Positions 1-64,000 of a stretch of 64,000 bases of DNA are shown here, piece by piece. The stretch comes from an uncultured beta proteobacterium. GTDB lineage: Bacteria > Pseudomonadota > Gammaproteobacteria > Burkholderiales > Burkholderiaceae_C. Position 1 is the first letter of the stretch. Every line of letters starts with the position of its first letter. The translations under genes and the position numbers were made by a program. The notes beneath the pieces are model-generated. The model was not told where the DNA came from. It was given only the letters and a program-made list of their open reading frames with translations, and searched no databases. Location: positions 715-64,714 of the forward strand of contig CAIVLG010000260.1 of the NCBI GenBank assembly GCA_903906695.1. Reading direction: 5' to 3'.

Positions 1-2575
1 GCGGATTGACCTCCAGCACATAAATCACGTCTTTGCCGTCGATGTTCTGAATCGCAAACTGCACGTTCATCAGACCAACGACGTTGAGCGCACAGGCCAT
101 GGCAGCGGTCTGGCGCTTGATTTCGTCGACGGTCTCGACGCTGAGGCTGTACGGTGGCAGAGAGCAGGCCGAGTCGCCACTGTGCACGCCGGCCTGCTCG
201 ATGTGTTCCATGACACCGCCAATGAAAGTGCGCCCGGCCTCGGTTGCTGTTCCGGCGTCGCGCAAACAATCAACGTCGCACTCGATGGCATCGTTCAAAA
301 AGCGGTCCAGCAGCACCGGCGAATCATGGCTGACTTTGACGGCTTCACGCATGTAGCGCTCCAGGTCGCGCTGCTCGTGCACGATTTCCATGGCACGCCC
401 TCCCAGCACGTAGCTCGGGCGTACCACCAGCGGATAACCGAGGGCAATCGCCTTTTCAAGCGCCTCAGCCTCGGTACGGGCGGTGGCATTCGACGGTTGA
501 CGCAAGCCCAAATGATGCAACAGTTTCTGAAAACGCTCGCGATCCTCGGCTGCGTCGATCATGTCGGGTGACGTTCCGATGATGGGCACACCGTTGGCCT
601 CCAGATCGAGTGCCAGCTTCAAGGGCGTCTGACCGCCGTACTGCACGATCACGCCCAGCGGCTTTTCCTTGTCGACGATTTCGAGCACATCTTCCAGTGT
701 CAGAGGCTCGAAATAAAGGCGGTCCGAGGTGTCGTAGTCGGTGGAAACCGTTTCCGGGTTGCAATTGACCATGATGGTTTCATAACCGTCTTCGCGCAGC
801 GCCAGCGCCGCATGCACGCAGCAGTAATCGAATTCGATACCCTGGCCGATTCGGTTCGGGCCGCCGCCCAGCACCATGATCTTTTTTCTATGGGTGGGCG
901 CTGCCTCACACTCCGAAGCCTCAGCCTCGTAAGTGGAATACATGTAGGCGGTATTGGTGGAAAACTCCGCGGCGCAGGTGTCGACCCGCTTGTAGACCGG
1001 TCGCACGCCCAGCGAGCGTCGTTTTTCACGCACCGCGGTGTCGGTGGTCTTGAACTGGCGCGCCAGTCGGCGGTCGGAAAATCCTTTTTGCTTCAGAGCG
1101 CGCAGGGTTACGGCGTCGATACTGTCCAGCGCCGTGCCGCTGGTAGGCAACGGCAGCCGCTCGATTTCAAGTTCGATCTTGACGATCTGTTCGATCTGTA
1201 CCAGGAACCAACGGTCAATGCGCGTGAGCTCGAATACTTCATCGACGCTCCATCCGGCAGCGAACGCATCGCCGACGTACCAGATGCGATCCGGGCCAGG
1301 TTCACCCAGTTCCTTTTCGAGCAGTTCGCGGTCCTGAGTCTTCTCGTTCATACCGTCGACACCGACCTCCAGTCCGCGCAGGGCTTTCTGGAACGACTCC
1401 TGAAAAGTGCGGCCAATGGCCATCACTTCGCCCACCGATTTCATTTGCGTCGTCAAGCGGCTGTCGGCGGCCGGAAATTTTTCGAACGCAAAACGCGGAA
1501 TTTTGGTCACCACATAGTCGATGCTGGGTTCGAAACTGGCCGGCGTGGCACCACCGGTAATTTCGTTGCGCAGTTCATCGAGTGTGTAGCCGACCGCCAG
1601 CTTTGCCGCCACCTTCGCTATCGGAAAACCAGTGGCCTTGGACGCCAGTGCCGAGGAGCGCGAAACGCGCGGATTCATCTCGATGACGACCATGCGACCG
1701 TCCTCGGGGTTGATGGCAAATTGCACGTTGGAACCACCCGTATCCACTCCGATTTCGCGCAGCACGGCCAACGATGCATTGCGCAGGATCTGGTATTCCT
1801 TGTCGCTCAGCGTCTGGGCCGGTGCCACCGTAATCGAGTCTCCGGTGTGTACACCCATCGGGTCGAGATTTTCGATCGAGCAGATGATGATGCAGTTGTC
1901 TGCCCTGTCACGCACCACCTCCATCTCGAACTCTTTCCAGCCAAGCAGCGATTCCTCGATCAGGAGTTCATTGGTGGGCGAGGCCTCCAGCCCGCGCTTG
2001 CAGATGACCTCGAATTCCTCCGAGTTGTAGGCGATGCCGCCACCGGTACCGCCGAGAGTGAAACTGGGTCGAATCACGGTCGGAAAACCCACTGTTCTCT
2101 GGACTGTCCAGGCTTCATCCATCGAGTGCGCTATGCCGGAGCGGGCTGACTCGAGCCCGATGCGCGTCATGGCGTCCTTGAATTTCAGTCGATCCTCGGC
2201 CTTGTCGATGGCTTGCGGGCTGGCGCCGATCAACTCGACACGGTATTTTTCGAGCACACCGTTGTGCCACAGGTCCAGTGCACAGTTGAGCGCCGTTTGC
2301 CCGCCCATGGTCGGGAGAATCGCGTCCGGGCGCTCTCTGGCGATGATCTTTTCGACCGTCTGCCAGGTGATTGGCTCGATGTAAGTTACGTCGGCAGTTG
2401 CCGGGTCGGTCATGATGGTCGCTGGATTGCTGTTGATCAGGATGACGCGGTAACCTTCCTCGCGCAAGGCCTTGCAGGCTTGTACGCCGGAGTAATCGAA
2501 TTCGCAGGCCTGACCGATGATGATCGGCCCGGCGCCAATGATGAGGACGCTCTTGAGATCGGTGCGTTTAGGCAT
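1..2575 (-). CDS. carB: Carbamoyl-phosphate synthase large subunit (partial, 3' end outside window)
   Basis: ATG at 2575 gives [17 protein letters not shown]...[11 protein letters not shown]. The same frame at the left edge reads [26 protein letters not shown]. It is missing from the ORF track because there is no stop in the window. The start overlaps the carA stop by 8 nt. Confidence 0.97.
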
Positions 2576-3770
2576 TCGTATTCTCCCGAGCGTTTTGCAT
2601 CATGGCAATGAAACGATCAAACAAGTAGGCAATGTCGTGAGGACCGGGGGACGCTTCCGGGTGGCCCTGGAAGCAGAAGGCTGGCCGGTCGGTCCGCTCC
2701 AGACCCTGGAGAGTGCCATCGAACAGGCTGATATGGGTGGCGCGCAATTGGACTGGCAGCGACTTCTCGTCTACCGCGAAACCGTGGTTCTGGCTGGTGA
2801 TGCTGACGCGACCGCTCGCAAGGTCCTTCACCGGGTGATTGGCACCATGGTGGCCAAATTTCATCTTGAAGGTGCTGGCACCGCTGGCCAGCGCCATGAT
2901 CTGATGGCCCAGGCAGATGCCGAAGGTTGGTATCCCGGCTTGTATCAATTCCGCCGTAGCTGCAATCGCGTAGTCGCAGGGCGCGGGATCACCCGGGCCG
3001 TTGCTCAGAAATACGCCGTCGGGCTGGTAATCGAGAACAGCTGCGGCCGGGGTTTGGGCCGGTACCACGGTAACCCGACAGAAGCGCTCAGCCAACATGC
3101 GCAAGATATTGAACTTGACGCCAAAGTCATAGGCCACAACGTGAAACCGTGCGCCGCTCTGCTCGCCAAACCCTGCCCTGCCGTGCGCGTGGGACTGTCT
3201 CAATTTCCACTCGGTCTGCGTCCATTCATAGGCTGCCTTGGTCGACACCACTTTGGCCAGGTCCGAGCCCGCCATGCTGGGCGCGCCCTGCGCCAGCGTC
3301 AGCGCGCGGTCAATCGCCGGCGGCGCGACAACTTCACCCTCCGTCAGGGTCAGAATGCAGCCATTTTGTGCACCCTGGGTCCTCAGATGACGCGTCAATT
3401 GGCGCGTGTCAAGGTTGGCGATGGCCACAGTTCCTTGCTGCACCAAATATTGGGACAAGGACATCTCTGAACGAAAGTTCGACGCCACCAAGGGCAAATC
3501 CTTGATGATCAGACCCGCCGCGTGAACCTGAGCGGCTTCAACGTCCTGCCTGTTGACGCCATAGTTGCCGATATGCGGGTAGGTGAGTGTGACAATCTGC
3601 CGGCAGTAGCTGGGGTCTGTGAGGATTTCCTGGTAACCGGTTATGGCGGTGTTGAACACGATCTCGCCCACGGTGGAACCTACGGCCCCGATGGAATTAC
3701 CAACAAACACGGTTCCGTCAGCGAGCGCCAGAATGGCGGGGGGAAACGTTCCCTTTAAGGACAAAAGCAC
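2568..3770 (-). CDS. carA: Carbamoyl-phosphate synthase small subunit
   Basis: [21 protein letters not shown], glutaminase motif [19 protein letters not shown]. Confidence 0.97.
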
Positions 3771-3795
3771 TGGGTTCTCCGGCTGGGTATTGGGT

Positions 3796-3871
3796 TACGC
3801 CCAAACGTGCTCAAGGTTCAACTCTTGGCTTGCTTTTAGAGGGAAAATGGCTTGAGGAGGCTCTGGGCGTA
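3796..3871 (-). ncRNA. Structured carA 5' leader (extended imperfect hairpin), candidate cis-regulatory RNA
   Basis: TACGCCCA 3796-3803 pairs with TGGGCGTA 3864-3871, and CTCAAG 3810-3815 pairs with CTTGAG 3851-3856. It lies between a TATAAT box and the carA start. Confidence 0.5.
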
Positions 3872-3892
3872 CGGGGTGCCATGAGGCGCACG

Positions 3893-3898
3893 ATTATA
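3893..3898 (-). promoter_or_regulatory. Sigma70 -10 box (TATAAT) upstream of carA leader
   Basis: Perfect TATAAT on the minus strand, overlapping the stop codon of the TrmH-family gene. Confidence 0.55.
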
Positions 3899-4676
3899 CC
3901 GCCGGCGCACTCGCATGTAGACAAATGGCCGCCGCGGCCGCGACGTTCAGCGACTCTTCGCCGCCAGGCTGCGCGATGCGAATATGCAAGCGCGCCAGCG
4001 CCTCCAATTCAGCGCAGACGCCCTGCCCCTCATGCCCCAATGACCACGCGCAGGGCCTGGGCAGCACATTGTCGGCCTGCGCCTGGTGCAGAAACAGGCC
4101 ACGGTGAGAACTTGTAACGACGATAGGTACCGTCAAGGCAAGCAGCGTCGCCAAGTCCGCACCCTCGATCAGTTGCAAACCCCAATGTGCACCCATGCCG
4201 GCGCGCAGTACTTTTGGGCTCCACAACGCGGCAGTTCCTTTTAGTGCAATGACTTGTCTGAAACCAAAGGCCGAGGCACTGCGCAAGATGGAGCCGACAT
4301 TGCCAGCGTCCTGTAGGCGATCCAGAATGACTGACGCAACCGTCGGTTGCAAATCAGGTGCAGATGGCAGATTGAACACACATCCCATGCGCGCCGGCGA
4401 CTCAAGGGCGCTGATGTCCGCAAAAAGATCATCAGCGATGACGATGTTCTTCGGTGCAACATCAGTCAAGACCGGCGAAACAGGCCAGATGGATTCCGAA
4501 AAAACAGCCACCAGTGGTTTCATACCGCGCCTTAAAGCAGCCAGGCACAGGTGCTCGCCCTCCACCCAAAACCGACCCTGCTTGCGGTAGGCGGTGCCGT
4601 CCCGCGACAAACGGCGCAAGTCTTTCAGAAAAGCATTGTCCCGCGAAGTGAGGTGCTGCGCTGCGAATTGACTCAC
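3894..4676 (-). CDS. TrmH/SpoU family RNA methyltransferase
   Basis: [24 protein letters not shown] and [18 protein letters not shown] motifs. Confidence 0.92.
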
Positions 4677-5317
4677 GTCGGTAACCCGTACATCAACTCT
4701 GTGACCGGGCGGAAAGTCTTGCGATGCTGCGGCGAAGGGCCGTGCTGGCGCAAGGCTGCGATATGCTCGGCGGTGCCGTAGCCCTTGTGTCTGGCAAAGC
4801 CATATTGCGGGAATTGCCGGTCGTATTCAACACACCAGCGATCACGGTGCACTTTGGCAAGAATGGACGCAGCCGATATGGCGGGCACCAGGGCGTCGCC
4901 CTTGATGATGGCCTCGGCCAGCACGTCGAGCACCGGTAGTCGATTGCCATCGACCAGCACCTTGTTCGGCTTCAGACGCAGGCCATCAACCGCCCGTCGC
5001 ATCGCAAGCAGGGTGGCCTGCAGAATATTGAGTTGCTCGATTTCCTCGGCGCTCGCCTGCGCGATCGAACAGCACAGTGCCTTGGCCCGAATTTCATCAA
5101 ACAGTCTTTCTCGGCGCAGGGCGGTCAGTGTCTTGGAATCCGCCAATCCCCTGATGGGTTGCAAGTCATCCAGAATAACCGCCGCAGCGACCACAGGCCC
5201 CGCCAGCGGACCTCGTCCGGCTTCGTCGACCCCGGCCACCAGACCGGTTACATCCCAGGTCAGAGCCGTCTGACTTCGACAGTTTTTTTCAATTCTGGAG
5301 AACTTGCTGTATCGCAT
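4673..5317 (-). CDS. rnhB: Ribonuclease HII
   Basis: [40 protein letters not shown]. Confidence 0.96.
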
Positions 5318-6422
5318 GAGCGGCTATTCGAGGGGTATCACGCTGCATTCGCTCATGCAGCAATGCAAATTTCACTTGCAAGGCGGCTGTCTTCTGTGGC
5401 GAATCGAGCCACGTCAATACCGCGTCAGCGAGCGCCCGCGGTGTCGCAGCATCCTGCAAGAACTCCGGTACCACAAAATCCCGACAAAGGATGTTCGGCA
5501 AACCAACCCAGGGCTGCAATCTCTTGCGTCGCATGATCTGCCATGACAGCCAGTTCATGTGGTAGGCAATCACCATGGGACGCTTGAACAAGGCGGCTTC
5601 CAGGGTCGCCGTGCCGCTGGCAATCAGGGTCACATCACAGGCTGCCAGGACCGCATGCGACTCACCCGCGACGACTTGCAGTCGGTCTGATAAACCGCAG
5701 TTGCGCGCCGCCTGATCAATGGCGTTTCTCAGATGCGATAGCGCCGGAACCACGAACTTTATGTCAGCTGACGCCTCTCGCACAATCGCTGCCGCCTGAA
5801 AGAACCTGACAGCATGATGTTCGATCTCTGATTTCCGGCTACCTGGCAAAATCGCCACCACCCTATCGTCTGTTCGCAATCCCAATTTGAGTCGGGCCGC
5901 CGCCCGATCTGGCACCATCGGAATCATATTTGCCAAAGGATGACCCACGAAGGTGGCGGCAATGCCGTGCCGGGCCAAAAAGTCAGGTTCAAATGGAAAG
6001 ATGCACAGCACATGATCGACACAGCGGCGAATCTTGTCAATTCGTTCCGGTCGCCAGGCCCACACTGAGGGAGACACGAAATGCACGGTCTTGACACCCT
6101 GCGCCTTCAGCGCGAGCTCCAGATCCAGATTGAAATCGGGCGCGTCCACGCCGATGAAAAGATCAGGGCGCTGCAATAGCAGGCGAGCCTTGAGTTGTTC
6201 ACGAATGCCGACCAGCTCCCGGTAGCGACTCAGTACGTCCCAGCCGTAACCATGCAGCGACAATTTCTCAAACGGCCACCAGGACACAAAGCCTCGACGC
6301 GCCATCTGCGGCCCACCGATGCCAACCGCGCTCAGTTCATGCCAATATTCGCGCAAACCGTCGAGCAGCAGTCCGGCCAGCAAGTCGCCAGAGGATTCGC
6401 CGGCCACCATGCCGAACTTCAT
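5289..6422 (-). CDS. lpxB: Lipid-A-disaccharide synthase
   Basis: [43 protein letters not shown]. Start placed at ATG 6422, directly after the lpxA stop. Confidence 0.95.
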
Positions 6423-6423
6423 C

Positions 6424-7218
6424 CTAGCGCACGATTCCGCGTTGCGGCGAGGAGTCATCCAAGAACGTCAGCATCATCTGGACGTCAGGTACGGACTCCG
6501 GAAACTTGTCAATCAATCCGGCAATGCGTTCACGGGCTGCCTGCAGCGTCAAATCCTCACGGTACAAGGCCTTGTACATGGTTTTGACAACGGACATCCG
6601 TTCAGCCGAAAAACCACGCCGGCGCAAGCCCTCGAAGTTCATGGAACGCGCCTGCGCGGGTTGACCTTGGCACATCACAAATGGCGGCAGGTCCGCCAGC
6701 AAAACGCTGCTGATGGCCGTCATGCTATGGGCTCCGACGCGTACAAATTGGTGTACCCCAGTCAGCCCACCCAACATCACCCAATCCCCCACGTGAACGT
6801 GTCCGGCCAGGGTCGCACAGTTGGCAAAAATGGTATGGCTGCCAACGACGCAATCGTGTGCCACATGCACGTAGGCCATAAACCAGTTGTCATCACCGAC
6901 CCGCGTCACACCCTGGTCACCGGGCGATCCGATATTGAAGGTGCAAAACTCACGAATCGTATTGTGGTTACCGATGATCAACTGGCATGGCTCACCGGCG
7001 TATTTCTTGTCCTGCGGAATAGCGCCCAAGGAATTGAATTGAAAAATGCGATTGTGGCAACCAATCTCGGTGTGCCCCTCCAACACGCAGTGTGGACCAA
7101 CGGTCGTCCCGGCTCCAATTTTGACGTGGGGCCCAATCACCGTGTAAGGACCCACTGTGACTGAACCGTCAATTTCAGCCTGGGGATCAACGATTGCGCT
7201 GGCATGAATCGCCGTCAT
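6424..7218 (-). CDS. lpxA: UDP-N-acetylglucosamine O-acyltransferase
   Basis: Hexapeptide repeats, [31 protein letters not shown]. Confidence 0.96.
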
Positions 7219-7229
7219 GCGGAGCCCCC

Positions 7230-7667
7230 TTACTTTACGGTTCGCATGGCGCAGGTCAATTCGGCTTCCACAGCGATTTGATCATTGACCATGGCACGCG
7301 TCCTGAATTTGAAGATTCCCGCTTTCGCACGCAGCAGTTCAGCCTCCAGAATGAGCTGATCGCCAGGTTCAACCGGGCGTCTGAAACGCACGCCGTCCAT
7401 GCCCGCAAAGTAGTAAATCATCTGATCGTCGGGCGTCGCGTTGAGTGCGTCGAAAGACAGCAGGGCTGAAGCCTGGGCCAGAGCTTCCAGCATCAGCACA
7501 CCGGGCATGACCGGTCGATTCGGGAAATGACCTTCAAAAAATGGCTCGTTGATGGTGATGTTCTTCAATGCCTTGATGCTTTTTCCTTTGTCGATTTCCA
7601 ACACGCGATCGACCAGCAGGAATGGATAACGATGCGGCAGCTGTTTAAGAATTTTGTGAATGTCCAT
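7230..7667 (-). CDS. fabZ: 3-hydroxyacyl-ACP dehydratase
   Basis: [35 protein letters not shown]. Confidence 0.97.
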
Positions 7668-7690
7668 CTTGCTTCATCCAATTGGAGGTT

Positions 7691-8665
7691 TCATACCTTC
7701 AGTTTGTTTTCCAGGGTGCGAATACGGTCACGCAGGCGATGCAACTGCTTGAGTGAAGCCGCGTTCTTCTCCCAAACGGAATTCTCATCGATCGGAAAGA
7801 TGCCGCTGTAGTGCCCGGCTTTGCGAATCGAACGGGTGACGAGCGTCGCCGCCGAAATATTAACCCCGTCCGCTAACACCAGATGTCCAAGCACCATCGC
7901 GCTGCCGCCGAGAGTGCAATGGGCGCCAATCGTGGCGCTGCCCGCCACGCCGACACAACCCGCCATGGCAGTGTGCTTGCCGACACGTACGTTGTGGCCA
8001 ATCTGGATCAGGTTATCGAGCTTGACGCCATCCTCGATCACCGTATCCTGCAGAGCGCCGCGATCAATGCAGGTATTTGCACCGATCTCAACATCATCGC
8101 CAATTCGCACCGCTCCCAACTGCTCAATCTTCTCCCAGGCTTCTGCATTGGGAGCAAATCCGAACCCATCGGCTCCGACGACAACCCCTGGATGCAACAG
8201 ACAACGCTTGCCGATAACACAGCCCTGTGACACCGTGACCCGGGATTTGAGCTCGGTCTCGGCCCCAATGCGGGCTCCGCGTTCGATCACGCACAAAGGC
8301 CCAATCTTGGCGCTTGGGTCAACGAAGGCTTCAGCGTCAATCACGGCGCTCGGGTGCCTGAGCGGCCCGGCAGGCTGCTCCATGCCCCTTTTCCAGAGCT
8401 GGGTAAGACGGGCAAAATACAAATAGGGTTGATCCGAGACGATGCAGGCCCCGCGTGTCAACGCGGCGTCGAGCGTCTGCGGACTCACAACCACGCACGC
8501 CGCCCTGGATGTTGCAAGCTGGTTCTGGTACCTGACATCACTCAGAAAACTCAAATCACTGTCGGTCGCGGAATCGAGCGGCGCCAGTCCTTCAACAATC
8601 AGATCATGTTCGCCGTGAAGTTCACCCCCGAGCGCCTTGACGATTGACCCCAGACTCAGGTTCAC
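7691..8665 (-). CDS. lpxD: UDP-3-O-(3-hydroxyacyl)glucosamine N-acyltransferase
   Basis: [31 protein letters not shown]. Confidence 0.96.
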
Positions 8666-8686
8666 GGTCGAAGTACCTCACGTGCG

Positions 8687-9205
8687 CTACTTGACAGCAC
8701 CCGCATTCAGCGCTTTGATGACTTTGTCGGTAATGTCGTGCTTTGGATTGACGTACACCGCTTCCTGCAGTATCAAATCGTACTTTTCGGCTTCAGCAAC
8801 CTGCTTGACCACCTTGTTGGCACGCTCGAGTACCTGCTGCAGCTCCTCGTTCTTTCTGGAACTGAGGTCTTCCTGAAATTCACGACGTTTTCTCTGAAAC
8901 TCTCGTTCCTGATCAGCCAGTTGCTTCTGACGGCTGGCGCGCTGGCTCTCGGACAAGGTCGGCGCCTCGCGTTCGAATTTGTCGGCCGCGGACTTCAGGC
9001 TGGTTCCAAGATCAACAATATCTTTTTCCCGCTTGGCAAATTCCTGTTCAAGCTTGGACTGTGCCGTCTTGGCAGTGCCAGCCTCCTTGAAAATGCGGTC
9101 AGTACTAACGAAGCCGATACGGAATTCCTGCGCATGGACCGGAGCCATTGACAGCAAACTGCCCAACACAACGCCGAGACAACACTGACGTAAAAGATAG
9201 TTCAT
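8687..9205 (-). CDS. skp: Periplasmic chaperone Skp/OmpH
   Basis: Signal peptide, RIGFVS, coiled-coil body, DITDKVIKALN; located between bamA and lpxD. Confidence 0.92.
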   Translation of the reverse strand: MNYLLRQCCLGVVLGSLLSMAPVHAQEFRIGFVSTDRIFKEAGTAKTAQSKLEQEFAKREKDIVDLGTSLKSAADKFEREAPTLSESQRASRQKQLADQEREFQRKRREFQEDLSSRKNEELQQVLERANKVVKQVAEAEKYDLILQEAVYVNPKHDITDKVIKALNAGAVK

Positions 9206-11496
9206 TAGAAGTTTGTCCCAATCTGAAATTGCATGGTCTGTATTTTATCGCCTTCAAACTTCTTGACCGGCTTGGCGAAGGCAAGTCGCAAGGGTCCCAT
9301 CGGTGAAATCCAGCTGACACCGATTCCAATGGATGCCCGCAGGTTATTGGCATTTGCATTAACACCGTCGCTGCCTTGAACGCCGCCGACGTCCCCAAAA
9401 AGAAACGCACGCAGAGTTCGATCATTGCCTGAGCCAGGAAATGGAGACAACAATTCGACGTTGAAGTTTTCCTTGCTGGTGCCGCCCAGCGAAATGCCGC
9501 TAGCGTCCTGTGGCCCGAGACTGCCGGGCTCGAAACCTCGGACTGAACCCAGCCCCCCACCAAAAAATCTCTTGAACACTGGGTAACTTCGATCACCGGC
9601 TGTGGTGCCGTACCCTAAGTCAGTATTGAATGCCAGAGTAAATTGCTTGCTGAGAGAAATGAATTGCTGATATTGGTAAGTTGCTCGCAAGTAGCGGGCC
9701 TCGCCTGCCACTGACCATTCTGTATAGGCTCTCTGAAAGCGACCGGAATTCGGCGAGATGGCACTATCGCGGCTGTCCCGCGCCCAGCCCGCCGTCAAAG
9801 GCACTGCGGTACTGGCATAGCCATATTCATTCGCATAGGCCATGTAGGAGTACGGCAGAGCCGTACCGGGAACGATGGTTGTTCTTTCTAGCCCCGCACC
9901 GAAATAGACGGTGTCGGTTTCGGTAAACGGCACTCCAAAGCGCAAGCTTCCACCGTCGGAAACCAATTGATAGTAGTTTTGATCCTGATAGGGGCTACTT
10001 GTCTTGTGGTACAAATCAATTGTCCGTGAGACTCCATCCTGGGTAAAGTACGGGTCGGTCGTGTTGAACACGATCACGCGATTGATTTTGCTGGTGTTGA
10101 TCTGCACTCCAAGCGAATTACCCGAACCAAATGCGTTGTCCTGTTTCAGCCCGAATGTAATTCCAAGTCCGTCCGTGGATGAATAGCCGGCCCCCAAAGT
10201 CAGGCTACCGGTTGGTTTGTCCTCCACCTTGAGCGTCAAATCAACCTGATCCGGCGAACCCGGTACTTCCTGGGTTTCGACGCCGACTTCCTTGAAATAG
10301 CCGAGCCGATCAACGCGGTCGCGCGACAGCTTGATTTTGTCACCGTCGTACCAAGATGCCTCGAACTGCCGAAATTCCCTGCGCACTACCACATCGCGGG
10401 TTCTACTGTTTCCAACGACATTGATCCGGCGCACATAAGCCCGACGCGAGGGGTCAGCCTGCAAAACCAGGGCTACGCGATTGTTGGCTCGATCGATATC
10501 GGGGCGCGCGATTACTCGCGCGAAGGCGAATCCAAAATTGCCGAAATAGTCAGTAAACGCTTTGGTGGTTTTGGCCACGTCATCAGCGTTATAGGCCTGC
10601 CCTGGCCGGATAGTGACAAGAGACTTGAATTCTTGGTCCCTGCCGAGAAAATTGCCTTCCAGTTTGACACCGCTGACCACAAAACGATTACCTTCAGTGA
10701 CATTGATGGTGATCGCAATGTCAGTCTTGTTGGGCAATATGGCAACCTGAGTCGAGTCCACCTTGAACTCGATGTAACCTCGACTTAAATAATATGAGCG
10801 CAATGTTTCGATGTCCGCATTCAGTTTGGCACGCGAATAGCGATCTGATTTGGTGTACCAACTCAACCAGCCACCGGTGTCCAGATCAAATAGACTGCGT
10901 AGCGTTGACTCGCCAAAAACCTGATTGCCAACAATTCGAATCTCGCTAATTTTTGCAGGATCGCCCTCGACCACCGTAAATGTGAGATTGACGCGGTTAC
11001 GCTCGACCGGCGTCACCGTGGTCACCACTTCCGCCGCGTACAGGCTGCGATTGATATATTGCCGCTTGAGCTCCTGCTCGGCCCGATCGAGTTGTGCCTT
11101 GTCAAAAGGCCTGCCATCGGCCAAGCCGACATCGCGCAAGGCCTTCTTGAGAACGTCCTTGTCAAACTCCTTGGTTCCCACGAAGTCGACTTCAGCAACT
11201 GTGGGCCGCTCTTCAACGATGATCACCAGCACATCAGCGTTGACTTCGATTCGCACATCCTTGAACAGGCCGAGATCGAACAGGGCCCGGATCGCCAATG
11301 AACTCTTTTCATCGCTGTAAATATCGCCAACATGAACCGGCAAAGAGACGAAAACGGTTCCAGGTTCCACTCGCTGCAAGCCCTCGATCCGAATATCGCG
11401 GACCGTAAAAGGGTCTAATGCCCAAGCTGTACTGGCCACCAAAACCAGACCAGCCAAGCCGGTTGCGTTGCGCAAATGAAAGCGATTGAATTGCAT
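9205..11496 (-). CDS. bamA: Outer membrane protein assembly factor BamA
   Basis: DIRIEGLQRVEPGT, POTRA repeats, SVRGF motif, C-terminal FQIGTNF. Start could also be 11517. Confidence 0.95.
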   Translation of the reverse strand: MQFNRFHLRNATGLAGLVLVASTAWALDPFTVRDIRIEGLQRVEPGTVFVSLPVHVGDIYSDEKSSLAIRALFDLGLFKDVRIEVNADVLVIIVEERPTVAEVDFVGTKEFDKDVLKKALRDVGLADGRPFDKAQLDRAEQELKRQYINRSLYAAEVVTTVTPVERNRVNLTFTVVEGDPAKISEIRIVGNQVFGESTLRSLFDLDTGGWLSWYTKSDRYSRAKLNADIETLRSYYLSRGYIEFKVDSTQVAILPNKTDIAITINVTEGNRFVVSGVKLEGNFLGRDQEFKSLVTIRPGQAYNADDVAKTTKAFTDYFGNFGFAFARVIARPDIDRANNRVALVLQADPSRRAYVRRINVVGNSRTRDVVVRREFRQFEASWYDGDKIKLSRDRVDRLGYFKEVGVETQEVPGSPDQVDLTLKVEDKPTGSLTLGAGYSSTDGLGITFGLKQDNAFGSGNSLGVQINTSKINRVIVFNTTDPYFTQDGVSRTIDLYHKTSSPYQDQNYYQLVSDGGSLRFGVPFTETDTVYFGAGLERTTIVPGTALPYSYMAYANEYGYASTAVPLTAGWARDSRDSAISPNSGRFQRAYTEWSVAGEARYLRATYQYQQFISLSKQFTLAFNTDLGYGTTAGDRSYPVFKRFFGGGLGSVRGFEPGSLGPQDASGISLGGTSKENFNVELLSPFPGSGNDRTLRAFLFGDVGGVQGSDGVNANANNLRASIGIGVSWISPMGPLRLAFAKPVKKFEGDKIQTMQFQIGTNF

Positions 11497-11546
11497 CTTG
11501 AAATGATAAATAGTCAAACCGGCGCCTTAGCAGTCAACGCCAGACA

Positions 11547-12908
11547 TTAGCCAAACAAGCGGTTGATGTCGTTATAAATTGCAATCGACATCATTAACAA
11601 CAGGACCGCAACACCAGCTCGCTGCAAGTGTTCCAACCAAGCGTCAGAAACGGGCTTACCCGTGACCCCTTCCCAAAGATAATACATCAGGTGACCGCCA
11701 TCGAGCACCGGCAGCGGCATCAGATTCAAAACTCCCAAACTGACGCTGATCAGTGCGAGGAACAGCAGGTATTGTGTCACCCCCATGCTCGCCGACTTGC
11801 CGGCATAGTCGGCAATCGTCATCGGACCGCTGAGATTCTTGAGTGATGCCTCGCCAAGCAGCATCTTGCCCATCATCCTCAATGTCATTGACGAAACCTC
11901 CCAGCTGCGAACCACGCCTCGCCAGGAGCCCTCAAGAGCCCCGTACCTGATAACGACCATGTCCGGGACAGTACCCACATAGGCACCAATCTTTCCGACC
12001 CAAAGCCCAGCGACTTTTTCCGGTTCTGGTCTGACGATCAGATTTAACTCGGCGCCATTGCGTGAAATCTTCCAAAGCGCCACAGCGGGTTCCCCCCCCA
12101 CTGCCGAAGACCTGATAAGCCGACGCAACTGCTGCCCGTCAACCACCGCGATTGCGCCGATTTGGCGTACCACATCGCCTTCGCGCAAGCCGCCCCGTTC
12201 GGCCGCCGCTCCGGGCATGATGGCGCCCATCACGGGTCGCGTAAATGGTCCAATAATTCCGATCTTGTGAAACAGCTCGGCATCGACCTCGCTGACATCA
12301 ATCTCACTGACTTTCAACAAAATATCAGTCGAGTCGCCTCTTGATCCACCCGTGACCTGCAGACGCAGGTCTCGCTTCTCCAGCGCACTTTGCGTCAAGA
12401 GCCAGTGAAGGTCTTCAAACGATCGAATGTCGTGCGCTTCGTCGCCGTCAAAACCGGCTCTTTCGACCTTCTCGCCGCCCATCAGTCCGGCGCGCGCAGC
12501 AACCGATCCGACCTCGGGACTTGCCAGAATCGCCGCCGGATACTGCATACCGATCCAATTCACGCAGGCATACAAGAAAATTGCCAGCAGTAGGTTGGCT
12601 GCCGGGCCAGCCGCCACGATGGCGACGCGACAGCGCAGGGGCTGCAAATTAAATGCCAGATGTCGCTCTTGCTCCAGCACGGGTCCTTCACGCTGATCAA
12701 GCATCTTCACATAGCCGCCCAGCGGAAAGGCACAAAGCACAAACTCCGTCGCTGAACGTCTTCCTCGCCATAAGAACAAGGGCTTTCCAAAGCCAATCGA
12801 GAATCGCAGAACTTTGACTCGACACGCCAACGCCATGCGGTAGTGTCCATATTCGTGCACGGCAATCAGCAGCCCGAGGGCGAGAACAAAGGCGGCGGCA
12901 GTCAGCAT
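11547..12908 (-). CDS. rseP: RIP metalloprotease RseP
   Basis: HEYGH zinc motif, PDZ-like region, LNLMPLPVLDGGH. Confidence 0.95.
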   Translation of the reverse strand: MLTAAAFVLALGLLIAVHEYGHYRMALACRVKVLRFSIGFGKPLFLWRGRRSATEFVLCAFPLGGYVKMLDQREGPVLEQERHLAFNLQPLRCRVAIVAAGPAANLLLAIFLYACVNWIGMQYPAAILASPEVGSVAARAGLMGGEKVERAGFDGDEAHDIRSFEDLHWLLTQSALEKRDLRLQVTGGSRGDSTDILLKVSEIDVSEVDAELFHKIGIIGPFTRPVMGAIMPGAAAERGGLREGDVVRQIGAIAVVDGQQLRRLIRSSAVGGEPAVALWKISRNGAELNLIVRPEPEKVAGLWVGKIGAYVGTVPDMVVIRYGALEGSWRGVVRSWEVSSMTLRMMGKMLLGEASLKNLSGPMTIADYAGKSASMGVTQYLLFLALISVSLGVLNLMPLPVLDGGHLMYYLWEGVTGKPVSDAWLEHLQRAGVAVLLLMMSIAIYNDINRLFG

Positions 12909-12934
12909 TCAGCTATAGAGGCCAAGTCGTCGCA

Positions 12935-14146
12935 TCAAAACCGCTTCAGAACCTGCTGCGCAGCGTGGCGTGACTGCTCGTCCAACTCCAACAAGTCCTC
13001 CAATGATTGAGGTCGGACGGGCGTGACGGATTCAAGCGTTTCGAGATTGACGGCATGAATCTGATCAAAGCGAATTTGCCCAGCCAGAAATGCCGCAACC
13101 GCGACCTCGTTGGCGGCATTCAATATGGCAGTAGAGCCGGCGGGCGCCTTGAGAACAGACCACGCCAGCTTGAGTCCGGGAAAACGTTGCGGGTGACCAT
13201 GCGAATCAAGCGATTCAAAGGTTAGGTCTGCCAAGGCGTTGAAATCAAGCGCAGCAGCCCCTGAAGCCATACGGTCGGGCCATGACAGGCCATAGGCAAT
13301 TGGTACCTTCATATCCGGTGTGCCAAGTTGAGCGACGATCGAATTGTCTTTGTACTGCACCATCGAATGGACAATGCTTTGCGGATGGATCACGACCTCA
13401 ATTTGATCCGGATGGATGCCAAAAAGAAAGCGCGCTTCGATCACCTCCAGCGCCTTGTTCATCATGGTCGCGGAATCGACAGAGATTTTTCGTCCCATCA
13501 GCCAATTGGGATGCGCACACGCCTGTTGCGGCGTTACATTGCACAGAGCTTCAGGGTCGAGGCGACGAAACGGTCCACCCGAAGCGGTGAGAATAATCTT
13601 GTTGACCTGGTTCGGCCACGCAGCCACATCATCCGGAAGTGACTGAAAGACAGCGGAATGCTCGCTATCAATGGGCAACAACTTGGCACCTCCCTGGCTC
13701 ACCGTCTGCATAAAATAGTCGCCACCCACCACCAATGCCTCCTTGTTCGCCAACAGCAATCGTTTGCCAGCCCTTGCCGCGGCCAGACAGGGCGCCAACC
13801 CGGCAGCTCCCACGATGGCAGCCATCACCACATCGACCAATTCATGCGATGCAATCATGGCAATCGTTTGCGCTCCCCATAGCACCCGGGTCCGCAAGTT
13901 GAGCTCGCGGCACCTGCGCTCAAGCTCGCGACCGTGTGATTCGCTCGCCATCACAGCGAACAGCGGAGCAAATTGAACGCATTGGCGCAGCATCAAATCG
14001 ATTTGTGTTGCGGCACTCAACGCCACTATTTCAAACCGATTCGAATGCCTCGCAATCACCTCCAAAGTGTTGACGCCAATAGATCCTGTCGATCCCAAAA
14101 TGGCGACGCGCTGTTTGGGCGCCGTCGAGGAGTCTGTCATCGCCAT
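12935..14146 (-). CDS. dxr: 1-deoxy-D-xylulose-5-phosphate reductoisomerase
   Basis: ILGSTGSIG, LANKEALV, PIDSEHSA, MGRKISVDSATMMNKALE. True start is about 14146/14140; the ORF-track extension to 15073 is an alternate frame of cdsA. Confidence 0.95.
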   Translation of the reverse strand: MAMTDSSTAPKQRVAILGSTGSIGVNTLEVIARHSNRFEIVALSAATQIDLMLRQCVQFAPLFAVMASESHGRELERRCRELNLRTRVLWGAQTIAMIASHELVDVVMAAIVGAAGLAPCLAAARAGKRLLLANKEALVVGGDYFMQTVSQGGAKLLPIDSEHSAVFQSLPDDVAAWPNQVNKIILTASGGPFRRLDPEALCNVTPQQACAHPNWLMGRKISVDSATMMNKALEVIEARFLFGIHPDQIEVVIHPQSIVHSMVQYKDNSIVAQLGTPDMKVPIAYGLSWPDRMASGAAALDFNALADLTFESLDSHGHPQRFPGLKLAWSVLKAPAGSTAILNAANEVAVAAFLAGQIRFDQIHAVNLETLESVTPVRPQSLEDLLELDEQSRHAAQQVLKRF

Positions 14147-14148
14147 TT

Positions 14149-14994
14149 TCAGATTGAGCAAAGCATCATTGCCAACGGCAACGTCGGCAGTAGAGCATCG
14201 ATCCGGTCCAGAACACCCCCATGACCAGGCAAGAGGTTGCTGCTGTCCTTGACGCCGGCAGCGCGCTTGACCAGCGACTCGGACAAATCGCCAACCACAC
14301 TCATGGCGTCCAGGAACAGGACTCCCGCCAGCAGATACAAGCCGCCTTTCTTCCCCAGATGACTGTACAGACTGGGAACCGATATGCCCGAAGCAGCGTC
14401 CGCCCACTGCCATCCGAAAGCCAAAATGCCAACGCCCAGCATGCCGCCCCAGACACCCTCCCAGCTCTTCCCGGGACTGATGCTGGGCGCCAGTTTCTCG
14501 CGACTGAAACGACCTCCAAATGCTCGTCCTGAAAAATAGGCAAAGATGTCCGCCACCCACACCAGGACCAGTATCGAAAGCAGGAAGTTGACGCCAATCA
14601 CCCGCGCTTGCGCGACTGCCAGCCAGGCCAGCCAGAGCACAAGCACGCCTGCCAACAGACGCACCGCTTTCGACTGGGCGGCCCATGTCGACGCGCCTCG
14701 GTATAGAACCCAAGAGCCAGCGAGTACCCAGCCAAAACCAGCCATCGCCCACAACCAGGTCGTTGTCTGGTCCAGCATGCCCAGTGCCCAGGCTGCAATA
14801 CAAAGGAAGAAGCAGCCCGCACCAGCGAGAACCGAGACGCGTTGACCATGGCCGTTGAGCCGGGCCCACTCCCACCCGCCCGCAGCGATCAAGATGAGGG
14901 CGACCAGACAAAACGGCACCGGGGAGCGGTAAAACAGAGCCGGCAGCAAGACCAGCAGTAACAGGATGGCTGTGATAACTCGCTGTTTCAGCAT
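14149..14994 (-). CDS. cdsA: Phosphatidate cytidylyltransferase
   Basis: Multi-TM protein with SPGKSWEG and GDLSESLVKRAAGVKDSSNLLPGHGGVLDRID. Confidence 0.95.
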   Translation of the reverse strand: MLKQRVITAILLLLVLLPALFYRSPVPFCLVALILIAAGGWEWARLNGHGQRVSVLAGAGCFFLCIAAWALGMLDQTTTWLWAMAGFGWVLAGSWVLYRGASTWAAQSKAVRLLAGVLVLWLAWLAVAQARVIGVNFLLSILVLVWVADIFAYFSGRAFGGRFSREKLAPSISPGKSWEGVWGGMLGVGILAFGWQWADAASGISVPSLYSHLGKKGGLYLLAGVLFLDAMSVVGDLSESLVKRAAGVKDSSNLLPGHGGVLDRIDALLPTLPLAMMLCSI

Positions 14995-15002
14995 CGTCTT
15001 CC

Positions 15003-15737
15003 CTATGACCCCATGGACGCCAGTGCGACGATTTGATCCGATGTTCTGCCAAAGCGCCGTTCACGTTGACCAAAGGACGCTATTGCCAAATCCAGCTCGG
15101 CCTCGTCAAACTCCGGCCAAAGGCTATCACTGAAGTAGAACTCCGAGTAGGCTGACTGCCAGAGCAAGAAATTGCTGATCCGCTGCTCGCCACCGGTACG
15201 GATGACCAGATCTGGGTCCGCAACGTGCGCCATGGCCATCGCCTGACCCAGCGCAACTTCGGTGAATTGAACACCCTGGGCCGCCAATCTTGCGGCGGCC
15301 TGAACAATGTCCCAGCGACCGCCGTAATTGAAACAGATGTTCAGAATCAAGCGCGTATTGGAGGTCGTGGCCGACTCCGCTTTTCTTATGCCCGCAACCA
15401 CTTTCGGTGATAGACCGGCCCGGTTTCCAACAAAATGCAGCTGAACGCCATCAACCATGAGCTGCGGCAGTTCCCGCGTCAGAGCCATGTTGAAAAGTGC
15501 CATCAGACCGGCCACTTCCTCCTCAGGCCGGTTCCAGTTTTCTGAAGAAAAGGCAAATACTGTCAGCACCTTGACGCCGCGCTGCGCGCAAGCTTTGACG
15601 CACCGACGTAGCGACACTACCCCCTGTTTGTGACCGGCCGCTCTGGGCAGGTACCGCTTTGACGCCCAGCGCCCATTTCCATCCATTACGATGGCAATAT
15701 GATGAGGCACAAGATTCATGGCAATGGTGACAGTCAC
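15003..15737 (-). CDS. uppS: Undecaprenyl diphosphate synthase
   Basis: [43 protein letters not shown]. Confidence 0.95.
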
Positions 15738-16294
15738 ACCGCCATGATGTCTTGCTCTTTTGCGGTGACGAGTCGATCAATCTCAATGACGTGCCTGTCG
15801 GTTACCTTCTGTATTTCCGCCTCAGATCGTTTTTGGTCGTCTTCGGAGGCGTGTTTGTCCTTGACCGCTTTCTTGATCGCCTCGTTGGCATCACGCCGCA
15901 GATTGCGCAACGCGATCTTGGCACTTTCACCTTCATGTCTGACGACTTTTGTGAGTTCCTTGCGTCGTTCCTCTGACATGGCCGGCATCGGAACCCGTAT
16001 CAAGTCCCCCATGGACGAGGGATTCAGTCCGAGATCACTGTCGCGAATCGCCTTTTCGATCTTAGCCCCCATCCCTTTCTCCCAGGGTTGGACACTGATG
16101 GTACGGGCATCGAGCAAGGATACATTGGCAACCTGACCAATCGGCAACATGGCACCGTAGTAATCAACATGGACGGTATCCAGCAATGCCGGATTAGCTC
16201 GCCCGGTTCTGATCTTGCTCAGGTTGTTCTTGAATGCGCTGATGGATTGATCCATCTTGACTTCAATCGTCTGTCTGATCTCGGAAATCGGCAC
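15734..16294 (-). CDS. frr: Ribosome recycling factor
   Basis: [25 protein letters not shown]. Confidence 0.97.
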
Positions 16295-16355
16295 GTCTGA
16301 CTCCTTACTCGACTAATTCACGATACGCTAGTCGCCAAGAGCAATTTTGACACAA

Positions 16356-17078
16356 TCAGGCATAGACCAGAGTGCCCTCGTCTTCGCCCATCACGACACG
16401 TCTGAGAGCACCATGCTTGAAAATGGAAAACACCTTGACGGGCAATTTTTGGTCTCGGCACAAGGCAAATGCGGTAGCGTCCATGATGCCCAAGTTTTGG
16501 GCCATTGCATCATCGAAGGTAATCTTGCTGTACCGGAGCGCGGCGGGATCCTTCTTTGGATCCGCTGTGTAGACGCCATCAACTTTGGTTGCTTTTAGAA
16601 CGATTTCAGCACCTATTTCCGCACCGCGCAGCGCCGCTGCCGTATCTGTTGTGAAGAATGGATTGCCGGTTCCGGCCGCAAAAATAACGACCTTCCCTTC
16701 TTCAAGGTATTGCAGGGCCTTCGGTCTGACATAGGGCTCGACCACTTGTTCAATGGCAATTGCCGACATGACGCGCGCAACCAAACCCGCCTTGTTCATC
16801 GTGTCGCCCAGAGCCAGCGCATTCATGACCGTGGCCAGCATGCCCATGTAGTCAGCCGTTGCCCGGTCCATTCCAACGGAGCCTCCCGCCACGCCCCGAA
16901 ATATGTTTCCGCCACCAATCACCACCGCGACTTCCACACCAAGGCGTGTGACTTCAGCGATCTCCTCGACCATCCGGACAATCGTATTTCGGTTGATCCC
17001 GAATTGATCGTCCCCCATCAGCGCCTCGCCTGACAGCTTGAGCAATATCCGCTTGTAGGCTGGTTTGGTGGCGGGCAT
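16356..17078 (-). CDS. pyrH: UMP kinase
   Basis: [35 protein letters not shown]. Start 17078 preferred (17099 possible). Confidence 0.96.
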
Positions 17079-17095
17079 ATGAATCTTTCCGAGGG

Positions 17096-18019
17096 TCAAT
17101 TCGATTGCTTGGCAGCGGCGACTTGCGCAGCGACTTCAGCAGCAAAGTCGTCTACTTTCCGTTCGATACCTTCGCCAACCACATACAGCGTGAAGCTCTT
17201 GACGACAGTGCCGGCTGCCTTAAGCATCTGCTCAACTGATTGCTTGTCATTCTTGACAAAGGCCTGGTTGAACAGTGAAACTTCTCGCAGGAATTTCTGC
17301 ACACTGCCATCAATCCGCTTGGCCACAATCTCGGCAGACTGGACCGGCTTGCCGGCAGCTGTGGCCACCGAGGCATCTTCGGCGGCTTTGGCTGCTGCAA
17401 CCGAACGCTCCCTGGCCACCAGTTCCGAAGGTACATCAGCGCTCGAAAGTGCCACAGGTTTCATGGCCGCCACGTGCATCGCCACATCCTTCGCCGCCAA
17501 TTCGTCGCCCTCGTATTCGACCACAACGCCAATGCGCGTCCCGTGGAGATAAGATGCCAACTTGTTGCCAGTGCCAAAACGTTTGAAACGGCGAAAGCTC
17601 ATGTTCTCGCCAATCTTGCCGATCAGCCCTTTACGCACATCCTCCAGCGTCGGTCCGAAGCCGTCTTGAGCATACGGCAGAGCGCCAAGCGCAGCAATGT
17701 CAATTGGATCGTTCTTGGCAACCAACGCAACCGCCGCGTTGGCCAGAGCCAAGAAGCTATCGTTCTTGGTGACAAAGTCGGTTTCGCAATTGACTTCGAG
17801 CAGGGCGCCCACAGTACCCTCTATATATCGAGTGACGACACCCTCCGCGGTAATACGTCCCGCCGCCTTCCCGGCCTTGCTGCCCAGCTTTACGCGCAGC
17901 AATTCTTCAGCCTTTGCCATGTCGCCCTGTGCCTCGGTCAATGCGCGCTTGCACTCCATCATCGGTGCATCGGTCTTGCCGCGCAGTTCGGCAACCATGC
18001 TTGCGGTTATTGCAGTCAT
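17096..18019 (-). CDS. tsf: Translation elongation factor Ts
   Basis: [23 protein letters not shown]. Confidence 0.97.
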
Positions 18020-18061
18020 CTTGATTCTCCGTACTCAGTTCAGTAGATTTACATCGCAAAT

Positions 18062-18090
18062 AAAGAAAAGGGGGCACAACAGCCCCCTTC
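18062..18090 (-). terminator. Intrinsic terminator/attenuator between rpsB and tsf
   Basis: AAGGGGGC 18068-18075 / GCCCCCTT 18082-18089 stem, followed on the minus strand by TTTTCTTT. Confidence 0.75.
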
Positions 18091-18108
18091 ATTGGGGAAC
18101 GCGACGAC

Positions 18109-18861
18109 TCAGACAGCCGTTTCATCCACTTCAACAAATTCATCAGCGGTCTCAGAGGCAATCGCCTTGACCACATCGTCAACCATATTGGTTCTACCTT
18201 CGATGATCGCATCGGCAATGCCACGCGCATACAGGATCACCGCCTTCGAAGAATCGTCATTGCCAGGCACAACGTAGTCAATGCCTTCAGGCGAGTGATT
18301 CGTGTCCACCACCGCAATCAGGGGAATGCCAAGCTTCTTTGCTTCAGCAACCGCGATTTTATGAAAACCGACATCAATCACAAAAATGGCGTCTGGCAAT
18401 ACCGACATATCCTGAATGCCGCCGATGTCTCTTTCTAACTTGGCAAGTTCACGTGCAAACATCAGTTGTTCTTTCTTGCTAAGACTGTCGAGTCCAGCTT
18501 CCTGCTGCACCTTCATGTCCTTGAGACGCTTGATTGAAGTCTTAACAGTTTTAAAGTTTGTCAGCATGCCACCGAGCCAACGCTGATCAACATAAGGAAC
18601 GCCGGCACGCAGCGCCTGCTCAGCCACAGTTTCCCGCGCCTGCCGTTTGGTACCGACCATCAACACCGTGCCACGCTTGGCAGCGATTTGGCGCACAAAC
18701 TTGGCTGCCTCTTGAAACATCGGCAGCGACTTTTCCAGGTTGATGATGTGGATCTTGTTGCGATGGCCAAATATGAAGGGCGCCATCTTGGGGTTCCAGA
18801 AGCGGGTTTGGTGCCCAAAATGGACACCAGCTTCCAGCATTTCGCGCATGGTAACTGACAT
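18109..18861 (-). CDS. rpsB: 30S ribosomal protein S2
   Basis: [41 protein letters not shown]. Confidence 0.98.
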
Positions 18862-18965
18862 GTTTAACTCCAAAGGTTAGGTCTAAAATCCAGTTTATTT
18901 TGCAATTCCGACGGCACTTTCAGGTTTGCCGTCGATCATCGCAACACCTTGATGAAACTGGTTTG
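18862..18965 (-). ncRNA. rpsB 5' leader (t44/S2-autoregulatory-like structured RNA)
   Basis: Nested stems: CCAGTTT 18890-18896 / AAACTGG 18956-18962; TTGC 18900-18903 / GCAA 18942-18945; CGACGGCA 18909-18916 / TGCCGTCG 18928-18935. Position matches the known S2 leader. Confidence 0.6.
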
Positions 18966-19042
18966 CTGATTTGTTTTCCAAACAGTCAGTTGACCACTCG
19001 GTAAAACCCGTGAATGATAGCATAGACCAGTCTGCCACTTTC

Positions 19043-20380
19043 ATGCCTCTAGACCTTCGCGCCACCTTGCTGCGGATACGCGGCGGACAGACCGACCCGA
19101 TAGCGGAGATCGAGCACGCGATCCGTGTCGCCCGATCTCCATGCTGCAATGGTGCCTTTCTAAAAACAACATTTGACCTTGCCCGAACCGTCGCCAGTGC
19201 GCCTGGCGTTCGGCAAAAACCGCTGGGCGGGCTGGCCGTCTCGATCAAGGACTTGTTCGATGTGGCCGGGCAAGTCACCAGCGGTGGTTCCTTGGTATTA
19301 CAGAACGTGCCACCTGCCAGTAACGACAGTCCAGCCGTTGCCCGACTCCGACGCGCAGGCGCCGCCTTCGTTGGACGCACCAACATGGTCGAATTTGCGT
19401 TCTCTGGGGTTGGGATCAATCCGCACTTTGGTACGCCGATCAATCCGTGTTCCAGCGATGCCCCTCTTGTCCCGGGAGGCTCTTCATCGGGCGCTGCTGT
19501 TTCGGTGGCAACTGGCGCTGCATTCATCGGACTGGGATCCGACACTGGCGGGTCTATCCGTATTCCGGCAGCACTTACCGGTATCGTGGGTTTCAAGAAT
19601 ACTGCAAGACTCACGCCGACGGATGGAACTTTGCCCCTGTCCACTACGCTGGACACCGCTTGCGCCCTTACTCGCAGCGTCGAGGATGCCATTCTGGCTC
19701 ACGAGTTATTAGCTCAGCGACAGGTAGCGCGCAGTCCGGCTCCGTTGAGTGCATATCGACTGGCCATCTGCAAGACGACCATGCTCGACGGCCTTGACGT
19801 TACAGTCGCGCGGGCTTGGCAGCGCACCATTGAGACTCTTGGACGGGCAGGTGCCCGCATCGACGATCTGGAGTTGACCGAGATCGTCGAACTTCAGCAA
19901 ATTCAGGCAAAGGGCGGGTTTTCGGCTGCCGAAAGCTATGCATGGCACCGCCATCTCCTTGGCAAAGTAGGAGACAGCTACGACCCGCGCGTCGCCTCCC
20001 GCATCCGGCGCGGAGCGGACATGAGCGCTTGCGATTACATTGATTTGCTGGGTGCGCGGCGAAGTTGGATCGACAAGATGACAGTGGCGATGCGGGGCTA
20101 TGACGCGATCCTGTCGCCGACCGTTCCATTGATAGCGCCACCGATTGAAAACGTCGCGCCGGGCGCGCAACGCGATGAAGCATTTTTTCGGATCAACGCC
20201 ATGCTTCTCAGAAACACGAGTGTTGTTAACATGTTGGACGGCTGCGCGATCTCGATACCTTGCCACATAAAAGGCGAACTGCCGGTCGGTTTGATGGTTT
20301 GGGCCGGTGCCATGCGCGATGACGTGGTGCTCAACATAGCGTCTCGAGTAGAGGAATTGCTCAGAACAATGTTGCTGTGA
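19043..20380 (+). CDS. Amidase-signature family protein
   Basis: SIKDLFD, GGSSSG, GSDTGGSIRIPA (Ser-cisSer-Lys triad). Start 19043 preferred over 18971. Confidence 0.9.
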   Translation: MPLDLRATLLRIRGGQTDPIAEIEHAIRVARSPCCNGAFLKTTFDLARTVASAPGVRQKPLGGLAVSIKDLFDVAGQVTSGGSLVLQNVPPASNDSPAVARLRRAGAAFVGRTNMVEFAFSGVGINPHFGTPINPCSSDAPLVPGGSSSGAAVSVATGAAFIGLGSDTGGSIRIPAALTGIVGFKNTARLTPTDGTLPLSTTLDTACALTRSVEDAILAHELLAQRQVARSPAPLSAYRLAICKTTMLDGLDVTVARAWQRTIETLGRAGARIDDLELTEIVELQQIQAKGGFSAAESYAWHRHLLGKVGDSYDPRVASRIRRGADMSACDYIDLLGARRSWIDKMTVAMRGYDAILSPTVPLIAPPIENVAPGAQRDEAFFRINAMLLRNTSVVNMLDGCAISIPCHIKGELPVGLMVWAGAMRDDVVLNIASRVEELLRTMLL

Positions 20381-20393
20381 AAGCGTTTCCCTC

Positions 20394-20553
20394 ATGGGAA
20401 TCGCAGTCATTGGCACCGGTATTGTCGGCTTTACTTCAGCCCGTGATAAATTTCGGTCATGGATCGAGTGGTATGGCGCTGAGTTCCGGCTTAGCCAGAA
20501 TCCTCGCAGGCCTGATGGGCGACAGAGCGCACAAAATCGACGTCGCGGCATAG
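20394..20553 (+). pseudogene. Internally deleted D-amino acid dehydrogenase (DadA-like) relic
   Basis: 20394 starts MGIAVIGTGIVGFTSA (FAD-binding GxGxxG). A different frame from 20449 reads NFGHGSSGMALSSGLARILAGLMGDRAHKIDVAA* (DadA C-terminal GHGxxG motif). The middle of the gene is absent. Confidence 0.75.
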
Positions 20554-20681
20554 GGGGTCCAGCGGCTGCGCGCATAATCTACGCAACTATTCGCAAGCTC
20601 TACACTCCCCACCAAGGAGTTCTGTTTGACGTCATTTCATTTGGAAAAGTCAAATTCTTTCGATACTTTTCAGGACAGGAC

Positions 20682-21569
20682 ATGAAGGTTAAATTCTGGG
20701 GCGTACGCGGTTCGATTCCTTCACCCGGACCGAACACAGTGCGTTATGGTGGCAATACCACTTGCATCGAGGTTCGCACGGACGACAATGAGCTAATCAT
20801 CGTCGATGCTGGCACTGGCATTTTTCCTCTCTCCCAATCTTTACTGGGTGAAATGCCGCTGACTGCCAACGTCCTGATCTCACACTCGCACTGGGATCAT
20901 ATTCAGGGCCTCCCATTCTTTGCGCCAAACTTTATACCGGGCAACGTATTGCGTTTGCACGGCGCCTTTGACCCGGAATCTGGCAAGGGTGTTGAGCAGG
21001 TTATGTCGGTGCAGCTGCAATACAGCTATTTCCCGGTGCGCGAATCCGAGATGAAAGCGCGAATTGAATATGTCACACTGGCCGCGGAGACAAGCATCCA
21101 AATCGGTAGCGCCACCATCACTCCGCATTTAATGAACCATCCAGTCATTAACTTTGCATACCGGATTGAAGCCAATGGAAAATCAATATTCATAACCGGT
21201 GACCACGAGCCGCCGCAAAACATTTATGAGCCGGGCGAGTCGGAATATGCTGCATACCAAAACCTTGTCGACAGCAGAAACAAGGTTATCCTGCGGGCGA
21301 TGCGCGGGGTCGATGTGTTGATTGCCGACTGCTCGTACACCGAGCAGGAGTACCCTGAAAAAAGGGGCTGGGGGCACGGAACTTTCAGCTCCAGCATCCA
21401 ATACGCAGTCGATGCCGGCGCCAAAGTTCTTTTTTGTACCCACCACGAACCCACGCGCAGCGACGCCGCATTGGAAGCTGCATTTCAAGAGGTTCTGACC
21501 AATCACCCGCCGCAGCCGGGTGGCCCGACCTATCGTCTGGCGAGAGAAGGTGAAACCTACGAGTTTTGA
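20682..21569 (+). CDS. MBL-fold metallo-hydrolase (RNase Z/Lactamase_B_2-like)
   Basis: MKVKFWGVRGSIPSPG, YGGNTTC, HSHWDH (HxHxDH), GWGH, THHEP. RBS CAGGA precedes ATG 20682. Confidence 0.88.
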   Translation: MKVKFWGVRGSIPSPGPNTVRYGGNTTCIEVRTDDNELIIVDAGTGIFPLSQSLLGEMPLTANVLISHSHWDHIQGLPFFAPNFIPGNVLRLHGAFDPESGKGVEQVMSVQLQYSYFPVRESEMKARIEYVTLAAETSIQIGSATITPHLMNHPVINFAYRIEANGKSIFITGDHEPPQNIYEPGESEYAAYQNLVDSRNKVILRAMRGVDVLIADCSYTEQEYPEKRGWGHGTFSSSIQYAVDAGAKVLFCTHHEPTRSDAALEAAFQEVLTNHPPQPGGPTYRLAREGETYEF

Positions 21570-23059
21570 GCCCCGTGCGAAGAATTGACCACTCTTCACG
21601 CCATGCATTGCAAAGTGTGCGGGCGACGCGGCATATCGAGCTCGCCGCCCAGTCAGGGCTACCACCCCACACCTTAATGCGTCGAGCGGGCATCGCCGTG
21701 TCCAGACTGGGATTAGCGATCGCACCGCACAGCAGACTGATATGGATTGCCTGCGGCCCTGGCAACAATGGCGGCGACGGACTTGAGGCTGCGCTGCATC
21801 TGCAACGCAGAGGCAAAACGGTCATCGTTACCTGGCTGGGTAGCATTGAAAGCGCGCCGTCGGACGCTGCCACAGCGTATCTGCGCGCGCTGGCGGCGGG
21901 AGTTTGCTTCGCCGATATCCCACCACTCGGCTTTGATTTGTGCATTGACGCCATGCTGGGCATAGGCACGCCGCGCGCCCCGGAGGGCCGCATGGCCGAG
22001 TGGATCAAATTGATGAACGCCGGTTCTGGCGTCGTACTTGCGGTGGATATGCCAACCGGCCTGCACGCTGATACCGGTGTTGCTGCGCAGCACCATGTAA
22101 AAGCTCACCACACATTGAGCTTGCTCACGCTCAAGCCAGGCTTGTTCACCGCCCACGGACGGGACCTTGCGGGGACCGTGTGGCTTGATGACTTGGAGAC
22201 ACATCAGTCTGCTTCTGAGCAAGACGTAGTTACTGCTCCAACAGCCTGGCTTGCTGGTGCACCAGTGGCGTCGGGGCGCCTACATGCCTCTCACAAGGGA
22301 AGTTACGGCGATGTGGTAGTGGTCGGCGGCGCGCATGGCATGACCGGCGCCGCTCTGTTGGCGGCTTCAGCGGCCCTGCACGCGGGTGCCGGACGTGTCT
22401 TTGTTAGCTTGCTTGACAGCAACGCGCTAAGCATTGATGTCCAGAGACCAGAACTGATGATCAGAGCCATCGAGACAATCGACCTCAAGGTCATGGCGGT
22501 GGTTTGCGGTTGCGGAGGCGGCGACGCCATCGGCCAACCTCTTGCAAATATTTTGTCCACTGCTGCGCACCTCGTTGTCGATGCAGATGCCATCAATCGA
22601 TTGGCCAGCGATTCAATACTTCAATCTCTATTGCATGCCAGAACCAGGCGACTGGCAGCAACCGTGCTGACACCACATCCTTTGGAAGCTGCCCGCTTGC
22701 TGGAATGTTCTGTCCTGAAGGTGCAAGGCGATCGCGTCAACGCTGCGCAACTCTTGGCTAGCCGCTTCAACTGCACGGTGGTTCTGAAAGGATCGGGCAC
22801 CATCATTGCAGCGCCGGATGAAATACCGGTCATCAATCCCACCGGCAACGCACAACTCGCGACGGCGGGCACTGGCGATGTACTGGCCGGCATGATAGGC
22901 GCTGGATTGGCGGTCAATCTACCACCATTCCAAGCGGCCTGCGAGGCCGTATTCCGGCATGGATTGCAAGCCGATCATTGGCCCTGCGGGGCGGCCGCGC
23001 TGACCGCCGCGGAGCTTTCGAAACTCCCGTTCAGAAATAGGGAAGTGATCGGTTCATGA
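21566..23059 (+). CDS. nnr: Bifunctional NAD(P)H-hydrate epimerase/dehydratase
   Basis: GPGNNGGDG, DAMLGIG, AVDMPTG, HKGSYG, VDADA, LTPHPLEAARL, ATAGTGDVLAG. Confidence 0.92.
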   Translation: MSPVRRIDHSSRHALQSVRATRHIELAAQSGLPPHTLMRRAGIAVSRLGLAIAPHSRLIWIACGPGNNGGDGLEAALHLQRRGKTVIVTWLGSIESAPSDAATAYLRALAAGVCFADIPPLGFDLCIDAMLGIGTPRAPEGRMAEWIKLMNAGSGVVLAVDMPTGLHADTGVAAQHHVKAHHTLSLLTLKPGLFTAHGRDLAGTVWLDDLETHQSASEQDVVTAPTAWLAGAPVASGRLHASHKGSYGDVVVVGGAHGMTGAALLAASAALHAGAGRVFVSLLDSNALSIDVQRPELMIRAIETIDLKVMAVVCGCGGGDAIGQPLANILSTAAHLVVDADAINRLASDSILQSLLHARTRRLAATVLTPHPLEAARLLECSVLKVQGDRVNAAQLLASRFNCTVVLKGSGTIIAAPDEIPVINPTGNAQLATAGTGDVLAGMIGAGLAVNLPPFQAACEAVFRHGLQADHWPCGAAALTAAELSKLPFRNREVIGS

Positions 23060-25300
23060 TCGCCGGCGGGATTTTCGCCCTTTATCTTTGGGCTTCTTGG
23101 CAGAATTAGCCGCGGATTCTTGCCGCGGAGCCGAAAGCCCAGGCATCCTCCTTGTAGCGCGCTTGCCGCTGCCAAAGGTCTCGTCCATCTCACCGGTGGC
23201 GACCTCCAGACGCTGACCCTCTTTGTCTTTCAATGCCCGCGACACCAGACCGTCCGCTGGTTGAGCCAGCAACAAGTCAATTCTTCGGCCGTCAAGATCG
23301 ACCCGGCTAACTATGACCTGCAATCGGGAGCCAATCGCATAGCGCATACCCGTACGCTCGCCACGGAGTTCCTGGCGCACCTCATCAAAGCGATAGTAAT
23401 CACCACCCAGTTCAGTGATATGGACCAGTCCTTCAACGAACATGGTATCCAGTGTGACGAAGATCCCGAAGCTGGTCACCGAACTGACCGTGCCAGCGTA
23501 TTCCTCGCCCAGATGTTCGCGCATGTGTTTGCACTTGAGCCAGGCCTCAACGTCCCGGCTGGCCTCGTCGGCACGGCGTTCGTTGGCGCTGCAGTGCAAC
23601 CCCGCAGCTTGCCAAGCCTGAATTTCAGGGCTCAACTTCTTTGGCTTCTGCGCTAAGGTGGCGACGTCGGTTTTCCGTCCTTTTTCCAGTCGGCGCGCCA
23701 GCCTTTCGTGAGCTTCACCCGGCGTTGGCAATTCAGGCAATTGATATTTTGTCTTGGTCAAAATGGCCTTGATAACGCGGTGCACCAACAGATCGGGGTA
23801 GCGACGAATCGGACTGGTGAAATGGGTATACGCATCAAATGCCAATCCAAAGTGACCGCCGTTCAGTGGCGTATAGATCGCTTGTTGCATTGAGCGCAAT
23901 AGCATCGAATGAATCTGTTGCGCGTCCAGCCGCTCCTTTGTAGCGCTGGCAACTGCTTGAAATTCGCTTGGCTTGGGCGAATCGCCAATCGTCAAACCAA
24001 TGCCAAGAGCTTTCAGATAGTTGCGAAGAATCTCCGTCTTCTCAGTGGTCGGACCTTCATGCACGCGATACAGGCCCGCATGCTTGCTTTGACCGATGAA
24101 ATCGGCACTGCATACGTTGGCCGCCAGCATCGCTTCTTCAATCAGTCTGTGCGCTTCGGTGCGTGTGCGCGGAACAATCTTCTCGATGCGACCGCTATCG
24201 TCGCAAACGATCTGTGTCTCGACTGTCTCAAAATCGACCGCGCCGCGGCGCAGCCGAGACTTGAGCAATGCCTGATAGACATCGTGCAGGTTGATCAAAT
24301 CTGCTACCCGATCCTTGTGCTTCATGGCGTCCAGACCACGGGTATTGGCCAAAATCGCGGCCACCTCGGTGTAGGTAAAGCGGGAATGACTCCACATCAC
24401 CCCCTGGTAAAACTGGTATGCCGAAACTTCGCCTTCAGCAGTCACCATCATGTCGCACACCATGCACAAGCGCTCGACTTCCGGATTGAGAGAACATAGA
24501 CCGTTTGACAATTTCTCCGGCAACATGGGAATCACGCGGCGCGGAAAGTAGACGCTGGTCGCACGGTCATAGGCATCAACATCAATCGCTGACCCGCTGT
24601 CCACATAGTGACTGACATCGGCGATCGCGACCACCAGACGCCAGCCCTTCACCGCTGACTTCCCAAGTCCGATTTTGGCCGGTTCACAATAGACCGCATC
24701 ATCGAAATCGCGTGCATCGTCACCGTCAATGGTCAGCAGCGGCACGTCGGTCAGATCGACCCTGTGTTTCTTGTCTTGCGGACGCACTTTGTCCGGCAAG
24801 GCGCGGGCCATCGCAATGCATGCCTGTGAAAACTCGTGTGGCACACCATATTTGCGCACTGCAATTTCAATCTCCATACCAGGATCGTCTACTTCGCCCA
24901 GAACCTCAGTGACACGCCCTACAGGTTGACCATACAAGGATGGCGCTTCAGTCAGTTCCACGACAACCACCTGGCCTGCCTTGCCAGAACCGGTTGCGGC
25001 TTTTGGAATCAATACATCCTGACCATAGCGCTTGTCCTCCGGGACCATGATCCAGATGCCGCTTTCCAGCAACAAGCGACCAATGATCGAATCGTTGGCG
25101 CGTTTGACGATTTCGAGCACCCGTCCTTCAGGGCGCCCTTTGCGATCACTGCGCACGATACGAACCCGTACACGATCCTTGTGCAGCACGGCGCGCATTT
25201 CGTTTGGTGGCAGATAGATATCGGGCTCACCGTCGTCTCGGGAAACAAAGCCGTGGCCGTCGCGATGGCCCAGAACGGTGCCTTCAATTTCATCCAGCAA
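23054..25300 (-). CDS. rnr: Ribonuclease R
   Basis: GHRDGHGFV cold-shock domain, TIDGDDARDFDDA, HFTSPIRRYPD, S1 domain and basic tail. Start uncertain; the track start at 25378 lies within the tRNA. Confidence 0.93.
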   Translation of the reverse strand: MLDEIEGTVLGHRDGHGFVSRDDGEPDIYLPPNEMRAVLHKDRVRVRIVRSDRKGRPEGRVLEIVKRANDSIIGRLLLESGIWIMVPEDKRYGQDVLIPKAATGSGKAGQVVVVELTEAPSLYGQPVGRVTEVLGEVDDPGMEIEIAVRKYGVPHEFSQACIAMARALPDKVRPQDKKHRVDLTDVPLLTIDGDDARDFDDAVYCEPAKIGLGKSAVKGWRLVVAIADVSHYVDSGSAIDVDAYDRATSVYFPRRVIPMLPEKLSNGLCSLNPEVERLCMVCDMMVTAEGEVSAYQFYQGVMWSHSRFTYTEVAAILANTRGLDAMKHKDRVADLINLHDVYQALLKSRLRRGAVDFETVETQIVCDDSGRIEKIVPRTRTEAHRLIEEAMLAANVCSADFIGQSKHAGLYRVHEGPTTEKTEILRNYLKALGIGLTIGDSPKPSEFQAVASATKERLDAQQIHSMLLRSMQQAIYTPLNGGHFGLAFDAYTHFTSPIRRYPDLLVHRVIKAILTKTKYQLPELPTPGEAHERLARRLEKGRKTDVATLAQKPKKLSPEIQAWQAAGLHCSANERRADEASRDVEAWLKCKHMREHLGEEYAGTVSSVTSFGIFVTLDTMFVEGLVHITELGGDYYRFDEVRQELRGERTGMRYAIGSRLQVIVSRVDLDGRRIDLLLAQPADGLVSRALKDKEGQRLEVATGEMDETFGSGKRATRRMPGLSAPRQESAANSAKKPKDKGRKSRRRS

Positions 25301-25350
25301 GCCGCTGGTTTTTTGGGTATTTTTGATACAATTGCTCTCTTTCCTGAAAT

Positions 25351-25435
<85 letters not shown>

Positions 25436-25489
25436 CAATATAAATGAAATCCGGCAATCCATGAAGAGAATTCCGGGCTGTTAGCTCAC

Positions 25490-25519
25490 AAAAAGTCGCT
25501 TGGAATCCAACGGCTTTTT
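25490..25519. terminator. Bidirectional intrinsic terminator between tRNA-Leu and rimO
   Basis: AAAAAGTCG-C-TTGG-AAT-CCAA-CGGCTTTTT: stem flanked by A and T tracts. Confidence 0.65.
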
Positions 25520-25547
25520 GCTTGGTTGGCATTTTTGACCGTACACA

Positions 25548-26942
25548 TCAAAAGGGTTGTGCAACTAGATCATGCCCTTGCGTCGCCACGATACGAGCTT
25601 TGGTGAACTCACCGACCTTTAAGGTCTTGCTGATCTTTTCGGGCGGCGACAATTTCACTACACCATCAATTTCCGGCGCGTCGGCGTAAGTTCGCCCGAG
25701 CCCCCCTTTTTTTCCCAAACCTGGTGCGGAATCGACCAGTACTTGCATGGTACTTCCGATTCGCCGCCGCAATTTTTTCACCGATACGCTCTCGGCGACC
25801 GCCATGAAGCGGGCACGCCGCTCCTCCCTGACTTCGAGGGCTAACATGCCGGCAAGATCATTGGCGGCAGCTCCCTGCACCGGGCTGTAGGCAAAGCAAC
25901 CTGCGCGGTCAATTTCGGCCTCACGGATAAAGTCCAATAGGTGGCAAAACTCTTCCTCCGTCTCTCCCGGAAATCCTGCGATAAAGGTACTGCGCACAAC
26001 AAGCTCGGGACAGACCTCTCGCCAACGCTGAATGCGATCGAGATTCTTCTCGCCGCTTGCAGGACGCTTCATGCGCCCAAGTACGTCGGGGTGACTGTGC
26101 TGCAAAGGTACGTCGAGATAGGGCAACACCTTGCCCCGCACCATAAGGTGTATCAACTCATCGACACTGGGATACGGGTAGACGTAGTGCAAACGAACCC
26201 AGGCACCGAAAGGCTCTGCCATATCGCCGAGCGACTGCACCAATTCCAGCAGACGGGTTCTGATCGGTTTGCCTTCAAAAAAACCCGTCCTGTATTTCAG
26301 ATCAACGCCATACGCTGATGTGTCCTGACTGATCACCAACAATTCCTTCACTCCGCCCTCAAACAATGCTTGTGCCTCCCGCAACACATCGCCAATCGAT
26401 CGTGAAACCAGATCGCCGCGCATTGAAGGGATGATGCAGAAAGTGCAGCGGTGATTGCAACCTTCGCTGATCTTCAGGTAGGCATAGTGTTTTGGTGTGA
26501 GTTTCAGTCCCGCGATGCCAAAAGAACCGGGTATCAGGTCGAGCAGGGGATCATGCGGCCTCGGCAAATACAGATGCACTGCGTCCATCACCTCCTGTGT
26601 CGCTTGTGGACCTGTCACCGCCAGCACACTGGGGTGTAGTTGCCGTACCAGGTTGCCACCATCCGGTGCGCTTTTCGCGCCCAGACATCCGGTGACAATC
26701 ACTTTGCCGTTCTCCGCCAACGCCTCACCAATGGTGTCCAGGCTCTCCTTGACCGCATCGTCAATAAAGCCACAGGTATTGACAATGACCAGATCGGCGC
26801 CCTGAAATGTCTTGCAGGTTTGGTAGCCCTCAGCGGCGAGCTGGGTCAGGATCAGTTCCGAATCGGTCAGAGCCTTCGCACAGCCAAGGCTGACAAAGCC
26901 AACTTTGGATGAATTCGTTTTGTGGTCGATCAACTCGCTCAT
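25548..26942 (-). CDS. rimO: Ribosomal protein S12 methylthiotransferase
   Basis: [28 protein letters not shown] radical-SAM motif, TRAM domain. Start 26942 preferred. Confidence 0.95.
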
Positions 26943-26973
26943 ATCAGCCGTGGTACCTGCCTCTTCCTTTACA

Positions 26974-27507
26974 TCAAGGTTTGATCCCAAAAGCACTCAA
27001 CATCTGACCGGTTTGCTTTTGCATCTGCTCCTGCATTTTTGTCAATACGCTCGTCGACTGTTCAAGACTTCCGCCCATCATGCCTTGAAGTGCAGGGGAC
27101 TGCAAGCTCAGAAATTGCGTCCACATTTCCGGCGTAAATCCTTTGGTTTGTTCACTGAATCTGGCCTGTACTTCCATCAAAGCCTGTATGTTCTTCTCCA
27201 GGTATCCTCCCATAAACCCCTGCATTGCATTCCCATAAAAGCGAATCACGCTGGCCAACACCGGCGCCGTAAACATCGGAGAGCCATTCGATTCCGCCTC
27301 CAGAATAATTTGAAGCAAGATACTGCGGGTCAGATCTTCTCCGGTTTTTACGTCACGCACGACGAAAGGTTGACTGTCCATCACCAAGCGCTTGACCTCT
27401 GCCAGAGTGATGTAGCTCGATGTGTCAGTGTCATAGAGCCGACGATTGGGATATTTCTTGATGACACGCTGGGTGACTTTGGTTTCCACTGCTTGTTTGA
27501 TTTGCAT
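26974..27507 (-). CDS. phaR: Polyhydroxyalkanoate synthesis repressor
   Basis: [38 protein letters not shown]. Confidence 0.95.
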
Positions 27508-27537
27508 AGGTACTCCCGTGGCCTAGATCAGCGCACA

Positions 27538-27564
27538 AAAATGTATTGCGCTGCAACACATTTT
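27538..27564. promoter_or_regulatory. Palindromic operator upstream of phaR (candidate PhaR autoregulatory site)
   Basis: AAAATGT-A-TTGC-GCT-GCAA-C-ACATTTT: 27-bp dyad with one mismatched pair and a TGC-N3-GCA core. Confidence 0.55.
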
Positions 27565-27638
27565 AGGGAGCGCCCCGCCATGACGCCCCAAGGTTTACCC
27601 TGAGACCAAGTGACAAGCAGTGATAACAATGGATTTAA

Positions 27639-27715
27639 TGGTAGGCGCGATTGGACTCGAACCAACGACCCCCACCATGTCAAGGTGGTGCTCTAACCAG
27701 CTGAGCTACGCGCCT
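27639..27715 (-). tRNA. tRNA-Val (anticodon GAC)
   Basis: Reverse complement AGGCGCGTAGCTCAGCTGGTTAGAGCACCACCTTGACATGGTGGGGGTCGTTGGTTCGAGTCCAATCGCGCCTACCA. Confidence 0.96.
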
Positions 27716-27851
27716 AGGGACTGTTCGTGGCGGGAATTGTAGCAGCATGCCCCGCCACGTTGCGCCCGCTCAGCGAATCGGACGCGTGTGCAACCAACGA
27801 TCGGCGATAATCAACGCTTACGTAAACGTCAATCATTCATTGGAGTTGAGC

Positions 27852-28610
27852 ATGGAGATCGCGGGCAAAGTATTTATCGTGACCGGTGGTGCATCGGGTT
27901 TGGGCGAAGGCACCGCCCGCATGTTGGCTGCCAAAGGTGGCAAGGTGGTGATCGCAGACATGCAGAACGAAAAAGGGGAAGCTGTCGCCAGGGAAATTGG
28001 CGGAGTATTTCTGAAATGCGATGTAAGCCAGGAAGCAGAAGGTCAGGCGGTAGTGGCGAAAGCCGTTTCCCTCGGCAAATTGGTGGGCCTGGTCAACTGC
28101 GCAGGCATCGCGCCGGCGGAAAAGACAGTAGGCAAGAACGGGGCGCACAGTCTTGCTGTGTTTGGGAAATGCATTGTCGTTAATTTGATTGGCAGCTTCA
28201 ACATGATTCGCCTTGCCGCTGAGGCCATGTGCAAGAACGACGCCGAGATTACCGGTGAGCGCGGAGTCATGATTTCCACTGCATCGGTAGCAGCCTATGA
28301 TGGTCAGATCGGTCAAGCCGCCTACAGCGCGTCCAAAGGAGGTATTGTCGGCATGACGCTACCGATCGCGCGCGACCTCGCCCGCAATGGCATTCGCAAC
28401 ATGACCATCGCACCGGGCATTTTTGGCACCCCCATGATGTTCGGCATGCCCAAGGAAGTACAGGAATCGCTGGCCGCCAGCGTGCCCTTCCCTTCGCGTC
28501 TGGGAACGCCGCAGGACTACGCCAAATTGGCTCTGCATATTTTCGAAAATGACATGCTCAACGGCGAAGTGATTCGCTTGGATGGGGCCATTCGCCTGGC
28601 GCCACGTTAG
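27852..28610 (+). CDS. SDR, 3-hydroxyacyl-CoA dehydrogenase type II (HSD10-like)
   Basis: [31 protein letters not shown]. Confidence 0.9.
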
Positions 28611-28691
28611 CAGGGAAAGGGGCCAATGCCCCCGGTCGGAACAATGCGTTGACACTGGCGATGGATGCCACACTGAGCCACAATACTGGCC

Positions 28692-30527
28692 GTGAGTATT
28701 CCACAAACCTTTATTCAAGAACTGATCGCACGCGCCGACGTCGTGGAGGTCGTTGGGCGCTACGTGCAACTCAAAAAGGGTGGCACCAATTTCATGGGCT
28801 TGTGCCCCTTTCACGACGAAAAATCCCCGTCTTTCTCGGTCAGCCCAGTCAAGCAGTTTTACCATTGCTTCGGATGCGGAAAGAGCGGCGATGTCATCAG
28901 TTTCCTGACAGATCACACAGGCATGACCTTTGTCGAGGCGGTCAAAGACTTGTCTCATCAATATGGTTTGACGCTTCCGGAGGACGACGCCAGTCCGGAA
29001 GACCGGACCCGCGCGACTGAACAACGGGAAAGGCGGACCCACTTGAGCGCAGTGCTCGAAAGAGCGGCCGACGCCTATCGAAGAAAACTTAAAGATTCCG
29101 CCAAGGCTGTGGCCTATCTCAAAGGGCGCGGCCTGTCCGGCGAGATCGCCAGGCACTTCGGGCTGGGTTACGCACCTGAAGGTTGGCGCAGCCTGGCCAG
29201 CGTCTTCCCCAACTACGATGATCCGCTGCTGGTGGACAGCGGACTGGTCATTCTGAACACCGAAGACGATGGCGACGAAAAACGCTACGACCGGTTTCGC
29301 GACCGTGTGATGTTTCCGATCCGAAATGTCAAGGGTGAATGCATTGGACTTGGAGGTCGCGTGATCGGTGACGACAAGCCAAAATATCTCAATTCTCCTG
29401 AGACACCCGTGTTTAGCAAAGGCCGCGAGTTATACGGCCTGTTCGAAGCCAGAAACGCTTTGCGCGAACATGGCTACGCCTTGGTCACAGAAGGCTACAT
29501 GGATGTAGTCGCATTGGCCCAGCTTGGCTTCCCGAACGCAGTGGCAACACTCGGAACCGCCTGCACGGCCGAGCACGTCCAGAAACTATTTCGTTTTACG
29601 GATTCGGTGGTATTCAGTTTCGATGGCGACGCCGCAGGTCAACGCGCGGCACGCAAAGCGCTGGACAATGCGCTGCCGTTTGCCGAAGATGTTCGCAGCG
29701 TCAAATTCCTCTTCTTGCCAAGCGAGCACGATCCCGACAGCTTCATACGAGAATTTGGCAAGGAAGCATTTGCGCGCTGCGTCGCCGAGGCGATGCCCCT
29801 GAGCCGTTTCTTGATCGAGGTTGCGCGCGAGGGCTGCGAGCTCTCAAGCGCGGAGGGCCGCGCTCATTTGGCGAGTCGGGCCAGAGCCTTGTGGATGCCA
29901 TTGCCCGATGGTGCACTCAAGCGACAGTTGCTGACCGAAATTGCGGAACTGGTGCAATTGGCGAGCCGCGAATTGTTAGACCTGTGGACCGCCAATTCCT
30001 ATGCGGTCCCTGCCGAGAAATCAAGACGCGACCACTATCATCGGGAGAACTTCGCTGCGAGTGCGACTTCGATGGTTCGTCAACTTCCTGCCAGCCGCGC
30101 CGACCACGCAGTCAGGTTGTTGCTGGGTAATATGGCGGCACTGGAATGCCTATCCGCCGAAGACCACGGCGTGCTGTGCGAACTACCGGCGCCGCACGGC
30201 CCTCTTTTTGTCTGGCTGGAAAGCCAACTGAATGAGCATGGAACACAACCCTGGCTGGTCTTGCGGGAAAGCCTGCGTGGACGCGAATGGGAAGAACTTG
30301 CCGTGCGACTGATGAACGGGTATGGATTGGGCGTGACAGACCCAACTGATTCTTCGTTGAGCGAGTTACGCAACTTGCTCGACCGGATGCTGATTGAACG
30401 CCTGAAATTGCAGGAAACCAATACGATCCGCGAGGCCAAGGCGGATCCGGCTGCAATTTGGCGGTATCGCGAATTCCAGACAAGGCGACTGCAACTCGAA
30501 GCCCGACTCACCGCAAAGTTCGACTGA
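28692..30527 (+). CDS. dnaG: DNA primase
   Basis: CPFH...CFGC zinc finger, KYLNSPET, EGYMDV, FDGDAAG Toprim motif. Confidence 0.97.
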   Translation: MSIPQTFIQELIARADVVEVVGRYVQLKKGGTNFMGLCPFHDEKSPSFSVSPVKQFYHCFGCGKSGDVISFLTDHTGMTFVEAVKDLSHQYGLTLPEDDASPEDRTRATEQRERRTHLSAVLERAADAYRRKLKDSAKAVAYLKGRGLSGEIARHFGLGYAPEGWRSLASVFPNYDDPLLVDSGLVILNTEDDGDEKRYDRFRDRVMFPIRNVKGECIGLGGRVIGDDKPKYLNSPETPVFSKGRELYGLFEARNALREHGYALVTEGYMDVVALAQLGFPNAVATLGTACTAEHVQKLFRFTDSVVFSFDGDAAGQRAARKALDNALPFAEDVRSVKFLFLPSEHDPDSFIREFGKEAFARCVAEAMPLSRFLIEVAREGCELSSAEGRAHLASRARALWMPLPDGALKRQLLTEIAELVQLASRELLDLWTANSYAVPAEKSRRDHYHRENFAASATSMVRQLPASRADHAVRLLLGNMAALECLSAEDHGVLCELPAPHGPLFVWLESQLNEHGTQPWLVLRESLRGREWEELAVRLMNGYGLGVTDPTDSSLSELRNLLDRMLIERLKLQETNTIREAKADPAAIWRYREFQTRRLQLEARLTAKFD

Positions 30528-30549
30528 CGGAACTTGGTCATCGCAGCGA

Positions 30550-30558
30550 TGGTATAAT
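30550..30558 (+). promoter_or_regulatory. Extended -10 promoter (TGnTATAAT) upstream of rpoD
   Basis: TGGTATAAT at 30550-30558 in the dnaG-rpoD spacer. Confidence 0.55.
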
Positions 30559-30775
30559 CCGCACGCTCTCCAGGCAAGAGCGACAGCAGCACCTCCGGTC
30601 CGGCCAAACGATGACAAAGTTCACAACTGGCTAATTTTCGCAAGGACTGCATACCAAATGTTCGCCCCCTCGTCTTGCCGGCAGGAATTATTTCCACTGT
30701 CCGTCGAACTGCGCCTATCGGTTAAGACACTCGCTGAGTTCGTTCAATTTGTTTCTTGAAATTCAGAGGTTTATC

Positions 30776-33142
30776 ATGCCTGCACAAAAATCCAAAACGC
30801 CCGCACGATCCACTGCAAAAGCGGTTGCCGCAGGAGGTGTCAACAAGTCTGTGCATAGCAAGACAGCGACTAAATTCGCACCGCTAAACGTGATCCAGAA
30901 GCCGGCAACGCACTCAAGAGCAGCGCATTCCTCCAAGGCTTCCAAGGACGCTTTGGTCGCCGAATTAAGAAATGTGTCGACCCTTGTTGCCAGCAAGGAC
31001 CTGGTTGTGAAGAAGAAACCCGGACGTCCGCCCAAAGTGGCGTTGCTGCAAACCAATGCCGTACCGACAAGCGGAGCCAAGCGCGGCCGCAAGCCAAAGG
31101 TTGCGTTAGTCGCCCCCGGCATTGAAACTGCCGACATGGCTGAAATCGAAGCGGACCTTGTCGGTGAGCCAATCGCCAGCAGCGAAAAAGTAAAACCCCT
31201 GCGAATGAAGATCAGCAAGGCCAAGGAGCGGGCGCTGATGAAAGAGTTTGGTCTTGACGAAACCGTTCTATCAGAAGAAGACATCGCGAAACGCCGATTG
31301 CGCTTGAAAGCGCTGATCAAGCTGGGCAAGACACGCGGTTATCTGACGCACGGTGAAATTTCAGACCATTTGCCTGACAAGTTGGTAGACGCTGAAACGC
31401 TGGAAGTTGTGATCTCCATGCTCAACGACATGGGAGTGGCGGTCTATGAGCAGACTCCGGACGCTGAAACATTGCTTCTGAACAACAACGGCCCGACTGC
31501 CGCCACTGAAGAGGAAGCAGAAGAGGAAGCCGAGGCCGCTCTTTCCACCGTCGACAGCGAGTTCGGCCGCACGACCGATCCAGTACGCATGTATATGCGT
31601 GAAATGGGCACGGTCGAACTGTTGACGCGTGAAGGTGAAATTGAAATCGCCAAGCGCATTGAAGGCGGATTAATGGCCATGATGGAGGCTATTTCCGCCT
31701 CCCCTGCAACGATTGCCGAAATCCTGCGACTGGGCGAGGATATCCGCGAGGGCAAGATTGTCATTACCACCGTGGTTGACGGTTTTTCCAATCCCAATGA
31801 AGCCGACGACTATGTGGCTGAAGAAGATTTTGATGAGTTCGACGCAGCCGACGACGACGACGGCAAAGGCGGATCCAAAGCGCTGACCAAGAAACTCGAA
31901 GAACTCAAACGAGAGGCGCTTGGTCGTTTCGACAGACTGCGCGATCTGTTTGAAAAGATCCACAAGATTTATGACAGAGAAGGTTATGGCAGCCCGAACT
32001 ATGTCAAGACGCAAAGGCTGCTGAGCGAAGAGCTCATGTCCATTCGCTTTACTGCCAAGGCAATCGAGAAGCTTTGTGACATGGTGCGCGCTCAGGTGGA
32101 CGATATCCGCAAGAAGGAGCGCGAACTGCGGCGCATCATCGTTGACAAGTGCGGTTATCCGCAGGAGAGCTTCATTGCCAATTTCAGTGGTCGGGACAGG
32201 CACGGCAACCGGGTGGCAAGTCAGCTGTTGAACCTGAAGTGGATCGAGAAGCAGACCACGCTGGGCAAGCCGTGGAGCGCCATCATGGCGCGAAATATTC
32301 CGCCAGTGCAGGACCTGCAGCAAAAATTGACTGATCTGCAGGCGCGCGTGGTCGTACCTTTGGACCAACTGAAGGACATCAACAAGCGCATGAATGAGGG
32401 TGAATCTTCTTCCCGCGCCGCCAAGAAAGAGATGATCGAAGCCAATTTGCGGCTGGTCATCTCGATCGCCAAGAAGTACACCAATCGGGGCCTGCAGTTT
32501 CTGGATTTGATTCAGGAAGGAAATATTGGTTTGATGAAAGCGGTCGACAAGTTCGAGTACCGCCGTGGCTACAAATTTTCGACCTATGCCACATGGTGGA
32601 TTCGGCAGGCAATCACTCGATCCATCGCTGACCAGGCACGCACGATCCGTATTCCGGTGCACATGATCGAAACCATCAACAAGATGAACCGCATCAGCCG
32701 CCAGCACCTTCAGGAGTTTGGCTTTGAGCCCGATGCCAGCGTGTTGGCAGAACGCATGGAGATCCCGGAAGACAAGATCCGCAAGATCATGAAAATTGCA
32801 AAAGAACCGATCTCGATGGAAACACCAATCGGTGACGACGATGATTCACATTTGGGCGATTTCATAGAAGACAGTGCCAACACGGCGCCGATGGAGGCTG
32901 CCATGCAGGCGGGTCTGCGCGACGTCGTGAAAGACATTCTGGATAGTCTGACGCCGCGCGAAGCCAAAGTGCTGCGCATGCGATTCGGAATCGAGATGAC
33001 AAGCGATCACACCCTCGAAGAAGTGGGCAAGCAATTTGACGTGACACGTGAACGAATCCGTCAAATCGAAGCCAAGGCGCTACGCAAACTCAAACACCCG
33101 TCGCGCTCTGACAAGTTGCGCAGTTTTACAGACAACCTGTAG
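30776..33142 (+). CDS. rpoD: RNA polymerase primary sigma factor with long basic N-terminal extension
   Basis: [64 protein letters not shown]. Confidence 0.98.
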
Positions 33143-33184
33143 CCATCCGCGTAGAGACTCTTCTCTTCGTTCTCTGCGCGATGG
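33143..33184. terminator. Hairpin between convergent rpoD and serine hydrolase
   Basis: CCAT-C-CGCG-TAGAGA pairs with TCTCTG-CGCG-ATGG; no clean U tract. Confidence 0.4.
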
Positions 33185-33194
33185 CGGTGACGCT

Positions 33195-34421
33195 TCAATC
33201 GACCAGCGTAGCGTAGACCAGGTTGCGAAAAAGCATTCGGTAGTACTCGCGCTGATTGGGTGCCTGCAGCATCAGGCAGGCGAACATGTCTTCAGCCGGA
33301 TCGACAAAAAATGTGGTGCCGGCCATGCCACCCCAGTAATAGGCTCCCACAGAGCCTGGCACGGGCGCCAATCCGGCATGCGTGCGAACTGCAAAACCCA
33401 GACCAAAACCATAGCCGGGTGGCAGCAGGTCGCGCGACGCCCCACTATTAACTTGGATCGCCCCCAGATGATCAGCAGTCATGAAATCGACAGTTCTAGA
33501 ACCCAACAGTCGCACACCGCCGAGTTCACCCCTGTTCAACATAAACTGCAGAAAACGCGCGTAATCCAGCGCGGTCGAGGCGAGACCGCCACCGCCGGAT
33601 TCCATCACGGCGTCTTCTCGCACATCGATCAGTCGCATTTGCAATCCACCCTCGGGATCCCGTACAAACGGCTCGGCAATTCGGGAATGATGACACTTTG
33701 GCACTGAAAACCACGTATCTTTCATGCCCAAAGGTTCAAACACTTCCTTCTTCAAGTATGCCCCGAGCGTCGCGCCGCCAAGCACTTCAACCAAACAACC
33801 CAACACATCCGTGGCACGACTGTATTCCCACACCGAGCCCGGCTCGAACATCAGCGGTAGCGCCGCCAACTGCAGCGAGAATTCGGCGTTGCTTCGCTTG
33901 CGTGATCCGATTCGGGACTGCGCATACTGCCGTTGCACCGAAGAAGTACCCATGAACTCGTAACTCAGACCTGCCGTGTGCCGCATTAGGTCTTGCACCG
34001 TCGCCGACTGTCGCACATCCTGCAGTTGCGCAGCGCACTCGACCAGTCCTGCGATTTTCAGCGCTGAATACTCAGGCAGATATTTGGCAACCGGATCACT
34101 CAACAGCAATTTCCCTTGCTCGACCAACATCATGACAGCGACCGACACGATCGGCTTGGTCATCGAATAGATGCGGAAAATAGCGTCCCGCCTCATGGGC
34201 GAGCCAGTAGCAGGATCGAGCGAACCCAGACTTTCGAACAGCGCCAGTTTCCCGTGCCTGGCTATCAGGACGACCGCGCCCGGCAGGCGCTGTCGATCAA
34301 CTTCGGTTTGCAGCACCTCAATCAGGCGCCGCATGCGCTGTGGACACAATCCCAGGTTCTCCGGCGCCTCGGCCGGCAGATCCGGGACGGACACATCTGA
34401 CGGAATTGGCACACCCATCAT
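33195..34421 (-). CDS. Serine hydrolase, beta-lactamase class C/EstB-like esterase family
   Basis: SMTK (SxxK), LMRHTAGL, PLMFEPGSVWEY, YYWGGMAGT. Confidence 0.88.
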   Translation of the reverse strand: MMGVPIPSDVSVPDLPAEAPENLGLCPQRMRRLIEVLQTEVDRQRLPGAVVLIARHGKLALFESLGSLDPATGSPMRRDAIFRIYSMTKPIVSVAVMMLVEQGKLLLSDPVAKYLPEYSALKIAGLVECAAQLQDVRQSATVQDLMRHTAGLSYEFMGTSSVQRQYAQSRIGSRKRSNAEFSLQLAALPLMFEPGSVWEYSRATDVLGCLVEVLGGATLGAYLKKEVFEPLGMKDTWFSVPKCHHSRIAEPFVRDPEGGLQMRLIDVREDAVMESGGGGLASTALDYARFLQFMLNRGELGGVRLLGSRTVDFMTADHLGAIQVNSGASRDLLPPGYGFGLGFAVRTHAGLAPVPGSVGAYYWGGMAGTTFFVDPAEDMFACLMLQAPNQREYYRMLFRNLVYATLVD

Positions 34422-34534
34422 GACACCCTTGAAGATAACGATTGGCTATGCAAAACAAGCTCCGAATTGACTTACCGGACTAATATACTCGCTCCGCAAC
34501 GGTCTAAGGTTTTGTCAGTGAAACAAAGGTAGGC

Positions 34535-35596
34535 GTGGTATCAAATTACGACTTGGCGCAGATTGCTTTATCCCTTTATGTGGCTGCGACTCTGGGTCTC
34601 AGCGGCAGTGCTTCGTGGGATTTTGGCAGTTGTCAGTACAGCGGGCGCTGCACCATGAAGGAGTTTTTGTTCAGTCCTTACCTTGACATCAACATTCCCA
34701 CCACGGCCATATCACAACCGACGAAATCGGCCAACGTTGCACCGCAACTCTTGGTCGAGTCACCCGCCGGTGCGATCCCGCAAGACATGAAGGCCTTGAC
34801 GCTCGCCTTCGCAACCGGGGAATGTGGCAACGAACGTTGGGGTGGTCGCCATTCGAAAGAGATAGTTGGTTCAACAATCAAATCGCTCCGGCGCGCCGGA
34901 ATCGCCTACGTGATTTCAACCGGGGGAGCACAAGGAGTCTTCAACTGCAGCACCGATGAGGGCATGGCGCAGTTCATCGCTCACTACGATTCCAGCTATC
35001 TGATGGGCTTTGATTTCGACATTGAAGCCAATCAGCCTGAAGCGGCGGTCACCGCTCTGGTCGAACAGATCGGAGCGGCCATGCGACGCAAACCTTACCT
35101 GCGCTTCAGTTTCACACTGGCGGCGCAGTCAGGGGCAGGTACGACGCGCGGCAGTCTGAACCGGCAAGGGGATTTGGTCATGCAAGCCATTGCGAGAGCC
35201 GGTTTGAAGAACTACTTTGTCAACCTGATGGTCATGAACTTCGGCGAGGCGAAATCAAACAATTGCGTGGTCGAATCCGAGCATTGCGACATGGCCGCTT
35301 CGGCAATCCAGGTCATTCGAAATTTCAGCCGACAGTACAGCGTCCCTTTGCGACGGATAGAGGTCACGCCAATGATCGGGGTCAATGACGTGACGGCCAA
35401 TGTCTTTACCTTGAGCGACGCCCGCGCACTGGCCAGTTTTGTCTCCACCAACGGTCTTGGCGGCCTGCATTTCTGGTCGCTGAATCGGGATCAGCCCTGC
35501 GCGCAAAGCCTGTCTGCGGTGTCCCCAACATGTAGCAGCCTCGACGGTTTGCGCAGTTTGGAGTTCACCAATACCTTCGCCATCGACTCGCACTGA
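34535..35596 (+). CDS. Glycoside hydrolase family 18 (chitinase-like), catalytic domain only
   Basis: FSPY, ISTGGA, DFDIE (DxDxE), FSFTLA, VNLMVMNFG, IEVTPMIGVND, HFWSLNRD. Hydrophobic N-terminal stretch; alternative start 34655. Confidence 0.8.
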   Translation: MVSNYDLAQIALSLYVAATLGLSGSASWDFGSCQYSGRCTMKEFLFSPYLDINIPTTAISQPTKSANVAPQLLVESPAGAIPQDMKALTLAFATGECGNERWGGRHSKEIVGSTIKSLRRAGIAYVISTGGAQGVFNCSTDEGMAQFIAHYDSSYLMGFDFDIEANQPEAAVTALVEQIGAAMRRKPYLRFSFTLAAQSGAGTTRGSLNRQGDLVMQAIARAGLKNYFVNLMVMNFGEAKSNNCVVESEHCDMAASAIQVIRNFSRQYSVPLRRIEVTPMIGVNDVTANVFTLSDARALASFVSTNGLGGLHFWSLNRDQPCAQSLSAVSPTCSSLDGLRSLEFTNTFAIDSH

Positions 35597-35648
35597 TCCG
35601 CCGGTCGGCGTTGCCAAATATTCGCCATTTCTTGCCGATTAATTTGCC

Positions 35649-35697
35649 TGCACTGCTCGAGGGCAAGGTTTCCCAACAATTGCACCAGTTGCGGGCG
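35649..35697 (+). promoter_or_regulatory. Two NtrC-like enhancer sites
   Basis: TGCAC-N7-GGGCA (35649-35665) and TGCAC-N7-GGGCG (35681-35697), 32 bp apart; consensus TGCAC-N7-GTGCA. Confidence 0.5.
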
Positions 35698-35779
35698 TCG
35701 GACGCTGAACCGGCCAAGAATCCGTGCTGCGATCAGACCTCAGCTCCTGAACATCGCGATGGTGTGGTGATAATCAGCA

Positions 35780-35795
35780 TGGCACGGTTCCTGCA
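35780..35795 (+). promoter_or_regulatory. Sigma54 -24/-12 promoter for aapJQMP
   Basis: TGGCACG-GTTC-CTGCA with exact GG-N10-GC spacing. Confidence 0.65.
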
Positions 35796-35974
35796 ATGTC
35801 ACCGTGGCGCATAATGATCGATGGTAGCGTGGCTTGCGAAATTTCGCCTGAAGTGCGAGAGTAAACCCCGATGCCTTTGCCATTCTGGTGCTGCTAAAGT
35901 TCGCGCTCCGGCATGACAGTGAGGGTGGCTCTGTCCGTCCATTTTGATCCAACATTTTTACTGGAGTAACGCAA

Positions 35975-37009
35975 ATGCATTTGAAGAGACTAAAGATCGC
36001 GGCCGCTTTCGTGGCTGTCATGGGTGCCGTGCTGGCAGCCCCAGCCCATGCGGGCAAGACACTGGACGGCATCAAGGCGCGCGGCCAACTGGTCTGCGGC
36101 GTCAATACCGGTCTCGCCGGCTTTGCAGCCGCGAACACCGCCGGAAAATGGTCGGGCCTGGACGTCGACGTTTGCCGTGCACTGGCCGCCACGGTGCTTA
36201 GCGACGCCGAGAAAGTCAAGTACGTTCCGCTTAACGCTCAGCAGCGCTTCACCGCCCTGCAGTCGGGCGAGATCGACATCCTGCCGCGCAACACCACGTT
36301 CACGCTAACCCGCGACGCCTCGCTCGGTTTGAACGTCACGGTGCCCAACTATTACGACGGCCAGGGCTTTATGGTCACCGTCAAGAGCAAGATCAAGAGC
36401 GCCAAGCAACTCAAGGGACAAACAGTTTGCGTGCAGTCCGGCACCACCACTGAAAAGAACCTGACCGACTACTCCAAAGCCAATGATCTGGGCATCAAAC
36501 CGGTTGTGTACGAGAAACTTGAAGCTGCAGAGAATGCCTACTTTACCGGTCGTTGCGTCGCCTACACGACGGACGCCTCCGGTCTGGCATCGACCCGCAA
36601 TGACAAGGCCAAAGACCCCAAAGAGCATGTCATCCTGCCCGACCTGATTTCCAAGGAACCACTGGGCCCAATGGTGCGCCGCGGCGATGACGAATGGTTT
36701 GCCATCGTCAAATGGGTGATGTATGGCCTGCTTGAGGCTGAGGAATACGGTGTGACGCAGGCCAATGTGGACCAAATGAAATCCAGTGCGGACCCGGTGG
36801 TACAGCGGTTGCTGGGCGGAGGCAATGAAGACACCGGCAAACTGCTGGGTCTGGACAAGGAGTGGCTGGCCCGTGCCGTCAAAGCGGTCGGCAACTATGG
36901 TGAAAGCTTCGAGCGCAATGTGGGCCCCAAATCACCACTTGGGCTGCCGCGCGGCATGAACAATCTTTGGAACAAGGGTGGCCTGATGTACGCCTACCCG
37001 GTCCGTTAG
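35975..37009 (+). CDS. aapJ: General L-amino acid ABC transporter substrate-binding protein
   Basis: Signal peptide, GLDVDVCRALAA, RFTALQSGEIDIL, YYDGQGF, ISKEPLGP, GNYGESFERNVG. Confidence 0.9.
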   Translation: MHLKRLKIAAAFVAVMGAVLAAPAHAGKTLDGIKARGQLVCGVNTGLAGFAAANTAGKWSGLDVDVCRALAATVLSDAEKVKYVPLNAQQRFTALQSGEIDILPRNTTFTLTRDASLGLNVTVPNYYDGQGFMVTVKSKIKSAKQLKGQTVCVQSGTTTEKNLTDYSKANDLGIKPVVYEKLEAAENAYFTGRCVAYTTDASGLASTRNDKAKDPKEHVILPDLISKEPLGPMVRRGDDEWFAIVKWVMYGLLEAEEYGVTQANVDQMKSSADPVVQRLLGGGNEDTGKLLGLDKEWLARAVKAVGNYGESFERNVGPKSPLGLPRGMNNLWNKGGLMYAYPVR

Positions 37010-37036
37010 GCTCACAAGCAGTTTCCTGCTTCATTG

Positions 37037-37081
37037 AAGAGTTGCTGCCGGTACCCATTTCACGTGCCGGCAGCTCTTTTT
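37037..37081 (+). terminator. Intercistronic stem-loop/terminator after aapJ
   Basis: GCTGCCGG 37044-37051 / CCGGCAGC 37067-37074, followed by TCTTTTT. Confidence 0.55.
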
Positions 37082-37135
37082 AATCCCAGACGATGGTCTT
37101 TCCTGCTTGACAACACCCTTTCTTGTGAGCGCCAC

Positions 37136-38311
37136 ATGAGCCCGAAGCCCCCGCCGAAAAAGAAGATCTGGTCCTGGCGCAGTCAGGCGTTCAGAGGGTT
37201 GATTTATCAGGTTGTTGCGATCAGCCTGATTGTTGCGGTCGTCTGGTTTCTCGCACACAACACGCTGCTTAACATGAAGATCCGCGGCATTCAGAGCGGA
37301 TTCGATTTCATGACCAGTCCGGCCGGCTTTGATATTGGCGAGAGTCTCTATCCTTTCGACTCGGCCCAGCCCTACTGGCAGGCCTTTTTGGTCGGTCTGA
37401 CCAACACTTTGCGTGTAGCCCTGCTTGGCATTGTTTTAACCACCATCCTGGGCACATTGCTGGGTGTCGGCCGATTTTCCCGCAATGCGCTGGTGCGCGG
37501 CTTGAGTTACGGTTACGTTGAGTTGTTCCGCAATGTTCCCGTGTTGCTGCAACTGCTGATGTGGTATCTGGTTTTTACCGAGGTACTCCCAGCGACATCG
37601 GACGCCTGGTCGATCGGTCCCGTCTTCTTGAGCAAAGGCGGACTGAGCTTTCCGATTCCGGTCTGGGCCCATGGTCATCTCTGGTCGCTGATCGGGCTGC
37701 TTGCTGGTCTGGTGTTCGCCTATGCCTACCGGCGTTGGGCGATCAAACAATTTGAAGCAACAGGAAGACTCCGAAGCATGTTCTGGGTTCCAGTCGCCAT
37801 CTGCCTCGTCGCCGCGCTGCTCGGGTGGTTGGCGGGTGGTGCCCCCACTGCCTTTGATTCCCCTGTCAAGGGCGAATTCGCAATTGAAAAAGGCGGTTCC
37901 CTGACCCCGGAGTTTCTCTCGGTCCTTTTGGGTCTGACCATTTACACGGCATCCTTCGTCGCCGAGGTTGTTCGTTCCGGCATTCAATCGGTCGCCCGCG
38001 GTCAGAGCGAAGCCGCTGCGGCGCTCGGACTGAGCCCGGGACAGTCAATGCGGCTGGTGACGCTGCCGCAGGCGCTGCGGGTCATCATTCCGCCCATGAC
38101 CAACCAATTCCTGAATCTCACCAAGAACTCATCATTGGCGGTAGCGATAGGTTATCCGGACGTGGTGTCGATTGCCAATACCGCGCTGAACCAGACCGGC
38201 CGGGCGGTGGAATGCATCGCCGTTGTGATGCTGGTGTACTTGACAACTTCCTTGAGCACATCGCTGTTGATGAACTGGTACAACAGCCGGTCTGCCATCA
38301 AGGAACGCTGA
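37136..38311 (+). CDS. aapQ: Amino acid ABC transporter permease
   Basis: SGFDF, GLTNTL, ELFRNVP, EAA-loop AEVVRSGIQSVARGQSEAA, KNSSLA. Confidence 0.88.
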   Translation: MSPKPPPKKKIWSWRSQAFRGLIYQVVAISLIVAVVWFLAHNTLLNMKIRGIQSGFDFMTSPAGFDIGESLYPFDSAQPYWQAFLVGLTNTLRVALLGIVLTTILGTLLGVGRFSRNALVRGLSYGYVELFRNVPVLLQLLMWYLVFTEVLPATSDAWSIGPVFLSKGGLSFPIPVWAHGHLWSLIGLLAGLVFAYAYRRWAIKQFEATGRLRSMFWVPVAICLVAALLGWLAGGAPTAFDSPVKGEFAIEKGGSLTPEFLSVLLGLTIYTASFVAEVVRSGIQSVARGQSEAAAALGLSPGQSMRLVTLPQALRVIIPPMTNQFLNLTKNSSLAVAIGYPDVVSIANTALNQTGRAVECIAVVMLVYLTTSLSTSLLMNWYNSRSAIKER

Positions 38312-38334
38312 TCCACAACGCAGTGCCAAACACC

Positions 38335-39438
38335 ATGACAGCCCAAACTTTTCAAACCATTGCGGCGCGCCCGGCGCCAGTTGCATCCGAAGGCGTTGTC
38401 CCCTGGATTCGCAACAATCTATTTGGTGACTGGCTGACAGGCCTGATGACCCTGTTGATTGGCGCGGTCTTGCTCTATCTGATACCTCAACTGCTGAGCT
38501 GGGCGCTGTTTCGTGCCTCTTGGCTGCCCGACTACGAGGCCTGCAAAGTTCAGGGTGTCGGTGCCTGCTGGGGCGTGATTGCCGAAAAACATCGTCTCAT
38601 CCTGTTCGGACGATATCCCTTCGAAGAACAATGGCGCCCCTTGGTGGCAACTTTGTCAATGCTTGGACTGCTTGCCGTCAGTTGCACCCGGGCCTTCTGG
38701 CGGCGTTGGCTGGTGATCCTCTGGCTTGTCGTTCTGGCACTTTTTTTCACCCTGATGGCGGGCAACGTGCTGGGATTGAGCAAAGTGGAGACCGATCGCT
38801 GGGGCGGCCTGCCACTGACCATTTTGCTGGCGTCGCTGTCGATGGTAGCGGCCTTTCCGATTGCTCTGGTCGTGGCGCTGGGCCGCCGTTCAAACCTGCC
38901 TGCGATAAAGACCTTCTGCTCAATCTATGTCGAGTTGATCCGCGGCGTACCGCTGATTTCGGTGCTGTTCATGGCCTCTTTCATGTTCCCACTGTTCATG
39001 CCGCAGGGCTTCACTATCGATGTGCTGATTCGTGTGCTGGTGGGCATCACGCTGTTTTCCGCGGCCTATATGGCTGAAGTGATTCGCGGCGGGCTGCAAG
39101 CCATTCCAAAGGGTCAAATCGAGGCGGCGGCAACGCTCGGTCTGTCCTACTGGCAAACCCAGCGAAAAATTGTCCTGCCACAGGCCCTGGCGATGGTGGT
39201 TCCGAGCATCATGAACAACTTCATTTCAACCTTTAAGGATACCTCACTGGTGACCATCGTAAGCCTTTACGAACTCACCGGCGCCTTGTCGATGGCCTTG
39301 AATTCGGATTCGAAATGGCGCCCCTTCATGATCGAAGGTTATATTTTCATCGCCATGATCTATTTCATCTTCTGTTTTTCCATGTCGCGTTACAGCATCT
39401 GGGTTGAAAAGCAGGTCAACCGGGGCACACGGCGCTGA
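38335..39438 (+). CDS. aapM: Amino acid ABC transporter permease
   Basis: GACW, FGRYP, WGGLPLT, ELIRGVPLI, AEVIRGGLQAIPKGQIEAA, KDTSLV. Confidence 0.88.
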   Translation: MTAQTFQTIAARPAPVASEGVVPWIRNNLFGDWLTGLMTLLIGAVLLYLIPQLLSWALFRASWLPDYEACKVQGVGACWGVIAEKHRLILFGRYPFEEQWRPLVATLSMLGLLAVSCTRAFWRRWLVILWLVVLALFFTLMAGNVLGLSKVETDRWGGLPLTILLASLSMVAAFPIALVVALGRRSNLPAIKTFCSIYVELIRGVPLISVLFMASFMFPLFMPQGFTIDVLIRVLVGITLFSAAYMAEVIRGGLQAIPKGQIEAAATLGLSYWQTQRKIVLPQALAMVVPSIMNNFISTFKDTSLVTIVSLYELTGALSMALNSDSKWRPFMIEGYIFIAMIYFIFCFSMSRYSIWVEKQVNRGTRR

Positions 39439-39493
39439 GTCACCGTTTGAGCATCGCAAGTCAATTCAATAAAGCCAAATTCAAGAGCCCAAA

Positions 39494-40237
39494 ATGTCAG
39501 AACCGATTATCAAATTCGACAAACTCAACAAGTGGTACGGCAATAATTTTCACGTGCTGCGTGACATTGAGCTCAGCGTCGCACCGGGAGAGCGCATCGT
39601 CATCTGCGGCCCTTCAGGGTCCGGCAAGTCAACACTGATCCGCTGCATCAACCGGCTCGAAGAGCATCAGGAGGGGCACCTGTTTGTCGATGGGGTCGAG
39701 CTCACCGACGATGTGAAGGCGATCGACGACATCCGCAAAAAAGTGGGCATGGTGTTTCAGCAGTTCAATCTGTTCCCGCATCTCACTGTGCTGGAGAACC
39801 TGACGCTGTCGCCGATGTGGGTCGGGAAGATGCCGAAGAAGGAAGCTGAAGAAAGGGCCATGACCCAGTTGAAGCGGGTACGGATCGCCGAACAGGCCGG
39901 CAAATACCCCTTGCAGTTGTCGGGCGGGCAGCAACAGCGCGTGGCGATCGCGCGCGCCCTCTGTTTGAAGCCAAAAATCATGTTATTCGACGAGCCAACG
40001 TCTGCGCTCGACCCCGAGATGATCAAGGAAGTGCTCGACGTCATGGTCGAAATGGCGAGCCAGGGTATCACCATGTTATGTGTTACGCATGAGATGGGTT
40101 TCGCCAAAGCGGTGGCAGACCGCGTGATCTTCATGGACCAGGGGCAGATCGTCGAGCAGAACAACCCGCACGATTTTTTCAATAATCCGCAAAACGAACG
40201 CAGCAAGGACTTCCTTTCCAAAATTCTGGGGCATTGA
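39494..40237 (+). CDS. aapP: Amino acid ABC transporter ATP-binding protein
   Basis: [32 protein letters not shown]. Confidence 0.93.
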
Positions 40238-40259
40238 GGCGCGAACGATTCCCCCAACA

Positions 40260-41259
40260 ATGAGCAAGCCACAGAGTCCGATCGGATCGATCACGGATGT
40301 CGGCGGCCTGGAGGTCGGCCACTTTACCGATGCGCGCCGCCCGACCGGATGCACCGTAGTCATCGCGCGCGAGGGTGCCGTGGCCGGAGTCGACGTGCGT
40401 GGTGCGGCACCCGGCACACGCGAAACAGAGCTGCTGCACCCTTCCAATCTGGTCGAGCGCGCACATGCCGTCCTGCTGGCAGGCGGCAGTGCCTGGGGGC
40501 TCGATGCGGCCAGCGGCGTGATGCGCTGGCTGGAGGAAAACAGCATCGGCCTGCCGGTCGGTTTCGGTCTGGTACCCATCGTCCCTGCCGCCGTACTGTT
40601 CGATCTGCCGGTGGGCGATGCGACCATCAGGCCTGACGCCAGTGCCGGTTACCAGGCCTGCGTATCGGCAGGGCGCAATCGCCCGACAGAGGGCAATGTC
40701 GGTGCCGGCGCCGGAGCGCTTGTGGGCAAGATCTTTGGCTTGCACCGCGCCATGCGTGGAGGCATTGGCAGCGCCTCGATCACGATCGATGGCATCACAG
40801 TCGGTGCCATCATTGCCTGCAATGCGATGGGTGACGTTATTGACCCGGACACCGGAGAGGTGCTGGCCGGCGCCCGCACGGAAGACGGCCGTTCACTGCT
40901 CAATAGTCGCAAGGCACTTATGGCCGGTGAAGGTCCGAAACCCGTTCTGGCAGGCACCAGCACGACGATCGGCGTGATCGCCACCGACGCGACCCTGACC
41001 AAGGCACAGGCGCACCGCTTGGCTGTAGTGGCACATGACGGATTGGCGCGCAGCATCAATCCGGTGCACACCATGTCCGACGGCGACACGCTGTTTGCCT
41101 TGGGTACCGGCAAGGCCGGCAAGTCGGCTGGCATGATGCTGCTCAGCACCCTGGCGGCGGAGGTCACTGCGCAAGCTGTGCTACGTGCCGTGCTGGCAGC
41201 CAGAAGCCTCACTTGCGGCCAGATGCACTGGCCTGCCGCAACCGAACTGGTGCACTCGC

Positions 41260-41276
<17 letters not shown>
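40260..41276 (+). CDS. P1/S58 family peptidase (DmpA-like)
   Basis: SITDVGGLEVGH, VDVRGAAPGTRET, GNVGAGAG, TTIGVIAT, DGDTLF. Confidence 0.88.
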
Positions 41277-42921
<1,645 letters not shown>

Positions 42922-43013
42922 GGAGTGCTAGCGTGGTGTTGCTGAAAGTAAGGCCCGCATTATCGACGCATCGCCTGGTTGATCCCGGCAAGCTCCGAAA
43001 CCTTCAAGACCGC

Positions 43014-43505
43014 TCAGCGCCGCAAACCGCTCCACCAGGCCTTGACCGAGCGCTTCAGGTCCTGTCCCGCGCGCCAGGCGGAAGAGCGTCGCACTTCGGT
43101 CAGAACAGCGTCTTTCCATGTCTTCCAGCGCGGGTACCACCAGGCGAACCAGCGCAACTGCATCAACGCTGGCTGCGTCAACTGAAACAGCCGCGCCATC
43201 ACGGCGGTGCCGCCAAGTTTGGCGCCGAACAGCAAGATCAGACCCAGCGTCGTCTGCCCCTGGCCAAACAGGTACAGCGCCAGCAACTTGACCGGCAGCA
43301 GCGTTAGCATGGGCACGCCAAAAACCAGCAGCGCCCCAGCCGGTGGCAGTTGCACGATCTTTCGCTCCAGCGCGGCCCACAACGGCAAGCGTGCCAATCT
43401 TGCAAACAACGCCGCCAGCGGCTCCCAGCCCCACTCCTCAAACAGCAGCAGGGCCGCAAACAGAATGAAGAAGATCCTGCGAAAAATCCTTTTTAGAGTC
43501 TGCAT
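43014..43505 (-). CDS. Hypothetical membrane protein
   Basis: 163 aa with several hydrophobic segments (LLFEEWGWEPL...LLPVKLLALYL); fills the gap between ettA and ycaO. Confidence 0.7.
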   Translation of the reverse strand: MQTLKRIFRRIFFILFAALLLFEEWGWEPLAALFARLARLPLWAALERKIVQLPPAGALLVFGVPMLTLLPVKLLALYLFGQGQTTLGLILLFGAKLGGTAVMARLFQLTQPALMQLRWFAWWYPRWKTWKDAVLTEVRRSSAWRAGQDLKRSVKAWWSGLRR

Positions 43506-43532
43506 GACGCGGCGCCGAAAATCGGACTGATC

Positions 43533-45263
43533 TCAAGTCGCAAGCGCATGCACCTTGTCGTAGGCCAGCAGCAATTTGCGGTGCATTTCACAGCCTTCCA
43601 GCATCAAACCGGGGGCTTCAATACCCATGAAGCGATCGGTCTGCATGATGAGCGAGTGCGCCTGAGTCACAGCACCGGCACCGTAAAGCTGGCGCAGGGC
43701 GTCCAGGTAGGGACCACTGTCGCCCATGTCGGCGAGGTTGATCAGACACTCGATGCAGGCGTAGACACTGCGCCGCTGCGGATTGATCTGATCAAAATGC
43801 CGGATCCAGTCGCATCCCTCCAGCGTTGCCGCTTCGTCACCGCTTGCCAATGCCAGCAAAGTCTTGAGCTCACCGATGCGCAGGTCACTCCAGAACGAAT
43901 CGGCATCGGCGGCCAGACCGATGACCGCTGCCACCAGGCGCTGGTCGGCCAACGCCGATTCGTTGAGCGTGTCCAGCAAATCGGCGCATTCCTCGTCGTC
44001 CAGATCCGTCAGGTTCAGGATCGGCTCGCGGATGGAATTGCCGACACAGTTGTTCTCGAACTCCAGGTCATCCACCGGGTAGATCTCCGACATGCCCGGC
44101 ACCAGAACGCGACAGGCGTAGACACCCAAGTGGGTGAAGTCGGCGATGTAGATGTCGCGCCCGTCCCGGTGAATTCGATCCACCGCCCAAGCATAGTCTT
44201 CCGCAGTGCTGTTGCTGAAATTCCAGTCGCAAAACTCATGATCAGGCTGGTCGCCGAGAAATTTCCAGTGAACGACACCACTGGAATCGACGAAATGAAT
44301 TTCAATATTGGTCGAACTCGCGACTTCTTCCAGATCAAAACCGGGCACCGGAAAGCCGGCCAGCGCGTCGAGCGCCCGCCCCTGCAACAGTTCGGTCAGG
44401 GCGCGCTCAAGGGCAATTTCGAAGCGCGGATGGGCGCCGAAGCTGGCAAAGCAGCCCTGGTCGCCGGGGTGCAGCAGCGTCACGTTCATCACCGGGTACT
44501 GGCCGCCCAGCGAAGCGTCCTTGACCAGAATGCCGAAGCCGGCAGAGCGCAAGGCATCGATGCCCGCTGCAATGCGCGGATAGCGTCCGATCACCGTCTC
44601 GGGCACGTCGGGCAGGCAAATGCCTTCGCTGATGATCCGGAACTTGATGTGACGCTCGAAAATTTCGGACAGTGCCTGGGTGCGCGCCTCAAACTGGGTG
44701 TTGCCCGCCGACATGCCATTGCTCACGTAAAGGTTGCCGATGATATTGACCGGAAACCAGGTTACAACACCATCGCGCTGACGCTCATAGGGAATTGCGC
44801 AAATGCCGCGCTCCCCGTTGCCGGAATTGAATTCGACCAGGCTGCTGGCGTCCACACTGCCCTCGGGGTTGTAGAACTTATGCAGTTCGACATTGAGGAC
44901 GTCCGAAGGCCAGTTGCCGTCCTGGCCAGGTTCAAACCAGCGCTCCTGCGGATAGTGGACGTAGGGTCGATCGGCGATAACCGACCCGAGGTAATAGTGG
45001 GTCCAGAAATAATTGGTCGAGAGGCGCTCAAAAAACTCGCCCAGGGCGCTGGCCAGACAGGCCAGCCGGCTGCCACCTTTGCCATTGGTGAACAGCAGCG
45101 GGCAATCGCGATCACGGATATGCACTGACCAGATGCCCTCCACCGGATTGAGCCAGCTGTGCTCCTCGATGTGAAAGCCCAAACCTTGCAAGCGGGCCTG
45201 CAGGGTATTGATGGTGGATTCGAGCGAGGCGTCCTTGCCCGGGATGAAATTTTCGGTATGCAT
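43533..45263 (-). CDS. ycaO: YcaO (S12 methylthiotransferase accessory factor type)
   Basis: FIPGKDASLE, WLNPV, FTNGKG, SALGEFFERLS, SNGMSAGN, EIFER. Start placed at ATG 45263. Confidence 0.9.
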   Translation of the reverse strand: MHTENFIPGKDASLESTINTLQARLQGLGFHIEEHSWLNPVEGIWSVHIRDRDCPLLFTNGKGGSRLACLASALGEFFERLSTNYFWTHYYLGSVIADRPYVHYPQERWFEPGQDGNWPSDVLNVELHKFYNPEGSVDASSLVEFNSGNGERGICAIPYERQRDGVVTWFPVNIIGNLYVSNGMSAGNTQFEARTQALSEIFERHIKFRIISEGICLPDVPETVIGRYPRIAAGIDALRSAGFGILVKDASLGGQYPVMNVTLLHPGDQGCFASFGAHPRFEIALERALTELLQGRALDALAGFPVPGFDLEEVASSTNIEIHFVDSSGVVHWKFLGDQPDHEFCDWNFSNSTAEDYAWAVDRIHRDGRDIYIADFTHLGVYACRVLVPGMSEIYPVDDLEFENNCVGNSIREPILNLTDLDDEECADLLDTLNESALADQRLVAAVIGLAADADSFWSDLRIGELKTLLALASGDEAATLEGCDWIRHFDQINPQRRSVYACIECLINLADMGDSGPYLDALRQLYGAGAVTQAHSLIMQTDRFMGIEAPGLMLEGCEMHRKLLLAYDKVHALAT

Positions 45264-45352
45264 GGATGCCAGCATACCGCACGAATGTCGCACATGTCGC
45301 TGACGGTAAACTCGGGGGCCAGCCCTTCGCACTATTTCTACCGGAGACTTCC

Positions 45353-45655
45353 ATGATTCTTGAACTCGCCGACATCCGCATCCACCCTGGTCAGAACGCT
45401 GCCTTTGAAGAAGCCATTGCACGCGGCTTGCAAGGCGTCAGTCAGGAGGTCAAGGGGTTTCAGGGTCACAAGGTCAACCGCGGCATTGAGAATCCGCAGC
45501 GCTACGTTCTCCAGATCTTCTGGGACACGCTGGAAGACCACACTGTCGGTTTTCGGCAGTCGAGCGCCTTCACCGCCTGGCGCGCCATCGTCGGTCCATT
45601 CTTCGCCGGCCCTCCGGTGGTCGAGCATTTCGAACTCGTTAGCAAATCAGCTTGA
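45353..45655 (+). CDS. Antibiotic biosynthesis monooxygenase (ABM) family protein
   Basis: MILELADIRIHPG, WDTLEDHTVGFRQS; RBS GGAGA. Confidence 0.85.
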   Translation: MILELADIRIHPGQNAAFEEAIARGLQGVSQEVKGFQGHKVNRGIENPQRYVLQIFWDTLEDHTVGFRQSSAFTAWRAIVGPFFAGPPVVEHFELVSKSA

Positions 45656-45670
45656 AGAAAGAAGAACGCC

Positions 45671-46366
45671 ATGAACTTTGTTTTCAACCCCGCTCCCGTC
45701 GTCTCGGTCCCGGTACTGGGCAGCGAGTTGCGCTTTCCGGTGCACCGGATCTACTGCGTAGGACGCAATTACGAGGAACACGCCAAAGAGATGGGCTTCA
45801 GCGGCCGCGAGCCGCCCTTCTTCTTCATGAAACCAGCCGACGCTGTGATCGTGGTCAACGCCGGTGAGACGGGCAGCATGCCCTACCCCACCCTGACCAA
45901 AAACCTGCACCATGAAATCGAACTGGTCGTCGCCATCGGCAGCGGTGGCAAGAATATCAAAGCGGTTGACGCGCACAAGCACATCTTCGGTTACGCAGTG
46001 GGCCTGGACATGACACGCCGCGATCTGCAAAACGAAATGAAAAAGCAGGGTCGTCCCTGGTGCATTGGCAAAGGCTTTGACCATTCGGCACCGATCGGTC
46101 CGATCACGTCCGTCGCCGCAGCGGGTGACATCGGCAGCGCCGAGATTTACTTGCAAGTCAATGGCCAGGATCGCCAGCGCAGTCAGATCTCCAAACTGAT
46201 CTGGAACATCGCAGAGACCATTGAACATCTGTCGGCCGCCTGGGAACTGAAGGCCGGCGACCTGATCTACACCGGCACGCCGGAGGGCGTTGCCGCGGTC
46301 GTCGCTGGCGACACCATGACCGGCGGCGTGGCCGGATTGCAGGCCATTACGGTCAAGGTCGGATAG
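45671..46366 (+). CDS. Fumarylacetoacetate hydrolase family protein
   Basis: IYCVGRNYEEH, FFMKP, HHEIEL, GKGFD, TGTPEGV. Confidence 0.92.
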   Translation: MNFVFNPAPVVSVPVLGSELRFPVHRIYCVGRNYEEHAKEMGFSGREPPFFFMKPADAVIVVNAGETGSMPYPTLTKNLHHEIELVVAIGSGGKNIKAVDAHKHIFGYAVGLDMTRRDLQNEMKKQGRPWCIGKGFDHSAPIGPITSVAAAGDIGSAEIYLQVNGQDRQRSQISKLIWNIAETIEHLSAAWELKAGDLIYTGTPEGVAAVVAGDTMTGGVAGLQAITVKVG

Positions 46367-46388
46367 CGCCGTACTCCACACCGCTGCC

Positions 46389-46934
46389 ATGCTTCGCAAG
46401 CCCATCAAACACTGCAAGGACTGCGGCGCTGCCGCGGTCTACCGCATTCCGGATGATGGGGACACGAAAGAACGTGCGGTCTGCCCGGCCTGTCATACGG
46501 TTCACTATGAGAATCCTTTGATTGTGGTGGGAACCATTCCCTATTGGCACAACAAAGTGCTGCTGTGCAAACGAAATATCGAGCCACGCTGGGGCAAATG
46601 GACATTGCCGGCCGGCTTCATGGAACTGGCCGAAACCGTTGCCGAGGGCGCTGCGCGCGAGACCTTGGAAGAATCGGGTGCGCAATTCGAATTGGAAGAG
46701 TTCTTTTCGCTGCTCAACGTGGCTCATGTCGGTCAGGTCCACATGTTCTACCGCGCCCGCTTGTTGAATGATCGCTTCAATCCCGGTTTCGAAACCATCG
46801 AGGCGCGTCTGTTTGCCGAAGAAGAAATCCCCTGGGACCAGATTGCCTTCCGAACCGTCAGGGAAACACTGCTGCACTACTTTCGGGACCGCGCGGCCGG
46901 TCAGTTCAACTTTCATGCCGTTGACATTGTCTGA
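46389..46934 (+). CDS. NUDIX hydrolase with N-terminal zinc ribbon
   Basis: CKDCG...CPAC, Nudix box GFMELAETVAEGAARETLEE. Confidence 0.9.
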   Translation: MLRKPIKHCKDCGAAAVYRIPDDGDTKERAVCPACHTVHYENPLIVVGTIPYWHNKVLLCKRNIEPRWGKWTLPAGFMELAETVAEGAARETLEESGAQFELEEFFSLLNVAHVGQVHMFYRARLLNDRFNPGFETIEARLFAEEEIPWDQIAFRTVRETLLHYFRDRAAGQFNFHAVDIV

Positions 46935-47101
46935 CATGGATTCAGCAAACCTGGTTCAGGTCAAGGTATGGTTTTACCGCGCTGGCACTTACCTGCTGAT
47001 CAACTTCGTTGACGACCCAGCCTGGTTGGCACTGATATTTTGCTAAAAGGTATGGCCCCCGGGCTTGTCATTGCGATTGGCACGTCCAATTCAGTTGACG
47101 A

Positions 47102-47998
47102 TTGTCAGTCGTGTTGCCGCGCCACGCCGACATCGCGAAATACGCAGCCAAGGCAGCGGGTAAGAACCAGTGCGTGTTTTTTACAAACCAGATGTACCAG
47201 CGGGTGCAGGAACGCATGACGATGGAGCAGGCACTGCGCCAGGCCGTAGCCGACGAGAGTCTGGAGGTCTGGTTTCAACCTGTCGTCGAGCTCACGACCG
47301 GGCGCGTGATGGCGCTCGAAGCACTGGCCCGCTGGCTCCGTGCGGATGGCTATTGCCCGCCCAGTCAGTTCATTGGGATCGCTGAAGAATCCGACTTGAT
47401 CCACTCTTTGGGCCTGATGATCGCGAAAAAATCGGTAGCCGCACTGGCTGTGATTCGCGAAGCACATCCATACATCACGATGGGCGTCAACCTCTCGGTG
47501 CGGCAGCTGCGAAACAAGCAGACACTGGCGCTGCTCTGTGAGCTGGTGGATGCGCAGCAACTGCCACGCGACAGTGTGCACTTTGAAGTGACCGAAAGCG
47601 ATGTTGCAAAAGACTTTCTGCTGCTCGAAGAACACCTCAATCTCTACGTGCGGGCCGGCTTCTCGCTGCACCTCGATGATTTCGGCACCGGTCAATCCTC
47701 GCTGCATCGCTTGCAGGGCTTGCCTGTGTCGACCCTGAAAATCGATAAATCATTTGTCGATCTGATCGAAACAGGTGACGAACGCTTCGTCAAAACCATT
47801 CTCCTGCTGAGCCAGCAACTGGGCCTGGCCGTGATCGCCAAGGGTGTTGAAACCCAACATCAGCGCGACCGCTTGCAGGCCTTGGGCTGCCAGTTCATCC
47901 AGGGCTACTTCTACGCCGAGCCCATGTCCTTGCCTGACTTACTGAAGTTCTTGACCAGTCAAGCCGAACCGACGCTCCCCGAAAACCCTGACGCCTGA
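47102..47998 (+). pseudogene. Truncated GGDEF-EAL gene: EAL domain plus last helix of GGDEF, probably inactive
   Basis: Starts with the GGDEF C-terminal helix remnant LPRHADIAKYAAKAAGKN. LEALARW, FEVTE, DDFGTG and KID are present, but IAKGVET replaces the catalytic AEGVET. TTG start with no clear RBS. Confidence 0.65.
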
Positions 47999-48003
47999 AG
48001 ACC

Positions 48004-48186
48004 ATGTTCATCACAGGTCTGCTGTGGGCACATCTGGTGCTGTTTGGTCCCTTGCTGATGAAGGCGGCTTTTGATGGCGACATCAGCCACTTCAGCCTCG
48101 CCATCGGTGCGTTCGGTGCCGTTGCTTTGCTTGGCGCCAATGGATTGCTGGGTGTCAATGAAGGACGCGACAGGCGGGCGTGCTGA
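48004..48186 (+). pseudogene. Short MFS-transporter-like fragment
   Basis: 60-aa hydrophobic stretch GLLWAHLVLFGPLLMKAAFDGDISHFSLAIGAFGAVALLG resembles MFS TM7-TM8; stops early. Confidence 0.4.
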
Positions 48187-48292
48187 ACTGGCTGGTTCCC
48201 GAATAACGCTTTGTGTTGGCTGGCGCACAGAGTCCGACCAGCCGCTTTGGTCAAATCGTCGGAACTGCACAATTTGATCACTAAGACTCTCC

Positions 48293-50116
48293 ATGACGTT
48301 CAGTGAAGGAACGACGGCAAAAATAGGCCTGACAGCCGAAATGACGCAAAAGGCGCTTGAAGCTTTGCGCGTGCATCAAGTTGAGCTGCAAATGCAAAAC
48401 GAGGAGTTGCGCCAGATACAGCACAAGCTGGATGCGGAGCGCGAGCGCTACTTCGACCTCTACGATCTGGCGCCAGTAGGCTATTGCACCATCAGCGCAG
48501 CGGGGTTGATACTCGAAGCCAACCTTAGCCTCGCCACCATGCTGGGTGTGGCGCGCGTTCACTTGGTCCAGCATCGGCTCAGTCACTATCTGCATGGCGA
48601 CGACAGCACGACCATCTACTACCAATTTTGCAAGCAACTGCTGGCAAGCCGCATGGCGCAAACTTGCGAGTTACAAATGGCGTCCAAGAGTGGCCAGCCG
48701 TTCTGGACCAGACTGATGGCCACCGCAATGCCAGGCAAGAACGATGAAGTCGTGCTGCGCATCGTTCTGAGCGACATCACTGAGCAACGCAGAACCACCA
48801 GGCAACTGGAGGAGGTGAGCGCGGAGCAGGCCGCCATTCTCAACAGCGACATTGTTGGCATCATCCGGCTCAAGGACCGAAAATTCGTCTGGGTCAATGG
48901 CCTGTTTGCTCGTCTGCTGGGTTACGCGCCGGACGAACTGATCGGTCAGCCAAGCAGTATTTTCTATGCCAGCGAGGAAGAAGCGCTGGCTTTGGCAAGA
49001 GCCGCTTACCCAGTCATAGCCAGCGGACACCTGTTTCACGCCGAACAACGATTCATGCGCAAGGACGGTGGACCGTTCTGGGCCGAAGTCAGTGCCTGCC
49101 TGCTCAAGCCGGGCAGCCAGGAATCGATCTGGTCATTTATTGACATCAACGAACGCAAGCGGATGCAGGCGGCGCTGAGCACAAGCGAAGCGCTTTTCAA
49201 GCTCATCTTCAACGAAGCGCCGCTGGGCATCGCCTTGACCGACAGCGCCACTGGCCATATTCAGGTTGTCAATCCGATGTTTGCCAGAATCGTGGGCCGC
49301 AGCGTCGAAGAAATATCCCGGATTGACTGGATGAGCATCACGCATCCGGACGACCTGCAAGAGGATATGGACAAAATGGCCTTATTGAAGACCGGGAGAA
49401 TCACCGGATTCCGGGTCGAGAAGCGCTATCTGAGACCGGGTGGCGAGCCAGTCTGGATCAATATGACCATCGCCGCCCTGGAGCTGACCAACAATAACGC
49501 CGAGCGGCGCCATCTGTGCATCGTCGAGGACATCAGTGAGCGCAAGCGAATGGAAGAGCAGGTTCGACAATTCGCTTTCTTCGACGCGCTGACCGCACTA
49601 CCCAATCGCCGTCTGCTGATGGACCGGATGAGCCAAGCCATCAGCGCGTCCAAACGAAGCGGCTGCTACGGCGCCTTGATCTTCCTGGATCTGGACAACT
49701 TCAAACCGCTCAACGACCAGCACGGGCATGCTGCTGGTGACCTACTCCTAATCGAGGCGTCCCGTCGCCTCAATGAGGGCGTGCGTGCCGTTGACACGGT
49801 GGCGCGCTTGGGCGGTGATGAATTTGTGGTACTGCTGGGCAGCCTGAGCACGAACAAATTGGAATCCACCGCACAGGCCCGGCGTATTGCCGAGGCATTC
49901 CGCAGCAGTCTGGCCTTGCCCTATGTGTTTTCATCGCCGAGCAGTAACAGCGGCCCCGTTGCCATTGAGCATCACTGCAGCGCCAGCATCGGCGTGGTGA
50001 TGTTCAACACCGCTAGCCACGACCCGCAACAGCTCCTGAAATGGGCTGACGCCGCCATGTACCAGGCCAAGCAGGCGGGGCGCAACCGGGTCCAGCTTTA
50101 CGCCGGCAACACATAG
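48293..50116 (+). CDS. Diguanylate cyclase: coiled coil + 3 PAS/PAC + GGDEF
   Basis: HQVELQMQNEEL coil, three PAS/PAC units ending in SDITE, IDINE and EDISE, DALTALPNRR, FLDLDNFK, RAVD I-site, RLGGDEF. Confidence 0.92.
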   Translation: MTFSEGTTAKIGLTAEMTQKALEALRVHQVELQMQNEELRQIQHKLDAERERYFDLYDLAPVGYCTISAAGLILEANLSLATMLGVARVHLVQHRLSHYLHGDDSTTIYYQFCKQLLASRMAQTCELQMASKSGQPFWTRLMATAMPGKNDEVVLRIVLSDITEQRRTTRQLEEVSAEQAAILNSDIVGIIRLKDRKFVWVNGLFARLLGYAPDELIGQPSSIFYASEEEALALARAAYPVIASGHLFHAEQRFMRKDGGPFWAEVSACLLKPGSQESIWSFIDINERKRMQAALSTSEALFKLIFNEAPLGIALTDSATGHIQVVNPMFARIVGRSVEEISRIDWMSITHPDDLQEDMDKMALLKTGRITGFRVEKRYLRPGGEPVWINMTIAALELTNNNAERRHLCIVEDISERKRMEEQVRQFAFFDALTALPNRRLLMDRMSQAISASKRSGCYGALIFLDLDNFKPLNDQHGHAAGDLLLIEASRRLNEGVRAVDTVARLGGDEFVVLLGSLSTNKLESTAQARRIAEAFRSSLALPYVFSSPSSNSGPVAIEHHCSASIGVVMFNTASHDPQQLLKWADAAMYQAKQAGRNRVQLYAGNT

Positions 50117-51879
50117 CCACGCTGGCGAAACAGCGTCAGGCAGGCGTCCGCCACTCGTCCGTCAAAATGGCTTGGGTGCAAGCGGGTAATTTCTTCCAGC
50201 GCGGCGTCGATGCCGAGTGCGCTCCGATAGGGACGATGAGAACTCATCGCCTCAACCACGTCGGCGACGCACAGGATGCGCGCACCGAGCAGTATCTGCT
50301 CGCCCCGGAGTCCCTGCGGATAACCCGATCCGTCCATCAGTTCATGGTGTTGCAGAACCATCTGCGCAATCGGCCAGGGAAACTCAATGCCTTTGAGGAT
50401 GTCGTAACCAGCTTGCGAATGAACCTTGATCAGGCTGTACTCAATCGCGCTGATCTTGCCCGGCTTGCTCAGTATCTCGGCTGGCACCTGGGTCTTGCCC
50501 ACATCGTGCAGCAAACCCGCAAGGTGAATCGCATGCACTTCCTGCGCCGGCAATCCCATCTCACCGGCGATGGCTGCTGCCAGTGCGGCAACCCGCACCT
50601 GGTGGCCGGAGGTATAGGGGTCCCGCATTTCGACAATGATCGCAATCGCCCGCACCGTGTCTTCCAGGTTCTTCTCGAGCTGCGTCACGTGCTGTTCGTT
50701 CTTCTTCCACGCCAGATCGCGCTCCAGCCGGATGTGCACGGCCTCCACGCCGAAAGTCAGATCAGCGCTCATCTCTTCGAGCAGCATGACTTCAGCCGGA
50801 ACAAAGGCATTGACTTCGGCGGCATAGACGTGCAGCACGCCAAACACGGCTGCCTGGGCGTCCAGCAATGGCAAGGCAATGCAGGCGAGGTAACCGCGTT
50901 GCAGCGCGGCCTCGCGGCAGGGCAGAAAGAGTGGATCGCTGGCAATCTCCTGACAGAGTTGTGTCGTCGCGCTGCGCACCGCACGCCCACTCGGCCCCAT
51001 GCCGCGCTCGCCCGCCCCCCAGACATTGCACACCGCATCCAGATAGCCCTCATCATGACCCGCAGACGCCATCACCTTGATCGATTGCTGCTCATCGTGT
51101 TGGACATAGCCGACCCAGGACATGACATAAGCCTGCTGCCCGACGATGGCCTGACAAATGTGTTGCAGCAGTTCATCTTCATTCCTGACGTGGACCAGTT
51201 CCCGGTTCACGGCGACCAGATTGGCCAGGGCGCGGTTCACGTGCTCGGTCTTCACTTCAGCGCGCGTCTTGTCATCGACCACGCGTTGCAGCAGCTGACG
51301 TGACTGCTCGGATGCCACCAGCAACTCCTGCGCCAATTGCTCGCCAGCAATTTTGGCCGCGTTTTCCTTCTGCTCCCTCAGGTCGGTTGCTACCAGACAG
51401 AACAAGTCAGGCTCTAAGCCCCCGACCATGCGCGTGACGGAAATATAGATCGGAAGTTCAGTGCCGTCCGGCGCACTCAGTCGTAACTCGCAGCGCCGTG
51501 CCGCGTCGCCATCGGCCGCGAGCATGGACGCCAGAATGCGCTGCTGATCCGGCGCCAGCCAGCGCTCGATCGAGCCGCCAATCACCTGCTCCAGCGGCGT
51601 CTTGAGCATCTCGGCAAAGCTGCGGTTGGCATAAAGCGTGATGCCATGCGCCGTCAGCAACAGAGCGCCTTCAAACATTTCCTCGACCAGCTTGCGATAG
51701 ACCTCATCGGCGCCTTGGAGCGCAACCAGTTGCTCGCCAGCCGCGCTGGTGACCAGCAGCGCATCGACCTCGCCACCGTGCAGCGCGCGCACGAGATCCT
51801 CGGCCTGGCTCAGGCGCGCGCGCAAGGTCTTGTTCTCGGCTCGCAGTCGTTCTTCCGTGGTGGCTGATTTCGTCATCAT
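50098..51879 (-). CDS. c-di-GMP phosphodiesterase: coil-PAS-GAF-HD-GYP
   Basis: RDPYTSGHQVRV, LLHDVGK, HHELMDGSGYP, VADVVEAMSSHRPYR; PAS starting YRKLVEEMFEG; GAF ending SADLTFGV. Confidence 0.92.
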   Translation of the reverse strand: MMTKSATTEERLRAENKTLRARLSQAEDLVRALHGGEVDALLVTSAAGEQLVALQGADEVYRKLVEEMFEGALLLTAHGITLYANRSFAEMLKTPLEQVIGGSIERWLAPDQQRILASMLAADGDAARRCELRLSAPDGTELPIYISVTRMVGGLEPDLFCLVATDLREQKENAAKIAGEQLAQELLVASEQSRQLLQRVVDDKTRAEVKTEHVNRALANLVAVNRELVHVRNEDELLQHICQAIVGQQAYVMSWVGYVQHDEQQSIKVMASAGHDEGYLDAVCNVWGAGERGMGPSGRAVRSATTQLCQEIASDPLFLPCREAALQRGYLACIALPLLDAQAAVFGVLHVYAAEVNAFVPAEVMLLEEMSADLTFGVEAVHIRLERDLAWKKNEQHVTQLEKNLEDTVRAIAIIVEMRDPYTSGHQVRVAALAAAIAGEMGLPAQEVHAIHLAGLLHDVGKTQVPAEILSKPGKISAIEYSLIKVHSQAGYDILKGIEFPWPIAQMVLQHHELMDGSGYPQGLRGEQILLGARILCVADVVEAMSSHRPYRSALGIDAALEEITRLHPSHFDGRVADACLTLFRQRGYVLPA

Positions 51880-52202
51880 GCGAGAGGCCGAATATCCAGA
51901 CCGACCAGAACACGCGCGGTGTCCGACATATCGCCAACGAGCCGGCGCAGCGGCGGCGGCAGTTTCTTGATCAGGGTCGGCACCGCAACAATCTGTTCTC
52001 CCTTGGCCAGTTGCGGCTGCTGATAGAGGTCAATCACCACCAGCGCATAGCGTCCTTTGAGATGCTCCTCGCAGATTCTCCTGATATTGCCGATGGCGCG
52101 GACTGAATTGGTGGTCTGTCCGGCGACGTACAAACGCAGTACGTAGCGGTCTTCTCTTGCGCCACTTGACGCATCCCCGGATTTCACAACCGGTGTTTTC
52201 AT
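51876..52202 (-). CDS. kaiB: Circadian clock protein KaiB homolog
   Basis: YVLRLYVAGQT, IDLYQQPQLA, PTLIKKLPPPLRRLVGDMS; ATGA overlaps with both neighbours. Confidence 0.93.
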   Translation of the reverse strand: MKTPVVKSGDASSGAREDRYVLRLYVAGQTTNSVRAIGNIRRICEEHLKGRYALVVIDLYQQPQLAKGEQIVAVPTLIKKLPPPLRRLVGDMSDTARVLVGLDIRPLA

Positions 52203-53926
52203 TTCTTGTCCAGCGCAGTATCAGCCTGCCGGCTCAGGCCCATTTGGCCACGTTCCCGTGTCAGCTGCAGCGCCTGCGTCTGCTCCTGCCCGATCAGGCT
52301 CATGGTCTCGGTTGCCTGTGCCTCGAACTCGGCGCGCAGCGCTGTAATTTGCGCCTCCAGCGCGCCAAGTTTTCGCTCCACGCCACGCTGCTGGCGTTCA
52401 ACTCCCTGTGCGCGCAACAAGGCTTCCGCCTTTTCCTGCGCCTCCCGCGCCAGTCGCGCCGAGCCCGTCAACACACCGCTGGCGCCGACGTACACATCAC
52501 GCAATTCGACGCCGTGACTGGTGAGCAGGAACTCGCGGATCTGGTTAGAGTGCTCCATTCCGCGTGACTTCAGGATGTTCAAACTGCGGTTGCGTTCGCC
52601 ACCAAGTTCGATGTCGCGCAGAATGAGCCAGGTATCGATCAGCGACGAGACAGCGATGTCGGTTTGCTCAAGCGCCGAGCCGCCGGCTGTTAGATTGGTG
52701 AACAAGCCGGTGATTTGCCTGATCTTGAGGAAGTCCACCAGTCTCATGCACATGGCCTTGACTTCCGTGGCATTTCCGCCGACGACGAAACTGCTCAGGG
52801 GATCGATGGCGACCGCCTGCGGATCGAAGGCATTGATCGCCTTGTGCATCGTCGTCAGGTGCATCTCCAGCCCGCTGAAGCTGGGTCGATTTGCCTGGAA
52901 CTGCAGCAAACCCATCTTCACCCACGGTGCCAGATCGATGCCGATGGAACGCATATTGCGCATGATCTGGCTGGGTGACTCCTCAAAGGCAAAATACAGC
53001 GCGCGCTCACCGCGCCGGCAGGCGGCGTCGATAAAGTGTGCCGCCAGACTGGTTTTGCCTGTGCCGGCCGTGCCCGAGACCAGTACGCTGCTGCCACGGT
53101 AATAGCCATTGCCGCTGAGCATGGTATCCAGACGCGCAACGCCGGTAGAGATGTGCGCATTGCTGACCGGATGCTGCAAGCCCAGCGAGGTGATGGGCAG
53201 CACCGAGATGCCGTCTTCGTCAATCAGGAACGGATACTCGTTGGTGCCGTGGGTCGAGCCCCGATACTTGACGATGCGCAGACGTCGCGACGAGGTTTGC
53301 TCGCTGACGCGGTGATCGAGCACGATCACGCAGTCCGACACATATTCTTCCAGCCCCTGGCGCGTCAGGGTCATCTCGCCACGCTCACCGGTGATGATGG
53401 CGGTCACGCCTTTTTCTTTCAGCCAGCGAAACAGGCGGCGCAGTTCAGCGCGCAGGATGAGCTGATTTGGCAAACCGGCAAACAGCGATTCGATGGTATC
53501 AAGCACCACGCGCTTGGCGCCAATCTCTTCAATCGCTTGGCCCAGACGGATGAAGAGCCCTTGCAGATCGTATTCGCCGGTGGCCTCGATCTCGCTGCGC
53601 TCGATATAGACAAAGTCAACCAGCAACTTCTTCTTCCGAACCAGGTCTTTCAGGTCAAAGCCCAGCGAGGCCACGTTGGTCGTCAGCTCCTGCGCCGTTT
53701 CCTCAAAGGTCACAAAGACACCGGGCTCGTCGAACTGCCGCGCGCCGTTCACCAAAAACTCCATCGCCAACACCGTCTTGCCGCAGCCGCTGGGGCCGCA
53801 GACCAGCGTCGGCCGTCCCTGTGGCAAGCCGCCACCGGTGATTTCATCGAGACCCTGGATGCCGGTGGGCGCCTTCGGAAATGGCGGTCTTTTCTCTTGT
53901 TTCAAGTGCGGCTTTGCTCTTGGCAT
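52199..53926 (-). CDS. kaiC: Circadian clock protein KaiC homolog (double-domain, C-terminal coiled-coil tail)
   Basis: CI GPSGCGKT, FVTFEE, KYRG; CII GTAGTGKT, FAFEES, KSRG; phosphosite region AVSSLIDTW. Start 53926 has an AGAGGA RBS (53944 is the alternative). Confidence 0.94.
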   Translation of the reverse strand: MPRAKPHLKQEKRPPFPKAPTGIQGLDEITGGGLPQGRPTLVCGPSGCGKTVLAMEFLVNGARQFDEPGVFVTFEETAQELTTNVASLGFDLKDLVRKKKLLVDFVYIERSEIEATGEYDLQGLFIRLGQAIEEIGAKRVVLDTIESLFAGLPNQLILRAELRRLFRWLKEKGVTAIITGERGEMTLTRQGLEEYVSDCVIVLDHRVSEQTSSRRLRIVKYRGSTHGTNEYPFLIDEDGISVLPITSLGLQHPVSNAHISTGVARLDTMLSGNGYYRGSSVLVSGTAGTGKTSLAAHFIDAACRRGERALYFAFEESPSQIMRNMRSIGIDLAPWVKMGLLQFQANRPSFSGLEMHLTTMHKAINAFDPQAVAIDPLSSFVVGGNATEVKAMCMRLVDFLKIRQITGLFTNLTAGGSALEQTDIAVSSLIDTWLILRDIELGGERNRSLNILKSRGMEHSNQIREFLLTSHGVELRDVYVGASGVLTGSARLAREAQEKAEALLRAQGVERQQRGVERKLGALEAQITALRAEFEAQATETMSLIGQEQTQALQLTRERGQMGLSRQADTALDKK

Positions 53927-53970
53927 GGTTGGGATCCTCTTCATGACTCATTCATGTGGCTCACCAGAAG

Positions 53971-56433
53971 CTAACGGCAGCTCACAAGCACCTGCTTGAG
54001 ATCGAGTTCGCCACGCAGAACTTTCTCGATGGCGTGCTGCTCAAATGTCACCATGCCGGTGGCGACGGCTTCCTGCAGTATCTTGGTCGAGTTCACCCTG
54101 GCCTGGATCATCGCCTTGATGGAAGCCGAGGCGACCAGCAGTTCATAGACGCCCAAACGCCCTTTGTAGCCGCTGAGTTCACACATGGGGCAACCCACCG
54201 GCGCGTGCAGTGTGATCGCGCCCTCCTTGTCGCCATAGAGCGAACGCCAGCTGGCAACGATCGCGACCGGGTCCAGATCAAGGTCATGGCAATACTCGCG
54301 CGCGAGTCCCTCCAGATCCTGGGGCGATGCCTGGTAGGGTTGGCTGCATGAAGGGCAGAGCCGACGCACCAGTCGCTGACCCAGAATGCCGATCAAGGCG
54401 TCCGAGAAATTGAACGGGTCCAGTCCAAAGTCGAGCAAGCGAATGATACTTTCGACAGCACTATTGGTGTGCATGGTGGACAGCACCAGGTGACCTGTAA
54501 GGGACGCCGCAATCACCGTGTGGGCAGTCTCCGGGTCTCGGGTCTCACCGACCATGATCACATCAGGATCAGCGCGCAGAAAGCTGCGCAACACGCTGGG
54601 AAAAGACAAGCCGAGCTTCTCGTTGACCTGAACCTGGCACAAACCGTCCTGGCTGATCTCGATCGGGTCTTCCACCGTCCAAATCTTGCGCTCTGCCGTA
54701 TTGATATGGTTAAGCAAGGAGTGCAGTGTCGTGGTCTTGCCGGAACCGGTAGGACCGCAGACGAAGATCAGTCCAAAGGAACGAAGCGCCATCGATTTGA
54801 AATCGGCCAGGACGCGTGGCGAAAAACCGAGTTGTTCCAGGGACAGGGTGCGTGGCGCAGACAGGATGCGCATGACAACGTCTTCCATACCGCCCGCTGT
54901 GGGCATGATCACGACTCGCAACTCGATGCGTCGGGGACCGAAATCGCGGAACCGGATCCTGCCATCCTGGGGCCTGCGATGCTCCGAGATGTCGAGCGAG
55001 CTCATGATCTTCAGACGTGATACCAGGGCTGCGCGAAAGTTGGGCGGAACATCGATATAGGATGACAAAACACCGTCGATGCGAAAGCGCACCCGACTCG
55101 GTTTCTTGCCGATCCTGGATTCGATGTGGATGTCGGATGCCCCCTGGTCAAAGGCATCCGTAATCATCTTGTTGACCAGGCGCACCAGCGTGTTGTCGGA
55201 CTCGGTCACCACTTCGGCCTGTGCGCGTTCGGTGAACTTGTCCTCTACTCCAAGCTCTGCGATGATCTCACCGATGTGCCCGTTGTCTGCGTCCGCACCG
55301 TAGAACTGTGCGATGGCCGACAAAAGATCCTCGTGCTCGGCAATCACCGGATCGACTTTCAAACCGGTGAAGAATTCAATTTCATGCAGCGCCTGCAATG
55401 ACAATGGATCTTCCATGCTCACCACGATTCTTCCATCGGTACGGTACATAGGCATGACGTGATGCTTGCGGGCGAGTTCGGCCGACACCGCCTTGATGGC
55501 GTTCGGATCGTACTGAAAGCGCGACAGGTTGACGCACGGAAAACCGAGCTGTTCGACAAGAACCTTGCGCACCACTTCGCGCGTCACCACGCCCATTTCC
55601 ACCAATATGGCGCCGATCGGTTTGCTCCGGTCACGACCTTGTTTTGCCAATGCCGCATCGCGTTGCACCATGCTGATGATCCCTTCCTGGACCAGCACGT
55701 CGCCGAGCTTGATGTGCGCCATCGTCCGCTGGCGCGCCAGAGCCATTTCAAGTTGCTCGCGCGTGACCAGATCCTGATCGGCGAAGTAGGCACCTATCTT
55801 GCGATCGCGCAATTCATGCTGGATTTGCAGTCCCACTTGCAGGGCCTCCGTTGAAACTGCATATTGATCATGCAAGGTCTGTCCGACCCGATCGCCAACG
55901 TTGTAGCTCGAGAATGCTGCTGTTGGAACAAAGCAGCGCACGATCTCATCGGCCGAATCGATCACAAACAGAAACAGTCCTTCCTTGCGGATCACGATCG
56001 ACATGAGTGCGTACTGGACGGTCGATGCGTCCTTGAAGGTCACTACACACTGACGTCGGGTGGTACTGGCGCGCGCTTCAAGAGCACCCGGTGGCACCGC
56101 CATCGGGATCGCTTCGAGTTCAACGTTCCGGCATAGATACAGGCTGCGCAGGGTCTCGAACAGCACGTGACGAGATGAACCCAGGCTGGACGCAATGTCC
56201 AAAGTCCCTGCTTCGAAGTCAATCCTGCTGACCTCACCGACAATTTTTTCACCGTCGCTCAGAGTGGCTATGCCGCGTTCCGGCTTGGAGTCAAGGTCTT
56301 CACAAACCAAGCGCATATGGTGCGGCACGGGCCAGTGCAAGGCATTCGGCCCCGCATCCAAGGGAGCGACTGCGCCAGCGGGACTGGCGGTCGATGTTGC
56401 CAATGGCAGCGGAGTGGGTCGGGATAGGTTCAT
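53971..56433 (-). CDS. GspE/PilB/MshE-family secretion ATPase with MshEN-like repeats and an uncharacterised N-terminal domain
   Basis: GPTGSGKTTT, TVEDPIE, DPDVIMVGETRD, TGHLVLSTMHTN, CPSC...CPMC; repeats of xxG-x(20)-Q (e.g. KLGDVLVQEGIISMVQRDAALAKQ). Confidence 0.9.
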   Translation of the reverse strand: MNLSRPTPLPLATSTASPAGAVAPLDAGPNALHWPVPHHMRLVCEDLDSKPERGIATLSDGEKIVGEVSRIDFEAGTLDIASSLGSSRHVLFETLRSLYLCRNVELEAIPMAVPPGALEARASTTRRQCVVTFKDASTVQYALMSIVIRKEGLFLFVIDSADEIVRCFVPTAAFSSYNVGDRVGQTLHDQYAVSTEALQVGLQIQHELRDRKIGAYFADQDLVTREQLEMALARQRTMAHIKLGDVLVQEGIISMVQRDAALAKQGRDRSKPIGAILVEMGVVTREVVRKVLVEQLGFPCVNLSRFQYDPNAIKAVSAELARKHHVMPMYRTDGRIVVSMEDPLSLQALHEIEFFTGLKVDPVIAEHEDLLSAIAQFYGADADNGHIGEIIAELGVEDKFTERAQAEVVTESDNTLVRLVNKMITDAFDQGASDIHIESRIGKKPSRVRFRIDGVLSSYIDVPPNFRAALVSRLKIMSSLDISEHRRPQDGRIRFRDFGPRRIELRVVIMPTAGGMEDVVMRILSAPRTLSLEQLGFSPRVLADFKSMALRSFGLIFVCGPTGSGKTTTLHSLLNHINTAERKIWTVEDPIEISQDGLCQVQVNEKLGLSFPSVLRSFLRADPDVIMVGETRDPETAHTVIAASLTGHLVLSTMHTNSAVESIIRLLDFGLDPFNFSDALIGILGQRLVRRLCPSCSQPYQASPQDLEGLAREYCHDLDLDPVAIVASWRSLYGDKEGAITLHAPVGCPMCELSGYKGRLGVYELLVASASIKAMIQARVNSTKILQEAVATGMVTFEQHAIEKVLRGELDLKQVLVSCR

Positions 56434-56767
56434 TAGTTTCAAGAGTTTCCAATTCAGTCCTGCCGGGACTGGAGCGAGCACAGCTGTGCCTGCGGGGTTT
56501 CGATGCAGTGCAGATTGACTTTCAGCATCTGATCCAGGTCAGCATTGCGTGCTACGCCAAGCGTGGCGTAATAGTCCTCATACTTCATGATGCGGTAATT
56601 TCCCATGGCACAGGTATCGGGTCTGTGCGCTATCGCACTGACACTGACAACGTGCAGGCAAGTAAAGGCGTATGCCCGTGTCCAAAGCTACTTTATTTTT
56701 GGTAGGATTTACGTCGACCGCGATGTGGTGGTCAATTGATTTGACAATCTTCTGCTGGGGGATACCG

Positions 56768-57739
56768 GTGGTTCGTATCTATTTATTCCTCGTCGGTTTG
56801 TGTCTTTCCGCCAGTCAGGCGCAAGCGCAAGCGGCTCCGCCAGGCTTCCCTTCATGGGCCTATGTCATGAACACGCTTGCTCCTGAGCCCAGTATTCCAG
56901 ACGATGGCACCCTCTTCAAGGTGCCGGGCAGCGAAGCGGCTTTCACGCGCGATCAAACGCGTGGGCCCTTCGTGGCTTCGGATTGGCATCCAGATGACCA
57001 TCCGGCAATGCCCAAGGTGGTTGCAATCGGTCGCAAACCGACGGTTTGGGCATGCGCCCGCTGTCATCGCCCAAACGGCTCGGGGGGCCCGGAAAATGCC
57101 CGCATCGCTGGTCTGCCGGCTGACTATATCGTGCAGCAACTAAAGGACATGGCAAGCGGCGAGCGTTCCACCGTCATGCCCAAGCGAGTGCCCCAAGTGC
57201 TCAAACAATCGTTCGTCAATGAGCTCACCGAGGACGAGATGCATGAGGCGGCGAATTATTTTTCGCGCCTTAAACCGCGTCATACCTTAGTAGTCAAGGA
57301 ATCCGCGACTGCGCCAAAAACCGTTAACCGCGGCCAATTCTTTGCAGCCAGCGCAGATGGTTTACAGGAAGAGCTGGGCGACCGGATCGTTGAAGTGCCA
57401 GAAGACTTGCAACGCTTCGAGGTGCTGCACGATGATCGGGTGCAATTCCTTGTCTACGTTCCGCCAGGTAGCGTAGCCAAGGGGATAGCCTTGACGCGCG
57501 CGCCTGGCGGCAATTCTTCGCTTGCCTGTGCCGGTTGCCACGGTGCGGATTTTCGAGGCATTGGCCTGATCCCGTCGATCGCTGGGCTCTCACCCACTTA
57601 TGTCGTTCGCCAGCTGTGGGATATCAAGGTTGGCGCGCGCACTGGAGTGAGCGCGCAGGCCATGAAGCCGGTGGTTGCATCCCTGTCCGGCCAAGACATG
57701 CTGGCACTGTCGGCTTACCTGGCGACGCTCAAGCCCTGA
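56768..57739 (+). CDS. Periplasmic diheme c-type cytochrome (cytochrome c4/c553-like)
   Basis: Signal peptide from GTG 56768, CARCH and CAGCH heme motifs, IAGLPADYIVQQL and IAGLSPTYVVRQL helices. Confidence 0.87.
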   Translation: MVRIYLFLVGLCLSASQAQAQAAPPGFPSWAYVMNTLAPEPSIPDDGTLFKVPGSEAAFTRDQTRGPFVASDWHPDDHPAMPKVVAIGRKPTVWACARCHRPNGSGGPENARIAGLPADYIVQQLKDMASGERSTVMPKRVPQVLKQSFVNELTEDEMHEAANYFSRLKPRHTLVVKESATAPKTVNRGQFFAASADGLQEELGDRIVEVPEDLQRFEVLHDDRVQFLVYVPPGSVAKGIALTRAPGGNSSLACAGCHGADFRGIGLIPSIAGLSPTYVVRQLWDIKVGARTGVSAQAMKPVVASLSGQDMLALSAYLATLKP

Positions 57740-57883
57740 CTAACCGTTAGCCGGACAAGTACCTCTACATCGCCCTCATATGGCGCCAAATGCGTGTGGA
57801 TGTCTGCTTTGAAGCTGATAGATTGCAATCTTGTTCGACAGTAATCGGGAACTGCGGGGCCGAGCTGCCCGCAGAAAGTAGAA

Positions 57884-57904
57884 ACCCGGCAACTAAGGCC
57901 GGGT
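57884..57904 (-). terminator. Intrinsic terminator on the minus strand
   Basis: ACCCGGC / GCCGGGT stem, followed on the minus strand by TTCTACTTTCT. Confidence 0.5.
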
Positions 57905-58107
57905 CAGTCCCCTCAGGGCACGCAGAGCGTGAGGCAATCGCCTAGCGCGAATAATGAACTTCCAGTGGGATAACGCATTGCGCCAGATCAAAGGTTTGCG
58001 ATATGAACTGGCTAATTCACCCGCCGACAAGCACTGTGCGGGAGAGTAAGTTCAGGTGAGAGCGCCCGACGTCTGTCCCACTGACGCCGATTCAGTGCCG
58101 AGTAGCC

Positions 58108-58386
58108 CTAGCGCGGCTTTTCCTTGGCTTCCACGTCAATCACGTCGGCATCATCGCGCTGGTTTGCCGGGCGTTGACCGGGTGCGCGATAGAAGCGGTT
58201 CCAAACTGCCTGCCGATCAATCTGAAAAGTCCAACGACGCACCGGTCGGCCATTCAAGCGCGACCAGAGAGCCCGCAGCAACCACAGCGCCAGCATGACC
58301 AGCGCCGCAAGCAGTAAACTCGTCAGAAAGACCAGACCAGCCAGCATCAGAGCGACTCGCACGAAGACGCCCAAGATATTCCTCAT
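58108..58386 (-). CDS. Hypothetical small membrane protein
   Basis: N-terminal TM helix, polar tail ending DVIDVEAKE; downstream of scoB. Confidence 0.7.
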   Translation of the reverse strand: MRNILGVFVRVALMLAGLVFLTSLLLAALVMLALWLLRALWSRLNGRPVRRWTFQIDRQAVWNRFYRAPGQRPANQRDDADVIDVEAKEKPR

Positions 58387-58453
58387 CTCATGTTTACAAG
58401 CTGCATGGTCAACACCAGCGAACGCGCGAAGTCGCGCTCACCCGTCGCCGCTG

Positions 58454-59092
58454 TCAGTGCAAGGGCACACCAGTCTTCGATTGCAGCTCTTCAAGCGTTA
58501 CGCCCGGAGCCATCTCCACCACTTTCAAACCGCGCGGCGTCACATCCAGCACTGCCAGATCCGTGATGATGCGGTCCACGACTCCGACGCCGGTGAGCGG
58601 CAGCGTACAAGTCGGCAGTATCTTCAGATCAATAGAGCCGTCCTTCTTCTTCGCGACGTGTTCCATCAGAACCACGACGCACTTGACGCCACCCACCAGA
58701 TCCATCGCACCACCCATGCCTTTGACCATCTTGCCGGGGATCATCCAGTTGGCCAGATCGCCTTTCTCGCTGACCTGCATGGCACCCAGAATGCTCAGGT
58801 TTACCTTGCCGCCGCGGATCATGGCAAAACTGTCATGGCTGCCAAAAATGCTGGAGCCGGGAATCGTGGTCACGGTTTGCTTGCCGGCGTTGATCAAATC
58901 GGCATCGACCTCGTCCTCGGTCGGAAACGGGCCGATACCCAGCATGCCGTTCTCGCTTTGCAGCCAGACTTCCATACCAGCTGGCACATAGTTGGCTACC
59001 AGTGTGGGCAAACCGATCCCCAAGTTGACGTAGAAGCCGTCCTGCAATTCCTTGGCCGCAATGGCCGCCATTTGGTCGCGTGTCCAAGCCAT
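58454..59092 (-). CDS. scoB: 3-oxoacid CoA-transferase subunit B
   Basis: [13 protein letters not shown] (catalytic Glu), GGAMDLV. Start placed at ATG 59092. Confidence 0.93.
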
Positions 59093-59166
59093 GATCAAAC
59101 TCCTTTTCTTAATCAGTTGAGGACCGAGCTTATTCGCTTCGCGTAACTGCGGTCCGTCCCACAAAA

Positions 59167-59859
59167 CTATCTGACTGTTCTTTGTTCAATGCGCTTCTCG
59201 GGATGCGCGTTGAGCACGATGCGTTGCACGTAGATGCCGGGTAAATGCACGGCGTCCGGATCAAAGCTGCCGGTCTCGACAATCTCCTCGACCTCGACCA
59301 CTGTGAGCCGTCCCGCCATCGCCACTGCCGGGTTGAAGTTGCGCGCGGTGCGCCGGAAGATCAGGTTTCCGCTCTTGTCCGCCTTCCAGGCCTTGACCAG
59401 CGAGACCTCAGGCACGAGCGAGCGCTCCATCACGTAGACATGGCCGTCGAATTCGCGTGTTTCCTTGCCTTCGGCGATCAAAGTGCCGACACCGGTGCGC
59501 ACATAGAACGCCGGGATACCGGCACCACCGGCGCGCAGCTTCTCGGCCAGTGTGCCTTGCGGCGTGAATTCCAGTTGCAGTTCGCCAGCGAGAAATTGCC
59601 GCTCGAACTCCTTGTTCTCGCCCACGTAGCTCGAAATCATCTTGCTGATCTGCCGCGTCGCCAGCAATTTGCCCAAGCCAAAACCGTCGACGCCGGCGTT
59701 GTTCGAGATCACCGTCAGGTCTTTGACTCCGCTGGCGCACAGGGCGTCGATCAGGGCTTCCGGAATGCCGCAAAGACCAAAGCCGCCGACAGCCATGAGC
59801 TGACCGTCACGGACAATGCCTTCCAACGCCTTGGCCGCACTTGGGTAAATTTTGTTCAC
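59167..59859 (-). CDS. scoA: 3-oxoacid CoA-transferase subunit A
   Basis: [35 protein letters not shown]. Confidence 0.93.
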
Positions 59860-59920
59860 TTCATGATCTCCTTGATAAAACCTTGCCGGACAGAGCGAGC
59901 CCTGACACCTGTCGTACGAT

Positions 59921-59942
59921 ACTACCTAGTCCACTACGTAGT
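59921..59942. promoter_or_regulatory. Tandem near-palindromic 10-mers, candidate operator
   Basis: ACTACCTAGT 59921-59930 and ACTACGTAGT 59933-59942 between divergent scoA and the LuxR gene. Confidence 0.45.
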
Positions 59943-59969
59943 ATTTCGTAAAATACAAACCCTCGGTGG

Positions 59970-60527
59970 GTGACTCTAACCATTATGGATGTTGATTACC
60001 GCATCGCCTTCGATCTTGCCCCCGTCGGGCTGATTCTGTCACGCAACCGCGTCATTGTGGACTGTAACCGGCACGTCTGCGAGATGTTTGGTGTGTCACG
60101 GGAGTTGCTAGCCGGCGCCTCGTTTCAAGTCTTGTATCCCAGTGCCATTGAGTTCGAACGCACCGGGTCCCGCATTGCACCGATTCTGAATCGTAGCGGC
60201 ACCTACGCCGATGACCGCATTATGAAGCGAGCCAATGGCGAGACTTTCTGGTGCCACGTCACCGGAAGGGCTTTGAACCCCAGCGCGCCGCACGAGGCAG
60301 GCATCTGGAGCTTTGAGGACTTGAGTTCACACCGTCCCGTCAAGGCCGACCTGACTGCCCGTGAACGCGAAGTGGCGGCGCATCTGTTGGATGGTCTGAC
60401 GTCCAAGGAAATCGGAAAAGCTCTGTGCATCAGCCACCGCACGGTTGAAATCTACCGGGCCCGGCTGATGCGCAAATACAAGGCCTCCAACACCGGCGAC
60501 CTGGTACATCGATTGATGGCGGGGTGA
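59970..60527 (+). CDS. PAS + LuxR-type HTH transcriptional regulator
   Basis: AFDLAPVGL...FWCHVTG PAS; LTAREREV...SKEIGKALCISHRTVEIYR HTH. Confidence 0.9.
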   Translation: MTLTIMDVDYRIAFDLAPVGLILSRNRVIVDCNRHVCEMFGVSRELLAGASFQVLYPSAIEFERTGSRIAPILNRSGTYADDRIMKRANGETFWCHVTGRALNPSAPHEAGIWSFEDLSSHRPVKADLTAREREVAAHLLDGLTSKEIGKALCISHRTVEIYRARLMRKYKASNTGDLVHRLMAG

Positions 60528-60599
60528 ATTACACTTCCGACAAGTTCAACGGGCTTGCAACGCCGTTCAACCCATTTCCAACCAAACCGGAGTAACTTT

Positions 60600-60905
60600 A
60601 TGAGCAACCGTCGCGAATTTATCGTTCAATTCAGTCTGGGTAGTGGCATGCTGGCCGCTGGCAGCGCCTTTGCCCAGGGCGCCTTGGTGGTCGAGACCGA
60701 TGCCCAGGCAGCAGCCCTTGGCTACAAGGCCGACGCAAGCAAGGCTGACAAAGCAAAATTCCCGAAATATGCAGCTGACCAGAAATGCAGCAACTGTGCG
60801 CTGTATCAAGGCAAGGCGGCAGACGCATCCGGTCCCTGCCCACTTTTTGCTGGCAAGCAGGTATCGGCCAAAGGCTGGTGCAGCGGCTGGGCGAAGAAGG
60901 CCTGA
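60600..60905 (+). CDS. High-potential iron-sulfur protein (HiPIP)
   Basis: Tat signal SNRREFI; four Cys in CSNCALY, GPCPLF and GWCSGW; RBS GGAG. Confidence 0.9.
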   Translation: MSNRREFIVQFSLGSGMLAAGSAFAQGALVVETDAQAAALGYKADASKADKAKFPKYAADQKCSNCALYQGKAADASGPCPLFAGKQVSAKGWCSGWAKKA

Positions 60906-60919
60906 GATCATCGGTTTAG

Positions 60920-61489
60920 ATGAACCGCTACCCCGCCCCTGAACTCAGGGACCTGCCCGACGACATCCGAGTGAGGGTGCTGGAGGTGCAGGAAAAGGCC
61001 GGCTTTGTGCCTAACGTCTTCCTGGCGCTGGCGCGTCGACCCGACGAATGGCGGGCCTTCTTCGCTTATCACGATGCCCTGATGCTCAAAGAGTCCGGCC
61101 TCAGCAAGGGCGATCGCGAGATGATCGTCACTGCCACCAGCGCCGCCAACAAATGCCTTTATTGCGTGGTTGCGCATGGTGCCATCCTGCGCATCTACGA
61201 AAAGAAACCGCTGGTCGCTGACCAGGTCGCAGTCAACTACCGCAAGGCCGACATCACGCCGCGCCAGCGCGCCATGTTGGACTTTGCGATGAAGGTCTGC
61301 CTGAAGTCCGATGAAATATCTGACGCCGACTTCGAGCCGCTGCAAGCCCACGGATTCAGCGACGAAGATGTTTGGGACATCGCTGCCATCACGGCGTTTT
61401 TCGGGCTATCCAACCGCATGGCATCGTTCAGCAACATGCAGCCCAACCCCGAGTTTTATCTGATGGGTCGGGTTGCCAAACCGAAGTAG
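60920..61489 (+). CDS. Peroxidase-related AhpD/carboxymuconolactone decarboxylase family protein
   Basis: GFVPNVF, REMIVTATS, CLYCVVAHGA (CxxC), SNR. Confidence 0.88.
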   Translation: MNRYPAPELRDLPDDIRVRVLEVQEKAGFVPNVFLALARRPDEWRAFFAYHDALMLKESGLSKGDREMIVTATSAANKCLYCVVAHGAILRIYEKKPLVADQVAVNYRKADITPRQRAMLDFAMKVCLKSDEISDADFEPLQAHGFSDEDVWDIAAITAFFGLSNRMASFSNMQPNPEFYLMGRVAKPK

Positions 61490-63199
61490 ATGTATTCGCA
61501 CCATTTTGGCCTGACGCAAGACCCGTTTTCGATCGCCCCCGACCCGCGTTACCTGTTCATGAGCGAACGGCACCGCGAGGCCTTGGCGCACCTGTTGTTC
61601 GGTGTCGCCGGTACCAACGGTTCGGCCCGTGGCACCGGCGGTGGCTTTGTCCTGCTGACGGGCGACATCGGCACCGGGAAAACCACCATCTGTCGCTGCT
61701 TTCTGGAGCAGATCCCCGCCGGTTGTCATGTGGCTTACATCTTCAACCCCAAGCTGACTGTCAGCGAATTGCTGCAGTCGATCTGCGAAGAATTTCATAT
61801 CAAGGTGGCAAACACGGCGGCGATCCCACCGACTGTTAAGGATTACATCGACGCGCTCAATGTTTTCCTGCTTGAAGCTCATGCGGCCGGGCAAAGCAGC
61901 GTGCTGATCATCGACGAGGCGCAGAACCTCAAGCCCGACGTGCTGGAGCAGTTGCGACTGCTCACCAATCTGGAAACCAGCGAGCGCAAGCTTTTGCAGA
62001 TCGTGCTGATCGGGCAGCCCGAATTGCGCAGCATGCTGGATCGTCCCGAACTCGAGCAACTGGCGCAACGCGTCATCGCACGGTTTCACCTTGACGCCTT
62101 GACCGCGACCGAGAGCACGCAGTACATCGCGCACCGCTTGGCAGTGGCCGGTCTGAACAATCCCTTGCCGTTCGACAAGCGCTCGCTGCAGCATATCCAC
62201 CGTCTGACGCGCGGCGTGCCGCGCCGCATCAACCTGCTGTGTGGTCGCGCCCTGCTCGGAGCCTGGGCCAATGGACTGCACCGGGTTGACCGAAAGGTGG
62301 TCGACAAAGCCGCGGCAGAAGTATTCGGCACAGAAGGCGTTAGAAGCCTCGGCGCGGGAAAGAATTCAAAAATCTATTGGACGGCGGGTCTGGTGTTAGT
62401 GGTGCTCGCCGGCGCGACCGCTTTCCTGTTCTGGCCGGTGCAGCGTGCCAAGCAAGCGCTACCCCAAACCCCTATCGCATCGCCGCTGGTGCCGACGCCC
62501 CCATCCGCCCCAACTCTGGTGGTGCCCGTACCCGAACGAGCGGCATCGACTCCCAGCGCGGCAGCCCCCCGCCCTCCTGAAGAGATCGAGGCGCTGCTGC
62601 CAAAACTGCCGCAGGACATCAATCTCGCCTGGCACGACTTGGCGCTGGTCTGGAAGTTGCCGCCAATGGACGGCGATCCCTGCCGCGGGGCCTCTGCTCA
62701 GGGCTTGCAGTGCTACCGAACCGGCAATTTGAGCGTGCCGCTGTTGCGCCAACTCGGCCGTCCCGGCATCCTGACCCTGCAGCTTGAAAAAAGCCCGCCT
62801 TTCTACGCCTTGCTGGTCGATCTGTCCGAGCAACACGCCACGCTGCGCCTGCCCGATGGCCTGCATCAGGTGACGCTGCTCTCGCTCGGCCGACTGTGGC
62901 GCGGCGATTTCGCGACCTATTGGCGAGCACCACCCGACTACGTTCCCGACCTGCGTGACGGCAGCGCGGGAGCAGCGGTTACCCATCTTGTGCAACAACT
63001 GGATTTGCTTGATGGAACGCCAGCGCGGCCAGCAGGCGCCCCGCCTCAAGTCCTCGATCCGACCCTGCGGGGCCGCGTACGTGCCTTCCAGCGGGCGCAG
63101 GGACTCAAGCCGGACGGGCAGCCGGGTCCGTTGACGTTCATGCAGCTTGAACGTGCCAATGGCCAAAGCGAGCCCCGCCTGCAAACCGAGCCGCGCTAA
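61490..63199 (+). CDS. exeA: ExeA/GspA family AAA ATPase with peptidoglycan-binding domain
   Basis: PFSIAPDPRYLF, GDIGTGKTT, IIDEAQNL, GQPEL, GVPRRIN, TM segment, VRAFQRAQGLKPDGQPGP. Confidence 0.88.
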   Translation: MYSHHFGLTQDPFSIAPDPRYLFMSERHREALAHLLFGVAGTNGSARGTGGGFVLLTGDIGTGKTTICRCFLEQIPAGCHVAYIFNPKLTVSELLQSICEEFHIKVANTAAIPPTVKDYIDALNVFLLEAHAAGQSSVLIIDEAQNLKPDVLEQLRLLTNLETSERKLLQIVLIGQPELRSMLDRPELEQLAQRVIARFHLDALTATESTQYIAHRLAVAGLNNPLPFDKRSLQHIHRLTRGVPRRINLLCGRALLGAWANGLHRVDRKVVDKAAAEVFGTEGVRSLGAGKNSKIYWTAGLVLVVLAGATAFLFWPVQRAKQALPQTPIASPLVPTPPSAPTLVVPVPERAASTPSAAAPRPPEEIEALLPKLPQDINLAWHDLALVWKLPPMDGDPCRGASAQGLQCYRTGNLSVPLLRQLGRPGILTLQLEKSPPFYALLVDLSEQHATLRLPDGLHQVTLLSLGRLWRGDFATYWRAPPDYVPDLRDGSAGAAVTHLVQQLDLLDGTPARPAGAPPQVLDPTLRGRVRAFQRAQGLKPDGQPGPLTFMQLERANGQSEPRLQTEPR

Positions 63200-63203
63200 G
63201 CCC

Positions 63204-63869
63204 ATGTCCTACATCCTTGATGCACTGAAACGAGCCGATGCCGAACGCGAACGTGGCGTGGTACCGGGGCTGTATGCGCGACAGGTGACGACGCCCACCG
63301 GGAGTTCCGCCAAAGTGGTGCGCAGGCCGATCTGGCTGGCTCTTGCAGGCGCATTGACGCTTGGCGGCATGGGAATCGGTGTGACGCTGTGGCCCTCGTC
63401 AAAAGAACCTGCCCGCGAGGTCTTGCCGGCAACGCCGCTTCCCAAAATCACGGCACCCATACCAGCGCCAGCATCGACAGCGGCGCCGCAAGTGACCGTT
63501 GCACAGCACACGCCTGTTCCGGTTGCGCCGCCAGTTGCTGCCGCGCCAAGTCCGGCGGTTAGCGTCGTGCCGGCGAGGACAGTGCGCCTACCTTCAGCAC
63601 CCTCGGCCAGCAAGTCACCCGCAAGTGTTGCGACGGCGCCCACACTGCCATTGCTCGCCGATCTGTCCGACGAACTTCGGCGCCAAATTCCTGCGTTAAA
63701 TATCAGTGGCGCCGTCTACTCCGAGAACCCAGGCCAGCGCTTGTTACTGGTCAACAACCTGGTGCTGAATCAGGGTGGCCAGGCCGCGCCTGAAGTGACG
63801 CTGGAAGAGATCGGTGCCAAGAGTTCGATCTTCAATTTTCGGGGCACCCGCTTTCGGCTGGCGCATTAG
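63204..63869 (+). CDS. exeB: GspB/ExeB family protein
   Basis: MSYILDALKRADAER, TM segment, Pro/Ala-rich linker, GAVYSENPGQRLLLVN C-terminal domain. Confidence 0.85.
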   Translation: MSYILDALKRADAERERGVVPGLYARQVTTPTGSSAKVVRRPIWLALAGALTLGGMGIGVTLWPSSKEPAREVLPATPLPKITAPIPAPASTAAPQVTVAQHTPVPVAPPVAAAPSPAVSVVPARTVRLPSAPSASKSPASVATAPTLPLLADLSDELRRQIPALNISGAVYSENPGQRLLLVNNLVLNQGGQAAPEVTLEEIGAKSSIFNFRGTRFRLAH

Positions 63870-63893
63870 CCAAGCGCTGGGCCAGACTTCTGC

Positions 63894-64000
63894 TCACGCA
63901 CCAAAGCCATCGTCTGCCGAAATTACGGCGCCGTTGATGAAGTGGCTTTCGTTGGAACACAGCATGACCAATACGGCATCCAGATCCTTGGCGTGTCCGA
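63894..64000 (-). CDS. SDR oxidoreductase, C-terminal end (partial)
   Basis: Minus frame reads GHAKDLDAVLVMLCSNESHFINGAVISADDGFGA*. Confidence 0.75.
   Translation of the reverse strand, partial: GHAKDLDAVLVMLCSNESHFINGAVISADDGFGA

Follow-up and report, generated by a model that had tools for sequence, protein, structure and literature searches.

What does a KaiBC pair without KaiA control, and do the genes around it act as one unit? We examined this question in a 64,000-nucleotide stretch of DNA (the window), the host of which is probably a Rhodoferax-like bacterium. Reading of the open reading frames revealed a run of four genes on the minus strand, encoding an MshEN/T2SSE ATPase, KaiC, KaiB and a PAS-GAF-HD-GYP protein. 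The ATPase gene spans 53971-56433 from an ATG start (820 aa), which agrees with its orthologues, or 53971-56481 from an alternative GTG start, and is followed by kaiC (52199-53944), a single kaiB of 108 aa (51876-52202) and the gene for the putative Kai-output protein (593 aa, 50098-51879). The kaiC/kaiB junction (AAGAAATGAAAACA) and the kaiB/HD-GYP junction (GCATGATGACG) are both 4-nt ATGA overlaps. The ATPase stop is separated from the kaiC ATG by 26 nt (53945-53970), or by 44 nt if kaiC starts at its second ATG (53926), which has AAGAGGA 8 nt upstream, and no terminator-like hairpin was found in any junction of the run. ORFs, junctions and profiles confirmed the four same-strand genes, the two overlaps, the short gap and the intact motifs described in a first-pass annotation; since all of these were read from the sequence, the gene order and motifs are real. 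The ATPase gene is probably co-expressed with kaiC.

KaiC scored 367 bits in Pfam and 752 bits against PRK09302 (NCBIfam, cut-off 408). Both catalytic sets are intact, with Walker A motifs GPSGCGKT and GTAGTGKT, together with FVTFEET and YFAFEES, and KYRG and KSRG. The best PDB match was 8DBA (651 bits, residues 23-570, coiled coil included), from Rhodobacter sphaeroides, the KaiBC of which is an ATP/ADP-driven hourglass (KaiC-RS, PDB 8DBA/8FWI; Pitsawong et al. 2023, PMC10076222). The R. sphaeroides genes are likewise a KaiA-less kaiC-kaiB pair with both Walker A and EE sets, and the phosphosites are Ser-Ser in both (SSLIDTW here, SSLMDGW in R. sphaeroides). By its Ser-Ser sites and C-terminal coiled-coil extension, the two-domain KaiC is of the R. 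sphaeroides "hourglass" type, in line with the first assignment of the pair. The reported lack of kaiA extends to the whole 98%-complete assembly, in which a genome search found one KaiB, one KaiC and no KaiA. Hourglass behaviour was shown for R. sphaeroides KaiBC, whereas timekeeping here is putative. Unlike in the R. sphaeroides study, kaiB is followed by an HD-GYP phosphodiesterase gene, and kaiC has a PilB-like ATPase gene ahead of it; the study leaves the output aside, and 'histidine kinase' and 'operon' are absent from its text. Compared with the two KaiB copies of three metagenomic lineages (L017, L020 and L021), KaiB (94.7 bits, Pfam KaiB) shows 71-79% identity to the second copy but 48-52% to the first, and by this comparison the single kaiB corresponds to the output-proximal copy of the two-copy relatives.

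The protein encoded after kaiB matched Pfam HD_5 (130.9 bits), HD, GAF_2 and PAS, and consists of an N-terminal Kai-associated module, a GAF domain and an HD-GYP catalytic domain (residues 414-576, 50152-50640) with intact HDVGK and HHELMDGSGYP motifs (pattern HHExxDGxGYP). The module (residues 1-205, 51265-51879), delimited by alignments and an AlphaFold model (pLDDT 89.9), comprises a helix (8-34), a GEVDALLV/GEQLVAL beta-hairpin (40-53), a PAS core and a long exit helix (168-204). Such modules, each about 200 residues of coiled-coil helix, GEVDALVV beta-hairpin and PAS, were encoded directly after kaiC-kaiB(-kaiB) in 11 of 11 contexts, which take in the locus here and a weak match (G030), and stood at residues 1-200 in nearly all of the best 150 representatives. 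Their C-terminal partners are mostly histidine kinases, and also HD-GYP, GGDEF-EAL, sigma-54 activator and SpoIIE domains. The module shares 43-57% identity with the N-terminal parts of proteins whose C-termini are unrelated, and in an alignment of nine output types its motifs were invariant across hybrid histidine kinase, GGDEF-EAL, HD-GYP, sigma-54 and SpoIIE outputs. HATPase_c occurred in 37 of the 55 output-family representatives, which bears out the first-pass statement that a PAS histidine kinase is the usual last gene of such kai operons, and HD_5 in three. A neighbourhood check indicated that the HD-GYP variant is not unique to this genome: three further metagenomic lineages (L017, L020 and L021) also have kaiC-kaiB-HD-GYP, and the locus here is 75% identical to L017 in KaiC and 60% in the full-length output protein. 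Sequence comparison thus shows the gene after kaiB to encode a dedicated module with interchangeable effector domains, common to the contexts compared, and places kaiC-kaiB-(module-GAF-HD-GYP) among the KaiBC operons without KaiA, which form a widespread family. In addition, three Hydrogenophaga assemblies encode a KaiB::helix-GEVDTV-PAS-GGDEF-EAL fusion corresponding to kaiB and output genes that stand apart at another locus (L040), and we count this fusion in favour of a putative contact between KaiB and the output protein.

As a class, the arrangement had been described before, contrary to the first impression. In 2011, De Luca et al. (PMC3164672) reported GGDEF/EAL or histidine kinase genes immediately behind kaiC-kaiB, in operons that likewise run from kaiC and kaiB to a signalling protein with an N-terminal PAS domain and in which the third gene can encode a c-di-GMP enzyme; PAS genes in one operon with kaiBC are also on record (Loza-Correa 2014, as cited in PMC9478674). 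The sole experimental Kai/c-di-GMP protein link found in the literature is KidA of Synechococcus elongatus, a protein of four PAS domains, GGDEF and EAL that binds fold-switched KaiB (2022, PMC9478674). KidA, set beside the present locus by description, has a putative catalytic role and, unlike the output protein here, is part of a KaiABC oscillator and has its gene outside the kai operon. The searchable literature contained no mention of HD-GYP, sigma-54 or SpoIIE as a kaiBC-operon effector or of a T2SSE ATPase as a neighbour of kaiBC, and the searchable kaiBC literature does not define the helix-GEVDALVV-PAS module as a common denominator.

The ATPase scored 385.7 bits with Pfam T2SSE and 74.8 bits with MshEN, and fell below the NCBIfam equivalog cut-offs for PilB (494.6 vs 675.65) and GspE (463.1 vs 630.25). 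Its best PDB matches were PilB 3JC8 (402 bits) and PilF 6F8L (396 bits), and it retains intact Walker A and B motifs, Asp and His boxes and Cys4 (GPTGSGKT, EDPIE, DPDVIMVGETRD, GHLVLSTMHTN, CPSC...CPMC). MshEN is a c-di-GMP-binding domain of the T2SSE ATPases MshE, PilB and PilF (PMC5013675), and PilB has been treated as a signalling protein (PMC5544727, PMC6957770). With these ATPases the protein shares the T2SSE core, all boxes, Cys4 and tandem 24-residue MshEN-type c-di-GMP-binding motifs (residues 212-235 and 242-265, 55639-55800). The c-di-GMP motif NF053729 matched two stretches with 64.3 bits (cut-off 38), and a regex search returned the full motifs KIGAYFADQDLVTREQLEMALARQ and KLGDVLVQEGIISMVQRDAALAKQ, after which comes a third, weaker copy. 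In contrast to MshE, PilB and PilF, about 190 extra residues are present at its N-terminus. They contain a family-specific extension (residues ~34-190, 55864-56334), 30-52% identical within the family and without a Pfam match, which AlphaFold models as two small five-stranded beta-barrels (pLDDT 71.3) and for which Foldseek returned only weak tandem-Tudor/Sm-like matches (TM ~0.25). A possible gene scar lies just upstream of the ATPase gene.

The ATPase family is rare and orphan and was found in Comamonadaceae-type bacteria. Unlike MshE, PilB and PilF, its members have a GGDEF gene as their commonest partner, which in half of the dereplicated contexts (6 of 12) lies immediately upstream or close by. 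From its MshEN motifs and GGDEF neighbours, the ATPase is predicted to be a c-di-GMP receptor. The earlier suggestion of a c-di-GMP-binding pilus or secretion motor was retained in its first half, a candidate binder (NF053729). The motor role lacks support: in the 12 contexts the family has no gene for a platform, pilin or secretin as a neighbour, and the three T2SSF platforms of this genome are each paired with an ATPase of their own.

Further c-di-GMP genes flank the run on the plus strand. A PAS-PAS-PAS-GGDEF diguanylate cyclase gene (48293-50116; Pfam GGDEF 137.8 bits, PAS), with intact GGDEF and RxxD motifs, converges on the HD-GYP gene and overlaps it by 19 bp at its 3' end, and upstream of it lies a stand-alone EAL phosphodiesterase gene (47102-47998; Pfam EAL 198.2 bits) with EAL and DDFGTG motifs. 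We favour, at a probability of roughly 0.6, a reading in which KaiBC would switch the module-HD-GYP output and the ATPase would serve as a co-expressed c-di-GMP receptor in a local c-di-GMP circuit. KaiC, as an hourglass type, would alternate between a phosphorylated and an unphosphorylated state. KaiB, on binding phosphorylated KaiC, would either recruit or release the output protein's N-terminal module, the candidate contact; the HD-GYP domain would thereby be switched and c-di-GMP hydrolysis gated, with the GAF domain as a possible second input. In such a circuit the ATPase would be the receptor and the HD-GYP protein the phosphodiesterase under timer control, joined by the convergent cyclase and the EAL gene.

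A possible but clearly less probable alternative treats the ATPase as a bystander: its gene would have come to lie upstream through a rearrangement in an accessory region, the ATPase would act in c-di-GMP signalling independently of Kai, and kaiC-kaiB-HD-GYP would be the functional unit. Indeed, the ATPase was absent beside kaiC in 12 other Kai loci examined and, L040 excepted, from the other Kai operons examined with such an output; it is thus, by this comparison, not part of the kaiC-kaiB-output core, and the idea of a fixed first gene was abandoned. Likewise, Kai was not found in 9 of the 12 ATPase contexts, nor kaiC in two ATPase-bearing genomes (Polaromonas and Hylemonella); the proposed self-contained four-gene module is only partly supported, and Kai stands beside the ATPase in two further lineages. 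Among 40 relatives, four had a kaiC orthologue and none an orthologue of the ATPase; the neighbouring cytochrome c was not found in any of 30. Judged by this distribution, the Kai locus sits in accessory DNA that is not conserved among congeners, and the juxtaposition of ATPase and kaiC could therefore be recent and unselected, a view with which the possible scar would fit. Against it, both families are rare and yet adjacent in three lineages, which belong to three different ATPase subclades and represent two clades of Kai (KaiC 38% identical), with L040 in the second clade and the Hydrogenophaga KaiB::GGDEF-EAL fusion as one of the three contexts. Moreover, the 26-44-nt gap lacks a terminator, and c-di-GMP is the common currency of all partners. 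This recurrence beside Kai/c-di-GMP modules suggests more than chance.

More doubtful is a reading in which the PAS-GAF-HD-GYP protein is an input to, or a tuner of, Kai, or in which its HD-GYP domain acts on 3'3'-cGAMP or senses a nucleotide, with no control of c-di-GMP. PAS and GAF are sensor domains, and the PAS domains of KidA shift the clock period independently of GGDEF/EAL (PMC9478674). However, the same module is also fused to classic effectors (histidine kinase, sigma-54 activator, SpoIIE and GGDEF-EAL), which favours an output role; the direction of signalling is inferred only because these C-terminal domains are effectors. Among PDB entries, the HD-GYP domain matched the cGAMP phosphodiesterase V-cGAP3 best (5Z7C, 126.8 bits), so c-di-GMP is only a putative substrate, but the c-di-GMP phosphodiesterase PmGH (4MCW, 123.6 bits) scores nearly equally and GGDEF, EAL and MshEN genes surround the locus. 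The first-pass proposal of the HD-GYP protein as the Kai output therefore stands as far as an intact HD-GYP domain after kaiB, on the same module as the kinases, is concerned; its substrate is less certain.

Least probable is direct coupling, in which KaiC or KaiBC would dock on the hexameric ATPase and the Kai phosphostate would modulate this enzyme with c-di-GMP as a second input: kaiC comes straight after the ATPase gene here, Kai neighbours recur in the family, the modelled tandem beta-barrels might offer a docking site, and in the archaellum, where a KaiC-family gene likewise stands beside one for a T2SSE-family ATPase, ArlH autophosphorylation controls its interaction with ArlI (bioRxiv 10.1101/2021.03.19.436134), but most family members lack Kai, a REC-LuxR gene separates ATPase and kaiC in L040, Hydrogenophaga has only a KaiB domain nearby, not KaiC, and ArlH is a single-domain relative within a complete filament machine, unlike the double-domain KaiC here, which has KaiB, its own output and no filament genes at the locus; a KaiC-ATPase interaction is speculation.

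The kaiC-kaiB-HD-GYP operon with its preceding ATPase is thus no novel kind of system but a variant, found more than once, of an operon type already known, and its new elements are an HD-GYP protein as the putative Kai output and the link to the ATPase.

The genes for the MshEN/T2SSE ATPase, KaiC, KaiB and the PAS-GAF-HD-GYP output protein lie on the minus strand at 53971-56433 (Pfam T2SSE 385.7 bits, MshEN 74.8 bits), 52199-53944 (NCBIfam PRK09302, 752 bits), 51876-52202 (Pfam KaiB, 94.7 bits) and 50098-51879 (Pfam HD_5, 130.9 bits, with GAF_2 and PAS), respectively, and the Pfam and NCBIfam assignments are unambiguous for all four proteins. As read from the sequence, kaiC and kaiB as well as kaiB and the HD-GYP gene are joined by 4-nt ATGA overlaps, and the gap between the ATPase gene and kaiC is 26 nt, or 44 nt when counted to a second, better-placed kaiC ATG. 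Coordinates and sequence agree with the first-pass annotation, which had described four same-strand genes with both overlaps and a gap of 26-44 nt, and a motif check of the proteins found all the catalytic motifs that it listed intact. The junctions contain no terminator-like hairpin in a scan of the locus; since no site in the promoter and terminator scan rose above the shuffled background, the result says only that the junctions lack obvious terminators. We infer that the four genes are co-transcribed.

KaiC is composed of two tandem KaiC/RecA-like domains (Pfam KaiC, two stretches, 367 bits), with the Walker A motifs GPSGCGKT and GTAGTGKT, the catalytic EE in FEET and FEES, and Ser-Ser phosphosites in SSLIDTW at residue 433. 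It scored 651 bits against R. sphaeroides KaiC (PDB 8DBA) but about 360 bits against S. elongatus KaiC, and the 8DBA alignment reaches query residue 570 of 581, spanning the C-terminal coiled coil. The protein therefore shares with the R. sphaeroides type the Ser-Ser sites, the two domains and a C-terminal extension homologous to the coiled coil. R. sphaeroides KaiC is a KaiA-independent, ATP/ADP-driven hourglass, as reported in a structural study that does not discuss the output of the timer (PMC10076222). KaiB exceeds the curated cut-offs of both Pfam (27 bits) and PRK09301 (110.3 bits, cut-off 110). The KaiA profile (PF07688) matched in the S. elongatus control and had no match in the 98%-complete source genome, so that the absence of kaiA first noted for the window holds for the whole genome, which lacks the KaiA that marks the self-sustained cyanobacterial KaiABC oscillator and encodes one KaiB and one KaiC. 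The source genome is probably a Rhodoferax-like MAG, since a Nudix protein encoded in the window falls into one 90% cluster with proteins named Rhodoferax sp., Comamonadaceae and Burkholderiales. A kaiC orthologue was found in 4 of 40 relatives. Most of the related operons compared (loci L013, L015, L016, L017, L020, L053, L054 and L055) carry two tandem kaiB genes, and the single kaiB of the source genome, of genome G006 and of locus L021 corresponds to the copy adjoining the output gene. This copy is 71-79% identical to kaiB here, the other 48-52%. In loci L016 (genome G001, contig C147; 3900-4930), L055 (3575-5291) and L022 (3693-5271), kaiC is split into several frames or short ORFs with kaiB and the output gene still present beside it; either the operons are in decay or the breaks may be errors of assembly.

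The output protein carries HDVGK at residue 458 and HHELMDGSGYP at residue 511, both inside the HD_5 domain, and its best PDB matches are 5Z7C (126.8 bits), a phosphodiesterase that acts on cGAMP, and 4MCW (123.6 bits), one that acts on c-di-GMP. In all four relatives with kaiC, the gene after kaiB matches the first 170-230 residues of the HD-GYP protein, with identities of 43-48% in three relatives and 25% in G030, a genome of another family. Beyond this shared N-terminus the four proteins diverge from the HD-GYP protein, the output being a hybrid histidine kinase in genome G013 and a PAS4-GGDEF-EAL protein in G006. A search with residues 1-230 retrieved 120 proteins that carry this N-terminal module (a helix, a GEVDALVV hairpin and a PAS domain; residues 1-205) on diverse C-termini, including HisKA/HATPase, HD_5, GGDEF-EAL, GGDEF, sigma-54 AAA+, SpoIIE and HWE kinases. 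Six of them, chosen as non-kinase types, were looked up in their genomic context, and all six genes lie directly 3' of kaiC-kaiB or kaiC-kaiB-kaiB: HD-GYP outputs of three architectures (L017, L020 and L021, from other lineages), a sigma-54 activator (L053), a SpoIIE output with STAS partners (L054) and a GGDEF-EAL output (L055). The three-gene core has a true orthologue in L017, whose KaiC is 75% and output protein 60% identical. Overall, the module gene immediately follows kaiC-kaiB both here, with the 4-nt kaiB overlap, and in all 10 other contexts examined.

The module is 34-58% identical to 21 aligned family members, with G36, E37, V38, D39, A40, Y61, R62, E70 and G71 (nearly) invariant, and the alignments show the pattern LRARLxEAEETLRAIRSGEVDALVVxGxxGEQVFTLKGADxxYRxLxExMxEGA...TDLTEQK to be kept across effectors. 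Its AlphaFold model (pLDDT 89.9) predicts a helix (8-34), a beta-hairpin (40-53) built of the segments GEVDALLV and GEQLVAL, a PAS core and a long exit helix (168-204). The module profile gave 6,462 matches at E <= 1e-30 among 1.84 billion representatives, and in nearly all of the best 150 of these 6,462 the module occupies residues 1-200. An unselected sample of 55 contained HATPase_c in 37 proteins, HD_5 in 3 and GGDEF+EAL in 2. The 3 of 55 with HD_5 indicate that HD-GYP is a minority yet recurrent effector on a dedicated Kai-operon module. PAS genes co-operonic with kaiBC have been reported outside cyanobacteria (PMC9478674), and the earlier reading of the Kai output as a c-di-GMP phosphodiesterase, which extends a known pattern, finds support in gene context.

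Other effectors occur in settings of their own. At L054 (205-7771) the module is joined to a SpoIIE (PP2C) domain, and three STAS genes as well as a gene for an anti-sigma-type kinase (HATPase_c_2) lie close by; at L053 (2486-6626) it is joined to a sigma-54 AAA+ activator. This suggests that Kai timers are also wired to partner-switching and sigma-54 transcription. At L017 (12159-15548) and L020 (5420-7123), the immediate neighbour of the Kai output gene is another HD-GYP gene, whose product carries a periplasmic dCache sensor.

A gene fusion in a second Kai clade, represented by L040, is indirect evidence that KaiB may contact its output protein. A fusion protein of 723-734 aa with a KaiB domain (75.6 bits) is encoded at L041 (3601-5805), L042 (964-3135) and L051, originating from a Hydrogenophaga MAG (GCA_030652975.1) and two JGI contigs, and no kaiC lies within 8 kb of the fusion gene. 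The fusion aligns colinearly with KaiB and the output protein, which L040 encodes as separate genes; this provides a Rosetta-stone argument that the two proteins may touch. The N-terminus of the L040-clade output likewise has the order helix, GEVDTV, hairpin and PAS, and an hhalign comparison of the GEVDALVV and GEVDTV types returned a probability of 9% and an E value of 0.0037, with the motifs in register. A homologue search with the fusion had at first given the impression of a very large GGDEF-EAL family, which was discarded when an order-level search showed that most of the matches share the PAS core alone and are not Kai-linked. A position after kaiC-kaiB is restricted to proteins in which the helix and GEVD part are present too (genomes G181 and G243).

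The ATPase encoded upstream of kaiC has a complete core with Walker A/B, Asp box, His box and tetracysteine, and is PilB-like, its best PDB matches being 3JC8 and 6F8L. Tandem 24-residue MshEN motifs (NF053729, 64.3 bits in two stretches, cut-off 38; two regex matches) predict c-di-GMP binding. About 190 additional N-terminal residues form, in a model of moderate quality (pLDDT 71), two small beta-barrels of five strands each, for which Foldseek returned weak tandem Tudor/Sm-like matches alone (TM about 0.25) and no support for identifying the extension as PilZ or PATAN. The first-pass annotation had regarded the protein as a candidate pilus or secretion motor, which is not borne out: its scores fall below the equivalog cut-offs for PilB (TIGR02538, 494.6 vs 675.65 bits) and GspE (TIGR02533, 463.1 vs 630.25 bits), and no platform, pilin or secretin genes are adjacent. 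The idea that it is the genome's own PilB or GspE was rejected as well, given these scores and the fact that all three platforms are already paired with ATPases. Eleven T2SSE ATPase genes are present in the genome, and the T2SSF platform genes are confined to contigs C238, C15 and C285, each with its own ATPase gene beside it; the contig of this locus carries no T2SSF gene. The ATPase here is one of three long orphans in the genome. The two others, also MshEN/T2SSE ATPases (836-868 aa ORF), lie on contigs C204 (L037, 6915-11552) and C32, the C204 gene being flanked by genes for a Ser/Thr protein kinase and an APH-type phosphotransferase.

In congeners, the only relatives of the ATPase are paralogues (about 30% identity) whose gene neighbourhoods are unrelated. 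There are few true orthologues: full-length identities of 57-67% were obtained for proteins from MAGs of Polaromonas, Hylemonella, Ideonella and Hydrogenophaga and from a small number of metagenome contigs. None of the 12 dereplicated family contexts contains pilus or secretion genes (platform, pilin or secretin), and in six of them a GGDEF gene, the most frequent neighbour, lies either directly upstream or close by. On the 12.7-kb contig of L056 (2096-8084), the ATPase-family gene is preceded by a GGDEF gene and converges with genes for another long MshEN ATPase, of 834 aa, and for a PilT-like ATPase of 376 aa, giving three T2SSE ATPases and no platform gene.

Kai parts occur in 3 of the 12 ATPase contexts, namely this locus, L040 and Hydrogenophaga. 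L040 has the order ATPase, REC-LuxR, kaiC, kaiB and PAS-GAF-GGDEF-EAL, and its KaiC belongs to a different Kai clade, being just 38% identical to KaiC here. In Hydrogenophaga (three assemblies) the order is a KaiB::helix-GEVDTV-PAS-GGDEF-EAL fusion, MASE3-PAS-GGDEF and the ATPase. In the ATPase tree, read disregarding the mis-extracted, long-branched sequence of L057, each of the three Kai-linked members belongs to a different subclade. No kaiC was found in the Polaromonas or Hylemonella genomes carrying the ATPase, and no ATPase in the Kai operons examined other than this locus and L040. The proposed self-contained four-gene module thus holds in part: the ATPase recurs beside Kai genes, but it is facultative and most of its contexts lack them. 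We therefore regard it as a facultative, recurrent Kai partner and an orphan putative c-di-GMP receptor, for which a role as a pilus or secretion motor is not demonstrated.

Further c-di-GMP genes lie beside the locus. A PAS3-GGDEF cyclase gene is convergent with the HD-GYP gene (19-bp overlap) and is preceded by an EAL gene, so that, together with the HD-GYP protein and the MshEN ATPase, a stretch of 9.4 kb encodes enzymes predicted to make c-di-GMP and to hydrolyse it in two ways, as well as a putative receptor for it. In a synteny test for an island, no empty site was found because none of 30 congeners has an orthologue of the divergent cytochrome c gene. A 44-codon ORF (56454-56588, minus strand) directly upstream of the ATPase gene begins MKYEDYYATLGVARNADLDQ; by eye its opening resembles the beginning of a DnaJ/CbpA J domain, a likeness that the rest of the ORF does not keep. 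Pfam gave no match for this ORF, which may be the scar of a rearrangement that brought the ATPase here. On the strand opposite to the ATPase, 3.5-7 kb from it, lie genes for a small PAS-LuxR regulator (59970-60527) and an ExeA-like protein (61490-63199; AAA_22 and a peptidoglycan-binding domain), the latter of a T2SS/T4P accessory type.

The literature searched on KaiB with HD-GYP and on KaiC with PilB describes neither an HD-GYP output nor a bacterial T2SSE ATPase beside kaiC, and as far as we searched, the defined adaptor module and its effector range are undescribed. Archaeal ArlH-ArlI comes closest as a precedent, for there a KaiC-family protein acts on an ATPase of the T2SSE family. We put at roughly one in four the chance that a bacterial KaiBC hourglass times an orphan PilB-like ATPase and that the helix-GEVD-hairpin-PAS module is a universal plug connecting KaiA-less timers to any effector, be it a kinase, a c-di-GMP enzyme, a sigma-54 activator or a PP2C phosphatase. 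For this locus we infer docking of KaiB, gating of the phosphodiesterase and c-di-GMP binding by the ATPase. In the one-in-four reading, a KaiB-docked HD-GYP (or GGDEF-EAL) enzyme could open and close a c-di-GMP window controlling the ATPase; possibly, KaiC would also dock directly on the ATPase, as in ArlH-ArlI.

If true, the universal-plug module would explain how primordial KaiBC clocks transmit time. The locus and its relatives offer a concrete, testable answer to what the output of KaiA-less KaiBC timers is, namely a module directly after kaiB with interchangeable effectors, a c-di-GMP enzyme in a minority of lineages. The HD-GYP variant would be simple to read out enzymatically, by comparing phosphodiesterase activity in the presence and absence of KaiB and phospho-KaiC. 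The recurrent, facultative ATPase neighbour is a candidate downstream receptor and brings into view the orphan MshEN ATPases, which form a rare family. Timed c-di-GMP signalling would, if confirmed, tie a primordial clock to changes of lifestyle in Betaproteobacteria that are non-photosynthetic or facultatively phototrophic.

Follow-up and report, generated by a model that had tools for sequence, protein, structure and literature searches.

The stretch of DNA analysed here (the window, 64,000 nt) carries on its minus strand a stand-alone gene for a PilB/GspE-family ATPase (53971..56433, 820 aa according to the ORF list and translation). The called start is the ATG at 56433 (MNLSRP...), where the 820-aa protein of the database also begins; the longest ORF of this gene extends to a GTG at 56481 (836 aa). 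The protein scores 385.7 bits against the Pfam T2SSE model (PF00437, cut-off 24.9), and the matching ATPase core lies at 53986..55203 (minus strand). The Walker A, the Asp box/Walker B and the His box expected of a T2SSE member are all found, as are DPDVIMVGETRD and a CxxC...CxxC zinc motif. In an alignment of relatives, GPTGSGKTTT (Walker A), DPDVIMVGETRD and GHLVLSTMHTN show no variation, and the Zn tetracysteine of assembly-type ATPases (C693/C696/C748/C751 in the 820-aa numbering) is invariant. To judge by its sequence, the gene product is an intact PilB/GspE-type ATPase. Its scores stay below the cut-offs of the equivalog models for PilB (TIGR02538, 494.6 vs 675.65) and GspE (TIGR02533, 463.1 vs 630.25). 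The predicted layout runs from an N-terminal beta domain through four motifs and a single MshEN_C to the ATPase core. The MshEN_C, the classical T2SSE_N alpha/beta subdomain, is located at 55291..55548 (minus strand; Pfam PF05157, 74.8 bits; residues 312-397 of the 836-aa ORF).

The N-terminal domain (55894..56316, minus strand, residues 40-180 of 820) is predicted to be all-beta, consisting of two small beta-barrels (AF2 model, pLDDT 84, pTM 0.80). A Foldseek search of the PDB returned nothing significant for it (best E-value 2e-3, TM at most 0.31), with weak tandem-Tudor/Sm-like resemblances, and the sole Pfam match, DUF6982, is below threshold (13.9 bits vs 24.5). No PilZ domain was found in it by the Pfam, PDB sequence or Foldseek searches. 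Among 1.84 billion proteins the domain occurs in 229 clusters, always in an N-terminal position, and is followed by MshEN and/or T2SSE in nine of the ten matches checked. It is an uncharacterised domain specific to the present ATPase subfamily, which at 229 clusters is rare. A full-length AF2 model of the ATPase (13 sequences) was poor (pLDDT 56) and did not discriminate between the ways in which the motif copies could pair into bundles.

The array between these domains is obtained by translating the minus strand, residue 198 of the 836-aa ORF beginning at base 55890. It consists of four motifs of 24 residues separated by 6-residue spacers, with an exact 30-residue period (window positions 55549-55890). 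Copy 1 (RVGQTLHDQYAVSTEALQVGLQIQ, 55819-55890, residues 182-205) is the most degenerate. It is followed by copy 2 (KIGAYFADQDLVTREQLEMALARQ, 55729-55800, residues 212-235), copy 3 (KLGDVLVQEGIISMVQRDAALAKQ, 55639-55710, residues 242-265) and copy 4 (PIGAILVEMGVVTREVVRKVLVEQ, 55549-55620, residues 272-295), all on the minus strand. The original prediction had described three and a half motifs. Its placement of the array, the strand and all four quoted peptides are correct; the fourth copy is of full length and reaches 55549, having looked like a half because the earlier end coordinate, 55585, cut it. Copy 4 runs straight into LGFP..., where MshEN_C begins, an order shared with canonical MshE/PilB.

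Chance does not account for the four-copy repeat. Compared pairwise with BLOSUM62, the copies score 27.8 on average, and 5000 shuffles gave -21.8 +/- 4.5 (z=11). Scored at 11 constrained positions, copies 1 to 4 match the strict consensus at 7, 6, 9 and 8 of them, and the relaxed motif of Wang et al. 2016, [RKPN]hGxxhhxx[GAS]hhxxxxhxxxhxx[QNKRYWST], at 9, 10, 10 and 11. The relaxed expression was rejected as evidence by itself, since shuffles of the protein yield about 0.9 matches at 9 or more of the 11 positions. With the curated NCBIfam model of the c-di-GMP motif domain (NF053729, cut-off 38 bits), the whole ATPase scores 64.3 bits, and two of the adjacent pairs exceed the cut-off (copies 3+4, 48.5 bits; copies 2+3, 46.9 bits); copies 1+2 remain under it (31.6 bits). 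An MshEN domain comprises two 24-residue motifs and a short spacer, approximately 53 residues in all; the spacer here has 6 residues rather than 5. The predicted array is best described as two MshEN_N-like modules ahead of one MshEN_C. The assignment that had been made from the letters alone is supported: the protein is an ATPase of the PilB/GspE family, and its MshEN-type array is expanded.

Not all residues of the consensus are retained. The lead residues of copies 1 to 4 are R, K, K and P, so that Arg1 is present in copy 1 only, and Lys or Pro replaces it in the other copies, as had been pointed out. The doubt that was attached to this deviation is overstated. The relaxed motif allows R, K, P or N at this position, and the PilF GSPII-C region has 'KPLGEILVELG'. 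Ligand binding hinges on Gly11/Gly40 and hydrophobic residues; the lead Arg carries little weight, and Arg9 mutants shift in affinity by fivefold at most (PMC5013675). More serious are Arg17 of copy 3, the loss of the turn Gly in copies 1 and 2, and His7 of copy 1. Gly10 of the turn is present in copies 3 and 4 only, its place being taken by Y in copy 1 and D in copy 2. These two turn residues and Arg17 fall outside the relaxed motif; the other departures from the strict consensus (Arg1, turn Gly10, Leu17, Leu21) fit it.

Conservation was scored in 32 relatives of the ATPase. Gly3 does not vary in any of the four copies, and Leu6 and Leu21 are near-invariant. Gln24 is kept in the first three copies, the close clade retaining it in copy 4 as well; the studied ATPase has both Gly3 and Gln24 in all four copies. 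In the family, copy 1 retains Gly3, Leu6, Leu21 and Gln24, its position 1 varying and its turn Gly missing, and copy 2 retains a basic position 1 (K/R), Gly3, Leu17, Leu21 and Gln24. Position 17 of copy 3 is Arg in the studied ATPase and its close clade, and Leu in the wider family. The position-3 Gly and position-24 Gln are critical for the ligand (PMC5013675, PMC12002112). We consider that the array likely binds c-di-GMP.

A contrary reading is that the four motifs form a degenerate helical scaffold that does not bind the ligand, serving as a rigid spacer or docking pad, and that the c-di-GMP genes nearby are coincidental. There is precedent for it: GSPII-A of Thermus PilF, for all its resemblance to MshEN, is a non-binder (PMC12002112), and a handful of substitutions cost XpsE its binding (PMC5013675); in both cases small deviations sufficed. 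Arg17 of copy 3, the D and Y at the turns of copies 2 and 1, and His7 of copy 1 would be compatible with such a loss. On the other hand, Gly3 and Gln24, without which PilF-A and XpsE do not bind, are precisely the residues retained here (Gln24 of copy 4 in the close clade), and two adjacent pairs pass the NCBIfam cut-off.

The genomic neighbourhoods of the relatives bear on the same question. An HD-GYP and a CHASE-GGDEF gene lie directly upstream of the relative in Ramlibacter albus, a GGDEF-EAL gene overlaps the ATPase start in an Ideonella MAG, and a MASE3-PAS-GGDEF gene and a GGDEF gene are found upstream in a JGI contig and in a further relative (L070), respectively. Diguanylate cyclase genes thus lie directly upstream of the ATPase gene in 4 of about 31 loci, compared with about 0.75-1% GGDEF among genes (binomial P ~2.5e-4), an enrichment that argues against coincidence. 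Genes related to c-di-GMP are absent from the neighbourhoods of the five closest relatives with context (L155-L159, 65-68% identity) and from those of most of the wider family; the latter absence speaks for a scaffold. The association of the ATPase with c-di-GMP genes is recurrent, not universal. Taking both sides together, we regard the scaffold as a rather unlikely explanation. The role of an expanded c-di-GMP receptor, as originally proposed, is plausible from the HMM scores, the family-wide conservation of Gly3 and Gln24 and the neighbouring c-di-GMP enzymes. The expansion itself has precedents, both tandem (MshEN_N)2 arrangements and the multi-domain PilF having been described before (PMC5013675, PMC12002112).

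The ATPase gene is an orphan, as had been noted. A Pfam scan of its neighbours (about 41.3-59.9 kb of the window) revealed no GspF/PilC, pilin or secretin gene, and no T2SSF domain exists on the contig; around the ATPase gene lie genes for Kai, c-di-GMP and cytochrome c functions. Only three platform genes were identified in the genome, on other contigs. All three have an ATPase gene of their own adjacent, so no vacant machine is evident, a counterpoint to the motor function that we favour below. Across the subfamily, pilus and secretion genes almost never adjoin the ATPase, which is found among housekeeping genes or genes of signalling (Ser/Thr kinase, phosphatase, GGDEF). An all-against-all clustering of 25 family loci detected no conserved neighbour beyond genus-level synteny with housekeeping genes (PurL, YjeF, MlaA).

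Such an essentially always stand-alone distribution, and a genome without a vacant platform, would suit a protein acting mainly in signalling or as a c-di-GMP sensor, one that relays its nucleotide state, for example to exopolysaccharide production, rather than driving a filament. A role of this kind has been proposed for M. xanthus PilB (PMC5544727). Yet the motor-type motifs are all invariant, including the Zn tetracysteine typical of assembly ATPases, and one relative (L069) adjoins a second ATPase and pilins. We judge a mainly signalling function to be improbable.

The ATPase gene heads a compact predicted operon of four genes, ATPase, kaiC, kaiB and PAS-GAF-HD-GYP, the spacing of which points to co-transcription. 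The kaiC gene (52199..53944, minus strand) starts 26 nt past the ATPase stop and encodes a two-domain KaiC of 581 aa (two Pfam KaiC domains) with a C-terminal coiled-coil tail; its NF006799 score is 752 bits (cut-off 408). It overlaps by 4 nt with kaiB (51876..52202, minus strand; PF07689, 94.7 bits; NF006798, 110.3 bits, cut-off 110). There is one true KaiC in the genome and no KaiA; a two-domain KaiC followed by KaiB in the absence of KaiA is the arrangement of a KaiA-less KaiBC timer. A further 4-nt overlap joins kaiB to the HD-GYP phosphodiesterase gene (50098..51879, minus strand; HD_5, 130.9 bits), the product of which combines a putative Kai-output N-terminal module with PAS and GAF domains and retains the HD, HHE and GYP motifs. 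Its N-terminal 180 aa exhibit 44-47% identity to PAS-GGDEF-EAL proteins encoded downstream of kaiB in Rhodoferax and Roseateles. In several loci of the closest KaiC relatives (L076-L079, L135), the gene after kaiB is of the multi-PAS-GGDEF-EAL or the PAS-GAF-HD-GYP type, and the products share this N-terminal module (44-47% identity). In the operon region, a terminator scan remained at chance level with none between the genes, and a sigma-70 promoter scan gave zero matches.

Two more genes of c-di-GMP turnover adjoin the operon. A PAS-PAS-GGDEF diguanylate cyclase gene (48293..50116, plus strand; GGDEF, 137.8 bits) is convergent with the HD-GYP gene, with a 19-nt overlap; its product has an intact GGDEF motif and an RxxD I-site. 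An EAL-domain gene (47102..47998, plus strand; PF00563, 198.2 bits) encodes the EAL, DDFG and KID motifs.

The proximity of kaiC to the ATPase gene had suggested a parallel with the archaellum, where ArlH (FlaH) partners ArlI; KaiC would then directly bind and regulate the ATPase. Beyond the 26-nt distance within one operon, the KaiC shows a weak similarity to ArlH (98.3 bits), below the cut-off of 215; it is a full two-domain KaiC accompanied by KaiB. The ATPase is not FlaI-like, the FlaI model giving 63 bits against a cut-off of 550. No GspE-like ATPase gene was found within 7 kb of kaiC in the loci of 80 KaiC relatives, and no kaiC near the ATPase in those of 31 ATPase relatives. [quoted passage not shown] Since the pairing recurs in none of these relatives of either protein, the ArlH/ArlI analogy is not supported. 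Direct regulation by KaiC appears very improbable. A connection leading from KaiBC to the PAS-HD-GYP phosphodiesterase, and from there through c-di-GMP to the ATPase, is likelier.

Our best explanation, held with moderate confidence, joins an intact ATPase of a distinct subfamily, a c-di-GMP-binding array and a KaiBC-controlled HD-GYP in the same operon. The ATPase, catalytically intact as far as its sequence tells, would be a hexameric PilB/GspE-type enzyme of the extension type, belonging to a distinct and rare subfamily. Its array of 24-residue helix-turn-helix motifs may bind one or two c-di-GMP per subunit: copies 3 and 4 lie in the canonical place beside MshEN_C, and copies 2 and 3 bear the conserved basic lead residue. 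Occupancy by the ligand would tune the ATPase. By analogy with KidA and KaiB, the KaiA-less KaiBC timer may control the HD-GYP phosphodiesterase through the conserved Kai-output N-terminal/PAS module; the phosphodiesterase would set the local c-di-GMP level, and the ATPase would read it. The machine driven would most likely be a type IV pilus or a T2SS platform encoded elsewhere, shared with the platform's own ATPase.

More speculatively, the operon could by itself make up the whole output pathway of a KaiBC hourglass timer outside cyanobacteria. The Kai state would gate the HD-GYP through the conserved Kai-output PAS module and so shape a local c-di-GMP pulse, and a dedicated orphan motor ATPase would sense this pulse with its four motifs, which would form two sites and possibly act cooperatively. 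We hold this only tentatively. If true, the day-night cycle would set when pili or secretion are active. Little is known of what KaiBC acts on outside cyanobacteria. In the studied genome, the genes of a candidate input (KaiBC), a candidate transducer (HD-GYP bearing the Kai-output module) and a candidate receptor (MshEN-ATPase) sit side by side, which makes the pathway testable with a few purified proteins. With its uncharacterised N-terminal domain, invariant four-motif array and stand-alone position in nearly every locus surveyed, the ATPase subfamily also offers a clean case for the c-di-GMP stoichiometry of expanded MshEN arrays and for the role of platform-less PilB/GspE paralogues.

Among known systems, the archaeal ArlH-ArlI (FlaH-FlaI) resembles the present locus in that a KaiC-like protein is encoded with an ATPase of the secretion superfamily; ArlH is single-domain and without KaiB. 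Close architectural counterparts are the type IV pilus assembly ATPases Vibrio cholerae MshE and Myxococcus xanthus PilB, in which MshEN_N motifs are likewise followed by MshEN_C and a T2SSE core with a Zn motif. Copies 3 and 4 correspond, one residue to one, to motifs I and II of MshE/PilB (3jc8, E-value 3e-119; 5htl, E-value 3e-10), copy 3 matching motif I of both proteins. Unlike them, the studied ATPase has an all-beta domain of 140 residues and two additional copies of the motif upstream, K/P rather than R as lead residues and R at position 17 of copy 3; its gene is outside a pil/msh/gsp cluster and its scores are below the PilB/GspE equivalog cut-offs. Thermus thermophilus PilF, with three GSPII/MshEN domains, is another assembly ATPase with an expanded N-terminal MshEN region. 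Its GSPII-C region, which binds tightly although not all PilF copies bind (PMC12002112), also has three consecutive motif copies, and its 'KPLGEILVELG' hardly differs from the consensus of copy 4 in the family. PilF, however, repeats whole GSPII domains (N and C subdomains) and has no beta-barrel N-terminal domain, whereas the studied ATPase has four repeats of the N-subdomain motif alone, ahead of one C subdomain. MshEN_N modules occur in tandem or fused to other domains, as local c-di-GMP receptors near dedicated cyclases (PMC5013675, PMC8669469). As far as their descriptions go, the (MshEN_N)2 and NfrB-type fusions (Wang et al. 2016; Junkermeier/Hengge 2021) are set apart from the present protein, not being joined to its N-terminal domain and ATPase. 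On the Kai side, the cyanobacterial KidA, a multi-PAS GGDEF-EAL protein, binds KaiB (PMC9478674) and likewise ties a Kai component to a c-di-GMP-turnover enzyme via PAS; in the studied locus and its relatives, the gene for a PAS-containing c-di-GMP enzyme comes directly after kaiB. The present system differs from that of KidA by its HD-GYP output, the absence of KaiA and a candidate c-di-GMP receptor encoded in the same operon.

The ORF of the PilB/GspE-type ATPase lies on the minus strand of the window (53971..56481, 836 aa from a GTG codon), the called ATG start at 56433 giving a protein of 820 aa. It exhibits a T2SSE domain (Pfam, 385.7 bits). The original prediction described three and a half MshEN-type motifs at 55585-55890, and its four quoted peptides are all found in the minus-strand translation, the Arg codon of RVGQ starting at position 55890. 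The supposed half copy is in fact full length (PIGAILVEMGVVTREVVRKVLVEQ, ending at 55549); it was taken for a half because the predicted end coordinate cut it short. The array consists of four 24-residue units (copies 1 to 4 at 55819-55890, 55729-55800, 55639-55710 and 55549-55620) with 6-residue spacers and a period of exactly 30 residues. Among the 11 constrained positions, copies 1 to 4 match 7, 6, 9 and 8 of the strict consensus and 9, 10, 10 and 11 of the relaxed motif of Wang et al. (PMC5013675). The relaxed match alone is weak evidence, since shuffles of the protein yield 0.9 hits each. The four-copy repeat is highly non-random, with a mean pairwise BLOSUM62 score of 27.8 versus -21.8 ± 4.5 in shuffles (z = 11). 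NF053729, the NCBIfam c-di-GMP motif model (53 positions, cut-off 38 bits), scores 48.5 bits on copies 3+4, 46.9 on copies 2+3, 31.6 on copies 1+2 and 64.3 on the whole ATPase.

In a PDB sequence search, Myxococcus xanthus PilB (3jc8, E-value = 3e-119) and Vibrio cholerae MshE-N (5htl) both aligned to the ATPase from copy 3 onward, which places copies 3 and 4 in the canonical MshEN_N position. The classical T2SSE_N/MshEN profile of Pfam, corresponding to the MshEN_C alpha/beta subdomain, matches directly after copy 4. Judging from these alignments, copies 1 and 2 are an additional module upstream of the canonical MshEN_N. Residues 40-180 (the N-domain) are confidently predicted by AF2 to be all-beta, with two small barrels (pLDDT 84, pTM 0.80); this region exhibited no significant match to PDB folds, and no Pfam family over threshold. 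The Walker A, Asp box/Walker B and His box motifs do not vary among the relatives, nor does the CxxC...CxxC zinc motif. The ATPase scores under the cut-offs of both the PilB and the GspE equivalog models.

This architecture defines a rare subfamily. A profile of the N-domain retrieved only 229 clusters from 1.84 billion representative proteins, with the match N-terminal every time. MshEN and/or T2SSE followed in nine of the ten hits checked, the tenth being a 275-aa fragment without a Pfam hit. In a sample of 400 genomes of the same order, about 30 encode the N-domain/array/ATPase combination, with 25-37% identity in the N-terminal region; closer relatives (42-55% in that region) occur in Ideonella, Ramlibacter and metagenomes. 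The four-copy array is kept throughout the subfamily except in Ramlibacter albus, where copies 1 and 2 are deleted. Across 32 members all four copies have Gly3 without exception, and Leu6 and Leu21 are near-invariant; Gln24 is conserved in copies 1 to 3, and in copy 4 it is kept by the close clade but replaced by Lys in the wider family. Only copies 2 and 3 conserve a basic residue at the lead position, and these two are the most alike pair. One metagenomic protein (P0036, 621 aa) joins the N-terminal beta domain straight to the T2SSE core, without the MshEN region. A JGI contig (L158) carrying a close relative of the ATPase (P0003) also bears a RepC replication gene, and that copy may be plasmid-borne.

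Several observations make it plausible, at the level of sequence, that the array is a c-di-GMP receptor. Gly11/Gly40 and hydrophobic contacts are essential for binding, Arg9 mutants change affinity at most fivefold, and the relaxed motif permits R, K, P or N at position 1 (PMC5013675). In PilF, GSPII-A is silenced by the loss of Gln24, Gly3 and Arg1 from motif II, plus other features (PMC12002112); Gly3 and Gln24 are intact in all four copies of the ATPase in the window. The Pro-led copy 4 resembles "KPLGEILVELG" of the PilF GSPII-C region, the KD of GSPII-C (12 nM) being that of the whole domain (PMC12002112). Counting against binding are an Arg at position 17, a Leu contact, in copy 3, the absence of the turn Gly from copies 1 and 2, the His that copy 1 has at position 7, and the NF053729 score of copies 1+2, which is under the cut-off.

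The original prediction was right to call the ATPase an orphan, and this is also a family trait: essentially no platform or pilin neighbours occur among the subfamily loci examined, locus L069 being the exception. The source genome (98% complete, 289 contigs) encodes seven GspE/PilB-type ATPases versus only three PilC/GspF platform genes, all on other contigs and each adjoining an ATPase of its own. Two further long orphan GspE-type ATPases are found in this genome. A paralogue on contig C204 (844 aa, L018:9960-12494) shares its N-domain and four motifs with the ATPase of the window, and is flanked by a metallophosphatase/Ser-Thr kinase gene on one side and, with a 4-nt overlap, an APH-like kinase gene on the other. 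An 836-aa ATPase with a GAF N-terminus (contig C32, L019:8902-11412) is preceded by FHA and PP2C genes and followed by two pilin genes.

A gap of 26 nt separates the ATPase stop codon from kaiC, kaiC shares 4 nt with kaiB, kaiB likewise shares 4 nt with the HD-GYP gene, and no terminator was found between the four genes. KaiC is a two-domain protein with a C-terminal tail (NF006799, 752 bits) and the sole true KaiC in the genome; KaiB is canonical, and KaiA is absent from the genome. The fourth gene encodes a PAS-GAF-HD-GYP protein in which the HD, HHE and GYP motifs are all intact. A plus-strand PAS-PAS-GGDEF gene (intact GGDEF, RxxD I-site) converges on this minus-strand gene, and their ends overlap by 19 nt (50098-50116), leaving no space for terminators there. 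Just past the GGDEF gene is an EAL-only ORF (47102-47998, plus strand). Its start resembles the last ~25 residues of a GGDEF domain (ADIAKYAAKAAGKNQCVFF), and the gene upstream of it encodes an unrelated NUDIX hydrolase; from its sequence, this ORF is probably what remains of a GGDEF-EAL gene that was truncated.

The 80 KaiC relatives of highest identity (60-78%) come from species-representative genomes and span many phyla; kaiB lies downstream in 66 of them, and a GspE-like ATPase occurs within 7 kb of kaiC in none. Nor is KaiC found beside any of 31 ATPase relatives, so the ATPase-kaiC juxtaposition is specific to this genome or close kin of it. These counts, with ArlH and FlaI models both far under their cut-offs, leave the proposed analogy of the kaiC link to the archaeal ArlH/ArlI pair unsupported. 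A YcaO cyclodehydratase gene lies close to kaiBC both in the window (43533-45422, minus strand) and in a Rhodoferax MAG (L076:3647-5851), which may reflect synteny left over in the Kai region.

Genes for c-di-GMP enzymes adjoin the ATPase in four of ~31 loci: PAS-HD-GYP and CHASE-GGDEF genes immediately upstream in R. albus, a GGDEF-EAL gene that overlaps the start of the ATPase gene, with a PAS-GGDEF gene following the latter, in an Ideonella MAG, a MASE3-PAS-GGDEF gene upstream in a JGI contig, and a GGDEF gene upstream in locus L070 (binomial P ~2.5e-4, against a background of GGDEF in ~0.75-1% of the genes of this genome, 33 hits). This context adds support to a receptor role. The association is not universal: of the relatives with known surroundings, the five nearest (65-68% identity) have neighbours unrelated to c-di-GMP, as do most members of the wider family. 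At the nearest KaiC loci (Rhodoferax, an uncultured beta-proteobacterium, Roseateles, Halochromatium and a Chloroflexia MAG), the gene after kaiB is of the multi-PAS-GGDEF-EAL or the PAS-GAF-HD-GYP type. Over the first 180 residues, the HD-GYP protein of the window exhibits 44-47% identity to the Rhodoferax and Roseateles proteins and 28% to that of the Chloroflexia MAG (three loci aligned). This N-terminal "Kai-output" module (51340-51879, minus strand, in the window; L076:9033-9572, L079:6627-7166 and L078:9138-9677 in the relatives) comprises a coiled coil, GEVDALV, GADxxYR and the first PAS, and is common to kaiB-downstream proteins of differing catalytic output (HD-GYP versus GGDEF-EAL).

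Two independent tendencies converge in the operon, the ATPase clade and the KaiBC clade each occurring beside c-di-GMP enzymes. With gene order, domain content, motif conservation and neighbour statistics as the only direct observations, the most economical reading would be a chain from KaiBC to the ATPase: the KaiBC state would modulate HD-GYP activity, which would set the local c-di-GMP level; this level would determine the occupancy of the MshEN array, and occupancy would tune the ATPase acting on some pilus or secretion platform. The kaiB-adjacent PAS-containing enzymes parallel cyanobacterial KidA, a multi-PAS GGDEF-EAL protein whose PAS domains bind fold-switched KaiB (PMC9478674). Type IV pili of Synechococcus elongatus are reported to be under clock control (PMC10807798, PMC7125226), by a mechanism that may differ. 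MshEN, the tandem (MshEN_N)2, the multi-GSPII PilF and Kai-linked c-di-GMP enzymes are already known; new here are a subfamily architecture combining an uncharacterised N-domain with an invariant four-motif array, stand-alone in nearly all loci examined, and an operon linking such a four-motif ATPase to KaiBC and HD-GYP.
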